A stretch of DNA of 64,000 nucleotides from Mobula hypostoma (Eukaryota). Position numbers and translations under genes: made by a program. Location of the stretch: assembly GCF_963921235.1 (NCBI RefSeq), contig NC_086108.1, positions 31,560,001 to 31,624,000 on the forward strand. The letters are read 5' to 3'. Shown one piece after another: positions 1 through 64,000 of this stretch. How positions within the stretch are numbered: the stretch's first letter is position 1; each line of letters begins with the position of its first letter. The notes under the pieces are model-generated. The model saw nothing but the letters and a program-made list of their open reading frames with translations. It was not told the DNA's origin and ran no database searches.

Positions 1-2480
1 TGACTTCAATCTACATATAGATTGGGTGAACCAAGTTGGTAAGGGTGCTGAGGAAGAGGATTTCTTGGAATGTATGCGGGATGGTTTCCTGAACCAACAT
101 GTCGAGGAACCAACTAGAGAGCAGGCCATTCTAGACTGGATATTGAGCAATGAGGAAGGGTTCATTAGCAATCTAGTCGTGAGAGGCCCCTTGGGTAAGA
201 GTGACCATAATATGGTGGAATTCATCATTAAGATGGAGAGTGACATAGTTAATTCCGAAACAAAGGTTCTGAACTTAAATAAGGGTAACTTTGAAGGTAT
301 GAGATGTGAATTAGCTAAGACAGATTGGCAAATGATACTTAAAGGGTTGATGGTGGATATGCAATGGCAAGCATTTAAAGATCGCATGGATGAACTGTAA
401 CAATTGTTCATCCCAGTCTGGCAAAAGAATAAACCAGGGAGGGTAGTGCACCCGTGTCTGACAAGGGAAATTAGGGATAGTATCAATTTCAAAGAAGAAA
501 CATACAATTTAGCCAGAAAAAGCGGCTCACCTGAGGACTGGGAGAAATTCAGAGGAGGACAAAGGGCTTAATTAGGAAAGGCAAAACGATTATGAGAGAA
601 AACTGGCAGGGAACATAAAAACTGACTGTAAAAGCTTTTATAGATATGTGAAAAGAAAAAGATTGGTTAAGTCAAATGTAGGTCCCTTACAGTCAGAAAC
701 AGGTGAATTGATCATGGGGAACAAGGACATGGCAGACCAATTGAATAACTACTTTGGTTCTGTCTTCACTAAGGAGGACATAATTAATCTTCTGGAAATA
801 GTAGGGGACCGAGGGTCTAGTGAGATGGAGGAAATGAGGGAAATACATGTTAGTAGGGAAGTGGTGTTAGGTAAATTGAAGGGATTAAAGGCAGATAAAT
901 CCCCAAGGCCAGATGGTCTGCATCTCAGAGTGCTTAAGGAAGTAGCCCAAGAAATAGTGGATGCATAAGTGATAATTTTTCAGAACTCTTTAGATTCTGG
1001 ACTAGTTCCTGAGGATTGGGGGGTGGCTAATGTAACCCCGCTTTTTAAAAAGGGAAGGAGAGAGAAACCAGGGGATTATAGACCAGTTAGCCTGACATCG
1101 GTGGTGGGGAAAATGCTGGAGTCAGTTATCAAAGATGTGATAATAGCACATTTGGAAAGCGATGAAATCATCGGACAAAGTCAGCATGGATTTGTGAAAG
1201 GAAGATCATGTCTGACGAATCTCATAGAATTTTTTGAGGATGTAACTCGTAGAGTGGATAGGGGAGAACCAGTGGATGTGGTATATTTGGATTTTCAAAA
1301 GGCTTTTGACAAGGTCCCACACAGGAGATTAGTGTGCAAACTTAAAGCACACGGTATTGGGGGTATGGTATTGATGTGGATAGAGAATTGTTCGGCAGAC
1401 AGGAAGCAAAGAGTGGGAATAAACGGGACCTTTTCAGAATGGCAGGCAGTGACTAGTGGGGTACTGCAAGGCTCAGTGCTGGGACCCCAGTTGTTTACAA
1501 TATATATTAATGACTTAGATGAGGGAGTTAAATGTAGCATCTCCAAGTTTGCGGATGACACAAAGCTGAGTGGCAGTGTTAGCTGTGAAGAGGATGCTAA
1601 GAGGATGCCGGGTTACTTGGATAGGTTAGGTGAGTGGGCAAATTCATGGCAGATGCAATTTAATGTGGATAAATGTGAAGTTATCCACTTTGGTGGCAAA
1701 AACAGGAAAACAGATTATTATCTGAATGGTGGCCGATTAGGAAAAGGGGAGGTGCAACGAGACCTGGGTGTCATTATACACCAGTCATTGAAAGTGGGCT
1801 TGCAGGTACAGCAGGCGGTGAAAAAGGCGAATGGTATGCTGGCATTCATAGCAAGAGGATTCGAGTACAGGAGCAGGGAGGTACTACTGCAGTTGTACAA
1901 GGCCTTGGTGAGACCACACCTGGAGTATTGTGTGCAGTTTTGGTCCCCTAATCTGAGGAAAGACATTCTTGCCATAGAGGGAGTACAAAGAAGGTTCACC
2001 AGATTGATTCCTGGGATGGCAGGACTTTCATACGATGAAAGACTGGATCGACTAGGCTTATACTCGCAGGAATTTAGAAGATTAAGGGGGGATCTTATTG
2101 AAACGTATAAAATCCTAAAGGGATTGGACAGGCTAGGTGCAGGAAGATTGTTCCCAATGTTGGGGAAGTCTGGAATTAGGGGTCACAGATTAAGGATAAA
2201 GGGGAAGCCTTTTAGGACCGAGATGAGAAAAAACTTCTTCACACAGAGAGTGGTGAATCTGTGGAATTCTCTGCCACAGGAAACAGTTGAGGCCAGTTCA
2301 TTGGCTATATTTAAGAGGGAGTTAGATATGGCCCTTGTGGCTAAAGGGATCAGGGGGTATGGAGGGAAGGCAGGTACAGGGTTCTGAGTTGGATGATCAG
2401 CCGTGATCATACTGAATGGCGGTGCAGGCTCGAAGGGCCGAACGGCCTACTCCTGCACCTATTTTCTATGTTTATATGTT
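1..2480 (+). mobile_element. CR1 (HER1-like) LINE, ORF2 endonuclease end and RT plus 3' UTR; disrupted, runs off the window start
   Basis: YLDFQKAFDKVPH, SGVxQGSVLGP, KFADDTK, VRPHLEYCVQFWSP; stops at 398 and 966; typical 3' tail. Confidence 0.95.
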
Positions 2481-3615
2481 ACAATTTGCATCACATTTCT
2501 GGAGGGTATTCTGCATGCTATTTGGGACAACAGCAAGCCTTTCCTTAGGGTTTCACCCGCAGTCCAATGGCCAGATGGAACAGATCAACCATGATTTAGA
2601 ATGCACCCTAAAGTACCTGGCATCAGAAAGACCTGATGTGTGCTTCAACCATTTGAAGTGGGCAGAGGTTGCCCACAACACCTTACACCATTCAGCAAAC
2701 AGGGTGTCACTGTTCCAGTACCAGTTTGGTTATCCTCTGCCACTCTTTCCAGAACGGGAGGCTGAAGTTGGGGTCCCTGCGGCAGAAGATTTCATCCAAT
2801 CTGCAAGTAAAAATGGATTAGGGCAAGAAAGATTTTGCTGACATCGACCTGGAAGGTGGAAATCAAGGCGAATGGAAGGAGAAGACAGGGTGCCACTTTG
2901 CAGCCTGGGCAAAAGGTCTGGCTGTCCACTCATGACTTGCCTCTCCAGGTGGAGTCTAGAAAGTTCCCGTCCAAGTTCACCAGACCCTTCAGAGTCCTGA
3001 GGATGTAAACCCGGTGGCTTACACCTTGCAGATCTCCAAGACTCTAAAGATCAATCCCACCTTCCAAATCTCTAAATTAAAACCTGTCTGCACCTACACC
3101 TTGACCCCACCACCACCCAGGTTTACCAATGGGGGAGCAGGTCTTCACCGTGAGAATGCTTTTGGGCACATACTGTTCAGGGTGTTCGGCAATACCTCAT
3201 GGACTGGGAAGGATTCGGACCCCAGGAGAGATGCTGGGTGCCTGAAAGAGCCACCTTGAATCCAGCTCTCATCCACGACTGTCAAGGCTGTCAGGAGTCA
3301 GCCGAAGAGGAGGGGGTCTTGTTATGAGACGCTCCCAACCACGCCAGCTTCCGGGATATAGATGCTCTAACTCCCCGGAATATGGATAGCTGGTGCAGTC
3401 CCTTTAAGGGTTCAGGATGGTCACACTAAGTGGCAATCATGTTTTAGGCATGAAGAATTGAGTATTGAAAGAGCCCCTGAACTGAGGTTCAGTGTTCAAT
3501 CGTAAGCCTACTAGTGATTTTGTCTAGTGTTTGTTTTGTGCTCAGTTTACAATCCAGTGTCTCAATCCTTGCTTCAAATACTCCAGCATTTGGGTCCAAA
3601 CCACCCTTGTCACTT
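2481..3615 (+). mobile_element. Degenerate Gypsy (chromovirus-type) 3' part: integrase, chromodomain, PPT and 3' LTR
   Basis: GFHPQSNGQME integrase motif; [17 protein letters not shown] chromodomain remnant near 3190-3243; purine tract GAAGAGGAGGGGG before TGTT at 3320. Confidence 0.75.
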
Positions 3616-5115
3616 ATCAGGGAGCACCCACTCAGGCAAGTGTATTCGAGATTCTAACCTCTGTCGGTGAAAATCTAAAGGTGCTGCAAGTGGCACTGTC
3701 TCATTGACCCACACAGCCTTTCTCCGTGCTACAAAAATTCTTTCATCTTAGATCCTTCCTAAACTTCTCTTCCATAACCCTAAACCTCTGCCATCCAGTG
3801 TTAGACCTCTCTGCTATGGAGAAACAGTTCCTACTAACCCACACTACCCTACCCACTCATATTTTGTAAAACTCTTCCAGAACTCCCCCTCTGCTCCAAG
3901 GAAAACAAACCAAGCCGCCTTTCAAATTTATGTGCATCTCCCCTGAACCCCATGTTTTTATCTTCGCCATCAACTCTCCTCACCTCCCAATACTGATCAG
4001 AGAGCTGTGTGGCGGTGAGACCAAGAGTTCAGGCCCAAAGACCTTGGTGTTAAATTTATTAGGTGCATGGGTTAGTAGGTTAACTAGTCACAATGGTGTA
4101 ATGGGTGGTGTGGGCTCGTTGGGACAGAAGTGCTAGTTCCTGTGCTCTATCTCTGAATAAAAATAAAAATAGGAGGTAGTCAATTGCTTCGGGTGGGTGG
4201 TTGCAGTGAATGAATAGATAGTCATCCTTGACTGTTTCTTAGTTCACCACACCCCTGTCATTCACCAACCAACATCCTTTATCAAATAAGATTCACACCT
4301 CGCAAACATACGCTTCAGTCCAAACCCACTGTGGTGCTGTTGCAAGCCTTACGCCAAAGTCACTCATCTGTCACACAGTGCCAGAAATTCAGCCATGAGG
4401 GTCACTTCCCGCAAACAGCCTACTTGCCTCAAACCGGTACACACCTCCTCTGCTTCTTGCAGGCTGAGTAGCACACAAGTAGTAGGTTCCGTCCAGAGGG
4501 AGGAAGGCACCTTTGCATGTACCGCCCTTCGGGGAGAGGACAAGGACGCCCTTTTTGGAAAGGGCTTGGCCAGTTGAGGGGCTGAATCAATGCAGAGGAA
4601 TGGAGAAGAGAGGTAAGCTGGCTTGTGAGGAGGGTGTCACCAAGTGTTCTCCAGGGAGCTGTCGAATCTTCAGGACACAGGGGGCTACAGACCAAGTGCC
4701 AGCTAGGGATGAGTATAGTCTTCTTACCTGTCCATGTTGAAGAGCTGAAAGGAGAAGGGAGCAAGCTGGTGATAAGAAGGGGCGAAGGCAAGGGGTGCGG
4801 GCTCATATCTGCAGCTTCCAAATCAAGGGCATGGGACATCAGAAGAGGGGCTGGGTCTGACGCTACTCTAATCTCCAAATCACTCGATCCCGCCACTGGT
4901 CACAGGATGGTGCCTCTGAACTCCCATCTGCCACTGGACTGAACCTGAGTCATGAGTAGACTTTGGGGTCATAGTTATACAGCACAGAACCAAGTCCTTT
5001 GACCCAAATGATCCATGCTGATCTGCTGAATCAACTGCCCACCTTGGGAATAAAAGTAAACACTCTGTTTATTTTCTTTACTTCACATGACCATAACTAT
5101 TTCCATTAACTGTTA

Positions 5116-5300
5116 ACACAAGGAAATCTGCAGATCCTGGAATTTCAAGCAACACAGATAAAAATTGCTGGTGAATGCAGCAGGCCAGGCAGCATCTATA
5201 GGAAGAGGTATAGCGAAGGGTCTCGGCCCGAAACGTCGACTGTACCTCTTCCTATAGATGCTGCCTGGCCTGCTGCGTTCACCAGCAATTTTTATGTGTG
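5116..5300. mobile_element. Fold-back (inverted-repeat) Penelope pseudo-LTR derivative
   Basis: Arms about 5150-5213 and 5239-5300 are reverse complements; flanked by direct repeat TCCATTAACTGTTA. Confidence 0.8.
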
Positions 5301-6104
5301 TCCATTAACTGTTACCTTGTTTTAATCAAATACATAATGATTCTTATTTTTTAATGGTTTTCATGGAATTTAAGGCAAATCTACTGATTGTCAAACATTT
5401 AAAAACAATTCAAAGGCTTCTGACAGCAGTAAGCTGTCATTAGGTCATCAGAGTGGGCAAGATTTGGATGGAGGATCAGTGATCTGAAACATTAACTTTG
5501 TTTCTCTCTCCACAGGTGCTACCCGATATGCTGAGTATCCCCTGCATTTTCTGCTTTTGTAATTTAACTATGGTTTATTTACTTAAAGTGCGCAAAACTA
5601 CAGTTGGTGTTTCTGATGTGCTTAAGAGAATAAGTTTCCTTGAAACGACGCAATGGCCTGGACAACCAACATGATAAAAAACTCCAATAATTCACTTTCA
5701 AATGGTTCAGAAAATCTTGTGGTTTAGCATGTGGCTCACTGGGTGCTGACTCCCAAACTCTGTCGAACTCACTGGGACCCCAGCTCCCACGTTCCCTCTT
5801 TGCCACTCTCACCCCGCTCTAATCAGGAAGGAGGCTACATAGCAACCAAGCCAGGACCACAAGATTCAAAAACAGTTACTTTCCCCAAGCAGTAAGGCTG
5901 ATCAACACCTCCACCCCCAACCACCACTACTTTATCGTTTCCTGTCGGTCACCTTATGTACAGACACTCCTGTGCCTAGCATTACTTTATGGACATACAA
6001 TAAATCTATGTATATAAGCTATTTTATGTATTTATATTTATTATACATAAATAAGATTATTATTGTGTTCTTTGTTTTATTGCTTTTCTTGTGCTGCATC
6101 AGAT

Positions 6105-6495
6105 CTTACTTACTGTCAACTATGTTGCTGGCAACAATGGAGGTCCTCCTTCTCTGACAGTGACCAGAGCTTCCTTCGTCTTGTCAGTAGCTTTCTCTTG
6201 GTTTTCACTACTGGCAGTCCTGCAAGTCCTGACTGGAGGCTCAGGAATACCATCACACTCAAATGTGGAAGGATTCTTCATTGCTGTTCCCGTAATAGTT
6301 TCGTTTTACAAGTCAGGGTTGTTACCCTGAGCTGATCCCCTGAACCTGGAGGACCAGACTGGCCTCTACCTTTTGGCCTGTTTGGTATTGGTGACCAAGA
6401 GCTAAAGCATAAAGCTCAGACCCCAGCCAACATAGCTGTCTGGGTCATTGAAGCACGCAAGCCTCCAAACCACAAGGTTGTGATCCTTTTGGAGG
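6105..6495 (-). mobile_element. Non-autonomous RTE (Rex3/Expander-like) element joining 5' UTR and 3' tail
   Basis: Minus strand begins with RTE-type 5' motif CACAACCTTG..GGCTTGCGTG..TCAATGACCC..AGCTATG and ends in a TAAGTAAG tail. Confidence 0.55.
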
Positions 6496-8163
6496 TGTAT
6501 CATATCTGCAGTAACATTTATTTTGTTTCCCTTTACACTCGTGTACCAGAAATGACATTAAACAATCTTTAAATGACATTAAGTAATCTTGCACATTTGG
6601 ACTCTGATTCCGATGATCTCGTTACACTCATCAAATTCTATTTTGTCCGTGCTCTTGAAACTTACCTGGAAACTGGAAATTAGAAAAAGGTTTACATTAC
6701 TGTGCTGAGCAACATCTTAAAAAAAAGTGAATTAAACGTTAAATAAAATTACATCCAATGGTCTGAAAAATCTGCCTGTCCGGCACCACCAAAGTTCTGA
6801 GCATTCTGGATTAACCGATTTTTTTTCTGCAGTCTGCACAACAAAAGGAAATAGCAATTGTCTGCTTAACACTTTTGAGTACAGCTTCTTTTACACTAGA
6901 TCTGTCTTTCTGCTCTAGGTCCATGCAAAGGTCACTTGGAGACAGAGCAGCCTCTGACTGGTTGACTGCAAAACAATCGCTGATTGGCTGCTCTAAAGAC
7001 AAAGTGGAACGTGGGATAGGAAATTAGGCCATGAAGTATACCATCGCTGCTGGAGAGGTACTTAGCGAAACAGAGCCTTCCTCCTGTAGTAAAGGGGGAG
7101 CAGTGCATGATAGACTGTGTTTAATTTTAAGGTCAACATCAATATGAATCAGTTTTAAAACCACATTAGCTAAACCAGTAACTCTCTGAGTCAGAAGTTT
7201 GTCGGTTTAGCTTTTGTTCGGAGCTCTGGGTACAGTAGTCCAGCTCACTACTCTATATGGTACTGAGGATGTCCTGTTGACTGGATGCTATGTAAATATG
7301 AGGCCTGACCTGCCCTCCTACACTGCACTAATTAATCCCCATACACAGTAACCAACAATGAGCATTCCCAGAACCCCCTAGCCTTTCAGGTGCAGTGCTG
7401 AATTAGGGTTCATATAAGTAAACTACCATCATCCACCCCTCTTGCCAACTCTCTCAATTCCCATGCTATCTTCATTCCCACTGTCATCTGCCCCAGTCCC
7501 TTAACTCTGAAACTGCCACCCTTCCCTCCAAGTTCATCATGTAACAGCATTACCAATACAACCTCCTGAACTTGGCCTCCTAACAGGTGTAAGTGCATTA
7601 ACAAAAGGTTTATTGGTCTAGTATTTGGAAAGGGCATGGTCTCTGTTGCGGCTTTTGTCTTCTGAAACTTAGAAGAAAGAGAGAGGACTTGAACCTATGC
7701 GGTCTTCATAGACCAGATGAGGAGTTCATTCTCCCAAGGGAATCGGGTCCCTGTTTTTGAGTTCAGAATGAGACGAGACAATTTTCCCTCTTTTGAGTGG
7801 TTGTGAATCACTCTAGCTTAAAGAGCAATGGAAGCAGAGTCTTGATTATTGCAGCGGCTCATTCTTGATAAGGTTAATGGCGGTAGAAAGGAATATGGAA
7901 CTGAAGTTACAATGAGACCACTTATCATCTTGAATGGCAGAACATGCTTGAAGGCCAAGTGGCCCATTCCTGTTCCCTTGGTCGTTTGTAAATATCACAA
8001 ACTCTAAATAGGCTAACCACTGCAGCTGAAATTGCAGCTAATGACTAACACTTTTTAGGTAGGATAGAACTTCCAGGAATATATCCTTATTAAGAGAAAA
8101 ACGTCAAAGCCTTCCAATAAAATCCCTAACACAATTCATTGGCAATTTTTTCTAAAACTGATA

Positions 8164-8169
8164 TTTATT
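8164..8169 (-). terminator. Candidate FASLG polyadenylation signal
   Basis: AATAAA on minus strand about 840 nt after the stop, in an AU-rich 3' UTR with several ATTTA motifs. Confidence 0.45.
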
Positions 8170-9006
8170 TATAAATTATGTCATATATAAAATTAAAAAT
8201 ATAAGATCTACACATTACCATTGCAATCAGGTAAGTTAATATTGCACAATTTTTTTGTCATAAAAATGGTTACCAATAAAATCAAAGTGTGCTGTGTTTC
8301 AAAGTGACATAAAATCAAAGATGGTGTCCACCAGGACATTGATATGCTCTGGCAGATACCTTTTTGCACGATAGAAGAATCTCAAATGAGCAATTCAAAG
8401 AGTCTGCGTATAATGCACACATAACAGTATGTTTCTCAGGGAAGCTTCTCCACCTTCAAAAAGAATATTTTACAATGTATTCACAACCAAATCCATTGCA
8501 CATATATCAAATTTAAGTAGATTTCTGAAATGGTATTGTCATCACTAAAATGCAATAGGTTGCTCTCAGTTCAACAGGAGTCTGAAGGTCAAATAAAAGA
8601 CCAAGAACTTTTCAGAATTGCCTGTATCTGTGTTTTGCTTGTATATTTTCTTTTGAAGTTGAGTAATATTCATCCTTGATATTTTAAATTCACAACTGAC
8701 TTAATTTTTCACTATAATAATCTACGTCATTGTTGACAAATTAATAGTTAAAAGAACAACTGAATAATTGAATCGTGGCCTCAGAAATGGCTCAGTCCTC
8801 CTTTTTGTCCTTATCCACTCCTCCATCAGGTGGAGTAGATCATCCTCAGTTAAAACAAACCGGATGCTTAATTGCTTTCCCAAATCCTTTCCTCTTTGGA
8901 AACAGAAAGGATCAATCAAAGGGTGAAGATCTTAAATGTTGGTGTGAGTGGAATGTATCCTTTTAATTTTTGTTTAAATAACATTATATAAATGAGCAAA
9001 TGTGTG

Positions 9007-9410
9007 TTAAAGCTTATATAATCCAAAGAAAGTTTTAGACTCATCAGAATCAACTAACTTGGGATATGACACATTAACATAAAGTGACTCTCCTTTGGAA
9101 AGAAATACTATTCCTGCTTGGTAACTACTTGTGGCCCAGTCCTTGTCATTCAATGAACAATAGCTTGTTTTCTTTGCTTCCATGAGAATCAAGTCTTTGT
9201 GATAGCGATCTGTTCGTTTGAACACGGTGTGCTCTAAGTTCTTGTCTAGTTCACATCTAAATGCTCGGAAATAGATCTTAGAATATATGAAGAAAAATCC
9301 GGTTTCATTGACGATGAGACCTCTGTCTTTATATAGGACACCCCGGGTAAAGGCATTGCCCAGATGATCATGCCACGTGAGTGGGTTGGAACCTTTATTT
9401 TTATAAGAGC
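9007..9410 (-). CDS. FASLG: FASLG exon 4 (TNF homology domain), 404 nt
   Basis: CAG acceptor at 9413-9411; LTW, GLIVNETG, IYSKIYFR, two Cys, TFFGLYKL then stop. Confidence 0.93.
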
Positions 9411-12400
9411 CTGGTGTAAAAACATTGCAAGTAAAGATTATTAATATACAATTCAAAATTAAACATAATGAATACTTATTACCTAGGAGTAACAAGAAGT
9501 ATTGGTCATTAGTGGTCAGGATAACACATCAAGTAAATGAATGCATTCCACTTTTGTCCAGTGCCAAAATACCCAGGCCAATTGAATATGAAAACCGCTA
9601 TAAATATAATATCATCAATGAATGTAAAGTACAATGGGAACTTTTCTATAATTTTAATGAAAGGAATACGGTTAAAACTGATGAACTGAGGTCTGAGCAA
9701 CAGACACAAAATGCTGGAGGAACTCAGCAGGCCAGGCAGCATCGATGGAAAGGATTACAGTCCTCAGGAAGGGTCTGAGGTCAGAGGTCACAATGACTCT
9801 TGAAGGACATGAGGCTTGGCTAGGCTCAAATAAACTCCCAGTTATGCCCAAGCTCATTGGAAGAGATGATATGAAGGTGGAAACTATTATTGTAATCATA
9901 GGGTCACCTAGTCACCAAATAACCACATAACCATATAACTATATAACAATTACACCACGGAAACAGGCCATCTCAGCCCTTCTAGTCCATGCCGAACTCT
10001 CACCTAGTCCCACCTGCCTGCACTCAGCCCATAACCCTCCATTCCTTTCCTGTCCATATAGCTGTTCAATTTAACTTTAAACGACAACATGGAACCTGCC
10101 TCAACCACTTCTGCTGGAAGTTTGTTCCACACAGCTACCACTCTCTGAGTAAAGAAGTTCCCCCTCATGTTACCCCTAAACTTTTGTCCTTTAATTCTCT
10201 ACTCATGTCCTCTTGTGTGAATCTCCCCCACTCTCAATGGAAAAAGCCTATCTACGTCAACTCTATCTATCCCCCTTATAATTTTAAATACCTCTATCAA
10301 GTCCCCCCTCAACCTTCTATGTTCCAAAGAATAAAGACCCAACTTGTTCAACCTTTCTCTGTAACTTAGGTGATGAAACCCAGGTAACATTCTAGTAAAT
10401 CTCCTCTGTACTGTCTCTATTTTGTTGACATCTTTCCTATAATTCGGTGACCAAAACTGTACACGATACTCCAAATTTGGCCTCACCAATGCCTTGTACA
10501 ATTTCAACATTACATCTCAACTCCTATACTCAATGCTCTGATTTATGAAGGCCAGCATACCAAAAGCTTTCTTCACCACCCTATCCACATGAGATTCCAC
10601 CTTCAGGGAACTATGCACCATTATTCCTAGATCCCTCTGTTCTACTACATTCTTCAATGCCCTACCATTTACCATGTATGTCCTATTTTGATTAGTCCTA
10701 CCAAAATGTAGCACCTCACATTTATCATCATTAAACTCCATCTGCCATCTTTCAGCCCACTCTTCTAACTGGCCTAAATCTCTCTGCAAGCTTTGAAAAT
10801 GTACTTCATTATCCACAACTCCACCTATCTTAGTATCATCTGCATACTTACTAATCCAATTTACCACCCCTTCATCCAGATCATTAATATATATGACAAG
10901 TAACATTGGACCCAGTACAGATCCCTGAGGCACACCACTAGTCACCGGCCTCCAATCTGACAAACAGTTATCCACTGCCACTCTCTGGCATCTCCCATCC
11001 AGCCACTGCTGTATCCATTTTACTTCTTCAATATTAATACCTAATGATTGAACCTTCCTAACCAGCGTTCCATGTGGGACCTTGTCAAAGGCCTTACTGA
11101 AGTCCATATAGACAACATCCACCACTTTACCCTTATCAACTTTCCTAGTAACCTCTTCAAAAAATTCAATAAGATTTGTCAAACATGACCTTCCACGACC
11201 AATATCGAAATATCAATCTACCACATCTCATGATGCTTAAGGTCATGTTGAGCTGCTTGCTGACAAGGCAGAGGTGGGAGGTAGGAGTTGAGAATGTGAC
11301 CTGTTCACTAAAATAACTTGGATCTCAACAAGCATAAAACACAAGCAAAGATGCTGCCTGACCTGCTTCCAACATTTTCTACTTCTATTTGCTTTGTATT
11401 TTAAATTTCACTGTATTACAGACCTGAAAGTAATTTCATGCCAAACTAATTGTTCATTCTCTTTAGTAATAAATGATTTCTGCTAGTATTACACTGAGCA
11501 GGTAAAAACACTGAGCTTGCAATAGGTCCTATACATACACAAGCCTTTCCTTTCTCTTAATCAGCAAGCATATATAAATTCTTATTTCTTTTAATTATCA
11601 AAAGACAATGTGTGCTTTAATCTATTTTTCGATGTACCTTAATGCTAAACAAATTCTTTCAGACTTTAGCTTATTTTTATTGGTTCCATTACCAGATTCA
11701 GTTACCAGGCATTTTGCCAACTTGTCTTACTAAATACGCTAGAGACAGCTAGTGGCAAGATTGTAGTACTGCAGCACATTTTGATATTTTTTATTACGAA
11801 GGCTGATATCAAAGTAGGAAGACATGCAAAAAGCCTAGCTGACCCATGCAATTTCTCCTGATATTTCCCTTCTTCCCTTAATCCCAGTATATATTATCTT
11901 ATATATTTCTCTCCTCAACCTGGCTCCATACCCTACTCTTCTAACTTGTTGCACATAACTATTCTTCCACCCACATTATGTGAAGTCTCAATGAATTAAT
12001 TTTTAAACTATGCCCCCCGGTGAATTGGATCAACATTATCCATTCCTATCATAAATTTGAGTATTTTATTACTTTTTTCCCAATGGTAGCAAATCTAAAA
12101 TCTTCAATCTTTCCTCCCAGGGTTCCTGAGATTAGTTGACTCCTAATATCTAATTCTGGACAAACTTGAAAGCAATACAATCTATTGTATGTTTCCTGGG
12201 TGAACATTGGTTAAATTTTTGGCTGCATGGCTTCATCTTATCAAATCTAAATGAAATTCTAATCAAAACGAATAACATTTAATAAAATTCATGTCAGTAA
12301 AATGGAAGGAATCCAAGATATTAGTTCTGTCTTCATTTTATAGATTTATTTTTGCCCTATCTATTTTGTGTTTTTTTCACTGAACTTCACCCCCCACTGC

Positions 12401-13463
12401 CCACACCCCTTCTCTGCATAGCTTTTGGATCACTGTTCTTGCTGGTCTCTCCATTACTTTCTGTTTCATTTTATGTCTCCCAATCCTCTTCAGTACTACC
12501 ATTCTAATATTGATTCCACGACAGTGCTCCCAAGAATTAATAATTCATCACTGACCTGTTAGATGTGCAGCTGCTTTGAGATTCCTGGGTGGTTCTGTCA
12601 CATTTTTAACTCCTATGGAAGGCACAAAGTTATGATCCCTTAGCAAGAAGAGGCAGACCTGCATCATGTGTCACATACTGAACAAATAAAGTACAACTTT
12701 GGATAGCCCTCTACTTTGTTGCAAAACAATTTGGTTGAATGAATCAACAATTTGAAATAGTGTTGATTTTATCCGAGTCATTTTCTACACTCTTATGTAA
12801 TTCAGATAGAGATCAATGTAAGAGTGATTCTTTTTCCTTTGCAAACTTCCTTTATAGTTAATACCATTTTAGTAATTGCCCCTTTTAACTTTATCTTCTT
12901 CATTTTGACTCTCTACACTCCTCCCCAGGACTCTGAATGATAACAGAATCCTTAGGTCTCTGCTGGGCCCCAAGAAGTACCAGATCATATTTGCAAGACT
13001 AGTAGATCAATGCAAGTGACATTTTGTATAATTATATTTAAACTAGCCCATGCTTACCAATAATTTTCTCTGCACGTGAACCCTTTGCTCTATTATCCTG
13101 ATTAAAAGAAAAGAGAAAAAAAATTAGCCTGCACATTCTCATCCAAGTTGCCTGCTTTAATCCCACATCACTCAGTTCCTCCACCATTCCCACCTCAACC
13201 TTTCATTTAGTTGCTTAGCAATGTACCTCTTTTATCTCTTTGATGTCCTTTTGGAGGTCAATTAAATAGACCGTCCCCAGTGCAACCCATGCCAGAGCTA
13301 GTAGAACCAAGTTCAGAATCAGAATGGAGCCCACTGTCTTGCAGTCACACTTTCTCCTCTTCTTCAATGTGGGCAGAGTCCAAACTGGTGGCTGCACATA
13401 GGGATTGAGATTCGGATTCCCATCCACCATGAACACTTGCGGATATGCATAGCTCTGTTGCAT
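9007..13463 (-). CDS. FASLG: Fas ligand (TNFSF6), 4 coding exons: join(13463-13227,13097-13058,12612-12556,9410-9007); 738 nt, 245 aa type II membrane protein
   Basis: N-terminus MQQSYAYPQVFMVDG, KKRRK then TM helix, AAHLTG strand A, TNF homology domain ending SKTFFGLYKL (the FASLG C-terminus). All introns GT-AG with phases 0,1,1; the spliced frame is open. Confidence 0.92.
9923..11198 (-). mobile_element. 5'-truncated CR1 LINE in FASLG intron 3
   Basis: RT ORFs 10517-11182 and 10199-10510 (DFSKAFDKVPH, YADD, VRPNLEY); tandem 8-mer tail. Confidence 0.93.
12556..12612 (-). CDS. FASLG: FASLG exon 3 (VKNVTEPPRNLKAAAHLT-G), 57 nt
   Basis: TAG acceptor, CAG|GTCAGT donor, encodes AAHLTG motif; phase 1 to 1. 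Confidence 0.9.
13058..13097 (-). CDS. FASLG: FASLG exon 2 (DNRAKGSRAEKII-G), 40 nt
   Basis: Strong polypyrimidine tract plus CAG acceptor; donor TTG|GTAAGC; phase 0 to 1. Confidence 0.88.
13227..13463 (-). CDS. FASLG: FASLG exon 1 (cytoplasmic tail and TM), 237 nt
   Basis: ATG at 13463; ends ...KEIKE with donor GAG|GTACAT, phase 0. Confidence 0.9.
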
Positions 13464-13606
13464 CGTTGGTCACTCAAGCAAATAAATAAGCCTGCAGAGC
13501 AGTACTTCCTTTGATAATGTTTCCTTCAGTAGCCTCTCCTAGTGTAAAGTAATCCTTCAGCTTGTGTACCAAGTATCTCTACTGCTCAACCAACAGTGAC
13601 AGTTTC

Positions 13607-13690
13607 TTTTTATAGTGAGAATCTGATCTGAGCATGCCCACATACACACCCCCTTTACTTAAAGTGTGAACAGACAACCAAACATTTCCA
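13607..13690 (-). promoter_or_regulatory. FASLG proximal promoter: TATA box with GT-box/Egr-like and NFAT-like motifs
   Basis: TATAAAAA at 13614-13607, about 150 nt upstream of ATG; GGGGGTGTGT near 13645-13654; TGGAAA at 13690-13685. Confidence 0.55.
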
Positions 13691-13844
13691 AGCACTGGCC
13701 ACCTTCTATCAACTGATCACATTTAAACTTAAGGCTTGTGGTTTGTGCTTTAGCTGTTTCTACGTTTGTTGGCTGAAGCCTTTTTAGGTTAGGTGCATCA
13801 GTAAGCTGTTACAAATGATATTCAAAAAGATTGATAGTTCATAT

Positions 13845-14703
13845 TGTTACGAGAATACACATAAAATTAAGATGTTTGCTGGCCTGGGCTAGCATCAGTG
13901 GCATCAGCAGTTGGTCTGCCACCTGCCCTCAGGGGAAGGAGAGATAAGGAACAATGGAGCAGCGTCTGGAGATGTGTAATGAAGGGATGTGGGAGGAAGA
14001 GCTGTCTGGAGCGGCTCCCCCCTTTGAACCCTGAACTGTTTGAAGTGATGGACAGGCGATACCCCAGCAGGGGGATAAAATGGGACAGGTTCGCTAAGAC
14101 AGACACACACGCCACCCGAGGTAACAAGACCCTGGAAGCGGTGCGCCTCTCACGAGTGATGAGAAGTACCGGACAACGCACAGGGTGGAAAGGTACGATC
14201 AGCGGGAACCCGGTGTGTGTCCGCCCTTGCCTGGGTGCCGGGTTCACTGCAGAGGATCGACCGCATCTGGAGGAGGGGTCACAGTCGGTGACCTCAGGTG
14301 ACATCACCAAGGACCCGCCCAAAAGCTGTTTGTGAGCCATCCCGCTGGTCTGTGAGTGAAGCAGTGTTCTGAATGATCAGTTGTTCCTATTCTGTGTCTC
14401 TCTTCCCCACCTTGTCCATCGCCATGGCAACGATTACTGCGAACTGAACTACAAACTGGACTGAACTTTTGAGTCATTTTGAAATTGGTCATTTAACCCC
14501 TAGACAACGATAGAGCTTGATTGATGCTGTTATCTTAATTCTGTGCACATGTGTTTATCATCACTGAACTGTTGCATTTATTATTCTTTCGATTACTGTG
14601 TTGCTTGTTTCTTTAATAAAACTTTCTTAGTTCTAGTACTCCAGACTCCAACTGAGTGATCCATTTCTGCTGGTTTGGCAACCCAGTTACGGGGTACGTA
14701 ACA
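13845..14703 (+). mobile_element. Solo LTR (859 bp)
   Basis: TGTTACG...CGTAACA termini, 4-bp target duplication ATAT, AATAAA at 14615-14620. Confidence 0.85.
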
Positions 14704-15712
14704 ATATGCCTAAAATGAGCAGGTGTTCAGCTGCCCAGCCAAGTTTAAGGTGATAGTTATTGCGAAATACTTGTGAAGAGGTGGCCAGATAAGTGGATGT
14801 GACCTGTGCACCATTAATTTCTAAATTTATCTCACAGCTTGAACCTTTTAGTAACATCATAAAGCTCTCAGTAGACCTTATGCAATGAATTACTGTTCTC
14901 TTGGACTGCACTCCGTGAGTTGAAATTATTTTTTTAAAAGATCCAGAATATATCCATCCATATCATAGATTATAGGTTCTAAAATGGACGGTTCTTGAAA
15001 TGGGTTTGGAGATTGCAAAGCGTGGTTAACTTGTACCTGGTTGACGAGAAGCTGGCAGCACACGAAGTATATCTTACTTGTTACTCAGCTTCCATCTCAA
15101 ATTCTGAACCTAAAGTCTCAGATTCCTACAGAAAGGGTCTAGTTGCAAAGACAGGCTGGAACCAGTATAAGGCAGTCTTCACTTAATGAAAGGGGAAGAA
15201 TGTTGTGCCTGCAGTAAGATCATCGTGAGGTGTTTAGCAACTAGTCTAAGAGGTGCCAACACAAAGAGAGCAGACTCTGACACTGTGGAAAGGTGGAGTT
15301 CTGTCTTTGTGTACACTCAGCAGCTGAGTGGCAATGACACACGAAGAAATTAATGGTGGGAATCAGGCTTTCAGCATCTGTTGCAAAGCTAGTCCTCAGA
15401 TATGGATGGGGTTATCCAATGCCCCTTGAAAGACATCTATCCCACAAACAACAGCAGCAGCCTCACGCACTGCTCAATGCATCAATCCTCATGACTCAAC
15501 CACCTATCACTCTTACAACTTACTGATGCATTCTCAGCTGCACCATCGCACAAACGCACGAGTCAGAACTGGCACGCCAAATGCGAGAGGAACCCCGTAA
15601 ATTTAAAGGGAACACAGAAGCTCTTTGAGTTTACAGGGAGTGTGAGTAACAGATTGTGTGATGAGTAACCAAAAGAATAGGAGAGGAATGAATATTAAAA
15701 TTGAGCTTCGAG

Positions 15713-15792
15713 CAGGGGTACCTAAGCAGGGGTCCACAGACTCCTTGCTTAATGGTATTGGTCCATGGCCAATAAAAGATTTAGAAACCCTG
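15713..15792. mobile_element. 80-bp hAT-type MITE
   Basis: CAGGGG...CCCTG termini, degenerate 8-bp TSD GCTTCGAG/GCTTAAAG; colinear with the copy at 49480-49559. Confidence 0.7.
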
Positions 15793-16684
15793 GCTTAAAG
15801 AAACTAAAGAGTTAAAAATTTATGGTCCACAATGTAGGTCAGGATTATGACGATTAAAAATTTACATCGAAATTGCTGACTCATGAGCTCACCTAAAGTT
15901 AATTCATCAATTGGAAAATGATTTTGACTTATACTAAAACCAAATATAACAAGAATTTTGCAGCCTTGAGTTACGTCTGTGTTGAGCCACTGTTGGTTAA
16001 GAGTGGCTGAATGCACGTGGAAAACGAAAAAGACAAAGAGGAAATCCTGGAACTGCAAAACCAAGGTGACCAAGTTACCGTCATCAGTATTTGTCATCGA
16101 ATTGAACTAAGCCTAATTTTTGTCAGTATCGATTATGAAGCGTACTTCTAGTAACTGGCAGTGAACCGTTCAGAAACATATGGTAATTCCCCTTTGCCTT
16201 ACTCTCACAGATGGACTGGTGAAAATTTGACACCTGTAATTTTCATCACTCCTTAAATATGAAATCTGATATTTGAAGATACAGTTAATTGTGCTGATGG
16301 ACTTTTCAGTAGTTCAAGAACTGTGGGCAAAATGTAAACACTCCAGGAGTTGCAGCACACAATGAAATTGGTTACGGATCAGAGGACTGGTGAATGACTA
16401 AAAGGAATTTTTGTTTGACATAGCTTGGGTATCTTTGATTTGAGTTTTGAGCATCATTTAGGATAGAATAGAATGATAGAAACAGTTTGGACAAAAGAAA
16501 GCAAGTTAGTTCACTGGATCTCTACAGGTTACCTTTATCGATCCAGTGACAGAGTAGACAGCCATCACCTTTTTCCCAGAGCAGCAATGACCAATACGAG
16601 AGGACTTTTTGCAGTGTCTGGGTGCTCACACAGGCAGGCAGCTGAAAAAAAGACAGCAATCACGCACATGAGAATGCACACCTT

Positions 16685-17995
16685 GCGATGCCATTGGGCC
16701 TGGCCTCCGCCCCTGCTGTTTGCGAAGACCTGGTCAACAGTGTGCTCCGGGGTGTGTTGGGTCAGTTTGCTTCCGCGTACTTGGACAACATTTTTACCTA
16801 TTCCAGCTCTCACCAGGAACACATCCAGCATGTCCAGAAGGTTCTCAAATGGCTCCTCGAGAACAACCTTTATGCCAAGCCAGAGAAGTGTGAATTCCAT
16901 ACAGGTGTCATTTTTGGGCTACATCCTCACTCTTCCCAATGTTCAAATGGACTCGCAGAGAGGCCCAAGCCATCTACAGTCAAACAGATGCTGCAGTTCA
17001 TGGAGTTTGCAAACCTTTCAAGTCAAGTCAAGTCAAGTTTTTTGTCACTTAACTATATACATGTACAGTATATAACATAAATAACCATATAATGTATATA
17101 GAAACAAGACAACATTTCTCTGAGCCTTTTTTGTAAAGCATAGTAGTACACATAACACAGATAACACATGATAACTTATGAAGGTAAGGATAAAATCTAC
17201 AGGTGAATCACACATAAATAGCAAACTAAAGTGCATTCATATTAAATATTGTAACATATGGAACAGATTAACCAGTGACGTAAGTACATGTTCAGCACAG
17301 CATTGTGGGCCGAAGGGCCTGTGTCGTGCTGTAGTTTTTTTCTATGTTTCTATGTTTCTCACTTCCAATACGATGCGGCAGGGAGCTCAGAAGTCCAATG
17401 GCCTGGGGAAAGAAGCTGTTTCTCATCCTGACCATTCTTGTTTTTATGCATTGTAGTCCCCTGCCTGATGGTAGAAAGCCAAAGAGGGTGCTGGAGGGAT
17501 CACTGGAATCCTTAATAATACTAAAGGCCCTGCGTATGCAATATAAATAAATGTCCCCAATGAATGGGAAGGAGACCCTATGATCCTCTCAGCTGTTCTC
17601 ACAGTCCTTTTATTGCTGCATCGTCAGAAGCTTCAGCTCCAGCGCAGGCCCCATAAATGCACTCACCAAGAAGACCTCTGCAAGATTCCAATGGACAAGT
17701 AAACCAGATCAAGCATTCTCAGAACTAAGGCAACACTTCACCAGTGCCCCAGGGCTGCAACATCTGGACTCATCCTGTCTATTCATCATGGAGGTTGATG
17801 CACCTGATGTGAGTATTGGAACTCACTCTCCCAGTGCTCTTCAGTAAACAATCAGCTGCAACCCTGTGATTTTCTTTCCCATCACTTGACACCCGTAGAA
17901 TGTAACTACAATGGTGGGAACCAAGATCTTCTGGCTGTCAAGGAGAACTTGGAGGCAGCAGAGCATCCCTTTCTGGTATAGGCAGATAACAAAAA
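16685..17995 (+). mobile_element. Degenerate Gypsy pol (RT/RNase H), interrupted by an antisense LINE 3' end (about 17017-17610)
   Basis: MPLGLASAPA..AYLDNIF..KPEKCEFH; RNase H-like IMEVDA remnant near 17785; (TCAAG)n tail at 17018-17037. Confidence 0.75.
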
Positions 17996-18105
17996 CATTT
18001 TTATCCCCCATCAGAATGGTGTCAAAGCTCTCCGTTTCTTGCTGCTGGTGAAGAACAGTGAATACTTGCCTGTGGCAAACAAAACAAAGAAAACTAGTAA
18101 ATACG

Positions 18106-20314
18106 CTAACACGAAGAAATCTGCAGATGCTGGAAATTCAAGCAACACACATAAAAAATGCTAGTGAAAACAGCAGGCCAGGCGGCATCTCTAGGAAGAG
18201 GTACAGTTGATGTTTTGGGCCGAGACCCTTCATCAGGACTAACTGAAAGAAGAGATAGTAAGAGATTTGAAAGTGGGAGGGGGAGAGGGAGATCCGAAAT
18301 AGGAGAAGACAGGAGGGGGAGGGATGGAGCTAAGAGCTGGAAAGTTGATTGGCAAATGGGATATGAGGCTGGAGAAGGGAGAGGATCATGGGATGGGAGG
18401 CAATCATGGGGCGGGAGGCCTAGGGAGAAAGAAAGGGGAAGGGGAATCCACAGGATGGGCAAGGAGTTACAGTGAGAGGGACAGAGGGAGAAAAAAGAGA
18501 GAGAAAAAAAATAATCCATCAATCAATAAATAAGGGATAAGGTACGACAGGGAGGTGGGGCATTAACAGAAGTTAGAGAAGTCAATGTTCATGCCATCAG
18601 GTTGGAGGCTACCCAGACGGAATAAAATGTGTTGTTCCTCCAACCTGAGTGTGGCTTCATCTTCCAGACATAACCAGTTCCCCTCTACCACCACTCTCCT
18701 CCATCTAGCGGAATTAGTCCTTACTCTTAATGATTTCTCCTTTGGCTCCTCCCACTTCCTCCAAACTAAAGGTGTAGCCATGGGCACCCATATGGGTCCC
18801 AGCTATGCCTGCTTTTTGTTGGCTTTGTGGAACAATCCATGTTCCAAGCCTATACTGGTATCCATCCCCCACCTTTCCTTCACTACATCGACGACTGCAT
18901 TGGTGCTGCTTCCTGCACGCATGCTGAGCTCATTGACTTCATTAACTTTGCCTCCAACCTTCACCCAGCCCTCAAGTTTACCTGGTCCATTTCCGACACC
19001 TCCCTCCCCTTTCTTGATCTTTCTGTCTCTGTCTCTGGAGACAGCTTATCTACTGATGTCTACTATCAGCCTACTGACTCTCACAGCTACCTGGACTATT
19101 CCTCTTCTCACCCTGTCTCATGCAAAAATGCCATCCCCTTCTCACAATTCCTCCGTCTCCGCCGCATCTGCTCTCAGGATGAGGCATTTAATTCCACGAC
19201 AAAGGAAATGTCCTCCTTCCCCATCAACTCTGCTCTCCCATTTCACGCACACCTGCTCTCACCCCATCCTTCCGCCACCCCACTAGGAATAGTGTTCCCC
19301 TTGTCCTAACCTACCACCCCACCAGCCTCCGGGTCCAACATATAATTCTCTGTAACTTCCACCACCTCCAACGGGATTCCACCACTAAGCACATCTTTCC
19401 CTCCCCCCCTTTCTGCTTTCACAGGAATCACTCCCTATGTGACTCCCTTGTCCATTTGTTCCCCCATCCCTTCCCACCAATTTCCTTCCTGGCACTTATC
19501 CTTGTAAGTGGAACAAATGATACACATGCCCTTACACTTCCTCCCTCACCATGATTCAGGGCCCCAGACAGTCCTTCCAGGTGAGACAACACTTCACCTG
19601 TGAGTCGGCTGGGGTGATATACTGCGTCCGGTGCTCTCGATGCGGCCTTCTATATATTGGCGAGACCCGACGCAGGCTGGGAGACCATTTTGCTGATCAC
19701 CTATGCTCTATCCGCCAGAGAAAGCAGGATCCCCCAGTGGCCACACATTTTAATTCCACATTCTATTCCCATTCTGATATGTCTATCCACGGCCTCCTCT
19801 ACTGTCAAGATGAAGCCTCACTCAGGTAGGAGGAACAACACCTTATATTCCGTCTGGGTAGCCTCCAACCTGATGGCATGAACATTGACTTCTCTAACTT
19901 CCGTTAATGCCCCACCTCCCCTTCGTACCCCATGTTATTTATTAATTATTATTATTAATTTCTTTCTCTCTCTCCTTTTTCTCCCTCTGTCCCTTTCACT
20001 ATAACTCCTTGCCCATGCTCTGGGCTCTCCTTCCCCTTTCTTTCTTCCTAGGCCTCCCATCCCATGATTCTCTCCCTTCTCCAGCCTCATATTCCTTTTG
20101 CCAATCAATTTTCCAGCTCTTAGCTCCATCCCACCCCCCTCCTGTATTTTCCTATCATTTCAGATCTCCCCCTCCCCCCAACTTTCAAATCTCTTACTAT
20201 CTCTTCTTTCAGTTAGTCCTGACGAAGGGTCGCGGCCCAAAATGTTGACTGTACCTCTTCCTATAGATGCTGCCTGGCCTACTGTGTTCACCAGCAACTT
20301 TTATGTGTGTTGCT
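18106..20314 (+). mobile_element. Penelope-like element (RT and GIY-YIG) with an inverted copy of its 3' end at the 5' side
   Basis: QTKGVAMGT, YIDD, VIYCVRC..LYIGET; 18135-18665 is the reverse complement of about 19810-20314. Confidence 0.9.
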
Positions 20315-20694
20315 AAAAATACTAAATACTTTACTAATCACATTTTACCGGTAAAAAAAATTACTGAAATCAATAGCTTTGTAATGTCCCTTTCAGGATT
20401 TACCTTTTGAAACACCTGTTCTGACTTGGCATTTTTGAGGTATGAACAAAAGGCTCAAAGGTGCAGGACGGTTGTGGCATGGTATGTATGGGTCAAATCG
20501 ACTCAGCATGGCCTGGATCCGAGAGCAGGGAATGAGCCAATACTTGGCCAGTGCTGGAGGCATCTCGATGAAGCAGAACCAAGACAAGGAGAGTGGAGGC
20601 GAGGCAGAGTCGAGGCAGTAGGAGCCCAGGCCCGAGAGAGGAGAGACCCAAGGTTTGATCGGTTTAAGCGCTGAGCCAAATTGAAAAGGTTGGC

Positions 20695-21735
20695 TCATAC
20701 CTATTCACATTTCTCTTAAATGTTGAAAGTAAACCCGCATCCACCACTTCTGCTGGCACCTCTATCCACACCCTCACTACTCTCGAAGTAAAGAAGCTCC
20801 ACCTCATGTTTCTCTTAAGCATTTCACCTTTCACCCTTAACCCATCACCTCTAGACCTAGTCTCACCCAATCTCAGTAGAAAAAGCCTGCTTTTACTTAC
20901 CCTATCTACACCCCTCATAATTTTGTATACCTCAGTCAAATCTCTCATTCTCCCACAATCTAGGGAATGAAGTCCTAACCGGTTCAATCGATCCCTATAA
21001 CTCACATACTCAAGTTCTGCCAATAGCCTTATAAACCTTCTCTGTACACTTTCTAATCTTATTGATATCTCTCCTGTAGGTAGGTGATCAAAACTGCACA
21101 CAATACTCTAGATTAGGCCTCACCAGCGTCTTATGCAACTTCAACATAGCATTCCATTTCCTGAATTCAATACTTTGATTTATGAAGGTCAATATGCCAA
21201 AAGCTCTCTTAATAACCTTATCTACCTGTGGTGCTACTTTCAAGGAATTATGGATCTGTATTTCCAGATCCTTCTGTTCTACTATACTCCAGAGTGTCCT
21301 ACCACTCACCATGTAACTCCTATCCTGGTTTGGTAACATCTCAAATTTATCTGCATAATTTCCATCTGCCATTTTTAGCCCATCTCTCCAGCTGGTCCAG
21401 ATCCCACTGCAAACTTCTTTGCTGTCCATTATACCCTAAATTTTGGTATCATCTGTAAATTTGCTGATCCAGCTTACTACGTTATCATCCAGATCATTGA
21501 TCTAGAAGACAAACGACACTGCTCTCTGCGGCACACCACTAGTCACAGGTCTCCAGTCAGAGAGGCAACCATCTACTATCTCTCATTGGCTTCTCCCATG
21601 AAGCCAATGTCTAATCCAATTTACTACCTTATCTTGGATGCCAAGTAACTGAATCTTCCTGTCCAACATCCCATGCAGGACCTTGTTAAAATCCTTGAAA
21701 AAGTCCATGCAGACAACATCCACTACCTTGGTTTC
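20695..21735 (-). mobile_element. Degenerate CR1 LINE fragment
   Basis: VRPNLEYCVQF and ESVQRRF remnants. Confidence 0.85.
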
Positions 21736-22979
21736 ATTCCGAGCTCCTGAAATTATTCTCATAGAAGTATGGAGCTGTGTATTGATGATGTTTCTGTGAG
21801 CACTTCTCTCCCACGTGGGTGTGCAATATTCAGCAATTGAGAAACACAGTGTTAGGCTAGATATTTGTAGGACTCACTGGTTAGAATCTCATTAGGTTCC
21901 TGTTTCTCCCAGAAAGTGGTGAACCTGTGGAATTCTCTGCCCAGGGAAGTAGTTGAGGCTTCCTCACTAAATATATTTAAGATTCAGTTAGTAAGATTTT
22001 TACATAGTAAGGGAATTAAGGGTTATGGGGAAAAGGCAGTTAGATGGAGATGAGTTTACAGACATGATCTTATGGGGCAGGCTCGATGGGCCGGATGGCC
22101 TACTCCTGCTCTTATTTCTTATGTTCTTATGTTCTGTTATCTTCCTGATCATGGCTGTTCTGGATTCTAGTTTCTTTGCAACATTTTGAAGGTGGGTCTT
22201 GTATGAGAGTAAGACCAAGGAACTGATTGTAGACTTCAGGAGAGGGAAACCAGAGGTCCATGTGCCAATATTCATCTGAGGATCACAGCTGGAGAGGGTC
22301 TGTAACTTTAAACTTCTGGGAGTCACTATCTCAGAGGACCTGTCCTGGACCCATCATGTAAGTATAACTGCAAAGAAAGCATAACAAGGCCTCTACTTCC
22401 TCAGCAGTGTGTGGCGTTTCTCTTGTTCTTACCTGTCACTTTTGAAGCCTGCTACTTACCGAATACTCCTTTGACAGAAAACAAACTGTCCTAATCCGCA
22501 CTTTCACTAATTTAGAATCTCAACCTAAGGATCAGACCTACCTTTCTCCATAATTATCTTGACACTAATGGCATTATGATCACTAGATGCAAAGTTCTCC
22601 CCTATACAAAATCCTGTCATCTGCCCTGTCTCATTCCCTATATGAGATCTAGTATTGCACTCTCTCTAGTTGGGCCTCTATATATTGGTTAAGGAAACTT
22701 TCCTGAACACATTTGACGAATTCTATCCTATCCAGCCCTTCTACAGTAAGGGATCCCCAGTCAATATATGGAAAGTTACAATCACTTACTATGTTTCTTC
22801 CAATAGTCTGTGATTTCTACAAATTTTCTCCCCTAAATCCCATTGACTGTTGAGAGGTCGATAATAAAATCCCATTAACATGCTGTACCTTACTTATTGC
22901 TCAGTTTCACCCATGTATTCTCAGTGGATGAGCTCTCCAGCCTGCCTGAGCGATGTCATGACATTTCCCTGACTAGTAG

Positions 22980-24310
22980 GCCACCCCTCCCCAATGGCCC
23001 ATTTCTGAAATTTCTCTCTCCTTTCTCAATCTCTCTATCTCCGTCTCTGGAGAGAGACTGTCTACTGATAACTTTCATAGACCTACTGACTATCACAGCA
23101 GTTTGACTATACCTTTTCCCACCCTGTCACTTTAAAAATGCCGTTCCTCCTCCTCAGTTTCTCTGTCTCTGCTGAATCTGTTCTCAGGATGAGGCTTTCC
23201 ATTCCAGAACATCCGAGATGTTCTCTTTCTTCAAAGGATGGTGTTCCTCTTCCTCTACTATTGATGCTGCCCTCATCTGTATCTCCTCCATTTCTCAGAC
23301 ATCTGCCTTCACCCAGTCTACCTGCTGCCATAACACTGGCGAAGTTTCTCTTGTTCTTACCTACCACCCCTCCAAGCCTTTGCATTGAGCACGTCATTCT
23401 CCGCAACCTTGCAACCTTTAGTGGGATCCTATCACTAAATATATATTTCCCTTCCCCCTGTTCTCCATTTTTCATAGGGATCGCTCTCTCTGAAACTACT
23501 AGTCACTCCTCACTCATCTCCCACTAGGTACATACTGTATCACTATAAGTGGGACAAGTGCCACACTGGCCCCTACACTTCCTCCCTCATCACTAATCAA
23601 GGCCCCAAACAGTCCTCCCAGGTGAGGCAACACTTCACCTGCAAGTCTGTCGGGATTATCTACTGTATCCGGTGCTCCTAGTGCAGCCTCCTCTCCATCG
23701 ATGAGACCCAATATAGATTGGGGACTGCTTCATTGATCACTTTCACTCTGTCCGCCACACCAGGCAGGATTTCCTGGTGGTCACCCATTCCATTCTGACA
23801 TGTCGGATCATTGCCTCCTACTGCCAAGATGAGACCACTCCCAGGTTCGAGGAACAACACCTCATGTTCCACCTAGGTAGCCTCCAAGCTGACAACGTGA
23901 ACACTGAATTCAATAAATTCCAGTAATTTCTCTACCCTCCCCATTCTCCCTTTTTCCTTTCGTCATTTTGGCTCTCCTCTTACCCCTTCTCTCACCTCGC
24001 TCTGGTGCCTCTTCTCCTTCTCGTTCTCCCATGGTCCATTCTCCTCTCCTGTTAGAATCCTCCTTCAGCCCTTTACATTTTCCACCTATCACCTCCTAAG
24101 TTCTTCCACATCCACCCACTTTCCCTCTCACCTGGTTTCACCTATCACCTACCAGCTTGTAATCCATCCCTTCCCTCCACCTTCTTATTCTGGCTTCTTC
24201 CCCCTTCCTTTCCAGTCCTGATAAAGGGCATTAGCCCAAAATGTTGACCGTTCATTTCCCTCCATAGATGCTGCCTGACCTGTTGAGTTCCACCAACATT
24301 TTGTGTGTAA
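22980..24310 (+). mobile_element. Degenerate Penelope-like element
   Basis: Colinear with 19000-20314; decayed hammerhead near 24217. Confidence 0.8.
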
Positions 24311-25104
24311 GACTGAAATGTCAACTTTCTGACTCCTAGCTCTTTACACAGATCCAGCTGCTGAGATCAAAAGCAAATTGCTGGTAGCTCTGAGTTGTTC
24401 CAACTAATTTTGAAGCAAAATAAAAGGTGGAAGCCGGTGGAAGTCTGTAATTATTGGAATTAGCTGAAAGTTAAAATGCAAATAAACCAGTGTTTGAATG
24501 TTGTGACATTGTTTTGGCAGCAGTAGAAAGAAAATGGCAATTAAACACAACTGAATTTTGGTGTATAGTAAGGCTTGTGAATCATTTACGCACTGTATTT
24601 AGCGGATGGAGATATATTCTATGACTAATACTGTTCTTGAGTTGGAAGACAGCTCTGGAAGTGCATAGGCAGAGAGAAAACTTAAGAAGCCAATATTGCT
24701 CATGAAATTTATCTCTGGTTAAATTGCCCATTCACTAAGAACAAACAAAAGCTAAGCACTAAGCACTAAGAAAAAACAAACAAAAAGAGACTGGATAAAT
24801 TCTACAACCATTTGAGACAGTGTTGAACAATCATTTCTGCACAGTCAAGGCAAAATCTGAAAGAAATTGCATCATGGCATTTCACAGCTTCAGGAAGTTT
24901 CGCAGAAACAAGTTCATGAGCGGTCCAAAACTTGGAGTCATCGAAAAACAAAAAACTGCAGATGCTGGAAATTTGAAGTAAAAACAAAAGATCCAAGAAA
25001 TACTCTGTAGGGTAGACAGCATCAGTGGAGAGACAAACAGGGGTAACTTTTTAGATTGATGAGGAAGATTCATCTTAAGATGATGGAGCGTCATTCAAGT
25101 GAAG

Positions 25105-26860
25105 TATTACAAACACAAGAGATTCTACAGATGCTGGTGCTCTTAAAATGCTGTAGGAACTCTGCAAGTCAGGGGGCATCTACGAAGGAAAATAAATAGT
25201 CATTGATTTGGGCAGAGACCCTTCATCAGGACTGTAAAGGAAGGGGGCAGAAGCTGGAATAAGAAGGTGGGAGAGGGAAAAGAATACAAACCGGCAGGTG
25301 TTAGGTGAAGCCAGGTAAGGGGGAAGGTGGGTAGATGGAGCAGGAGGGATGAAGTAGGAAAATGGGAGGTGATAGGTGGAGAATCAAAAGAAATCTGATA
25401 GGAGAGGAGAGTGGGCGATGAGAGCAAGGGAAGGAGGAGGGGATCTGGGGGTGATGATGGGCAATTGAGGAGAAGAGAAGTGAGTGAGAGAGTAAACAGA
25501 ATGGGGAAGGTAAAAAGAGAGGGGGGAGTAGTGACTGGAAGTTCGAGAAGTCGATGTCATGCCATCAGTTTCAAGACTGCCCAGAAGGAACATGGGCTGT
25601 TGCTCCTTCCTCCTGAGTTTGACCACATCATAGCTGTAGAGGAGGCCAAGGACTGGCATGTCAGATTAGGAGTGGGAAACCGAATTGAAATTGGTGGTCA
25701 CTGAGAGATCCTACTTTTTGCAGTGCACGGAACAAAGGTGCACGCTGAAGCAGTCCTTCAGTCTGCATCGGGTCTGAACGTTGTAGACGAGGCTGCACTG
25801 GGAGCACCGGCTATGATAGATGATCCCAACAGCTGAAAGGTCACCTCAGCTTGAAGGACTGCTTGGGGTCCTAAATGGTGGTGAGAGAGTAGGTGTATGG
25901 ACAGCTGTAGCATTGGTCCCATTGCAGGGGTAAATGCCAGGAGGGAGATCAGTGTAGAGGGATGAGTGATCACAAGAATGTAGAGAGTGATCCCTATGTA
26001 AAGAAAAGGGGAGGAGAGGAAGAGAAAGGTGCTTAGTGGTCGTATTCCCTTGGAGAAGGCAGAAGTTATGAAGAATGATGTACTGGATACGAAGGCTCAT
26101 GGAGTAGTGGGTAAAGACAAGGGGAACCCTATCACTGTTATGATGGCGGCAGGATGGGGTGAAGGCAAATGTCTGGGAAATGGAGGAGAGGTGGGTGAGG
26201 GCAGCATCAATGATGATGTAAAGGAAATCCCATCTTTGGAAAAAATGAGGACATCTCAGATGTTCTAGGGTGGAAAGCCTCGTCCATTTGTTGCAGCAGT
26301 GATGGAGGAACTGAGAGAAAGGAATAACTTTGTTTTTACAAGTGACAGGGTGGGAAGTGGTATCATCAAGATAACTGAGAGTCAGTAGGATTATTCTAAG
26401 CCTAACTAGTAATGCTTTCTAATTCTTTCTCACTACATTGATGACTGCTTTGGTACTTCTTCATGCACGCATGCTGAGCTCATCAATTTCACCAACATTC
26501 CCTCCAACTTCCACCCTGCACTCAAATTTACTTTACTTGCTCCATTGATGAACCTCTTTCCCCTTTCTTGATCTCCCTTTCTCCAGCTCTGGAGAGAGAC
26601 TGTCTGCTGACAAGTTTTACAAAGTATTCACTCCCAGCTTCTTACACCTTCCTCCCCAACGCCCCCCCCCCCGCACACACAAACAACTGGTCTTACCTAT
26701 CAGCTGCAAGTTTGTACACCTCCTCATTCCCCCACACCACCTTATTCTAGCTTCTGCACCCTTCCTTCCCAGTCCTAATGAGGGGTCTCAGCCCAAAACT
26801 TCAACTGTTTCTTCCTCTCCTTAGATGCAGCCTGTTTGCTGAGTTCCTCCAGTATTTTAT
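25105..26860 (-). mobile_element. Degenerate Penelope-like element with inverted arms (minus to about 26400, then plus)
   Basis: Same family as 18106-20314; termini are inverted repeats. Confidence 0.75.
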
Positions 26861-27194
26861 GAAAATCAGCTGTTATTTTCTCTGCAATGCTATCTGATGT
26901 GTAACTATTTCCAACGTATTCTGCATTTATTACAAACTTTATGTTTGATTTGACTTATGGAATTGTGAATAAAAACATGGGGATGGCAGCCAAGAATGAC
27001 AGGGACTTCTGTGACATGCCACCCACTAATGTAAAGGCAACTTCCCATCAAAGGACAGCTCCCAATGTTTGGTCAAGAAACAAGTTCAGGTAGATGCAAC
27101 TGTAAATGGAATGAGTCATTATTATGGACAGTCATTTCCCAAACAATCATTCTCTTAAAGAATCCTGCCACTACTTCTCTCTCTCTCATGCACC

Positions 27195-27947
27195 GGTAGA
27201 AGAAATGAAAGGGTTGACTATTTTCTAAATGGAGGGAAAATACAAAAAAGTGAGGTGCAAAGAGACTTGGGAGTCCTAGAGCATGATTCCCTAAAGGTTA
27301 ATTTGTAGATTGTGTCTGTGGTAAGGAAGCCAAATGCAATGTTAGCATTCATTTCAAGAGGACGAGAATATAAAAGCAAGGATGTAATGATGAAACTTAA
27401 TAAAGCACTGATGAGCCTCACTTGGAGTGTTGTGAGCAAATTTGGTCCCTTTATCTTAGATAGGATGTGCTGAAACTGGAGAATGGCTTGTCATATGAGG
27501 AGCGTTTGATGGGTCTGGGTCTGTATTCACTAGTATTCAGAAAAATGTGGGGTGACCTAATTGAAACATATCGAATGGTGAAAGGCCTTGATAGAGTGGA
27601 TGTGGAGAGAATGTTTCTTATGCTGGGAGAGTCCAAGACCAAAGGACACAGCCTCAGGATAGAGGGGCATCCTTTTAAAATGGAGATGAGGAGGAATTTC
27701 TTTAGCCAGAGTATGGTGAACCTGTGGAATTCTTTGCCACAGGCAGCTGTGCAGGTTAAGTCTTTATGTATATTCAGGGCAGAGGTTGATAGATTCTTGA
27801 TTGGGCAGGGCATGAAGGAATATAGGGAGAAGGCAGGAGATTGGGGCTGAGAGGAACATTGGATCAGCAAAGATGAAATGATGGAGCAGACTTGGTGGGG
27901 CAAATGGCCTAATTCTGCTGCTATGTCTTATCATCTTATGGTCTTAT
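27195..27947 (+). mobile_element. CR1 LINE 3' fragment
   Basis: GLYSL..GDLIETY..RRNFFSQ..NLWNSLP and 3' tail. Confidence 0.85.
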
Positions 27948-28679
27948 AGTATCTATACTGAGAAAGTATCGAAAATTCTGACAGAGCTATCCATCTGGAT
28001 CAAATAGGATCATACCCAGAAACATACCTCTTCACAATAATAATGTATATTGAAGAATCTCTTCCTATTGTGGATATGGTAAAATCCTGTTTAAGAGCCA
28101 CAGCACAGCTGTGAGCCAAGGCAAGAGGATACAAGTTTCTCAGTTACAGGAACAAGAATAAGGTCAACAACATGTACACAGCTGAAGAGGTCAAACCAAC
28201 GAAGGAAGTCTGTCAACACACTGAACCTGTAATGATTATTTTACGTGATATGGTTTCCAAAAGTAAATTATTTCAGCCCCAGGACATCACTGCGGAATTT
28301 CCTAGTTTCAGCCATCTTTAGTTGCCTCATGAATGACCTTCCTTCCTTCATGAGGTCAGAAATAGGGATATTTGCTGAGGAATGCATATTTTCAATTCTG
28401 CTTGCAATTCCGTAACATATCAAGTAGCCCATTCCTGCTTGCAACAGGACTGAGAAAATGTTCAAATTGTGAAAAATATATAAAATGATAAATGGGTAAA
28501 TAAATAAATCTGTAGATAGAGAGATAAATTGATAGCAGGCAGGTAGATGGATAGATACCAGTTTTGCAAAGTTACTGTGTGTGGTCTAGTGGTAATGTGT
28601 GAAGAGTCTGCTGCTCTGGTTCCTTTTGATGATCAGGTGTTTAGTAAGAACTGTCGGAGTAGAGTTTTGAGTTTTGTAC

Positions 28680-29090
28680 ACATGCTCTTAAATCAGCTCA
28701 TCATGCAATACCATCATCCTCTCAAAGCTAATCAATAAGCTTCAAGACCTTGGCCTCAGTACCCCTTTGTGCAATTGGATCCTTGATTTTCTCACTTGCA
28801 GACCCAGTCAGTTTGGATTGGCAGCAATATCTCCTCCACGACCTCCATCAGCACAGGTCCACCACAAAGCTGTGCACAGCCCCCTGCTCTCCTCACTTTC
28901 CACCTATGACTGTGTGGCTAAGCACAGCTCCAGTGCTGTATTCAAGTTTGCTAACATCACTGCCATAGGCTGAATCAAAGGTAATGAAAAAGCTGCACAT
29001 AGGAAGGAGACTAAAACTCTGGCTGAGTCATGCCTGAACGACAATCTAATACTCAATGTCAGTGAGACTAAGGTCAGAATTGAGGACATT
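28680..29090 (+). mobile_element. Rex1/Babar LINE RT fragment
   Basis: [31 protein letters not shown]. Confidence 0.75.
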
Positions 29091-29479
29091 TGCTGAGGAC
29101 TGCATAATTTTCAATTCTTTTTGCAACTCCTTAGCATATCAAGTAGTCTATGCCTGCAGAATCAGGTTTAATGTCTCCTGTTTATGTCGTGAAATTTGTT
29201 GTTACATTACAGTAGTACATTGCAATACATAATAATAGAAACTGTGAGTTACAATGTATAGTGTCCATGTGTTGAATATCCATACTGGAATCTGATTGGA
29301 GAGGGGACAGAAAATGTTCAAGTTGTGAAGAATAAATAAAATGATAAATAGGTAAATAAATAAATCAATTCATAGACAGACAGATGGATAGACAGATAGA
29401 CAGGCAGGCAGACAGATGGATAGATAGCAGCTTTGTAAAGTTACTATGTGCAGTGTAGTTAGTTTACAAAGTTATTATC

Positions 29480-31040
29480 TATTCAGGTTACCATGGAAAT
29501 TGAGGGTGAAGATTGTGCATCATTAGTAATGATATTTGTGTTGTCATTGGCCACAGGAGTAAAACCAACCAGAGGATTGGAGGATAGCAAATGCTATTTG
29601 TTTTGTTCAGGAAAGGTAATAGAAATAAACCTGAGAATGAAAGATCAATGAGTCTTAGGACATCATTGGTGGGCAAGCTATAGGAGAGCATTCTTAAAGA
29701 CAGGATTTACAAGAAGGCAGAGGATGGTTGTAGATAGAGCATATTCTGCCTGGAGATTGGTGACCAGTGGTGTTCCACAGCAAATTGTTCTGGGACTCTA
29801 GGTTAATTTCTGGGATGTCCGGACTGTCTTGCGCAGAGAGGTTAGAGAGACTGGGCTTGTACACACTGGAATTAAGGAGATTGAGGGGGGATCTGATTGA
29901 GACATATAAGATTATTAGAGATTGGACAAGCTAGAGGCAGGAAATATGTTCCAGATGCTGGGAGAGTCCAGTATCAGAGGACATGGTTTAAGAATAAGGG
30001 GTAGGTCATTTAGGACAGAGTTGAGGAGGAACTTCTTCTCCCAGAGAGTTGTGGAGGTGTGGAATGCTCTGCCTCAGAAGGTAGTGGAGGCCAGTTCTCT
30101 GGATGCTTTCAAGAAGGATCTAGATAGGTATCTTATGGATAGGGGAATCAAGGGTTATGGGGACAAGGCAGGAACTGGGTATTGACAGTAAATGATCAGC
30201 CATGATCTCAGAATGGCGGTGCAGGCTCAAAGGGTCAAATGGTCTACTTCTGCACTTATTGTCTATTGTCTATTGACTCCTGCTCTTTTGTGAGTTTTAT
30301 AAATGACTTAGATGAGGAAATGGAAAAGTGGATTAGTAAGTTGCAGATGACACAAAGATTGGTGGTGTGGGTAGCATAGAATATTGACATAGGTTACAAG
30401 AGACATTGATAGGACACAGAGCTCAGCTGGTAAGTGCAGAAGGAGTATAGTCCGGAAAAGTGTAAAATGATTCACTTTGGAAGGTTGAGCCTGTAGGCAG
30501 AGTACAAAGTTACTGGCAGCACAGGTTGATAGGGTGGTTGAGAAGGCTTATGGTGCACTGGCTTCATTAGTTGGAGAACTGAGCTCAAGAGCCACAAGGC
30601 AGTGTTTAAAGAGCATGTCTTTTCAGGATAGATTAGCAAGCTAGGGCTATTTGCTTTGGAGTAAAGGAGGATGAGAGGTGACTTGATAGAGATGTACAAG
30701 ATAATAAGAGGCATAAACAGAGCTGAGAATTAGTGTCTTTTTCCCAGAGAGGGAATGGCCAATACTGTACAAGAAGAGAGATTTTGAAGGTGATCAGAGG
30801 AAAGTATAGAGGAGATCTCAGAGGTAGGTTATTGCACAGAGAGATAAGTGTACTGTTGGGAGCTGTGGTGGAGGTACATACATTAGTGAAATCTGAGACA
30901 CATTTAGACAGACACATGGATGAAAGAAAAATGGTGTGCTATGTAGGATCGAAGGGTTGGATTGATCTTGAACGAGGTTAAAACGTCGGCAGAGTATTGT
31001 TGGCCGAAAGGCCTGTAGTGTGCTATACTGTTCTGTGTCC
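29480..31040 (+). mobile_element. Degenerate CR1 with a younger CR1 3' end nested inside (about 29810-30275)
   Basis: RT remnants on both sides of a CR1 tail ending (CTATTGT)n. Confidence 0.75.
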
Positions 31041-33738
31041 TATATATCTGCAGTCTTTATGCAGATAAAATCTTCAAAGGGACAAATCAATGCACGTGAA
31101 CTATTTGTATACTTCAATTAATGGTAATTTCATGGTTACATAATTAGGCCATATGGTCAGATAAAATAGTGATATATGATGTAAGAAAGAGCAGAGAAAG
31201 ATTGCTGCTGGGAAAGTTAGAACATCCTTCTGTACCCTGCAATTCTTACAATAAATAGAATTTATCAAAACCCCAGAATGTATCCAAACTGTTACAAGAA
31301 TCTCCCCTTGTAATAGTCATCAGAGAGGCACAGAGAGATATGTAATTATCGCTAGGTACCTTTATTGTCTCAACGGAAGAACATATGAACGTACACAATC
31401 AATAGCTGTGTGTGTACCTGTTAAGTTTTCCAACCTTCCATGAACAGTTAAAGAACAGAAAATATAATACCAATTGTATGAAGTTGAATTCATGTCTAGT
31501 CATTGAATATAAGAACAGAAGCAGGAATGAACACCTTCTTGCACCATTTCCTTTTCCCTAAATTGCCTTAAAATCTGTTGATCTTGGCTTTGCTCAGCAA
31601 CTGAGACAATATTTTTTTGGTAGAAAATTTCAAATATTTGGTACCTTCTGGGAGAAGAAATCACTTTGCATCTTAATCCTAAATAGCCAATTTTTGGGAG
31701 ACATTGATCCTTGCATCTGGACTTCCCAGAAAGAACATCCCTCTATCCACTTGTAAAACTTCATCAATTTCAATGATATCAATCTTCATTTATGCAAACT
31801 CTAGTGAGTATATGTTGAGTCTGCATAACCTCTTCTGATATCACAACTCTGACCTCCAGCCCAGAATCTAATCTAGTGAAACTTTGCTGAACTTCTTCAA
31901 TCACATTGAATTATCCTCATCTTTTATTTTCCCTTTCCTAATCAGTTTTTTTGGATCTCCTTTGCCAAAAGCTGAAATATTCCCTTTCTTCAATTTTTCA
32001 CACCTTGTGGAGACAATGCTTATCTTTATTCATGACCTGCACCATTGACATGGAACATGCACAAAATGCTGGAGGAAATCAACAGGTCAGGCAGTGTATA
32101 TGGCATCTCCATCTGTCTATCTTCAGCATTTTGTGTGTGTTCCATAGATGTTGCCTGACCTTCTGAGTTCCTCCAGTATTTTGTGTTTGGTGCTCTGGAT
32201 TTCCAACATCTGCAAAATCCCTTGTGTTTACCATTGACTTGGATAGCTTCCATCCACCTAATTCCATGTCTGCTTTCAACAGTTACTTCCCATTACCATT
32301 ATTGTAAGTTACCAAGGCATTGCTGGAATGAGTTAAATGCATCAGGTATGTCAGGTGTTCAGTGACTAGATCAATACATTGTTCTTATAGCAATACTGTC
32401 ATCTTAGGTACAGCTGGTCCAACTATTTCCTTTCATGTTGGACCAAAAGGGTACTAGGGATGAAAGGCTTCAGTCTCATGGAGAAAACGCAGGTGTTCTC
32501 TTTGGAAAATGAAAGATTAAGCAGGAATTTGATAGAGATTCTCAAAATATTGAAGTTGAAAGAAAATATTGCTGAGGTCGGTAGATATTGAGTAGTTGGC
32601 TGAAAATTGCAAAAAAAAAGCTGCAGTTGCGGGAAATCTGAAATAAAAATGGAAGATGCTCGAAACACTCCTGAGGTATAAAGCATCTGTGGAAAGAGAA
32701 AAAGTTAACATTTCAAGTCTGGAATCTTTCATCAGAACTGCAGTTGCATTTGCTTCCTGTCTGCCTCCCGCCAAGTGGCAAAAGAGTTTAAGTTTTGTTT
32801 TGGTGATGACTATTATCTTTAAGATGGCATTCCTGTGAAATTCTATTTTAATTTGAGAAATACCACAATATACCTTTCATGTATCTCAATGATGACTCAA
32901 AGAACCAGAATCCAAAAGGCAGGAGCAAGAGCTGGGAATTAGGAGTGACATTTGGCTGCCATGGACATAATGACATTTCTGTGATGTCTATGATGGGATC
33001 TCACCTATGAAAAGGATTTCTGCCTTCATGTGGAGATGCAAAGCTTTTCCTTTGAAGTTATTCAAGATTTGCCAACTGTCAGAAGACTTACTCTATCATC
33101 TAAACTACCCATTTTACATGCAGCACTGAACTACTTCTAAGGTGATAAAATAAATGCCAATGTTAATTCGTAGATTGCACAAATAGACACTGCAGCCTAC
33201 TCCTATCAATCACTTGCAGAAGCACTCTGCTTGCAGAGGATTTGAGATCTTGCCTTATCACATGTTGGGACAACTGGAGTCTAACCCTATGCCACCTTTT
33301 GATCTGAATCTGTTGTTTACATTTTTGCCTGAGTACTTCTTAATTGCTACAAAGGTGAAAATGAACAAACATTTGGTTAAAGGAAATGAGATAAAGATTG
33401 GGTGAGCAGCCGTATTTTATGCACCAAAGATTTTATGATTAACCTCACTTAATCAGTGCAAGTGATCTTTTATAATGTTGATAAAGGAAACGCAGCAATC
33501 TTCTCCATATTAGTATGTCATCTTTTGTGAACAAGATGTCGGAAACTGTTTGCTTGCAGATAAATTATTCACAATACAACTGTAAAATCAATATAGAAGT
33601 CCAAAGAACGCCAAATTACAAAGTGTTCAATGAACCATCTTGGAATACCATATTCAATGTAGGCAAACGACACAGAAGAGACACGCATTTACAAATCTGA
33701 TAAAGGTCACATGATCTATTTTAGTGACATTGCTTAAA

Positions 33739-36700
33739 ACCATAGAACCATAGAAACTACAGCACAGAAACAGGCCCTTTGGCCCTTCTTGGCTGTGCCG
33801 AACCATTTTCTGCCTAGTCCCACTGACCTGCACACGGACCATATCCCTCCATACACCTCCCATCCATGTATCTGTCCAATTTATTCTTAAATGTTAAAAA
33901 AGAACCCGCATTTACCACCTCGTCTGGCAGCTCATTCCATACTCCCACCGCTCTCTGTGTGAAGAAGCCCCCCCTAATGTTCCCTTTAAACTTTTCCCCC
34001 CTCACCCTTAACCCATGTCCTCTGGTTTTTTTTCCCCCCTTGCCTCAGTGGAAAAAGCCTGCTTGCATTCACTCTATCTATACCCATGATAATTTTATAT
34101 ACTATCAAATCTCTCCTCATTCTTCTACGCTCCAGGGAATGAAGTCCTAACCTATTCAACCTTTCTCTGTAGCTGAGTTTCTCAAGTCCCGGCAACATCC
34201 TTGTAAACCTTCTCTGCGCTTTTTCAACCTTATTTATATCCTTCCTGTAATTTGGTGACCAAAACTGAACACAATACTCCAGATTCGGCCTCACCAATGC
34301 CGACTTATAACAGTCCAGCTCTTATACTCAATACTTCGATTAATAAAGGCCAATGTACCAAAAGCTCTCTTTACGACCCTATCTACCTGTGACGACACTT
34401 TTAGGGAATTTTGTATCTGTATTCCCAGATCCCTCTGTTCCACTGCACTCCTCAGTGCCTTACCATTAACCCTGTATGTTCTACCTTGGTTTGTCCTTCC
34501 AACATGCAATACCTCACACTTGTCAGTATTAAACTCCATCTGCCATTTTTCAGCCCATTTTTCCAGCTGGTCCAAGTCCCTCTGCAGGCTCTGAAAACCT
34601 TCCTCACTGTCTACTACACCTCCAATCTTTGTATCGTCAGCAAACTTGCTGATCCAGTTTACCACATTATCATCCAGATCATTGATATAGATGACAAATA
34701 ACAATGGACCCAGCACTGATCTCTGTGGCACACCACTAGTCACAGGCCTCCACTCAGAGAAGCAATTCTCTACCACCACTCTCTGGCTTTTTCCATCGAG
34801 CCAATGTCTAATCCAATTTACCACCTCTCCATGTATACCTAGCGACTGAATTTTCCTAACTAACATCCCATGCGGGACCTTGTCAAAGGCCTTACTGAAG
34901 TCCATGTAGACAATATCCACTGCCTTCCCTTCATCCACTTTCCTGGTAACCTCCTCGAAAAACTCCAACAGATTGGTCAAACACGACCTACCACGCACAA
35001 AGCCATGTTGACTCTCCCTAATAAGCCCCTGTCTATCCAAATGCTTGTAGATTCTGTCTCTTAGTACTCCCTCCAATAACTTACCTACTACTGACGTTAA
35101 ACTCACCGGCCTATAATTTCCCGGATTACTTTTTGATCCTTTTTTAAACAACGGAACAACATGAGGCACTCTCCAATCCTCCAGCACTTCACCCGTAGAC
35201 AGAGACATTTTAAATATTTCAGCCAGGGCCCCCGCAATTTCAACACTAGTCTCCTTCAAGGTCCGAGGGAGCACTCTGTCAGGTCCCGGGGATTTATCCA
35301 CTTTTATTTTCCTCAAGACAGCAAGGACCTCCTCCTTTTCAATCTGTACAGTTTCTATGGTCTCACTACTTGATTCCCTCAATTCCATAGATTTCATGCC
35401 AACTTCCTTAGTAAATACAGACGCAAAAAACCTATTTAAGATCTCCCCCACTTCCTTTGGTTCCGCACAAAGCCGACCACTCTGATCTTCAAGAGGACCA
35501 ATTTTATCCTTTACAATCCTTTTGCTCTTAATATACTTGTAAAAGCTCTTTGGATTATCCTTCACTTTGACTGCCAAGGCAACCTCATGTCTTCTTTTTG
35601 CCCTCCTGATTTCTTTCTTAAGTATTTTCTTGCACTTCTTATACTCCTCAAGCACCTGATTTACCCCCTGTTTCCTATACATTTCATACAACTCCCTCTT
35701 CTTCTTTATCAGAGTTGCAATATCCCTTGAGAACCAAGGTTCCTTATTCCTATTCAATTTGCCTTTGATCCTGACAGGAACATACAACTCTGCACTCTCA
35801 AAATGTCCCCTTTGAAGGCTTCCCACCTACCAATCAGATCTTTGCCAGAGAACAACCTGTTCCAATCCATGCTTTTTAGATCCTTTCTCATTTCTTCAAA
35901 TTTCGCCTTCTTCCAGTTCAGAACCTCAACCCTAGGACCAGATCTATCCTTGTCCATGATCAAATTGAAACTAATGGTGTTGTGATCACTGGAACCAAGG
36001 TGCTCCCCTACACAGACTTCTGTCACTTGCCCTAATTCATTTCCTAACAGGAGATCCAATGTTGCATCCCCTCTAGTTGGTACCTCTATCGATTGATTTA
36101 GAAAACTTTCCTGAACACATTTTACAAACTCTAAACCAACTAGACCCCTAACAGTATGGGAGTCCCAATCAATGTATGGAAAATTAAAATCCCCTACCAC
36201 CACAACTTTATGTTTCCTGCAGTTGCCTGCTATCTCTCTGCAGATTTTCTCTTCCAAGTCTCGTTAACTATTGGGTGGTCTGTAATACAATCCCACTAAT
36301 GTGGCCATACCTTTCCTGTTTCTCAGCTCCACCCATAAGGACTCAGTAGTCAAGCCCTCTAATCTGTCCTGCCTGAGCACTGCTGTAATATTTTCCCTAT
36401 CAAGCAGTGCTACTCCCCCACCTTTCATTCCTCTGCCTCGATCACATCTGAAACATCGGAACCCTGGAATATTAAGCTGCCAGTCCTGCCCCTCCTGTAG
36501 CCAAGTTTCACTAATTGCTACAACATCATAATTCCACGTGTCAATCCACGCCCTCAACTCATCCGCCTTCCCCGCAATACTCCTAGCATTGAAATATATA
36601 TACCTCAGAAGATTTTTACCACCACTCACAACCTTTCCATCAGCGGATTTGCTTAAACTTTCCATATCATTTATTTTCACCCCAGCCACACTGTCAGCTC

Positions 36701-36950
36701 TGGCACTCTGGTTCCCATCCCCCTGCAAATCTAGTTTAAAGCCTCCCCAATAGCACTAACAAATCTCCCTGAAAGGATATTGGTCCCCCTGTGGTTCAAG
36801 TGTAACCCGTCTCTCTTGTACAGGTCCCACCTGCCCCAGAAGAGGTCCCAATGATCCTGAAATCTGAAACCCTGCCCCCTACACCAGTTCCTCAGCCACT
36901 TGTTCCTCCTCCAGAGCATCCTATTCCTACCCTCACTGGCATCTAGCACA
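33739..36950 (-). mobile_element. CR1 LINE: end of ORF1 esterase domain and frameshifted ORF2 (endonuclease and RT)
   Basis: DGLHLNHRGT; YFNARSI, ETWL, GDFNFP, SDH; DFSKAFDKVPH, FADD; tandem 8-mer tail. Confidence 0.95.
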
Positions 36951-37127
36951 GTATTAAGTAAAAGTAATACATATTAAAGCATAAGTATTATGCAAGACCC
37001 TTAGGGAACTCCCCTTGAATACACAAAAATACTGTAGTTGAAAATTTTGCATCAATTTGAGAGAGCAAATGCAGTTTTGGATTCTCCTTTCTACTGATAA
37101 ATGGATGGAATTTATTAATAAGACCAT

Positions 37128-39450
37128 AAGACCATAAGATATAGGAGCAGAATTATGCCATTTGGCCCATCGAGTTTGCTCCGCCATCTCATCATGGCTG
37201 ATCCATTTTCTCTCTCAGCACTGATCATCTGCCCTCTCCCCATATCCCTTCATGCACTGACTAATCAAAAATATATCAACTTCTGACTTATGACTTGGCC
37301 TCCACAGCGGTCTTTGGCAACAAATGCCACAGATTCACCATTCTCTGGCAAAGGAAATTGCTTCTCGTCACCATTCTAAAAGGATGCCCCTCTATTCTGA
37401 GGCTGTGTCCTCTAGTCTTAAACTCTCCCACCACAGGAAACATTCTCTCCACATCCGTTCTATCAAGCCTCTCAAAATTCGATAGGTTTCAATAAGGTCA
37501 CCCCTCATTCCTCTGAATTCCAGTGAGTAGAAGCCATGAGTCATCAAACACTTTTCATATGACAAGCCATTCAATCTCAGAATCATTTGCGTGAACCTCC
37601 TCGAACTCTCTCTAATGTCAGCACATCCTTTCTAAGTTAAGGGGACCAATACTCCAAGTGAGGCCCACCAGTACTTTATAAAGCCTCAACATTATATCCT
37701 GACTTTTATATTCTAATCCTCTTGAATTGAATGCTAACATTGCCTTTGCCTTCCTCACCATTGACTCAGCCTGCAAATTAACCTTTAGGGAATTCTGCAC
37801 AAGGACTCCCAAATCCCTTTGTACCTCAGATTTTTGAATTTTCTCTCCATTTTGAAAATAGTTAACCCTTTCATTTCTTCTACCAAAGCGCAAGAGCGAC
37901 ACTGTATTCCATCTGCCACTCCTTTGCCCATCCTCCAAATCTGTGAAAGTCCTCCTATAGCCTCTCTACTTCTTCAAAACTACCTGCTTCTCCACCTGTC
38001 TTCGTATCATCCACAAACTTGGCCACAAAGCCATCAGTTCCATGTTCCAAGTCATTGAAATATAATGTAAAAAGAAGCGGTACCAACACAGACCCCTGTG
38101 GAACACGTCACCAGCAGCCAACCAGAAAAGGCTCCCTTTATTAGCACTGTTTGCTTCCTGTTAACTAGCCACTGCTTTATCTATGCCAGTATCTTTCCTG
38201 AAATACCATGGGCTCTTAACTTGTTAAGTAGCATCATGAGTGGATCTTGTCAAAGGCCTTCTGAAAATCCAAGTACACAACACCTATCGATTCTTCTTTG
38301 TCTATCCTACTTGATGTTTCTTCAAAGAATTCCAATGGATTTGTCAGGCAAGATTTTCCTTGAAGCAACCATGCTGAATACAGCCTATTTTGTTATATGC
38401 CTCCAAAACCACATCCTAACCAATCGAAACCAACATCTTCCCAACCACTGAAGTCAGACTTACTAGCCTATAATTCCCTTTCTTCTGCCCCTCTCTCTTC
38501 TTGAAGAGCGGAGTGACATTTGCAATTTTCCATTCCTTCAGAACTATACAAAAAAATCAATTGATTCTTGAAAGATCATTACTAGGTCCTCCACAACCTC
38601 TTCAGCTACCTCTTTCAGAACCCTGGGGTATACACCATCTGGTCCAAGTAATATATCTACCTTCAGATCTTTCATTTTCCTAAGAAACTTCTCTTTAGTC
38701 ATGGTAACTTCACTCACTTCTTCCCCTTGACACATAGAAACATAGAAAATAGGTGCAGGAGTAGGCCATTCGGCCCTTTGAGCCTGCACCGCACACTTCC
38801 GGCATACTGCTGGTGTCTTTCACTGTGAAGACTGATGCAAAATACTTATTCAGTTCATATGCCATTTCCTTATCCCCCATTGCTACCACTCCAGCATAAT
38901 TTTCCAGTGATCTGATATCCACTCTCACTCTCTTTTTGTGCCTGAAGAAACTTTTGATATCCTCTTTAATTTTATTGTCTAACTTTTACCTTTGTCTCCT
39001 GCAACCTAGGGGTGACTATCTCCCTGTAGCTCATTATCTATCACCTCCTCATGAGCTGAAGGACATCAGGCTGCAGCTCCTGCTCCTTTAGAGATTCTCT
39101 GAGGAACTGCAGTTCGGTTCACCTGAGGAAGGTGTGCTTATCCGAGCGATTGGAGGTCTCCCAGATTTCACACATCTCTCACACACAGTACAAACCACCA
39201 CGCATGGAGCCATTCTCACTTCACTAGAATGCCTAACAGATGAAGAACAAAGAATTAAGAACAAAAAGAGAGACTTGCAAGATACTTTACCCTGCCCAAG
39301 CCTAATGAGCCAAAGCCACTCCAAACACTGACCCACTCACAACAACGGCTGCTCCACTTGCATGTGCATTATTTTTATTTGCCCTTTCTAATGAATCCCA
39401 CTTGGTGATCAGTTGCTCTCCAACTCCAAAATATTGCCGTGAAGTTCGGC
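37128..39450 (-). mobile_element. Degenerate, internally deleted CR1 LINE with a small nested CR1 tail (about 38730-38790)
   Basis: RT remnants (GPDGVYPRVLKEVAEE, VQRDLGVLVQ, GDLIETY); ORF1-like Cys-containing remnant near 39090-39220. Confidence 0.8.
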
Positions 39451-40800
39451 CTTTTTAATCTTGAGTGTGGACCCGATCCAAAAGGTGGCTCTCTTCACAT
39501 ATCCCTGCTTGGTGATTGGTCACAGCACAACTCCGTTAACGGATAGCTTGTGAAAATTCTTCTGGTGAAAGGTGGCTACAAAAATTAAAAAATTACAAGA
39601 TTTGTCATTGGCCGTATTCTGCACCAGTAGGAGGAAATTCGAGTCAATGAGTTTGAGACAGTTTGAAAAATCTCCCAAAAAAATAGAATTTTGCATTTTC
39701 ACCTTTCAGAAGCCTGACTGACAAGGCCAAGCTTTCTTGTCCACCAGTACAGAAACAGAAACTGCTGGAAACACTGAACAGCTCAGGCAGCATCTTTGGA
39801 AAGAGAGTTAATACTCCAGGTCTGAGTCCTTTGACCTTACACAATTTAGATCAAATGAAGAGTTCATTGTAGCACAAAGTAGTCATAATGTTGCTAAACT
39901 GAAATAGTGATTAGGGTTAGATTATCTGTGATAGAGTGAGACCACACAGGGCAGTGAGAGGATGGTTACATTTCATTGTTTGTTTATGTGTTAAAAAAGA
40001 GACTGGAACATTCTCGGCAAGTCACACTCTATTAATAGAGCAAAGACAACCGAGCAAAAAAATGTAGATGCATGACCGGCAGAGAGGACCAGCTCTGACA
40101 GTTACTTTAAATTGGAAAATTCAATATTGCATCCAGAAGGCCACAACGTACCCAGATAGAAGTTAGGCATTGCTTCTGAAGTTTGCATTGGGCCCTGTTG
40201 TAACTCTGCAGGAGGCCATGGTCCAGGGAGGAAGTGGCACAGAAAATTAAAGTGTCCGGCAACAGGAGCTGAGGATCACCCCTGTGACAATGTGCACAAT
40301 GATCATCCAATCTGCACTTGGTTTTTGCGGTGTAGCAGAGAAAACCTTGTCAATCCCATATGAGTCCTTGCCAGTAGCCTTAATGGTATCAGCATTATTT
40401 TGTTGTCTGCTGGAATTCCTCATGGAACAACAAGGGCATAAGTGTAATTACATAATACTGAAATTAAAAGCCAAGGATCCAATGGTGACACATGAAGCAA
40501 TTGGTGAAAAGCTTAAATGGTTCATTTCTGTCACTCAGGAGAAGAAATCAACCATTATAGGAGTTTCTGATTCCTGAGCCACCAATGTGTTCAGCTCGAA
40601 GTTCCCTCCTCAGTTCAGGGTCCAATAGGGGCAGACTATAAATGTTGGCTTTACTTATTTTTTACTAACTTGCTTATATCATGCGAGCAACTGCTATGCT
40701 ACCTTTAACCTACTAATCGTCAGTAACATCAGTACAGATTCCAAGCCTTCATATAAAAATATACACACGAAAGCATGTAAGGTTTTACTTTGAAAGAATA

Positions 40801-40806
40801 TTTATT
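40801..40806 (-). terminator. Candidate polyadenylation signal of the FASLG-like paralog
   Basis: AATAAA on minus strand about 1 kb after the stop codon, at the end of an AT-rich non-repetitive stretch. Confidence 0.4.
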
Positions 40807-41816
40807 GCATGCATTTTGCTTTTTTACAGGAATACTTGCAGGTATTATGAATTTGATACTAAATATAACTTGTGAACTGTGCAATAAAAGCAAAATTAAA
40901 ACAATAGAAGTTACACCTTTAATGTCTTAACTCAACCAAAGAGCAACGATCAAGAACATTTCACAACTTCAGTTTGGCAAACACATTTGATACTCAGACT
41001 GTTTAATAATGCAAAGCACTGATTCAGTGCATGATGCTGATGCAAAAGTGGGGTCTGCTTCTGTTCTGTATGGGAAGCTATGAATGGCTGTAAGGAGAAG
41101 GGATTTTAAAGCAAACTCCATTGCCAAGGCAACAGGTGCTTCTATCTTCACTTGGAGATAATTAAGAGGCCTGACTGCCCTCAGTTAGGGAAGGTTCAAA
41201 TACACAACCTCCATTGCAATGTTAAATACTGGATGGAGTGAGAGAACAATTCTCATGTGGGAAACACTTAAAGGACAAATATTAGAGCTGGGAATATTCA
41301 GGGTTCCTCGAACAAAAGATGGTGAAAGTCTGGGATTCGATTCATTCTTCCCAAATCTGCTGAGGATTAAAATATCAAAACTGAAATTAATGAAAACTTA
41401 TTAGATTTGTGTACTAATGATATGAACACCTGTGGTACTGGCTTTAAATTTGATGACCATTTCTTTAGCTGACTGCTGGTAAAAAAAAAGAAACAACTGA
41501 ACACATTGTCCAGATACAGCCAGGAAGTATGAGGCGCTTAATGGCTACACACGTTTAAATTTTAATTCAGCTTAAAGGCAGAAGTGAATATTGAAAATAA
41601 GAGAAACACACTGAGGTTTATATTTCGATAAATGGATTACAAAAGCATTTCTCCTGTTTTCTAAATAATACATAGCTTGCAATGATTTTTGTAGTTTGCA
41701 AAGGAAATAATGATCTTGTGGTCAAAGCATTGTGAAACTTTTCAACTTCCTTGCTGTCGCAATGACTGCTAGGCCTTCACTACATGTCAAGGTCATATGC
41801 ACCTTGAAATCATGAT

Positions 41817-42214
41817 CTAAATCTTGTAGATTCCAAAGAAGGTCATAAGCTCATCAGCACTGACCATTGTTGGATCCGAGACTTGAACAAACAACTCAAC
41901 TCCTTCTCTCAGGTGAAATATTCCAGCCTGAAATGTGGTCTTCCCCCAAAATCCATGGCCACTGCAGAAGTTCATCTCTTGCACTCTCATCAGAGTCTGG
42001 TCGAGCTGGTAAGTGGCATCGTGTTTAAGAATGGTTTGGTGCAATGGCATCTGAGGGCATTTTATTCCTCGGAAGTAGATTTTTGAATAAATGTAGTATT
42101 TTCCAGTTTTATTGATGATCAGTGTTCCATTCCTGTATGCAAGCCCTTGTATAAAAGCATTGCCCATCTGAATCTCCCACATCAATCTATTGGAATGACC
42201 AGCCGTTGCCTTCC
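41817..42214 (-). CDS. FASLG-like paralog exon 4 (TNF homology domain), 398 nt
   Basis: CAG acceptor at 42217-42215; GKATAGHSNRLMW...TFFGIYKI then stop. Confidence 0.9.
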
Positions 42215-43521
42215 CTGTAATTGCATGTTGATGTTATTCTTGCATTTACATGCAATGAATCAAAAAAATTTGCATCAATATATGCCAGTCAATTTGCTCA
42301 AGTAAGCCAGAAGTATTGTCCATAATTCTAGGATAAGTATATTTTAATATATTAATTTCACTTTTCCTTTGTCATTTGACTAACATTAATAGCACAGAAA
42401 AAAAAACAACAATGTTATGCCAACAACAGGAATTCTGCAGATGCTGGAAATTCAAGCAACACACATCAAAGTTGCTGGTGAACACAGCAGGCCAGGCAGC
42501 ATCTCTAGGAAGAGGTACAGTCGACGTTTCAGGCCGAGACCCTTCATCAGGACTGTTGTGCCAATGTTTTAACCTGCTCCATGATCAATCTGATTCTTCC
42601 CTCCTACACAGCCTATAACCCTCCATTTTTCTTTCATTAATTTGCCTAAGAATCCTTTCAATGTCGCTAATGTATCATCTTCTACTACCGTCCCTGACAG
42701 TGCATTCCAGACACTTACTGCTCACTCTGTATCTAAGATCTATCTCTGACATCTCCTCTAAGTTTTTTTTCCATTCACCTCTGATATTAATCATTCCCAC
42801 CTGATTGTTTCTAATATTCTACTTCACCATTACTCCCCTTTCATTCTATTGTTTTAATTAACATTTAACTATTTTCTTTCACCTTATTCCCTAATTAATA
42901 TATTTCCCCCCACTTTTTCCCCAGCCTTTTCTCCTGGTCTCCAGTTTCCCAGTTCAATTATTTATAGAACGAACAGAATAACAACAAACCTGTAAGATGA
43001 GCGGCCCTTTTAATGTCACCCTCTGCCTCGCTCTTCTTTGCAGTTCCTACAAGACAGCAAACGTAGACCATAACAATCAGCTTCCTGCAAACCCATGAAT
43101 CTTCTTCAATGAATGAAAAAGACAATTACAAATTCGTAATTGAAAAAGAAGTTTGTACTTGCCAGTAAGCTTCTGTGGTGTGTTCTGCGGACTGCTGTTG
43201 ATCTACAAATATTACAAGAACTGAGAGTAAATAGATCTTCAATACACACACTTTAAATAAGCAAGACATGCACAGTTAAATTACCTGGTTCATTTGGGTT
43301 ACTTCTTGGTGCAGGTTGTGCAAGCTGTTTATGGTAAAAGCAAGTCCAGCCAGTGCCAATATGAGCATGACAGCGTTTACTGAAGCGCAGGCTGATATAC
43401 ACTTCATTTTCTTTTGAATTCTAGGTACTGGAAAGGGCAAGGGCCCTGCTGATGTCACCCTACTGGCAGCAAGGTCCTGACCTTCCCGCATTTCCAGAGA
43501 TTGGAGGTTCCTGTGCTCCAT
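41817..43521 (-). CDS. FASLG-like TNF superfamily paralog, 4 coding exons: join(43521-43285,43202-43163,43046-42990,42214-41817); 732 nt, 243 aa
   Basis: TM-bearing exon 1, AAHLTG exon 3, TNF domain with GNAF, YIYSKIYFRG, two Cys, FQAGIF, TFFGIYKI then stop. Exon sizes 237/40/57/398 versus 237/40/57/404 in FASLG. Open spliced frame. Confidence 0.88.
42424..42554 (-). mobile_element. Short Penelope pseudo-LTR fragment in intron 3 of the FASLG-like paralog
   Basis: Matches the terminus of the Penelope element at 18106-18240; flanked by near-direct repeat TGTTATGCCAA/TGTTGTGCCAA. Confidence 0.8.
42517..42556 (-). ncRNA. Minimal type I hammerhead ribozyme motif, Penelope-derived
   Basis: Minus strand ACAGUC-CUGAUGA-AGG(GUCUCGG)CCU-GAAAC-GUC^GACUGU: complete core, 6-bp stem I, 3-bp stem II, palindromic minimal stem III. 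Confidence 0.7.
42990..43046 (-). CDS. FASLG-like paralog exon 3 (TAKKSEAEGDIKRAAHLT-G), 57 nt
   Basis: TAG acceptor, CAG|GTTTGT donor, AAHLTG motif. Confidence 0.88.
43163..43202 (-). CDS. FASLG-like paralog exon 2 (INSSPQNTPQKLT-G), 40 nt, GC donor
   Basis: TAG acceptor; donor CTG|GCAAGT; same size and phase as FASLG exon 2. Confidence 0.75.
43285..43521 (-). CDS. FASLG-like paralog exon 1 (tail and TM), 237 nt
   Basis: ATG at 43521; hydrophobic VNAVMLILALAGLAFTI; donor CAG|GTAATT, phase 0. Confidence 0.85.
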
Positions 43522-44589
43522 GTCTGAAAGCGATCTGGCAAATAGAACAATGTGTAGCCCCCAGAGGCTTCCGTTCGTTCTGCTGGCGGGCAGGTTGCTC
43601 GCCTGTTATAAATTGTTGACCTGCGTTGTTTCCTTTATTTCTTGGTGTAAGTAGATGGGTATTTCAAAGCCAGAGACCGCATGGACCTTGCATGTTTTGA
43701 TGTAGACTTAGTTTCAAGTTAGCAACTCCACCCACCAATACAGGCCTTTGCACAAGGACCAAAGCATTAATCATAATAATATTTGTTATAGCCTTATGTA
43801 GGCAGTGACAAATTACTCAACATTTTTAATCCTTTTACTTGAATCATATAACTACTCCAGATGTAATGTTGTACACATCTGCAGACTGCTACCATCTTTC
43901 CTTTTAATATCCTTTTAAGCTGAAGAGCAATCAGCTTCTTGCTAAGAGAGGAAGTGAACACGTAGAGCTCTGTTTTGAGACCACAAGCAGTGAGGTTATG
44001 CAAGAGCAAATATGCAGTAAGCTTCAGTTAGGAGACTGAATGAAATACATCAAAGCTTAGTGAAGATGCAGAGCTCAAAATGGAGTGACTGCTTCATGCC
44101 CCCAACAAAACCCCCAAAACAAACACTCTGATCCATGTCCTGTAACAGGGAAAGGTTATCTGGTGGACAAATGTAAAGACTGGAAGCTGTGCTCTAAGAC
44201 TTCTTGAAATAAATTGAGGAATCCCTGCCCAGCAGAGAAGCATTCCGGATCATATTGAAGAGAGTGTCGGATCACTGGCCTTCAGCAGTCTGGGAGATGA
44301 TGTAGGAAGTGGCAATGTTGTAGTTGAACAAGACACTCCTGGAGTATTGTGCACAGTTTTATTACTCTGTTATAGGAGAGACATCGATAATGGAAAGAGT
44401 GCCGAGATTTATAAGGATACTGCCCGATGCTTGAGTGAGAGAGAGAGAGATTGGGCTGGCTAGGACTTTACTCCTTGGAAGGTAGGAGATTGAGTGGCTT
44501 CCTTATAGAGGCATATTAAATCACAAGGGGTATAGATAGTGTGAATGCACACAATTAATTATCAGGAATAAGTGATTGCCAAGGTATAT

Positions 44590-47500
44590 GGATCATATGG
44601 GACACAACAGGGTACGGGATGTCTGGAATCGGGTCCTGAATATTCTGAAGGGGGAGGGTGAGCAGCCAGTTGTCTTGGTACCTGTTGGTATCAATGACAC
44701 AGATAAGACAAAGGAGGAGGTCCTGAAGAGAGATTTCCAGGAGTTAGGAAGGAAGCTGAGAAGCAGGACCTCCAGGGTAGTAATCTCGGGATTGCTACCT
44801 GTGCCACGTGCTAGTGAGGGCAAGAATATTAGGATCAGGCAGATGAATGTGTGGCTGAGAGACTGGTGCTGGGGACAGGGCTTCAGATTCTTGGATAATT
44901 GGGATCTCTTCTGGGGGAAGTATGACCTGTTCGAAAAGGACGGGTTACACCTGAACCCGAAGGGGACCAATATCTTGGCAGGAAAGTTTAATAGAGCTGT
45001 CAGGGAGGGTTTAAACTAATTTGGCAGGGGGATGGGAACCGGAATGACAGAGCGGAGGAAGGGGAAAACAGAAATAAATCTAAGATAGTGAGCAGTAAAG
45101 ATGTCAGGAAAGACAGGCAGGCGATGGGGCAAATTTGTAGCCATTGGGATGAGTTGCAGTGCAATAAAGTTGTAGTGAAATCAAAGTGAAAAGTACCAAA
45201 TACTGGTCTTAAGGTGTTATACTTAAATGCACGCAGCATAAGGAATAAGGTGGATGATCTTGTCATACAGCTACAGATTGGCAGGTATGATATTGTGGCC
45301 ATCACTGAGACGTGGCTAAAGGATGCATGTCTCTGGGAGCTGAACATCCAAGGATACACGGTGTATCGGAAGGATAGGAAGGTAGGCAGAGGGGGAGGTG
45401 TGGCTTTATTGGTAAGAAATTACATTAAATCATTAGAAAGAGGTGATATAGGATCGGAAGGTGCAGAATCTTTATGGGTTGAGCTAAGAAATCGCAAGGG
45501 TGAAAGGACCCTGATGGCAGTTATCTATAGGCCTCCAAACAGCTGCAGGGATGTGAACTACAAATTACAACAGGAAATAGAAAAGGCTTGTCAGAAGGGC
45601 AGTGTTATGATAATTGTGGGGGATTTTAACATGCAAGCGGATTGGAAAAATCAGGTCGGCACTGGATCTCAAGAGAGAGAATTTGTAGAATGTCTGCGAG
45701 ATGGCTTTTTAGAACAGCTTGTTGTTGAGCCCACTAGGGGATTGGCTGTACTGGATTGGGTATTGTGTAATGAACCGGAGGTGATTAGAGAGATTGAGGT
45801 GAAGGAACCCTTAGGTGACAGTGATCATAACATGACTGAGTTCACTGTGAAATTTGAAAAAGAGAAGCCAAAATCTGATGTGTCGGTATTTCAGTGGAGT
45901 AATGGAAATTACAGTGGCATGAGAGAGGAACTGGCCAAAGTTGACTGGAAAGGGACACTGGCGGGAAAGACGGCAGAGCAGCAGTAGCTGGAGTTTATGC
46001 GAGAAGTGAGGAAGGTGCAAGACAGGTATATTCCAAAAAAGAAGAAATTTTCAAATGGAAAAAGGATGCAACCGTGGTTGACAAGAGAAGTCAAAGCCAA
46101 AGTTAAAGCAGAGGAGAGGGCATACAAGGAACCAAAAATTAGTGGGAAGACAGAGGATTGGGAAGTTTTTAAAACCTTACAAAAAGAGACTAAGAAGGTC
46201 ATTAAGAGGGAAAAGATTAACTACGAAAGGAAGCTAGCAAATAATATCAAAGAGGATACTACAAGCTTTTTCAAGTATATAAAGGGTAAAAGACACGTGA
46301 GAGTAGATATAGGACCGATAGAAAATGATGCTGGAGAAATTGTAATGGGAGATAAGGAGATGGCAGAGGAACTGAATGAGTATTTTGTATCAGTCTTCAC
46401 TGAGGAAGACATCAGCAGTATACCAGACACTCAAGGATGGCAGGGAAGAGAAGTGTGCACAGTCACAATTACGACAGAGAAAGTACTCAGGAAACTGAAT
46501 AGTCTAAAGGTAGATAAATCTCCCGGACCAGATGGAATGCACCCGTGTGTTCTGAAGGAAGTAGCTGTGGAGATTGCAGAGGCATTAGCGATAATCTTTC
46601 AAAAGTCGATAGATTCTGGCATGGTTCCAGAGGACTTGAAGATTGCAAATGTCACGCCGCTATTTAAGAAGGAGAGAAGGAAGCAAAAAGGAAATTATAG
46701 ACCTGTTAGCTTGACATCGGTTGTTGGGAAGTTGTTGGAGTCGATTATCAAGGATGAGGTTACAGAGTACCTGGAGGCATATGACAAGATAGGCAGAACT
46801 CAGCATGGATTCCTTAAAGGAAAATCCTGCCTGACAAATCTATTACAATTTTTTGAGGAAATTACCAGTAGGCTAGACAAGGGAGATGCAGTGGATGTTG
46901 TATATTTGGATTTTCAGAAGGCCTTTGACAAGGTGCCACACATGAGGCTACTTAACAAGATAAGAGCCCATGGAATTACGGGAAAGTTGCATATGTGGTT
47001 AGAGCATTGGCTGATTGGCAGGAAACAGAGAGTGGGAATAAAGGGATCCTACTCTGGTTGGCTGCCGGTTACCAGTGGTGTTCCACAGGGGTCTGTGTTG
47101 GAGCCGCTTCTTTTTACATTGTACATCAACGATTTGGATTATGGAATAGATGGCTTTGTGGCTAAGTTTGCTGATGATACAAAGGTAGGCGTAGGGGCTG
47201 GTATTGCTAAGGAAACTGAGAGTCTGCAGCGAGACTTGGATAGATTGGAAGAATGGGCAAAGAGGTGGCAAATGAAATACAATGTTGGAAAGTGTATGGT
47301 TATGCACTTTGGCAGAAGAAATAAACAGGCAGACTATTATTTAAATGGGGAAAGAATTCAAAGTTCTGAGATGCAACGGGACTTGGGAGTCCTCGTACAG
47401 GATACCCTTAAGGTTAATCTCCAGGTTGAGTCGGTAGTGAAGAAGGCGAATGCAATGTTGGCATTCATTTCTAAAGGAGTAGAGTATAGGAGCAGGGATG

Positions 47501-48100
47501 TGATGTTGAGGCTCTATAAGGCACTGGTGAGACCTCACTTGGAGTACTGTGGGCAGTTTTAGTCTCCCTATTTAAGAAAGGATGTGCTGACGTTGGAGAG
47601 GGTACAGAGAAGATTCAACAGAATGATTCTGGGAATGAGAGGGTTAACATATGAGGAATGTTTGTCCGCTCTTGGACTGTATTCCTTGGAGTTTAGAAGA
47701 ATGAGGGGAGACCTCATAGAAACGTTTCAAAAGTTGAAAAGCATGGACAGAGTAGATGTGACAAAGTTGTTTCCCATGATGGGGGAGTCTAGTACGAGAG
47801 GGCATGACTTAAGGATTGAAGGGCACCCATTCAGAACAGAGATATGAAGAAATTTTTTTAGCCAGAGGGTGGTGAATCTGTGGAATTTGTTGCCACGGGC
47901 GGCAGTGGAGGCCAAGTCATTGGGTGTATTTAAGGCAGAGATTGATAGGAATCCGAGTAACCAGGGCATCAAAGGTTATGGTGAGAAGGCGGGGGAGTGG
48001 GACTAAATGGGAGAATGGATCAGCTCATGATAAAATGTCGGAGCAGACTCGATGGGCCGAATGGCCGACTTCTGCTCCTTTGTCTTATGGTGTTATGGTC
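44590..48100 (+). mobile_element. Young CR1 LINE: ORF1 esterase C-terminus and ORF2 with three in-frame stops
   Basis: ORFs 45214-45987, 45997-47562 and 47584-47847 share one frame; complete endonuclease and RT motifs; 3' tail. Confidence 0.95.
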
Positions 48101-48719
48101 TAACATTAGACAAGGCAGGGATCTAATTCCAAAATGTAAATCTAACAACTTCTGGTACAGGAAATCCGAAAGAAAAACAGAAAATGCTGGAAACACTCAA
48201 CAGATAAGGCAGCATCATTGGGAAAAGAAAAGGATTTAATATTTCAAGGTAAAGACCCTTTATCAGAAACAGGTAGGCTCTATGAGTCTTGGACCTGAAA
48301 TACTAATTCGATCTTTGTTTTTACAGATTCTGCCTGACATTTCTATATTTTATATGTAAGGGATCTAAACTCAATAGCTTTGAGTTAATAGGAAAAGGAA
48401 TGTGTGATTAACCAATGTCTGTTGTGAGCATGGCAGCAGCATGGCCCATGGTCATCACACTACATTTAGACTGTTAGAGTGAGTTTTTGGGTAGGTGATT
48501 CATTTACACTTAAATGACTCTGTCCACCAGTCTTCTATTTGACTAAGTACTGTGGATTGAGCTCACAACAATGTATTTCCTAAAAGCTGTGAATTTCGGG
48601 ATACTAGCTAGATGCTGCAGATGGAAGTGTGAAGTTTACAAGTAGTTTCGAAGACAGTATTATCTATACTTTATAATATTAATTGTCCTCTATGTTAGCA
48701 CGTAAAATGCCAAATAAAC

Positions 48720-49036
48720 GTATTGTGGATTTAACTTGCATTCCTAAATGGCTGTGGATACCAACCCAGACATGTTGGCGTCGGAAGGAAGGAAAGGAAG
48801 GAAAATCAGAAGGTGTGATGTTTTGTATGTAGCTACAAAAGGAAGCATTGTTTATGCATTGTCTATAACTTTTTAAGTAGCGATTTCCTTTGTGTTTAGC
48901 ATATAAATATCGAGCCCACATTGGGCTAGGAGACCTTTCTACTGAAAGTGTCTCCGTCCGTATGATGCATGCTGTACCTTGTTGTGTTGAATAAAGAAGC
49001 TGCTTTGTATCTACCAGTGACTCTGTCTCTCCGGTG
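48720..49036 (+). mobile_element. Probable small solo LTR
   Basis: TATTGTGG...CCACAACA imperfect inverted termini, internal TATAAA and AATAAA; no clear TSD. Confidence 0.4.
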
Positions 49037-49479
49037 ATTTCATCCACGCCACAACATTAGACAACGGCCAGTATTAAACCACATCGATGAATCAGAATCT
49101 GATTTATTATCGCCGACATTCGTCTTGAAATTTGTTGTTTTGTGGCAGCAGTAGTGACAGAAATAAAATATCACTACAGGTTGCAAAAAATTAAATGAAT
49201 AAACACAAAGTGCGAAGGAGAAATTGCGAGAAGGTGTTGGTTGACTGTTCAGAAATCTGATGGCTAAGGGGAAGAAGCTGTTCTTAAAATTTTGAGAGCA
49301 GGTATTCAGCCTCCTGTACCTCCTCTCTGTTGCTAGTAATGTGAAGAGGGCATGTCCCAGATTATCAGTCTGTAACTTTCAAAGCATTCATTACAATAAT
49401 TATTAAATTAATAATTCCCTTCTTTGGCAGCAAGTTAGAACTGATGAATAAAAATTTACCATTATTTTTTACCCGAGGG

Positions 49480-49559
49480 CAGGGGTTCCCAGCCTGAAGT
49501 CCACAGACCCCTCAGTTAACGGCCAGGGTCCATGGCATAAAAAGGCTTGGGAACCCCTC
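49480..49559. mobile_element. 80-bp hAT-type MITE
   Basis: TIR CAGGGGTTCCCA/TGGGAACCCCTC; degenerate 8-bp TSD; same family as 15713-15792. Confidence 0.75.
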
Positions 49560-49609
49560 CCCTCAGGGCGCTGAATGATTGTTTTCATATTTTCCTACAG
49601 CATAGAAGA

Positions 49610-49890
49610 AGCCCATTTGAAACCATTTTATCTCGCAGAGCAATCACATTCCCCAACTAAACTCCCTGTAACCTATTCTCACCCAACCCCCAGATTCTAC
49701 CAGTCACCTACACACTAAATGACATTTACAGTGGGTCACTCAATTATCTGGAATGTGAGAGGGAATTGCACACCGGGAGAACACCCGAGCAGATACAAAG
49801 CAAGCTTGTAAACTCCACAAAGACAAAATCAAGATCAGCAACCTTGGTCACTAGAGCTGTGAGACAGTGGATTTATTCACTGTAGCACCA
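49610..49890 (-). mobile_element. tRNA-derived V-SINE (HE1-like), degenerate
   Basis: Minus strand TGGTGCTACAGTG..GTCTCACAGCTC..TGTGGAGTTTAC..GTTCTCCC, typical of a V-SINE head and core. Confidence 0.6.
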
Positions 49891-50081
49891 TATCCCATGC
49901 AAATCAGAAATCTAATTCCCTTCTATCTGAGCTTTTCACAAACTTGAAACTTAATCAAAAAGGGAAAGAGTTACATTTTTTAGCTGGCGTGGACAGAATC
50001 AATATTGGCTAACAAATAACTCTCAGAATGGAGGCTGTATTTTAAAAATACCTTACCAACTTAAGCTGCAGTATGACATAC

Positions 50082-50273
50082 CTGCTTGAGGTTGTTAATG
50101 TCCTGTTGTAATTTGAAGATGTAAATTGTACTCCCAGCAAGCCAAGTCAGTGCTATAAAAACCAAAACTGGAATGAACTTGGTGGCAGCCCTTTCTATTT
50201 TTACTTTCTTCTCCGTCTCGTTTTGCGAATTCAGATGCTTAGGTGTTGCTCCATTGTTCAAAGACGTCATCAT
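50082..50273 (-). CDS. Orphan FASLG-type first exon (64 codons: tail, TM, stalk start); alternative first exon or relic of a third paralog
   Basis: MMTSLNNG...KFIPVLVFIALTWLAGSTIYIFKLQQDINNLKQ with donor CAG|GTATGT, phase 0. The last 28 aa align ungapped to FASLG exon 1 with 13 identities by manual count. Confidence 0.7.
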
Positions 50274-50380
50274 GTCAACACTTGCTTTAATTCTTGAATT
50301 ACCTGGTCTCTCATTCAAAATAACTTCAGAATTCAAGCTATGCTCCTTTGAAAAGCTGAACCTTTAAAAGTGGATTCAAT

Positions 50381-50448
50381 GAAACTTCCCTATAAAGCTA
50401 AGAATGAACTGGAAGTGAAAGTGGAGAGTTATGCAAGATTTAAATAGA
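50381..50448 (-). promoter_or_regulatory. Candidate promoter of the orphan exon: Ets-IRF composite element, kB-like site, TATA-like box
   Basis: GGAAGTGAAAGT at 50411-50422 (+); GGGAAGTTTC at 50390-50381 (-); TATTTAAA near 50446-50439 (-). Confidence 0.4.
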
Positions 50449-51774
50449 TAGTAATTCAGTCATGGCTCAGATCATTTGCTAGAAACCCAAACACTACTAA
50501 AAGTATTTGCTGATATAGATCAATGCAGCGAATCCTTGTCAATTTCTGCAAATAGCAGGAGAATTTTTTATGCATATGACATACAATGAGACATGAATGT
50601 CAGGATTGTGAATCGTTGGACTTCAGCACAGTTATAAATGGACCCGTTACAAGTGTAAGCTTACAGATAGTGTGAGCTTTTAAAAACACTTGCATCAGGC
50701 AGTGGGTCTCTAGTAGAATGCCCAAACTGGGCCGTGTCAGAGAGCGAGTAACTAAGGCACCATGTGTCTTTGTCTCAAGACCTAGGCGTAACACCCTTGG
50801 CAAGAGAAATGATCAAAATGGTCAACAGACCCCGAGGAAAGTGGAACACTTTACCTCAATCGTTGGAGACATCCTGTCCATTAACCCGAGGTTATTTTCA
50901 GCATCATTCCAAGTAGGCCAATTGCATCAAATGCCACTTGATTTCTTCAGTTTTTTTATATGCCTCTCAGTACTGCAGTTGTAATGTCAAACAATTGGGA
51001 AGGAGGTACAGGAGCCTTAGATCCCATGCCACCATATTCAGGAACAGTTATTAACCTTCAACCATCAGACTCCTGAACAGCGTGGATAACTTCACTCACC
51101 TCAAATCTGAACTAATTCCACAACCTATGGTCTCACTTTCAAGGACTCATGTTCGCAGTATTATTTACTTCTGTTTTGTTTGCACAATTTGTAACAATGT
51201 GCAGAATATTTTGTGTTTACGACTTACTGCATACATGCTCTCTCTTAAGCTTTTACTGAAGATTGAACTGACCAGGTCAAACAACATCTGTGGAGGCAAG
51301 GGGATGGCCAATGTTCCAGATCCAGACTCTGCACTAGGAATGAGAATTGTAGAGCAAAGATTGCCAGTAGAAAAAGGTGAAAGGGAGGGGTGAGGCAGTG
51401 GGCTGGGAGGTGATGGGTGGAAACATAATAAAAGAAATGTTTGGGGTAAATAGAGGTGAGGAGAGAGGGGGAAGGTAGAAACAGAACCTTGTAGGTGATA
51501 GCTGAGACCAGGTATGACAAGGGAGGGATGACAGCTGGGGGATGGTAATGCCTAGGATTTGGGAGTGTATTGAAAAGAGGAATCAAAGGATAAAGCTTAT
51601 GGCCTGACTAGTGGTAGTGAGAAATGAACACAGGGGGAGTGAGTTACCCTTTCTACACCTACCATGCAGAGTATCTCTTCCTTTGGTTACTCTTTCCATC
51701 CCTCAGAACACCCCCACCTCTGTTACTTGAACTCATCACACTTTCTCATCAGATTTCTTTGGACACTTGCACGT

Positions 51775-51806
<32 letters not shown>
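51775..51806. repeat. (CA)n microsatellite
   Basis: About 15 perfect CA units. Confidence 0.95.
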
Positions 51807-51808
<2 letters not shown>

Positions 51809-53589
51809 GCGCGTTTCTTCTCTCTTTGTTCATCTTTGTTATCTTCACCCCCTCCATTATCTGGTTCAACATCTTACCCACCAGCCCCTGTCTTACCCAT
51901 TCCTCTCACTACTACGCTCTGGCAATCTTTTTACTATACTCTCATCCGGAGGTGGGGCCTCGACCCAAATCATCAACTATCCCTTTGTCTCCGCAGATGC
52001 TGCTTGAATCACCAAGTTCTTCCAGAGTTTATTTTTTGTTGTATATTCCAGCATCTGTGGTCTCTTGTGTCTATGAAGCTCTTACCTTGTTGTGAAGCAC
52101 GCATTACGCTGCTGTCCAATATGATTATACACACAAATACTGAAGAAACAGCCTGTCGATTCTATTATTACATAGGGATTTAACAATGGCTGATGTCAGA
52201 CCTACTGTCAGGCCTGCACAGTCTGGTACCTCCCAGTCTCCACCCAGCTAACGGGAGTTACCTTCTACTCATTTCCAACTCATCACCTGCAGCCTATTTA
52301 AACCCAGCTCCCATCCACAGTCCTTGTTTACCCTCCAAAGCAGCCAGCCTCAACTATTTGCTCCTGGCCTTCAGTTACCTTGTTTCCTTGTTGCCTTAAG
52401 TATCCATTCTCCCTTATTTTGTGGCCCCTCGTGCCTTGTTATTTTGCAGTTTATTAGTAAAGTACCACTCATTGCTGAATTGTCTCCAGTGCTCTGCTCT
52501 TGGGTCAAGTCTCCACATTTCCTGACAAGATAGGTGAACCAACAACTAACCCGGTGGAGTATGCTTGCCTAAAGGAAATCAACCATTGACATGAGCATAC
52601 TATCCAGGAATAGCAAGAAACCATTGACCATCTGCTTCCCACTCACTTCCAACTCTCCATCTTGATACAGCAACCCTATGGCAGTCAACATAGACTCCCT
52701 CTGAGCACCGGATTCTGGTGCCCAAACGCTTCAATGGATCCCCAACCTGATGCCCCAGCTTCCCGTCTCGGTACATTTTACACTTTGAGCGCCAGCCATC
52801 TCTGTATTCTACAGACTGAGCCAAAGTTGCCTTCCTCACCTCTCTCTTGGCTGGGAGAGCTCTGACCTGGGCCATGGCTAACTGGGACAATAAAACCACC
52901 ATTTGCAATGAATATGAGGAATTCACTGCTGTGATGCACCAGGTTTTCGACCATCTGGGAAGTGGAAAGGAAACAGCGGATTGGATACTTCATCTGATCA
53001 AGGCTCACACTCAGAGCTGGAATACGCCGTGAGATTCCAGACCCCCACGGCGGAATGCAGATGGAATGCGGAAGTGCTGCCGGCCCATTATTAACACAGC
53101 CTGCTGGAGGGCTTGTAAAATGAGCTGTCTATCCAAGATGTGCACTGACATCGAAAGCCTCATCACTCTGGCCCTCCAATTGTGAAATATCTTGTGGAAC
53201 AACCCTTCAGGTTATCAGCCAGAATCCGAGATCTGTTCACAAAACGATTTCAGGCTGCAGGGCCATCGTCATCAATGCCCCTGGATCCTATGCAGTTAGG
53301 CGGAGCTCCTTTAACCCTCCAGGAGCGTGAGTGTTGGTGGAGAAAAAACTTGTGCATTTACTGTGAAGCGGCCAATCACCCATGCAACAGATGCCCACTA
53401 CATCCAGGAAATGGCACCACCAGGTAGAGACAAGGGACCTTCTACCTGGTTAGCTCCTCCCACCCTCCTGTTCTGACACCCACTCACTCTCCCCTCCTCA
53501 ACATCCCAATGGCTCTCTACACACAGGAGGCTCTGAGTCCCACTGCTGCACGAAACTTTCTGCACTCGACCCTGTGTGCGTAGGACTCC

Positions 53590-54870
53590 CCTTCTTTTCT
53601 TTTTCAATCTTTTTATTAAGTTTCAAAATTGATAAACATAACGATAATAGTAATGATACAAAGAGATCAGGATTAAATTAATAACGGTTAACATGTACAA
53701 ACACAGATTCCAAGTGACAAATATCGTTTAGCCTCCCAATCTCATAACAACTAACTATGAAAAAGATATTTTATAAAGGGGGGGAAAAACCCCAAACTAA
53801 AGAAAACTAAACAAAACAAACAAACAAACAAACAATGGGCTGTCATATTACAATAGCTGAAATTATTATTTGACGTTAACTCCGCTCCTCTATACATTAA
53901 CAAAAAATCATTACAAAAGATTCAGAAAGGGTCAACTTACATCATATGAAAATATTAAATAAATGGCCTCCAAGTCTCTTCAAATTTAACCGAAGGATCC
54001 ATAGTACTGCTCCTATTTTTTCCCAGGTTTAGGCATGCTATCATTTGGAAAAACCTTTGAAATGTAGTAGGGGGATTGGAATCTTTCCATTTAAGTAAAA
54101 TGGATCTTCTGGCTATTGATGTTACAAATGCAATTAGACAACACGCTGATGAGGATAAATGACTACAGTCTATCACTGGTAGTCCAAAAATTGCAGTAAT
54201 AGGATGTGGTTGTAAATCAATATGCAGAACTATTGAGATAATATCAAAAATATCTTTCCAGTATTTTTTAGAAGAGGACAAGACCAGAACATATGTGTCA
54301 AGGAAGCTACCTCGGAATTACATTTATCACAAACAGGATTTACATGGCAGTAAAAACGAGCTAACTTATCCTTGGACATGTGAGTGCTATGAACCACCTC
54401 AAATTGTATCAAAGCGTGTCTGGCACACACTGAAGAGGTATTAACTAGTTGAAGAATTTTCTCCCATTTCTCTGTAGGTCAAGGTATCTGAAGTTCTCTT
54501 TCCCACTCGTTCTTAATTTTATCGGCAGTACCTAGGCGTAATTTCATAATTAAATCATAAATAAAAGATATTAAACTCTTCTGATAGGGATTTAAACTTA
54601 AGATATTTTCCATAACTTCAATTTGATGTGATATCGGAAAGGTAGGTAAAATAACATTCAGAAAGTTTCTAATCTGTAAATATCTGAAAAAGTGTGACCT
54701 AGGCAAATTATATTTTTTAGACAACTGTTCAAAAGACATAAAACAATCATCTATAAATAAATAAATCATGAAAATATGTTATTCCCTTTGTTTTCCATAA
54801 AAGAAAAGCTTGATCAATTCTAGATGGTTGAAAGAAAAAATTAGATATAATAGAGCTTGACAGGATAAAG
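53590..54870 (-). mobile_element. L1 LINE 3' fragment
   Basis: FFRYLQIRNF and CDKC..SLTHMFWSC zinc finger; AATAAA and A-rich tail near 53593-53618. Confidence 0.85.
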
Positions 54871-55584
54871 GACTTCCTACCAAGCCTACCTCTCACTCCT
54901 TCTGCATCATAGCCATTGACAGATGCCCCTTGGGTCTGGAAAGGTCAGAGCATGCACAAAGCCGGTGCACAAGCATCAGACAGCACTATGAGTCTATTCA
55001 ATTCCTCTTTATTCACTCACCCAGCACTCCTCTTATCTTGGGTTATTCCTGACTCTCCAGCTACAAACCTCACTTCGTCAGCTCATCAGGTTCACTGCTG
55101 ATTTGGGCACCCACCTGCCACACCATCTGCATGCAACCTCGATGGACGTCACCTCACAAATCCACGTAGACAGAGGAAACTCCCTCAGGAATACCATGAC
55201 TTAGCCAACGCTTTCAATTAAAGGAAAGCTAGCACCCAGCCGCCTCACAGATCACATGATCAGTCTCCTCCCTGAGGCCATCTGTTCTCCCTCTCCCCTC
55301 CCAGGACCCAAGCCATGAATGGCTACATCATCAAAGCTCTGCAGAACAGCTACATTCATCCATACAGTCCCCAGCCAGTACAGGATGCTTCTTTGTCAAA
55401 ACTAAAGATAGGGGTCTTCAGCACTGTATTGACATTCATGAACTCAACAAAATCACCACTAAGAACAGCTGCCCTCACCCCTTGATGAATAACTCATCCA
55501 TGAGGCCCAGACCTTCACTAGACTGGATTTACAGAATGTGTACAACTTGATCTGCATCTACTGGGGGATGAGTGGAAGATGGTG

Positions 55585-56255
55585 TAAAGAGGGGAGGAGA
55601 AGATGGCGGCACGCGCAGCCGCTCTGAAATGATATCGTATTTGTAAGTAGGTACCGTGCACAATTCTGATTTGATGGAGACAGATGTGAGAAGCACAGAG
55701 GAACATCTGGAGAAACTTCTGAAATGCCTGCTTCACTGCCATTGCTACTGTGCGATCGAGAATCTCCAGAGGAGAAGGCCCCAAATCCTCGGATTTGTTT
55801 ATTGCCTGTTGCCGTGGCCAGGGTCGAGGCGCTCGGCAGAGGTGGTGCTCGGTGCTCGGTGTCGGAGGCTCGGAGTTTTCGGACGGACTCAAGAGTCGGC
55901 TGTGGTCGGGCGCTTCATCGGCAAGTTTGCGGTGCTGGAGGTTCATGGCAGGAAGAGAGTTTCTCTTCCTTCTACCGTCTGCGTGAGATGATGGGACTTT
56001 CGAGAGACTTTAATACTTCTTTTTACCATGCCCATGGTCTGTTCTTTATCAAATTACGGTATTGCTTTGCACTGTCGTAATTATATGTTATAATTATGTG
56101 GTTTTTGTCAGTTTTTTTTAGTCTTGGTTTGTCTTGTGTTTCTGTGATATCATTCTGGAGGAACATTGTATCATTTCTTAATGCATGCATTACTAAATGA
56201 CAATAAAAGAGGACTGTGTGTCCTCATAATCTAATCTAATCTAATCTAATAATCT
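55585..56255 (+). mobile_element. Non-autonomous non-LTR element (GC-rich 5' end, AATAAA, (TAATC)n tail) inserted in the Gypsy RT
   Basis: Splits the RT between GDEWKM and the YLAMPF motif; tandem 5-mer tail. Confidence 0.65.
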
Positions 56256-57215
56256 AATACTGGCTACTGTGAATACTTAGCAATGCCCTTCAGAATTTCC
56301 AGCAATCCAGCAATTTGCCAAGCCTTCGTCAATGAGATCCTCCAAGATATGCTACATAGGTATGTATTTGTCTATCTTGACAATATTCTCATCTTCTCCA
56401 AGGACTCTGAAGACCACAGCAGTCACGTCAGTCCAGTCCCTCAGGGTCTTCTCAGAAACCAGCTGTAGTGCATTAGGAAAATGCCAGTTCCATACCCAAG
56501 TCATTTCCTTCCTGGATTATGTCCTTTCACTCCAAGGCATAATCATGGACCCAGAGAAAGCACATTCCATCACTGAATGGTCCCCACTGTGTTCTCTCAA
56601 ACAGCTACAGCGCTTCTTGGGCCTCTCCAAATTCTACCGCCATTCCATCAGGAACTACAGCCAAATCACTGTTCCTCCTACTTCCCTCACCAAGTCACCT
56701 ACCTCACGGATAACCCGGACTGCTGTTGCAGACCACACTTTCGAGGAGCTCAAGGTAGGCATCATCACCATTCCCATTCTCAATCATCCAAACCCCTCTA
56801 GACATTCAGTGGTAGAGGTGGACACATCCGACGTGAACGCCAGGGCCACCCTCTCCCAGCAAGGACCGGCTGGGAAGACACACCCATGTGCTACCTTCTC
56901 ACGTGAAGTTCAGCTCTACACAGCACCATTATGGAGTAGGAGACAGGGAGCTACGTCATTAATGGGCCTTGGAGGAATAGAGGCATTGGCTTATATGAAA
57001 CACCAAGCCCTTCCTGATCTGGACTGACCACCACACGCTCATCACCATGCAACAGACCCACCAACTCTACCCCCGTCAGGTTTGCTGGGACCTCTTCTTC
57101 CAGCAATTCAACTTCACCATCTCCTACTGACCTGGCTCCAAGAACACTGAGGTGGACGCCCTGTCATGACAGTCGACGCAGCTGAAACGGAGACTGACCC
57201 TCAGCCCATCATTCC

Positions 57216-58495
57216 AAAATCAGATTCGAGCAATATCACTGGCATATGTTGTGAAATTTGTTGCTTTGTGGCAGCAGTACATTACAATATACAATAATAA
57301 TAAAACTATAAATTGCACTATATATATTTAAAAATTGGATTAAATAAGTAGAACAGAAAGATTTAAAAAATACTGTGTGATCCAATGCCGATTGGAGAGC
57401 CAGTGAGGATGCATCAACTGTAGTCCTATTGTGACATAGACAGCAAGGTGCAAGGCCATAACAAGGTATATTGTGAGGTCATCTTATCATACTAGGGGAC
57501 CGTTCAGTAGTCTTATAACAGTGGATATAAGCTGTCCTTGAAAATGGCTGTACAAGTTTTCAGACATCTGTATCTTCTTACTGAAGTAGAGAGAAGTATA
57601 GACAAAGTCCATGTGAGAGAGATTAGTTTCTGTGATGTACTGAGCTGTGTCTACAACTCTGTCCAGTTTCTTGCAGAGTAATTGCCACACCAATCCATGG
57701 AGCACCCACATAGGATGCGTTCTATAGTGCATAGATAAAAATTGGTGAGGATCAAAAGGGACATGCCAACTTTCTTTAGCTGCTAGAGGAAGTAGGGATA
57801 CCGGTGAGCTTTCTTGGCCCTGGCTTCTATGAGGTTGGTCCAGGACACGTTTTGCTGATGTTCACTCTCAGGAACTTGAGGGTTTCAATCCCCTCAACTT
57901 CAGCATTGCTGATGTAAACAGGAACTTGCGACCCACTTCTTGAAGTCAATGACCAGCTCTTTTGTTTCTCTGACATTGAGGGAAAGTTTGCTGTCAAGAC
58001 ACCAAGCCACTAGCCCCTCGATTTCCCTCCTAAACTCTAATTCATCATTATTTAAGATACGACCAACTGTGGTAGCACCACCTGTAAACTCGTAGATGGA
58101 GCTGGAGCAGAACCTGGCCACGCAGCCATGAGTGTATGGGGCTGAGAACGCAGCCTTGTGGGGCACCAGTGTTGAAGATTATCATTGCTGCCCAGCTTTA
58201 CTGATTGCAGTCTGTAGGTGAGGAAGTTAAAGATCCATTTGCAAAGGGAGATGTTAAGTCCGAGATCTATGAGTTTGCTTGCAATGATAGCATTGAAGAC
58301 AGAGCTGTAGTCAATAAGAGAGTAGTCTAACATTGAAGCCTTCACTGTACAGATGCACCTGAGATGAGAACAGGGCGAAGAAGATGGCATCTGCTGCAGA
58401 CCTTTTTCAGCAATAGGCAAATTGCAGTGGGTCAAGGTTGCCAGGATGCCAAAGTTGATGTGTGCTATGACCAGCCCCTCAAAGCAACTCATGAT
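57216..58495 (-). mobile_element. Degenerate Rex1/Babar LINE
   Basis: IDYSSVFNAII..LCKWIFNFLT; LSLNVRETKELVIDF. Confidence 0.8.
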
Positions 58496-58859
58496 TTGAA
58501 TCTTCAAATTATACTTCAAAGAACTTCAAATTATACTTTATTGCGAAAGTCTTTGAAAATACATAATTCAGTAAATTGGATCATTTCAGCTTTTGTACTG
58601 CCTTTCTCTGTGCATTTGCAGGCTTTGAAGTATGCATTAAATGTCAAACCAACAGGTTAGCTACTGCCCACAGCTGCCCAGCACTGTTCCAGAGAGTTGA
58701 GTCACAAGAGAGCGATTAGACTGATATCAACCTTTGGTCTGGATATTCAGCACGTTACTCTCAAATCGAACCTAGCAGCTAGCTGCACAGACGGAGGTCA
58801 CGTGGGGGAAAATTAGCAAGAATGCTGTTAGGTCTCAAATGGAAAGGTGTAAAGATTAT

Positions 58860-60780
58860 GACTGGTGTCAGTTAGCAAGAACAGTTTCAATCGAGAGGTT
58901 TAAGCACCTGGGAATAAACCTGGGAAAATTATTTTTCTCTAGTTTTATTTCAATTGTTTCCTCCACCAGGCAGTCCCAAAAGCCATTAGAATGGCACAGT
59001 AGTTTTCTGCCATCGAAGTCAATCCTATGGCCATCACGTTTGCAATGTTCTGCTACAACCGATTTTCCCGGGTAACCCAAACAGATACACCTCTTATGCT
59101 CCTTGATGCAGGTTTCTACCATGCGCCCTACCTGGCTGATATATGCTACTCCACATTCACAAGAATTCCTGTAAGTGCCATGCATCCTGAGCCCCAGGTC
59201 ATCTTTGACCCGACAAGTCCCAATTTCAGCTTCCTTGTGAGTTTGTGGATAACATTAATCCGGTATTTCTTCAGGATCCAGGCGATCCTTCCAGGAACCA
59301 GGGAAATATAGGGAAGACAGGGCGAGCGACCGGTTCCTCCTCATTGCTAAGTTTCCTGGTATTTTTCTGTCGGCCCTTTTAAGGGCCTGATTGATCTCCT
59401 TCACCTTGTAGCTATTCTGTAAGAATGTCGTGCACAAGGACCACTTGGTGAAGGAAGCCTTTGAAAAAGAAACTAGAGAAAAAGAATTTCACCCAAGACA
59501 AAGATCTCACTCTGTCATGGTCCTGATCAGTTATTCCCTGGGTCCCTTTAAATTTACTTTTTGTCCACTCAGGACCATTGACTCCTTGTTTTCCTTAATT
59601 CATTGTTTCCTTGTGTTTCTTGGGCTCTGTAATTAAAGGCACTTGAGTCTCAGCTGAACGAGCAGTATTTAGTGTCGGGTTCACAGCTCCTCGGTGCTAG
59701 ATCGTCATCGGATGTCACCGAAGCAAGTGCGAGAAAGTCACCCTGCCGGAACGAGCCAAATTACTTTGCCGGAGCTACTCAAGTCTTCTCCCCGAAGAGA
59801 GTGCCAGTAAGTCGCCCCTCCTCACTGGAGCCAGCCTGTTAAGTTACCGCACCTGATCGAGCCGCTAAGCTACCTTGCCGGGGCAGGTCCGTCAGGTTAA
59901 CCCACCGGAGTGAGACTAGAGCTGCTGTCTGTAGTTTCTGGGCCATGTCAAGGACTTGCCACTACTTGGAGCCATTTCGTGTCAAGGTATGAACTGTCTA
60001 TCGTTGTTTGGTACCATCTCTTCGTGTCCTCGTCTCTGCTGGGTAGGTCCGGCCGTATGCCGCTACCTTGAGCGAGGAACTGTCTCTTCGTGTTCTCGTC
60101 TCCACTGAGTAGGTCCAGCCGTTTGCCGCTACTCTGTCTCTCAGTTTTCTGCGTCCTGTGTCTAAAAGAAGAGTCCTGGCTCTATGTCCTGTACCCACGG
60201 AGAAGTCCTGGCTCAGTGTTCTGTGTCCTGTGTCTAAGAAAGATCCAGGCTTCGATGTTCCAAGTTCCAAGTCCAGGTTTCAGATGTTCCGAGTTCCAAG
60301 TCCAGCTCTGGTGTTCCGAGTTCCAAGTCTGGATCCCGAGTTCCATGTTCCGAGTTCCAAGTCCGGATCCTGAGTTCCATGTTTGGAGTTCCAAACCCAA
60401 GTCTGAGTCTAGCCACGCTTATTCCAGCTTCTGTTTTGCTCACTCCTTGATCTCCCTCTGAACAATCCTTGCTTCCCTGCTTCCCTGGTAACGATTAATA
60501 AGTTCTATTCTTGTTAACGCTACAAGAAGTGTTTGTGTCCTGCTTTTGGGTCCACCCGTGCTCCTCTCTTGTTACACACTCTAAGAACTGGAATTTGTAA
60601 ACAAAGTGGAAGCGCAGACACCTGATTGAATGAAAACTAACCAATCAGGAAGGACGGATGACAGCGGTATGTATACCACCAGTTCTAGACATGCCTAGGC
60701 ATAATCCCTCATGAAGAAGGCAGAGCTTGCATCAAACATCAGTTAAAATCAATACCTAGAAGCCCGAGAAAAGTTTACTC
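58860..60780. mobile_element. Penelope-like GIY-YIG fragment (minus 58868-59435) plus inverted 3' end (plus), split by a solo LTR
   Basis: GTYRNSCECGVAYISQ..IKEHKR..SVVAEHC; decayed hammerhead-like tail near 60705-60745. Confidence 0.7.
59513..60576 (+). mobile_element. Solo LTR (1064 bp) with internal tandem repeats
   Basis: TGT...ACA termini, 5-bp TSD CACTC; GTTCCGAGTTCCAAGTCC-type array at about 60250-60400. Confidence 0.85.
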
Positions 60781-62269
60781 ATTGAGGAAGCAGTTTTGGG
60801 AAAGTCACCTCCTATATGGCACTTCGTGAAATCCCCATAAAAGCATGCAAAACTTCTCATTTGAGAATGATTTAAATACTGTGAAAGCCGGTATATTCAT
60901 GATTCTGAGCACAATTCTTCATATTTCTCTTTAACTTGAGTGTAATTGATCATTATAGTTAGTCTGTACACAACAAGATAATGAGTAACAAATATTAACA
61001 ACTGTTGGTCCTTATCAAGAGGAAGATCATTGTTGGTTATAGGCAATTCATGTCATTCAGATCACACGCAAGGCATCTAGTTTTATTTCACATCAAATTC
61101 AGGTCCACATGAAAATCTTTTTTTTTGATGAGAACAGGAATCTTGAAAAAGAAGCAAGCTGAAATAGCTCACTGTTTGATCACAACTGTGATAATGCACT
61201 CAACAGTTTTAGCTAAGAGTACATTAGGGCATATTAGTAACCTTCTGAAAGATAGGGAGGTATGTTAGTGAAGAGCAGATGAATTTAATGTGCTGAATCA
61301 CAAAAGAAACTACTTCCTGGGTAACATGCCCCAAAGGTCTTGGAGCTTAGGAGACTAAACTATGGCTGTCAACCATGAGGGAAAGAGAGAGAGAAGTTTT
61401 TCTCAAAGTTGGGAGGAAGGTTTCTCCTAAAGTCCAGAATGAGGTGGGAAGGACAAGGAAACTGGCCAAAGGAAGAGCATGTGAGCAGCCAGTGATGATG
61501 AAAGAGCAAACAATAAGACCCATGTCAGAGGAGTTCGGTGTGGCTTTGCAGCAGGAGGTAGAACATTACTGTGGGAGGCCATTGATATGTCACAGCCTTA
61601 TTTTTGTGTGAGGTCACATATCTGAGCTGGGAGAAAATGAGAAGATGGACATACAAACCTCTGTTCTTATACATGCAGGAGTCTCACCACATCCAATGAG
61701 GTGAAGCATCTGAAGGGCTGGAAGAGGGAGGCCAACTAACAGATAGTTGGAGAAAACGAGCTTCATGATTTTGATGGTATAGAATAAGATTTCGATGGCA
61801 GAGGGGTACAGTGAAGGAGACAAGGAGAGAAATGGGGTAATACCGCAATAATGAGTTTGGCAACTACTTTGGGGTGAAGCCGTGAATGAATCGTGTTCAA
61901 AGTTATCCCAGTCTTTTCTTCAGCTGAAATGGCACTGTAGAGTTTCAATGGACTGACGATCAAAGGTGCTAGAAAGACTGAGAAGCAATGATTTATAAAG
62001 TGCAAAGATAATGGGAATAAAGAGAGAAAAAGCTGGAAGTACTCAACAGGTCAGGTAGCATTAATGAAGAGTGATACAGAGTTACCACTTCAACTTGGTC
62101 ATCTTTCATCAAATAAAGAATGTTACAATATCAAGCATATTTTGCTAGTGAAACACCAGGAAGACCCCTGGAATTTGTCCCAGAGGTTTAGCTCTCACAG
62201 GTTCACCATTAAGCAATGAATTCAAAAGACTGAGTTAAACAATGGGAAAGGGGAGAGCTCCACACCATT

Positions 62270-62945
62270 TAAAGTTTAGAGTTCAAAGTAAATTTATTAT
62301 TAAGGTGCATATATGTCACCATATACTCTCCTGAGATTTATTTTCTTGCAGGCATTTACAGTGGAACAAAGAAATGTTATAGAATCAATAAAACACTACA
62401 CACACACAAAGACTGACAAACAACTAATGTGCAAAAGAAAGCAAACTGTGCAAATACAAAAATAAATAAATATATATAGAACTATTGAGAACATGAATTG
62501 TTGAGTCCTGGAAGGTGAGTCTGTAAGTTGCAGGATCTGTTCAGCATTGAGGTGAGTGAAGTTATCCACATTGGTTCAGGAGCCCGATGGTAGAAGGGTA
62601 ATAACTATTCCTAGACCTGGTGTTTTGTGACCCAGGGCTTCTTTAACTACTTCCTGATGGCAACATTAAGAAGAGATCATGGCCTGGATGGTGAGGGTCT
62701 TTGATGATGGATGTTGTTATCTTGTGACAGCACTCTTTGTAGATGTGCTCCATAGTGGGGAGAGCTTTTCCTATGATGGACTGGGCTGCATCCATCACTT
62801 TTGGTAGGATTTTCCATACTTCGGCATTGGTGCTCCCAAACCAAGCCGTGATGCAACCAGTCAGGAAACTCTCCACTGTGCTTCCATAGAAGTTTGTGGA
62901 AGTTTTAGATGCCATACTGAATCTACACAAACTTCTAATGATGTA
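62270..62945 (-). mobile_element. Rex1/Babar LINE 3' fragment
   Basis: TVESFLTGCITAWFG..IIKDPHHPGHDLFLMLPSG. Confidence 0.8.
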
Positions 62946-63692
62946 GGAGTCTGAAGTGATTCTCTGAAGTAGGGCTAATCATCTTGAATATGTACAAGAA
63001 CCTAATTATCTCCTTCCATTATTAAAAGCTGAACTTTACGGCTATAAAATTCCATGCAAAATCCAACATGCATGAGGCAGACATTGAACCCATTTGCAGT
63101 CTTTCATCTCCAATTCTTGACTGACTTAATCCTTCTATAGCACTCAGACAGGGTTACCTGCAGATTGCCTGTTCACCAAATCCACCGAAAAAGTGGTCAG
63201 TCTGCCCTCCCCACTACTGCTGCTGCTGAGAATTGAAATCCCTCTCCCCTCAGTCCTGACAAACTCCAGCTCCTCATTTAACCAGTCTTTATTCAGGTGT
63301 AAACTTTGACCAGCTACTCAACCACAGATGACACTACACAATATGCCATCCATTCCTCACATGGCATCCACACCTCTACATCAGCAGTGTGGTCCCAGGG
63401 CAATTTTCCCTGCTTTAGTGAGGCTCAAGTTACTGAACTTCAATCCTGCCTGTTGTGGCCAATTCCTGCAAAATCCATATGGAGCCAAGGTCTAACCTTT
63501 ACTTCCTTCTGAACTGAGCGCCTTAGATGTTCATTGGATGAACTCATTGACATCTTAAAAGTATTTAGTGGAAGAAAGTACAATTTATTTACTGTTCCCT
63601 TGCAACCTATACTGTGAAAATTACCTTTGTATAATGGATCCCCAGCGGCAACCAAACGGAACAGTTTCAATTTGAGTGTGGGGCCACGCATC

Positions 63693-63858
63693 TTCATCAT
63701 CATCACCATTACGTGCTGTGTCGTATGACGGGTGGGCAATCATGGTCATTTTTTGATCATGATTGTTCTTGGTAAATTTTTCTACAGCAGTGGTTTGCCA
63801 TTGCCACCTTCTGAGCAGTGTCTTTACAAGACGGGTGATCCCCAGCCATTATCAATCT
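63693..63858 (-). mobile_element. RTE-related SINE 3' portion
   Basis: Minus strand AATGGCAAACCAC motif and (GAT)n tail. Confidence 0.5.
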
Positions 63859-64000
63859 TCATAGATCTTCTAATTAGCTTCCCTGTACAAGACAAATATA
63901 ATTAATTCCTTCTAATAAGGAACACTGTCAAACTCACTACAACAACAATTTAACACAGGCAGTACAGAAATCTCTCGGCAGGCAGCTGTTGCTAGTTTTA

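What the first reader, a model, noticed from the sequence alone, without database searches (positions are those of the whole stretch)
41817..43521. Intact, anciently diverged tandem Fas-ligand paralog
Seen: a second complete TNFSF gene 28 kb upstream of FASLG on the same strand. It has the same intron phases and exon sizes 237/40/57/398 versus 237/40/57/404, yet the TNF domains are only roughly 40-45% identical by manual alignment. Known: mammals have a single FASLG. Inference: an old, retained duplicate, possibly a cartilaginous-fish-specific second death ligand or a lineage lost in bony vertebrates.
Basis: partly seen in the sequence, partly recalled or inferred. Interest (0 to 1): 0.72.

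Follow-up and report, generated by a model that had tools for sequence, protein, structure and literature searches.

The report
Ray's second Fas-ligand gene, two starts
This is one of the extra copies of the cell-killing signal gene Fas ligand that sharks and rays are already known to carry side by side; the only less familiar detail is that in several rays it can start from either of two first exons, each giving the protein a different membrane anchor.

Summary
Observation confirmed. An intact four-exon TNF-family gene (237/40/57/398 nt, 243 aa) ends 28,353 nt upstream of a 237/40/57/404 nt Fas-ligand gene on the same strand; TNF domains are 41-44% identical. It is not new. It is the chondrichthyan paralog that RefSeq names 'Fas ligand member b' in whale shark. 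Marin 2020 and 2025 list tandems of 3-4 TNFSF6 genes in elephant shark, whale shark and skate, including this orthologue. Trees put it in a shark+ray b clade (100/100) within FASL, apart from LIGHT. Whether the duplication predates bony fish is unresolved (AU p 0.36, 0.22). Contigs of 4 of 4 runs skip introns 2 (GC-AG) and 3. It is modelled in RefSeq in five rays, and contig lengths in 3 of 4 runs fit its use. Likely a trimeric FAS/DcR3 ligand lacking FASL-a's N-terminal tyrosines; binding untested.

The parts
43285..43521 (-). FASL-b proximal first coding exon (237 nt, 79 aa): tyrosine-free cytoplasmic tail, membrane anchor at about residues 44-62, start of stalk
   Evidence: contigs cover 43285 to 43572-43590 in 4 of 4 runs
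43163..43202 (-). FASL-b exon 2 (40 nt), followed by a GC-AG intron of 116 nt
   Evidence: donor GCAAGT; joint skipping 116 nt in 4 of 4 runs
42990..43046 (-). FASL-b exon 3 (57 nt), ends with the AAHLT start of the TNF domain
   Evidence: joint skipping 775 nt in 4 of 4 runs
41817..42214 (-). FASL-b exon 4 (398 nt): TNF homology domain and stop
   Evidence: Pfam TNF E 5.8e-29; best PDB sequence and fold matches are human FASL
50082..50273 (-). Distal alternative first coding exon of FASL-b (192 nt, 64 aa, GT donor, phase 0): different short tail and membrane anchor, 6,879-nt intron to exon 2
   Evidence: joined to exons 2-4 it equals RefSeq isoform X2 P0043; X2 modelled in five rays; contig lengths in 3 of 4 runs fit a fork at exon 2
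   Evidence: (contigs cover 41600-42213 and run about 800 letters past the laid stretch in X1)
9007..13463 (-). Neighbouring FASL-a gene (exons 13463-13227, 13097-13058, 12612-12556, 9410-9007; 245 aa) with the YPQVFMVD N-terminal motif
44570..48130 (.). High-copy reverse-transcriptase-type (LINE-like) repeats inside the long intron after the distal first exon
   Evidence: ORFs 45190-47562; very high contig depth; the LINE label is recalled, not tested against a library

Best explanation
The gene is the ray orthologue of chondrichthyan Fas ligand b, one of three tandem FASL paralogs (order c - a - b - SUCO in whale shark) that arose before sharks and rays split, most likely within cartilaginous fish. 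SHOWN: intact frame, splicing, TNF fold, b-clade membership, two phase-0 first exons that each supply a cytoplasmic tail and membrane anchor. INFERRED (from how mammalian FASL works): the protein is a type II membrane ligand whose TNF domains trimerise, can be shed at the stalk, and bind the ray FAS receptor and the decoy DcR3, triggering FADD/caspase-8 apoptosis (about 0.55-0.6 that FAS is a receptor). INFERRED, weaker: the paralogs differ mainly in control. FASL-a keeps N-terminal tyrosines like those that sort human FASL to secretory lysosomes; both FASL-b tails lack them, so b would reach the surface without storage. Two promoters would let different cells or states choose which tail and anchor carry the same ligand domain.
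For: b clade 100/100 and 100/99, FASL clade 100/98 and 94/90, LIGHT separate with this ray's own LIGHT. Closer to b orthologues of other species (55-100%) than to the neighbour (44%). PDB: FASL 103 bits versus LIGHT 72; fold model pLDDT 82.9, top three Foldseek hits human FASL, TM 0.87-0.91. In 8 b rows: both disulphide cysteines and F275 in 8 of 8, P206 in 7 of 8, Y218 in 7 of 8 (human numbering and roles of Y218/F275 recalled, P206 from a passage of PMC7214685). Tyrosines in the first 25 residues: 3-4 in 4 of 4 a rows; 0 in 5 of 7 and 1 in 2 of 7 b rows; 0 in both distal tails examined. Sorting role of Y7/Y9/Y13: passages of PMC2647539. Distal exon is as conserved as the proximal one against four other rays: 97/84/84/62% versus 95/78/77/59%. 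Published tandems.
Against: No binding or killing data. b is more diverged from primate FASL (37%) than a is (49%), equal to its identity with this ray's LIGHT (37%); it evolves faster than a and has lost basic residues around Y218. Holding b with LIGHT was rejected under LG+G4 (p 0.020) but not under the mixture model on 47 rows (p 0.065). The chondrichthyan FASL clade has only 93/88 and 83/77 support, and trees with b outside a+bony FASL are not rejected (p 0.36, 0.22). Neither a nor b has a long polyproline tract (6, 4 and 1 prolines) and mouse FASL lacks Y9 and Y13, so the sorting inference is loose. The distal-exon joint is not among the 15 joints shown (316 hidden) and the runs' RNA status is the tool's guess.
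Confidence: 0.62

Rival explanations
1. FASL-b has shifted receptor preference: it binds mainly DcR3, HVEM, LTBR or another chondrichthyan TNF receptor and acts as a co-stimulatory or modulating ligand, not a death ligand.
For: Long stem branch (0.40-0.44); 37% identity to both primate FASL and ray LIGHT; changed residues at 214-221, 228 and 272. FASL, LIGHT and TL1A share DcR3 in mammals (passage of PMC11762692).
Against: Keeps P206, Y218 and F275 equivalents; best sequence and fold matches are FASL.
Confidence: 0.25
2. The a/b(/c) split predates the last common ancestor of jawed vertebrates, and b was lost in bony vertebrates. This concerns timing and is compatible with either function.
For: AU tests do not reject a+Callorhinchus+bony FASL (p 0.36) or b alone outside the other FASL (p 0.22); bony FASL clade weak (80/30, 80/78). 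A b-like gene seems present in Callorhinchus by eye, so the split is very old.
Against: Both best trees group a, b and c together apart from bony FASL; Marin 2025 reads it as a chondrichthyan expansion; single TNFSF6 listed in all 14 bony-vertebrate rows of the synteny table.
Confidence: 0.25
3. The distal exon is the leftover first exon of a lost tandem FASL gene that is spliced onto FASL-b exon 2 without a distinct job; the two isoforms are functionally equivalent.
For: It scores about equally against a, b and c first exons (75, 89, 77) and only 49 against its own proximal exon, so it is old and not a recent copy; no third TNF domain in the window; skate carries two b-like domains.
Against: Frame, anchor and identity are kept across sawfish, stingrays and devil rays at the level of the proximal exon. 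A remnant origin does not exclude a present function.
Confidence: 0.3
4. FASL-b works mostly in mixed trimers with FASL-a or FASL-c, as lymphotoxin alpha and beta do.
For: Tandem paralogs with core residues conserved (alignment A2); analogy recalled.
Against: No co-expression or interaction data; nothing in the sequence requires it.
Confidence: 0.08

Closest known systems
Chondrichthyan 'Fas ligand member b' (whale shark NP_001409416.1 / XM_048602273.1; TNFSF6 orthogroup of Marin 2020, 2025)
   Same: Same clade (100/100); same position upstream of FASL-a (whale shark order c - a - b - SUCO; letters assigned by matching sequences by eye). The window's spliced proteins equal RefSeq models P0030 (b X1), P0043 (b X2) and P0035 (a), labelled Mobula hypostoma.
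   Different: Ray copies carry a second, distal first exon; none was found for sharks (4 hits among 14 candidates, all rays; a weak search).
Mammalian FASLG / TNFSF6 (PDB 4MSV, 5L19, 5L36)
   Same: Type II layout, TNF jelly-roll fold (TM 0.87-0.91), disulphide, P206/Y218/F275 equivalents.
   Different: 37% domain identity; no N-terminal tyrosines, no long proline-rich domain; glycosylation sites at the 250 and 260 equivalents absent; single gene in mammals.
TNFSF14 / LIGHT
   Same: Sister family; same fold (Foldseek rank 4); 37% identity to this ray's LIGHT.
   Different: Separate clade (99/95, 98/89); the ray's LIGHT lies on another record (31.4 Mb versus 118.1 Mb); lower PDB score (72 versus 103 bits).

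Membership tests
TNF ligand superfamily | C-terminal TNF homology domain | tested here: met
   Pfam PF00229 101.1 bits, cut-off 23; predicted all-beta fold matches TNF ligands
TNF ligand superfamily | Type II membrane topology: one N-terminal hydrophobic anchor, basic residues before it | tested here: met
   Best 19-residue hydropathy window 44-62 (2.18) in X1 and 34-52 (1.99) in X2; a simple scan, not a topology predictor
TNF ligand superfamily | Forms trimers | not tested
   No complex prediction run; it would pass by likeness to solved trimers
FASLG / TNFSF6 orthogroup | Groups with FASL, not LIGHT, in trees | tested here: met
   FASL clade 100/98, 94/90; b+LIGHT p-AU 0.020 but 0.065 under the mixture model
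FASLG / TNFSF6 orthogroup | Synteny with SUCO, TADA1, PRDX6 | tested here: inconclusive
   No genome held, flanking genes not found in the window; tandem with FASL-a is seen, and the orthologue lies next to SUCO in whale shark
FASLG / TNFSF6 orthogroup | Binds FAS and triggers apoptosis | not testable with these tools
   Contact residues partly kept; no ray FAS sequence was in hand
Mammalian-type FASL | Cytoplasmic proline-rich domain and N-terminal tyrosines | tested here: not met
   0 tyrosines and 4 or 1 prolines in the two b tails; FASL-a has 3 tyrosines and 6 prolines, also no long tract
Chondrichthyan FASL-b | Member of the clade holding whale-shark 'Fas ligand member b' | tested here: met
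   100/100 with 11 rows; 100/99 with 9 rows
TNFSF14 / LIGHT | Groups with LIGHT orthologues | tested here: not met
   this ray's LIGHT is a different protein, P0064

The most novel reading that the evidence does not exclude
In rays, one FASL paralog has captured the first exon of another, ancient FASL gene, so a single ligand domain is delivered with either of two unrelated cytoplasmic tails and membrane anchors from two promoters. This would be a natural switch of trafficking, shedding or reverse signalling for a death ligand, kept since sawfish and stingrays split. The isoform is in automatic RefSeq models; four paper searches listed no paper on it, but Redmond et al. 2022 could not be read.
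Probability: 0.3. Interest if true: 0.5.

Novelty: already known. Interest (0 to 1): 0.24.

Why it matters
What stays open is functional. My searches listed no paper showing which receptor shark or ray FASL-b binds, or whether it kills. The two-anchor arrangement in rays offers a clean natural experiment: the same TNF domain with two different tails tests how far the cytoplasmic tail sets storage, surface display and shedding of a death ligand in an early jawed-vertebrate lineage.

Tried and rejected
Whole genome: none held, so synteny beyond the window and paralog c could not be read directly. A third TNF domain belonging to the 50.2-kb exon: none by tblastn or profile search, so 'separate third gene in the window' was rejected in favour of an alternative first exon. 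Pseudogene: rejected (open frame, splicing, conservation). LIGHT/TNFSF14: not favoured, with the caveat. Redmond et al. 2022 (J Immunol; seen only as reference 13 and as described in Marin 2025) is not held, so its treatment of FASL copies and expression is unseen. Paper searches: one search found 0 papers; searches listed nothing further on shark FASL paralogs, alternative first exons or FAS receptor duplicates (listings only). The Newick tree in Marin 2025's supplement was cut. The look-up of sequencing runs: no RNA holder on record, all 8 rows 'RNA?'; 4 of 8 were laid. Contig depths were not used to rank isoforms. Promoter motif scan of 400 nt before each start: scattered short hits, no control, not used. 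No complex prediction was run. Earlier scan findings: nothing by words or by sequence. Tree rows: 65 of about 200 proteins held were chosen by hand; 18 long, redundant or distant rows were dropped for the second tree. Row labels: shark and ray names, Latimeria, Geotrypetes and four LIGHT rows come; bichir, gar, sturgeon, hagfish and skate were matched by eye to Marin's supplement; primate, rodent, bird, crocodilian, frog and teleost labels are my recall.

Full report
Observation. On the minus strand, exons 43521-43285, 43202-43163, 43046-42990 and 42214-41817 (237/40/57/398 nt) give an open 243-residue frame. A second gene at 13463-9007 (237/40/57/404 nt) gives 245 residues with the same phases 0/1/1. 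The genes are 28,353 nt apart. Both last exons are Pfam TNF domains. Domain identity is 41% (tblastn) to 44% (137 aligned residues). Intron 2 of the upstream gene needs a GC donor to keep frame.

What it is. Both domains hit human FASL first among solved structures: 103 bits for the upstream gene against 72 for LIGHT, and 124 against 77 for the neighbour. A predicted model (pLDDT 82.9) matches human FASL chains at ranks 1-3. A homologue search returned 7 proteins of 70 candidates, all named TNFSF6-like, from Mobula, Hemitrygon, Pristis, Heterodontus, Heptranchias and Stegostoma, at 55-100% identity. That is well above the identity to its own neighbour, so the duplication is older than the shark-ray split. 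The whale-shark member of this set is named 'Fas ligand member b' (NP_001409416.1); orthologues of the neighbour are 'Fas ligand member a'. The window's spliced proteins are identical to RefSeq models labelled Mobula hypostoma. A third paralog, c, is recorded for that species on a record of the same length as b but lies outside the window.

Trees. On 140 domain columns, 65 hand-picked rows under LG+G4 gave b 100/100, a 99/98, c 100/98, all FASL 100/98 and LIGHT 99/95, the last holding this ray's own LIGHT. With 18 rows dropped and a mixture model, b was 100/99, FASL 94/90 and LIGHT 98/89. Forcing b with LIGHT was rejected in the first set (p 0.020) and borderline in the second (p 0.065). Both best trees join a, b and c apart from bony-vertebrate FASL, but weakly (93/88, 83/77). 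Trees with b outside are not rejected (p 0.36; p 0.22). So a chondrichthyan duplication is favoured, and an older split with loss in bony fish remains possible.

Already described. Marin 2020 (PMC7674686; passages and supplement rows seen) states that multiple TNFSF6 genes occur in sharks, four in tandem in Callorhinchus. Its supplement gives the whale-shark order of three TNFSF6 genes before SUCO, the last being the b sequence by eye. Marin 2025 (PMC11762692; abstract, passages, first part of section 3.2, section 3.4 and supplement parts seen) lists TNFSF6 x4 in Callorhinchus, x3 in Rhincodon and x4 in Leucoraja. It includes the whale-shark b domain and two skate b-like domains in its alignment and calls this a chondrichthyan expansion. 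Redmond et al. 2022 could not be read. Two reviews (PMC6795676, PMC6001812; passages) add nothing on paralogs.

Expression. Eight runs of two studies hold the stretch; the tool only guesses they are RNA. In 4 of 4 runs laid, contigs skip the 775-nt intron 3 and the 116-nt GC-AG intron 2. Run X2 has one contig running from exon 4 to the proximal exon 1 with the expected 98 letters between. Two bins of unique sequence upstream of the proximal exon (43679-44272) have depth under 1, as expected for RNA.

A 192-nt exon at 50273-50082 encodes a 64-residue tail, membrane anchor and stalk, and ends in phase 0 at a GT donor. Joined to exons 2-4 it equals RefSeq isoform X2. Such X2 models exist for five rays: two Mobula, Hypanus, Hemitrygon and Pristis. 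No shark form appeared (4 hits of 14 candidates; weak), and the one full skate b protein seen has the proximal type. In runs X1, X4 and X6 the main contig stops 101 letters beyond position 42213, and two contigs covering the two first exons each carry 27 unlaid letters. These are exactly the numbers expected if both exons fork into exon 2, since they share their last three bases (k=31 assumed). The joint itself was not displayed, so this is inference from lengths. X2 showed only the proximal exon. Against four other rays the distal exon is 97/84/84/62% identical and the proximal 95/78/77/59%. It resembles first exons of a, b and c about equally and its own proximal exon poorly, so it is old; its origin is unresolved.

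How it most likely works. By established TNF-family biology, the protein is a type II membrane ligand whose domains trimerise and cluster a receptor. In 8 b rows the disulphide and F275 are kept in 8, and P206 and Y218 in 7 (P206 cited as critical in a passage of PMC7214685; the others recalled). This favours FAS and DcR3 as partners, but b has diverged more than a (37% versus 49% to primate FASL) and has lost basic residues near Y218, so a shifted preference is a real rival. Human FASL is sorted to secretory lysosomes through its proline-rich domain and tyrosines 7, 9 and 13 (passages of PMC2647539). FASL-a keeps 3-4 tyrosines in its first 25 residues (4 of 4 rows); b has 0-1 (7 of 7 rows) and the two distal tails examined have none. 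I infer that a is the stored, triggered form and b a directly displayed form under two promoters. This step is weak: no ray paralog has a long proline tract and mouse FASL lacks two of the tyrosines.

Verdict. The feature is real, intact and spliced, and already known as FASL-b of the chondrichthyan TNFSF6 tandem. The alternative membrane-anchor exon is present in automatic annotation but was not found in print (listings only, open-access library), and is the one lead worth a follow-up. Interest 0.24.

Noticed in passing
window 18011-18069 (-): The tail of RefSeq isoform X3 of FASL-b (P0029, 130 aa) maps here, about 25 kb downstream of exon 3, behind an AG acceptor. It would give an anchored protein with no TNF domain. 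Seen in one species' model only; may be noise.
   Followed up: partly
window 43047-43162 (-): GC-AG intron in FASL-b where FASL-a has GT-AG; its removal is supported in 4 of 4 runs. Not checked in other species.
   Followed up: partly
window 50314-50270 (-): An upstream out-of-frame ATG 41 nt before the distal start codon opens a short frame whose stop overlaps the main ATG (leader; read by eye). It could dampen translation of the distal isoform.
   Followed up: no
window 13464-41816, and elsewhere in the window: The 28-kb gap and much of the window hold decayed reverse-transcriptase-type repeats, e.g. ORFs 969-2387, 34291-35826, 45988-47562 (LINE-like) and 56281-57027 (LTR-like) (labels recalled).
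   Followed up: no
P0053 (Scyliorhinus canicula): A catshark c-type FASL domain with an N-terminus unlike other c proteins and lacking the tyrosine motif; first-exon turnover may recur in this tandem.
   Followed up: no
PMC11762692 supplement S1: Little skate has two similar b-type domains, so b itself duplicated again in skates.
   Followed up: no
window 60244-60394: Degenerate tandem repeat with periods 7, 27 and 34 (best score 138).
   Followed up: no

What the first reader, a model, noticed from the sequence alone, without database searches (positions are those of the whole stretch)
50082..50273. Intact orphan Fas-ligand first exon: possible swappable N-terminus/TM module with its own promoter
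Seen: an open 64-codon exon with ATG, basic stop-transfer residues, a TM helix and a canonical phase-0 donor. Its last 28 aa match FASLG exon 1 ungapped (13/28 identical by hand), closer than the paralog's own exon 1 does (7/28). I found no AAHLTG exon or TNF-domain exon between it and the paralog at 43521; that interval is mostly transposons. Its donor is phase-compatible with exon 2 of the paralog (43202, 6.9-kb intron) and with exon 2 of FASLG (13097). Inference: one TNF domain may be delivered with alternative cytoplasmic tails from separate promoters, which would be unusual for FASLG. The alternative is a truncated third paralog.
Basis: partly seen in the sequence, partly recalled or inferred. 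Interest (0 to 1): 0.8.

Follow-up and report, generated by a model that had tools for sequence, protein, structure and literature searches.

The report
Alternative first exon of ray FasL-like gene
The "orphan" exon is a real, transcribed alternative first exon of the neighbouring Fas-ligand-like gene, already present in public gene models of five ray and sawfish species, so it is an ordinary two-promoter gene rather than a free-floating module.

Summary
A 64-codon open exon lies on the minus strand at 50273..50082, with an ATG, a basic cluster, a TM helix and a CAG|gtatgt donor. It is not an orphan. It is identical (64/64) to the N-terminus of a RefSeq model, "TNFSF6-like isoform X2" of Mobula hypostoma. 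Isoform X2 models with the same exon exist in four more batoids. Isoform X1 of the same gene starts at the proximal exon (43521..43285).

Assembled transcript contigs from four runs (two studies, two organism codes) join 50082 to the paralog's exons 2-4. In two of the runs the contig graph branches exactly at the exon 1/exon 2 border, with both first exons present.

No remnant of a third TNF domain exists in the window.

Between Mobula and Pristis, the TM and stalk part of exon 1a is 27/32 identical, against 89/131 for the TNF-domain exon, so it is under constraint. Shark and skate models show only the proximal type.

The exon's origin is unresolved: partial duplication, or the head of a lost tandem copy. 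Interest is modest, because this is an already annotated alternative-first-exon isoform.

The parts
50082..50273 (-). Exon 1a coding part: 64 codons giving a 32-aa cytoplasmic tail, a TM helix and the start of the stalk. The phase-0 donor is CAG|gtatgt.
   Evidence: sequence and ORF; 64/64 identical to P0003 (XP_062920955.1, isoform X2); contigs end or splice exactly at 50082.
50274..50380 (-). Minimal 5' UTR of exon 1a. The transcript contigs reach 50335, 50346, 50356 and 50380.
   Evidence: table 8 (records 19, 16, 24, 8). Depth is zero in all four runs in the bin 50582-50938.
50270..50314 (-). Upstream ORF of 14 codons in the 5' UTR. Its TGA stop overlaps the main ATG.
   Evidence: script; sequence. 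Function not tested.
50439..50446 (-). TATA-like TATTTAAA, about 60 nt upstream of the longest contig end. A candidate core promoter element.
   Evidence: sequence only. No 5'-end mapping data.
43203..50081 (-). Intron 1a (6,879 nt), removed in isoform X2. It contains exon 1b and a plus-strand LINE (44576-47844).
   Evidence: records 19 and 24 skip it. Pfam hits for GDSL esterase, Exo_endo_phos and RVT_1.
43285..43521 (-). Exon 1b coding part (79 codons), the proximal first exon used by isoform X1. It is the type found in the shark and skate models.
   Evidence: tblastn of P0005, 93.75%; alignments; records 3 and 10 cover 43285..43590 and 43285..43418, each running 27 nt past the donor.
43163..43202 (-). 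Exon 2 (40 nt), shared by both isoforms. Its acceptor is ttgtag| and its donor is the unusual GC type (G|gcaagt).
   Evidence: searches (sequence; tblastn), and the length bookkeeping.
42990..43046 (-). Exon 3 (57 nt), which encodes the AAHLTG motif.
   Evidence: HMM hit, E = 5e-5.
41817..42214 (-). Exon 4 coding part with stop codon, the TNF homology domain. The 3' UTR continues below 41300.
   Evidence: PF00229, E = 2e-28; records 1, 9 and 24.

Best explanation
The exon is the distal alternative first exon (1a) of a tandem FasL paralog, which RefSeq calls TNFSF6-like. The gene's shared exons 2-4 lie at 43202..41817.

Two start regions about 6.8 kb apart give two mRNAs:
- 1a-2-3-4, isoform X2, 228 aa.
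- 1b-2-3-4, isoform X1, 243 aa.

Both are type II membrane proteins with the same stalk and TNF domain. They differ in cytoplasmic tail and TM helix.

Shown: the exon is transcribed, it is spliced to exon 2 of the paralog, the two first exons are mutually exclusive, and the exon is conserved across two batoid orders.

Inferred:
- It has its own promoter, because the contig 5' ends cluster at 50335-50380, no depth is seen upstream, and a TATA-like box lies nearby.
- The two heads give different regulation, trafficking or reverse signalling. Exon 1b keeps a small proline-rich patch and a conserved tail. Exon 1a has a short, poorly conserved tail but a very conserved TM and stalk.
For: Protein models:
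- Searching with the 64-aa peptide found 2 clusters among 19 candidates, both named TNFSF6-like isoform X2. Their 4 members come from Mobula birostris, M. hypostoma, Hypanus sabinus and Hemitrygon akajei.
- The M. hypostoma protein matches the window 64/64 in exon 1a.
- Searching with full-length X2 gave 9 proteins among 137 candidates: 3 X2 clusters (including Pristis pectinata), 3 X1 clusters and 3 single shark forms.

Transcript contigs (4 of 4 runs laid, 2 studies, organism codes A and B):
- X3 record 19 and X4 record 24 each lie on 50082.. and on ..42213 with exactly 98 record letters between. That equals 40 + 57 + 1 nt, which is exon 2, exon 3 and the first base of exon 4.
- In X1 and X2, separate contigs for 1a and for 1b each run 27 nt past their donor. 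The shared contig runs 101 nt past 42213, which is 98 plus the CAG common to both exon ends. The overlap is therefore 30 letters. I read this as a branch of a 31-letter-word assembly graph at the exon 1/exon 2 border; I saw lengths only, not letters, and the word length is my inference from those lengths.
- Unique non-exon bins have zero depth: 50582-50938 in all 4 runs, and 43799-44155 in X1-X3.
- Contig depths for 1a against 1b are 38.5 and 54.3 in X1, and 13.9 and 11.4 in X2. In X3 only 1a was assembled. In X4 they are 50.7 and 3.8. The tool warns that contig depth is a poor measure, so this is only a rough hint.

Constraint, Mobula against Pristis:
- Exon 1a is 43/64 identical: tail 16/32, TM and stalk 27/32.
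- Exon 4 is 89/131 and exon 1b is 46/79.
Against: - The runs are labelled "RNA?", which is a guess. That they are transcripts rests on the intron-free contigs and the silent unique bins.
- The short exons 2 and 3 were not shown as aligned pieces. Their presence is inferred from exact lengths.
- The RefSeq models may have been built from the same runs, so the two lines of evidence need not be independent.
- No 5'-end data exist, so a further upstream non-coding exon is not excluded.
- No protein-level or functional data exist for either isoform.
- The Amblyraja skate and three shark models show only the 1b type. The exon may be absent there, or merely unannotated.
Confidence: 0.93

Rival explanations
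1. The exon is a dead remnant, the leftover first exon of a decayed third FasL paralog. On this view its transcription and splicing are noise and it contributes no functional protein.
For: - The window has three exon 1s but only two sets of exons 2-4.
- Tandem FasL copies, including a likely pseudogene, are reported in a chondrichthyan: four in tandem in Callorhinchus (PMC7674686, passages read).
- The N-terminal 20 residues of exon 1a have no counterpart in other family members.
Against: - The reading frame is open in all five batoid species with models, across two orders.
- The TM and stalk part is 27/32 identical between Mobula and Pristis, higher than the TNF-domain exon at 89/131.
- Exon 1a contigs are present in all 4 runs laid, and in two runs 1a is the only or the main assembled form.
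Confidence: 0.04
2. Exon 1a is a cluster-wide swappable module that is also spliced to FASLG exon 2 (13097). It would then give FASLG proper an alternative tail.
For: The phases fit. Exon 1a ends in phase 0, and FASLG exon 2 is a 40-nt exon entered in phase 0, with the same 40/57-nt layout as the paralog.
Against: - Both searches with the exon peptide returned only proteins carrying the paralog's ectodomain: 2 of 19 candidates and 3 of 1255.
- Both contigs that continue past the donor for more than 27 nt run into the paralog's exon 4.
- Such a splice would have to skip a complete gene and 37 kb.
Confidence: 0.02
3. Question of origin only. Exon 1a arose by partial tandem duplication of the paralog's own exon 1, from about the EKK motif onward. 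It then recruited a new start codon and promoter. On this view it is not the head of a lost whole gene.
For: - Homology to other family exon 1s starts at E21-K22-K23 and runs to the donor. The first 20 residues align to nothing.
- In uncorrected BLASTP, the best hits outside the 1a group are the shark orthologues of the same gene, at 39-45% over 44-46 aa. The composition-adjusted E value is 8e-5.
- The 1a exon is found only in batoid models, while 1b is found in the sharks and the skate.
Against: - Exon 1a is equally similar to FASLG exon 1 (E = 5e-6), and it has no detectable similarity to the window's own exon 1b.
- There is no nucleotide similarity between the two exon regions.
- The 46-column tree leaves the deep placement open: of 16 inner branches only 3 are starred and 8 are open. 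Exon 1a does not nest within the B-gene exon 1s.
Confidence: 0.45

Closest known systems
RefSeq models [quoted passage not shown] (XP_062920955.1 Mobula hypostoma, XP_072130849.1 M. birostris, XP_059839620.1 Hypanus sabinus, XP_072918525.1 Hemitrygon akajei, and the Pristis pectinata X2 model P0006)
   Same: The same exon joined to the same exons 2-4. The M. hypostoma model is identical to the window in exon 1a.
   Different: Nothing differs in the sequence. These are automatic predictions with no published description that I could find.
FASLG / TNFSF6 exon 1 (window 13463..13227; shark orthologue P0014)
   Same: The type II signal-anchor layout, the basic cluster before the TM helix, the phase-0 donor into a 40-nt exon 2, and 13/28 identity over the TM and stalk end.
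   Different: - Exon 1a lacks the N-terminal YPQV(F/Y)xVDG motif and the longer tail of FASLG (reading).
- It is spliced to the paralog, not to FASLG.
TL1A/TNFSF15 cDNA forms VEGI-174, -192 and -251, and RANKL1/2/3
   Same: These are TNF ligands reported as several transcript forms that share the receptor-binding C-terminal part but differ at the N-terminal or intracellular end (PMC2954241 passages; PMC12627340 passage).
   Different: - The physiological relevance of the VEGI short forms is doubted in that paper. The RANKL forms arise by exon deletion or skipping according to the review.
- Here both forms keep a full TM anchor, both are conserved across orders, and both are seen in transcript contigs.

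Membership tests
FasL/TNFSF6-family first exon (type II signal anchor of a TNF ligand) | Encodes a cytoplasmic tail, a basic cluster and one TM helix | tested here: met
   the EKKVKIERAATK flank, and a best 19-aa hydrophobic window at residues 34-52 with a mean of 1.99.
FasL/TNFSF6-family first exon (type II signal anchor of a TNF ligand) | Sequence similarity to family exon 1s beyond chance | tested here: met
   E = 5e-6 against FASLG exon 1. E = 8e-5 against a shark paralog; 0 of 20000 shuffles reach 13/28. No alignment to the window's own exon 1b.
FasL/TNFSF6-family first exon (type II signal anchor of a TNF ligand) | Joined in the mRNA to a TNF homology domain (PF00229) | tested here: met
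   records 19 and 24. PF00229, E = 2e-28, in P0003.
FASLG proper (orthologue of mammalian FasL) | N-terminal YPQ-type motif and a proline-rich tail, belonging to the FASLG gene | tested here: not met
   The exon 1a tail, MMTSLNNGATPKHLNSQNET, has neither feature. It splices to the paralog. The role of the proline-rich region is taken from the PMC2763855 abstract (listing).
Alternative first exon with its own promoter | Mutually exclusive with the other first exon, and both joined to the same exon 2 | tested here: met
   98 letters lie between exon 1a and exon 4, which leaves no room for exon 1b. The separate 1a and 1b contigs each run 27 nt into the shared sequence.
Alternative first exon with its own promoter | An independent transcription start site | tested here: inconclusive
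   Contig ends lie at 50335-50380, depth is zero at 50582-50938, and TATTTAAA lies at 50446-50439. No 5'-end mapping was possible.
Pseudogene remnant | A broken frame, or no transcription, or neutral decay in relatives | tested here: not met
   The frame is open in 5 species, the exon is transcribed, and the TM and stalk part is 27/32 identical between Mobula and Pristis.

The most novel reading that the evidence does not exclude
Exon 1a is the surviving head of a lost tandem FasL copy that the downstream paralog captured. This would give batoids one death-ligand ectodomain with two interchangeable tail/TM modules under separate promoters, and the two modules would differ in sorting or reverse signalling.

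Exchange of N-terminal exons may also be general in the elasmobranch FasL cluster. A third gene has TNF domains that are 53% identical between Mobula (P0017) and Scyliorhinus (P0019), yet their N-terminal exons do not align.
Probability: 0.2. Interest if true: 0.5.

Novelty: new member of a known kind. Interest (0 to 1): 0.3.

Why it matters
- It corrects the reading of the locus. The window holds two FasL-family genes, and one of them has two first exons. It does not hold two genes plus an orphan.
- The two heads show complementary conservation. Exon 1a has a variable tail and a nearly fixed TM and stalk. Exon 1b has a conserved tail and a variable TM. This suggests the N-terminal module of a death ligand has been sub-functionalised in rays.
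- That idea could be tested by expressing the two isoforms and comparing their localisation and shedding.
- The exon and its splicing are already in public automatic annotation, and N-terminal isoforms of TNF ligands have precedents, so the surprise for a specialist is small.

Tried and rejected
- The look-up of sequencing runs listed no holder on record as RNA. All 18 rows were "RNA?" or "?". I laid X1-X4 anyway.
- The joints 50082-to-43202 and the others are not among the 15 rows shown in table 5 (297 more rows were not shown). The junction evidence comes from table 8.
- The profile search with three exon 1a peptides found nothing beyond the three known clusters among 1255 candidates. The tool itself calls this weak evidence, so the absence of exon 1a from skates and sharks is not shown.
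- The representative search found 452 hits at E <= 0.001, of which 150 were listed. I read 12 of them and 4 further cluster members. The X2 forms are hidden behind the X1 representative there.
- A possible link between exon 1a and the first exon of Scyliorhinus P0019 appeared in the tree (support 82/66, long branch) and in uncorrected BLASTP. It fell away with composition adjustment (E = 0.91).
- blastn found no nucleotide similarity between the exon 1a region and exon 1b or FASLG exon 1.
- The tree used 20 rows that I chose (chondrichthyan sequences plus coelacanth and newt) and only 46 columns. Its deep branches are unsupported.
- The search of earlier findings returned nothing.
- dN/dS could not be computed, because no nucleotide sequences of other species were available.

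Full report
**What is there.** On the minus strand, 50273..50082 is an open 64-codon exon. It reads MMTSLNNGATPKHLNSQNETEKKVKIERAATKFIPVLVFIALTWLAGSTIYIFKLQQDINNLKQ and is followed by gtatgt. Its strongest hydrophobic window is residues 34-52, preceded by a basic cluster. The last 28 residues match FASLG exon 1 (13463..13227) at 13/28, while the paralog's proximal exon 1 matches FASLG at 7/28. No shuffle out of 20000 reaches 13/28.

**It is not an orphan.** A search with the 64-aa peptide among longer proteins gave 2 hits among 19 candidates, both named "TNFSF6-like isoform X2". Their clusters hold four RefSeq proteins, from Mobula birostris, M. hypostoma, Hypanus sabinus and Hemitrygon akajei. 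The M. hypostoma protein (P0003) equals the window 64/64 in this exon. tblastn places its other parts at 43202.., 43053..42988 and 42221..41820.

A search with full-length X2 returned 9 proteins among 137 candidates:
- X2 forms, including Pristis pectinata.
- X1 forms of the same genes, starting with the proximal exon (43521..43285).
- Single forms from three sharks.

The Amblyraja skate model and the shark models have the 1b-type N-terminus.

**Gene model.** This is read.

| Part | Coordinates (minus strand) | Notes |
|---|---|---|
| Exon 1a | 50273..50082 | distal first exon |
| Exon 1b | 43521..43285 | proximal first exon |
| Exon 2 | 43202..43163 | 40 nt, donor G\|gcaagt (a GC-AG intron) |
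| Exon 3 | 43046..42990 | 57 nt |
| Exon 4 | 42214..41817 | TNF domain (PF00229, E = 2e-28) |

**Transcript evidence.** One search for runs listed 18 holders, none on record as RNA. I laid four of them on 41300-52000. X1-X3 belong to one study and organism code A. X4 belongs to another study and organism code B.

- X3 record 19 lies on 42046..42213 and on 50082..50335 with 98 record letters between.
- X4 record 24 lies on 41300..42213 and on 50082..50356, also with 98 letters between.
- 98 equals exon 2 (40) plus exon 3 (57) plus the first base of exon 4. These contigs are therefore the spliced form 1a-2-3-4, without exon 1b.
- In X1 and X2 the exon 1a contigs (records 8 and 16) and the exon 1b contigs (records 3 and 10) each run 27 letters past their donor. 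The shared contig (records 1 and 9) runs 101 letters past 42213, which is 98 plus the CAG that both first exons end in.
- The overlap of 30 letters fits a branch of a 31-letter-word assembly graph exactly at the exon 1/exon 2 border. I did not see the letters, only the lengths, and the word length is my inference from those lengths.
- Unique non-exon bins are silent: 50582-50938 in all four runs, and 43799-44155 in X1-X3. This argues that the runs are RNA, although they are labelled as a guess.
- Contig depths for 1a against 1b are 38.5 and 54.3 in X1, and 13.9 and 11.4 in X2. In X3 only 1a was assembled. In X4 they are 50.7 and 3.8. The tool warns that contig depth is a poor measure, so I take from this only that 1a is not a rare by-product.
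- The 5' ends of the 1a contigs lie at 50335-50380. A TATTTAAA sits at 50446-50439, and a 14-codon upstream ORF ends on the main ATG.

**No third gene body.** An HMM of exons 2-4 run on all six frames of the window hits only the paralog's exons 4, 3 and 2 and FASLG's exons 4 and 3 below E = 1. An exon 1 HMM finds only the three known exon 1s, which were also its training rows. Intron 1a (6,879 nt) holds a plus-strand LINE, and depth is repeat-like from 44513 to 49867. Only about 1.5 kb of unique DNA separates the two first exons.

**Constraint.** Identities between Mobula and Pristis are given in the table.

| Region | Identity |
|---|---|
| Exon 1a, whole | 43/64 |
| Exon 1a, tail | 16/32 |
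| Exon 1a, TM and stalk | 27/32 |
| Exon 1b, whole | 46/79 |
| Exon 1b, tail | 28/47 |
| Exon 1b, TM and stalk | 18/32 |
| Exons 2-3 | 21/33 |
| Exon 4 | 89/131 |

The 1a anchor is better kept than the receptor-binding domain, while the 1b tail is better kept than the 1b anchor. An open frame in five species of two orders, together with this pattern, argues for purifying selection. dN/dS could not be computed here.

**Origin.**
- Homology of exon 1a to other family exon 1s begins at E21-K22-K23. The first 20 residues align to nothing.
- Composition-adjusted BLASTP gives E = 8e-5 against a shark orthologue of the same gene, E = 5e-6 against FASLG exon 1, and no alignment to the window's own exon 1b.
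- There is no nucleotide similarity between the exon regions.
- A tree of 20 chosen rows on 46 columns leaves the deep branches open: 3 of 16 inner branches are starred.
- The choice between a partial duplication of the paralog's exon 1 and the head of a lost tandem copy therefore stays open.
- Tandem FasL copies, one a likely pseudogene, are reported for Callorhinchus (PMC7674686, passages read).

**Comparison with the known.**
- TNF ligands with several N-terminal forms are described for TL1A (PMC2954241, passages) and RANKL (PMC12627340, one passage).
- Exon 1b and the shark forms keep a small proline-rich patch before R-I-E-K-K, and exon 1a has none (reading). That the two heads differ in sorting or signalling is my inference, not a result.
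- I found no paper describing alternative first exons in a FasL-family gene. In one search, 7 papers hold both search terms, none of them in the title or abstract. Searches gave nothing on this gene in cartilaginous fish.

**Verdict.** It is not an orphan, it does not belong to FASLG, and it is already annotated.

Noticed in passing
window 43157-43163 (minus strand): Intron 2 of the TNFSF6-like paralog has a GC donor (G|gcaagt). The matching FASLG intron has a normal GT donor (G|gtaagc, at 13057).
   Followed up: partly
not in the window; proteins P0017/P0161 (Mobula) and P0019 (Scyliorhinus): Mobula has a third TNFSF6-like gene that this window does not encode (best tblastn hits 47% and 40%). 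Its TNF domain is 53% identical to a Scyliorhinus protein, but the two N-terminal exons do not align. First exons may therefore also differ or alternate in that gene.
   Followed up: partly
window 50270-50314 (minus strand): A 14-codon upstream ORF in the exon 1a 5' UTR has a stop codon that overlaps the main start codon. It could damp translation of isoform X2.
   Followed up: no
window 43603-43938: In run X4 (organism B) a low-depth contig (4.79) lies just upstream of exon 1b. It could be a longer 1b 5' UTR or unspliced intron 1a.
   Followed up: no
window 44576-47844 (plus strand), and many other places: A near-intact LINE with a GDSL-esterase ORF1, an endonuclease and an RT lies in intron 1a. 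Similar RT-bearing ORFs fill much of the window (for example 969-2384, 10202-11212 and 34294-36755), and contig depths there run to tens of thousands, so related elements are highly represented in the runs.
   Followed up: partly
window 42371-42727: A short repeat in intron 3 of the paralog has extreme contig depth in all four runs (about 110,000 to 370,000). It is probably a very abundant SINE-like or transcribed repeat.
   Followed up: no
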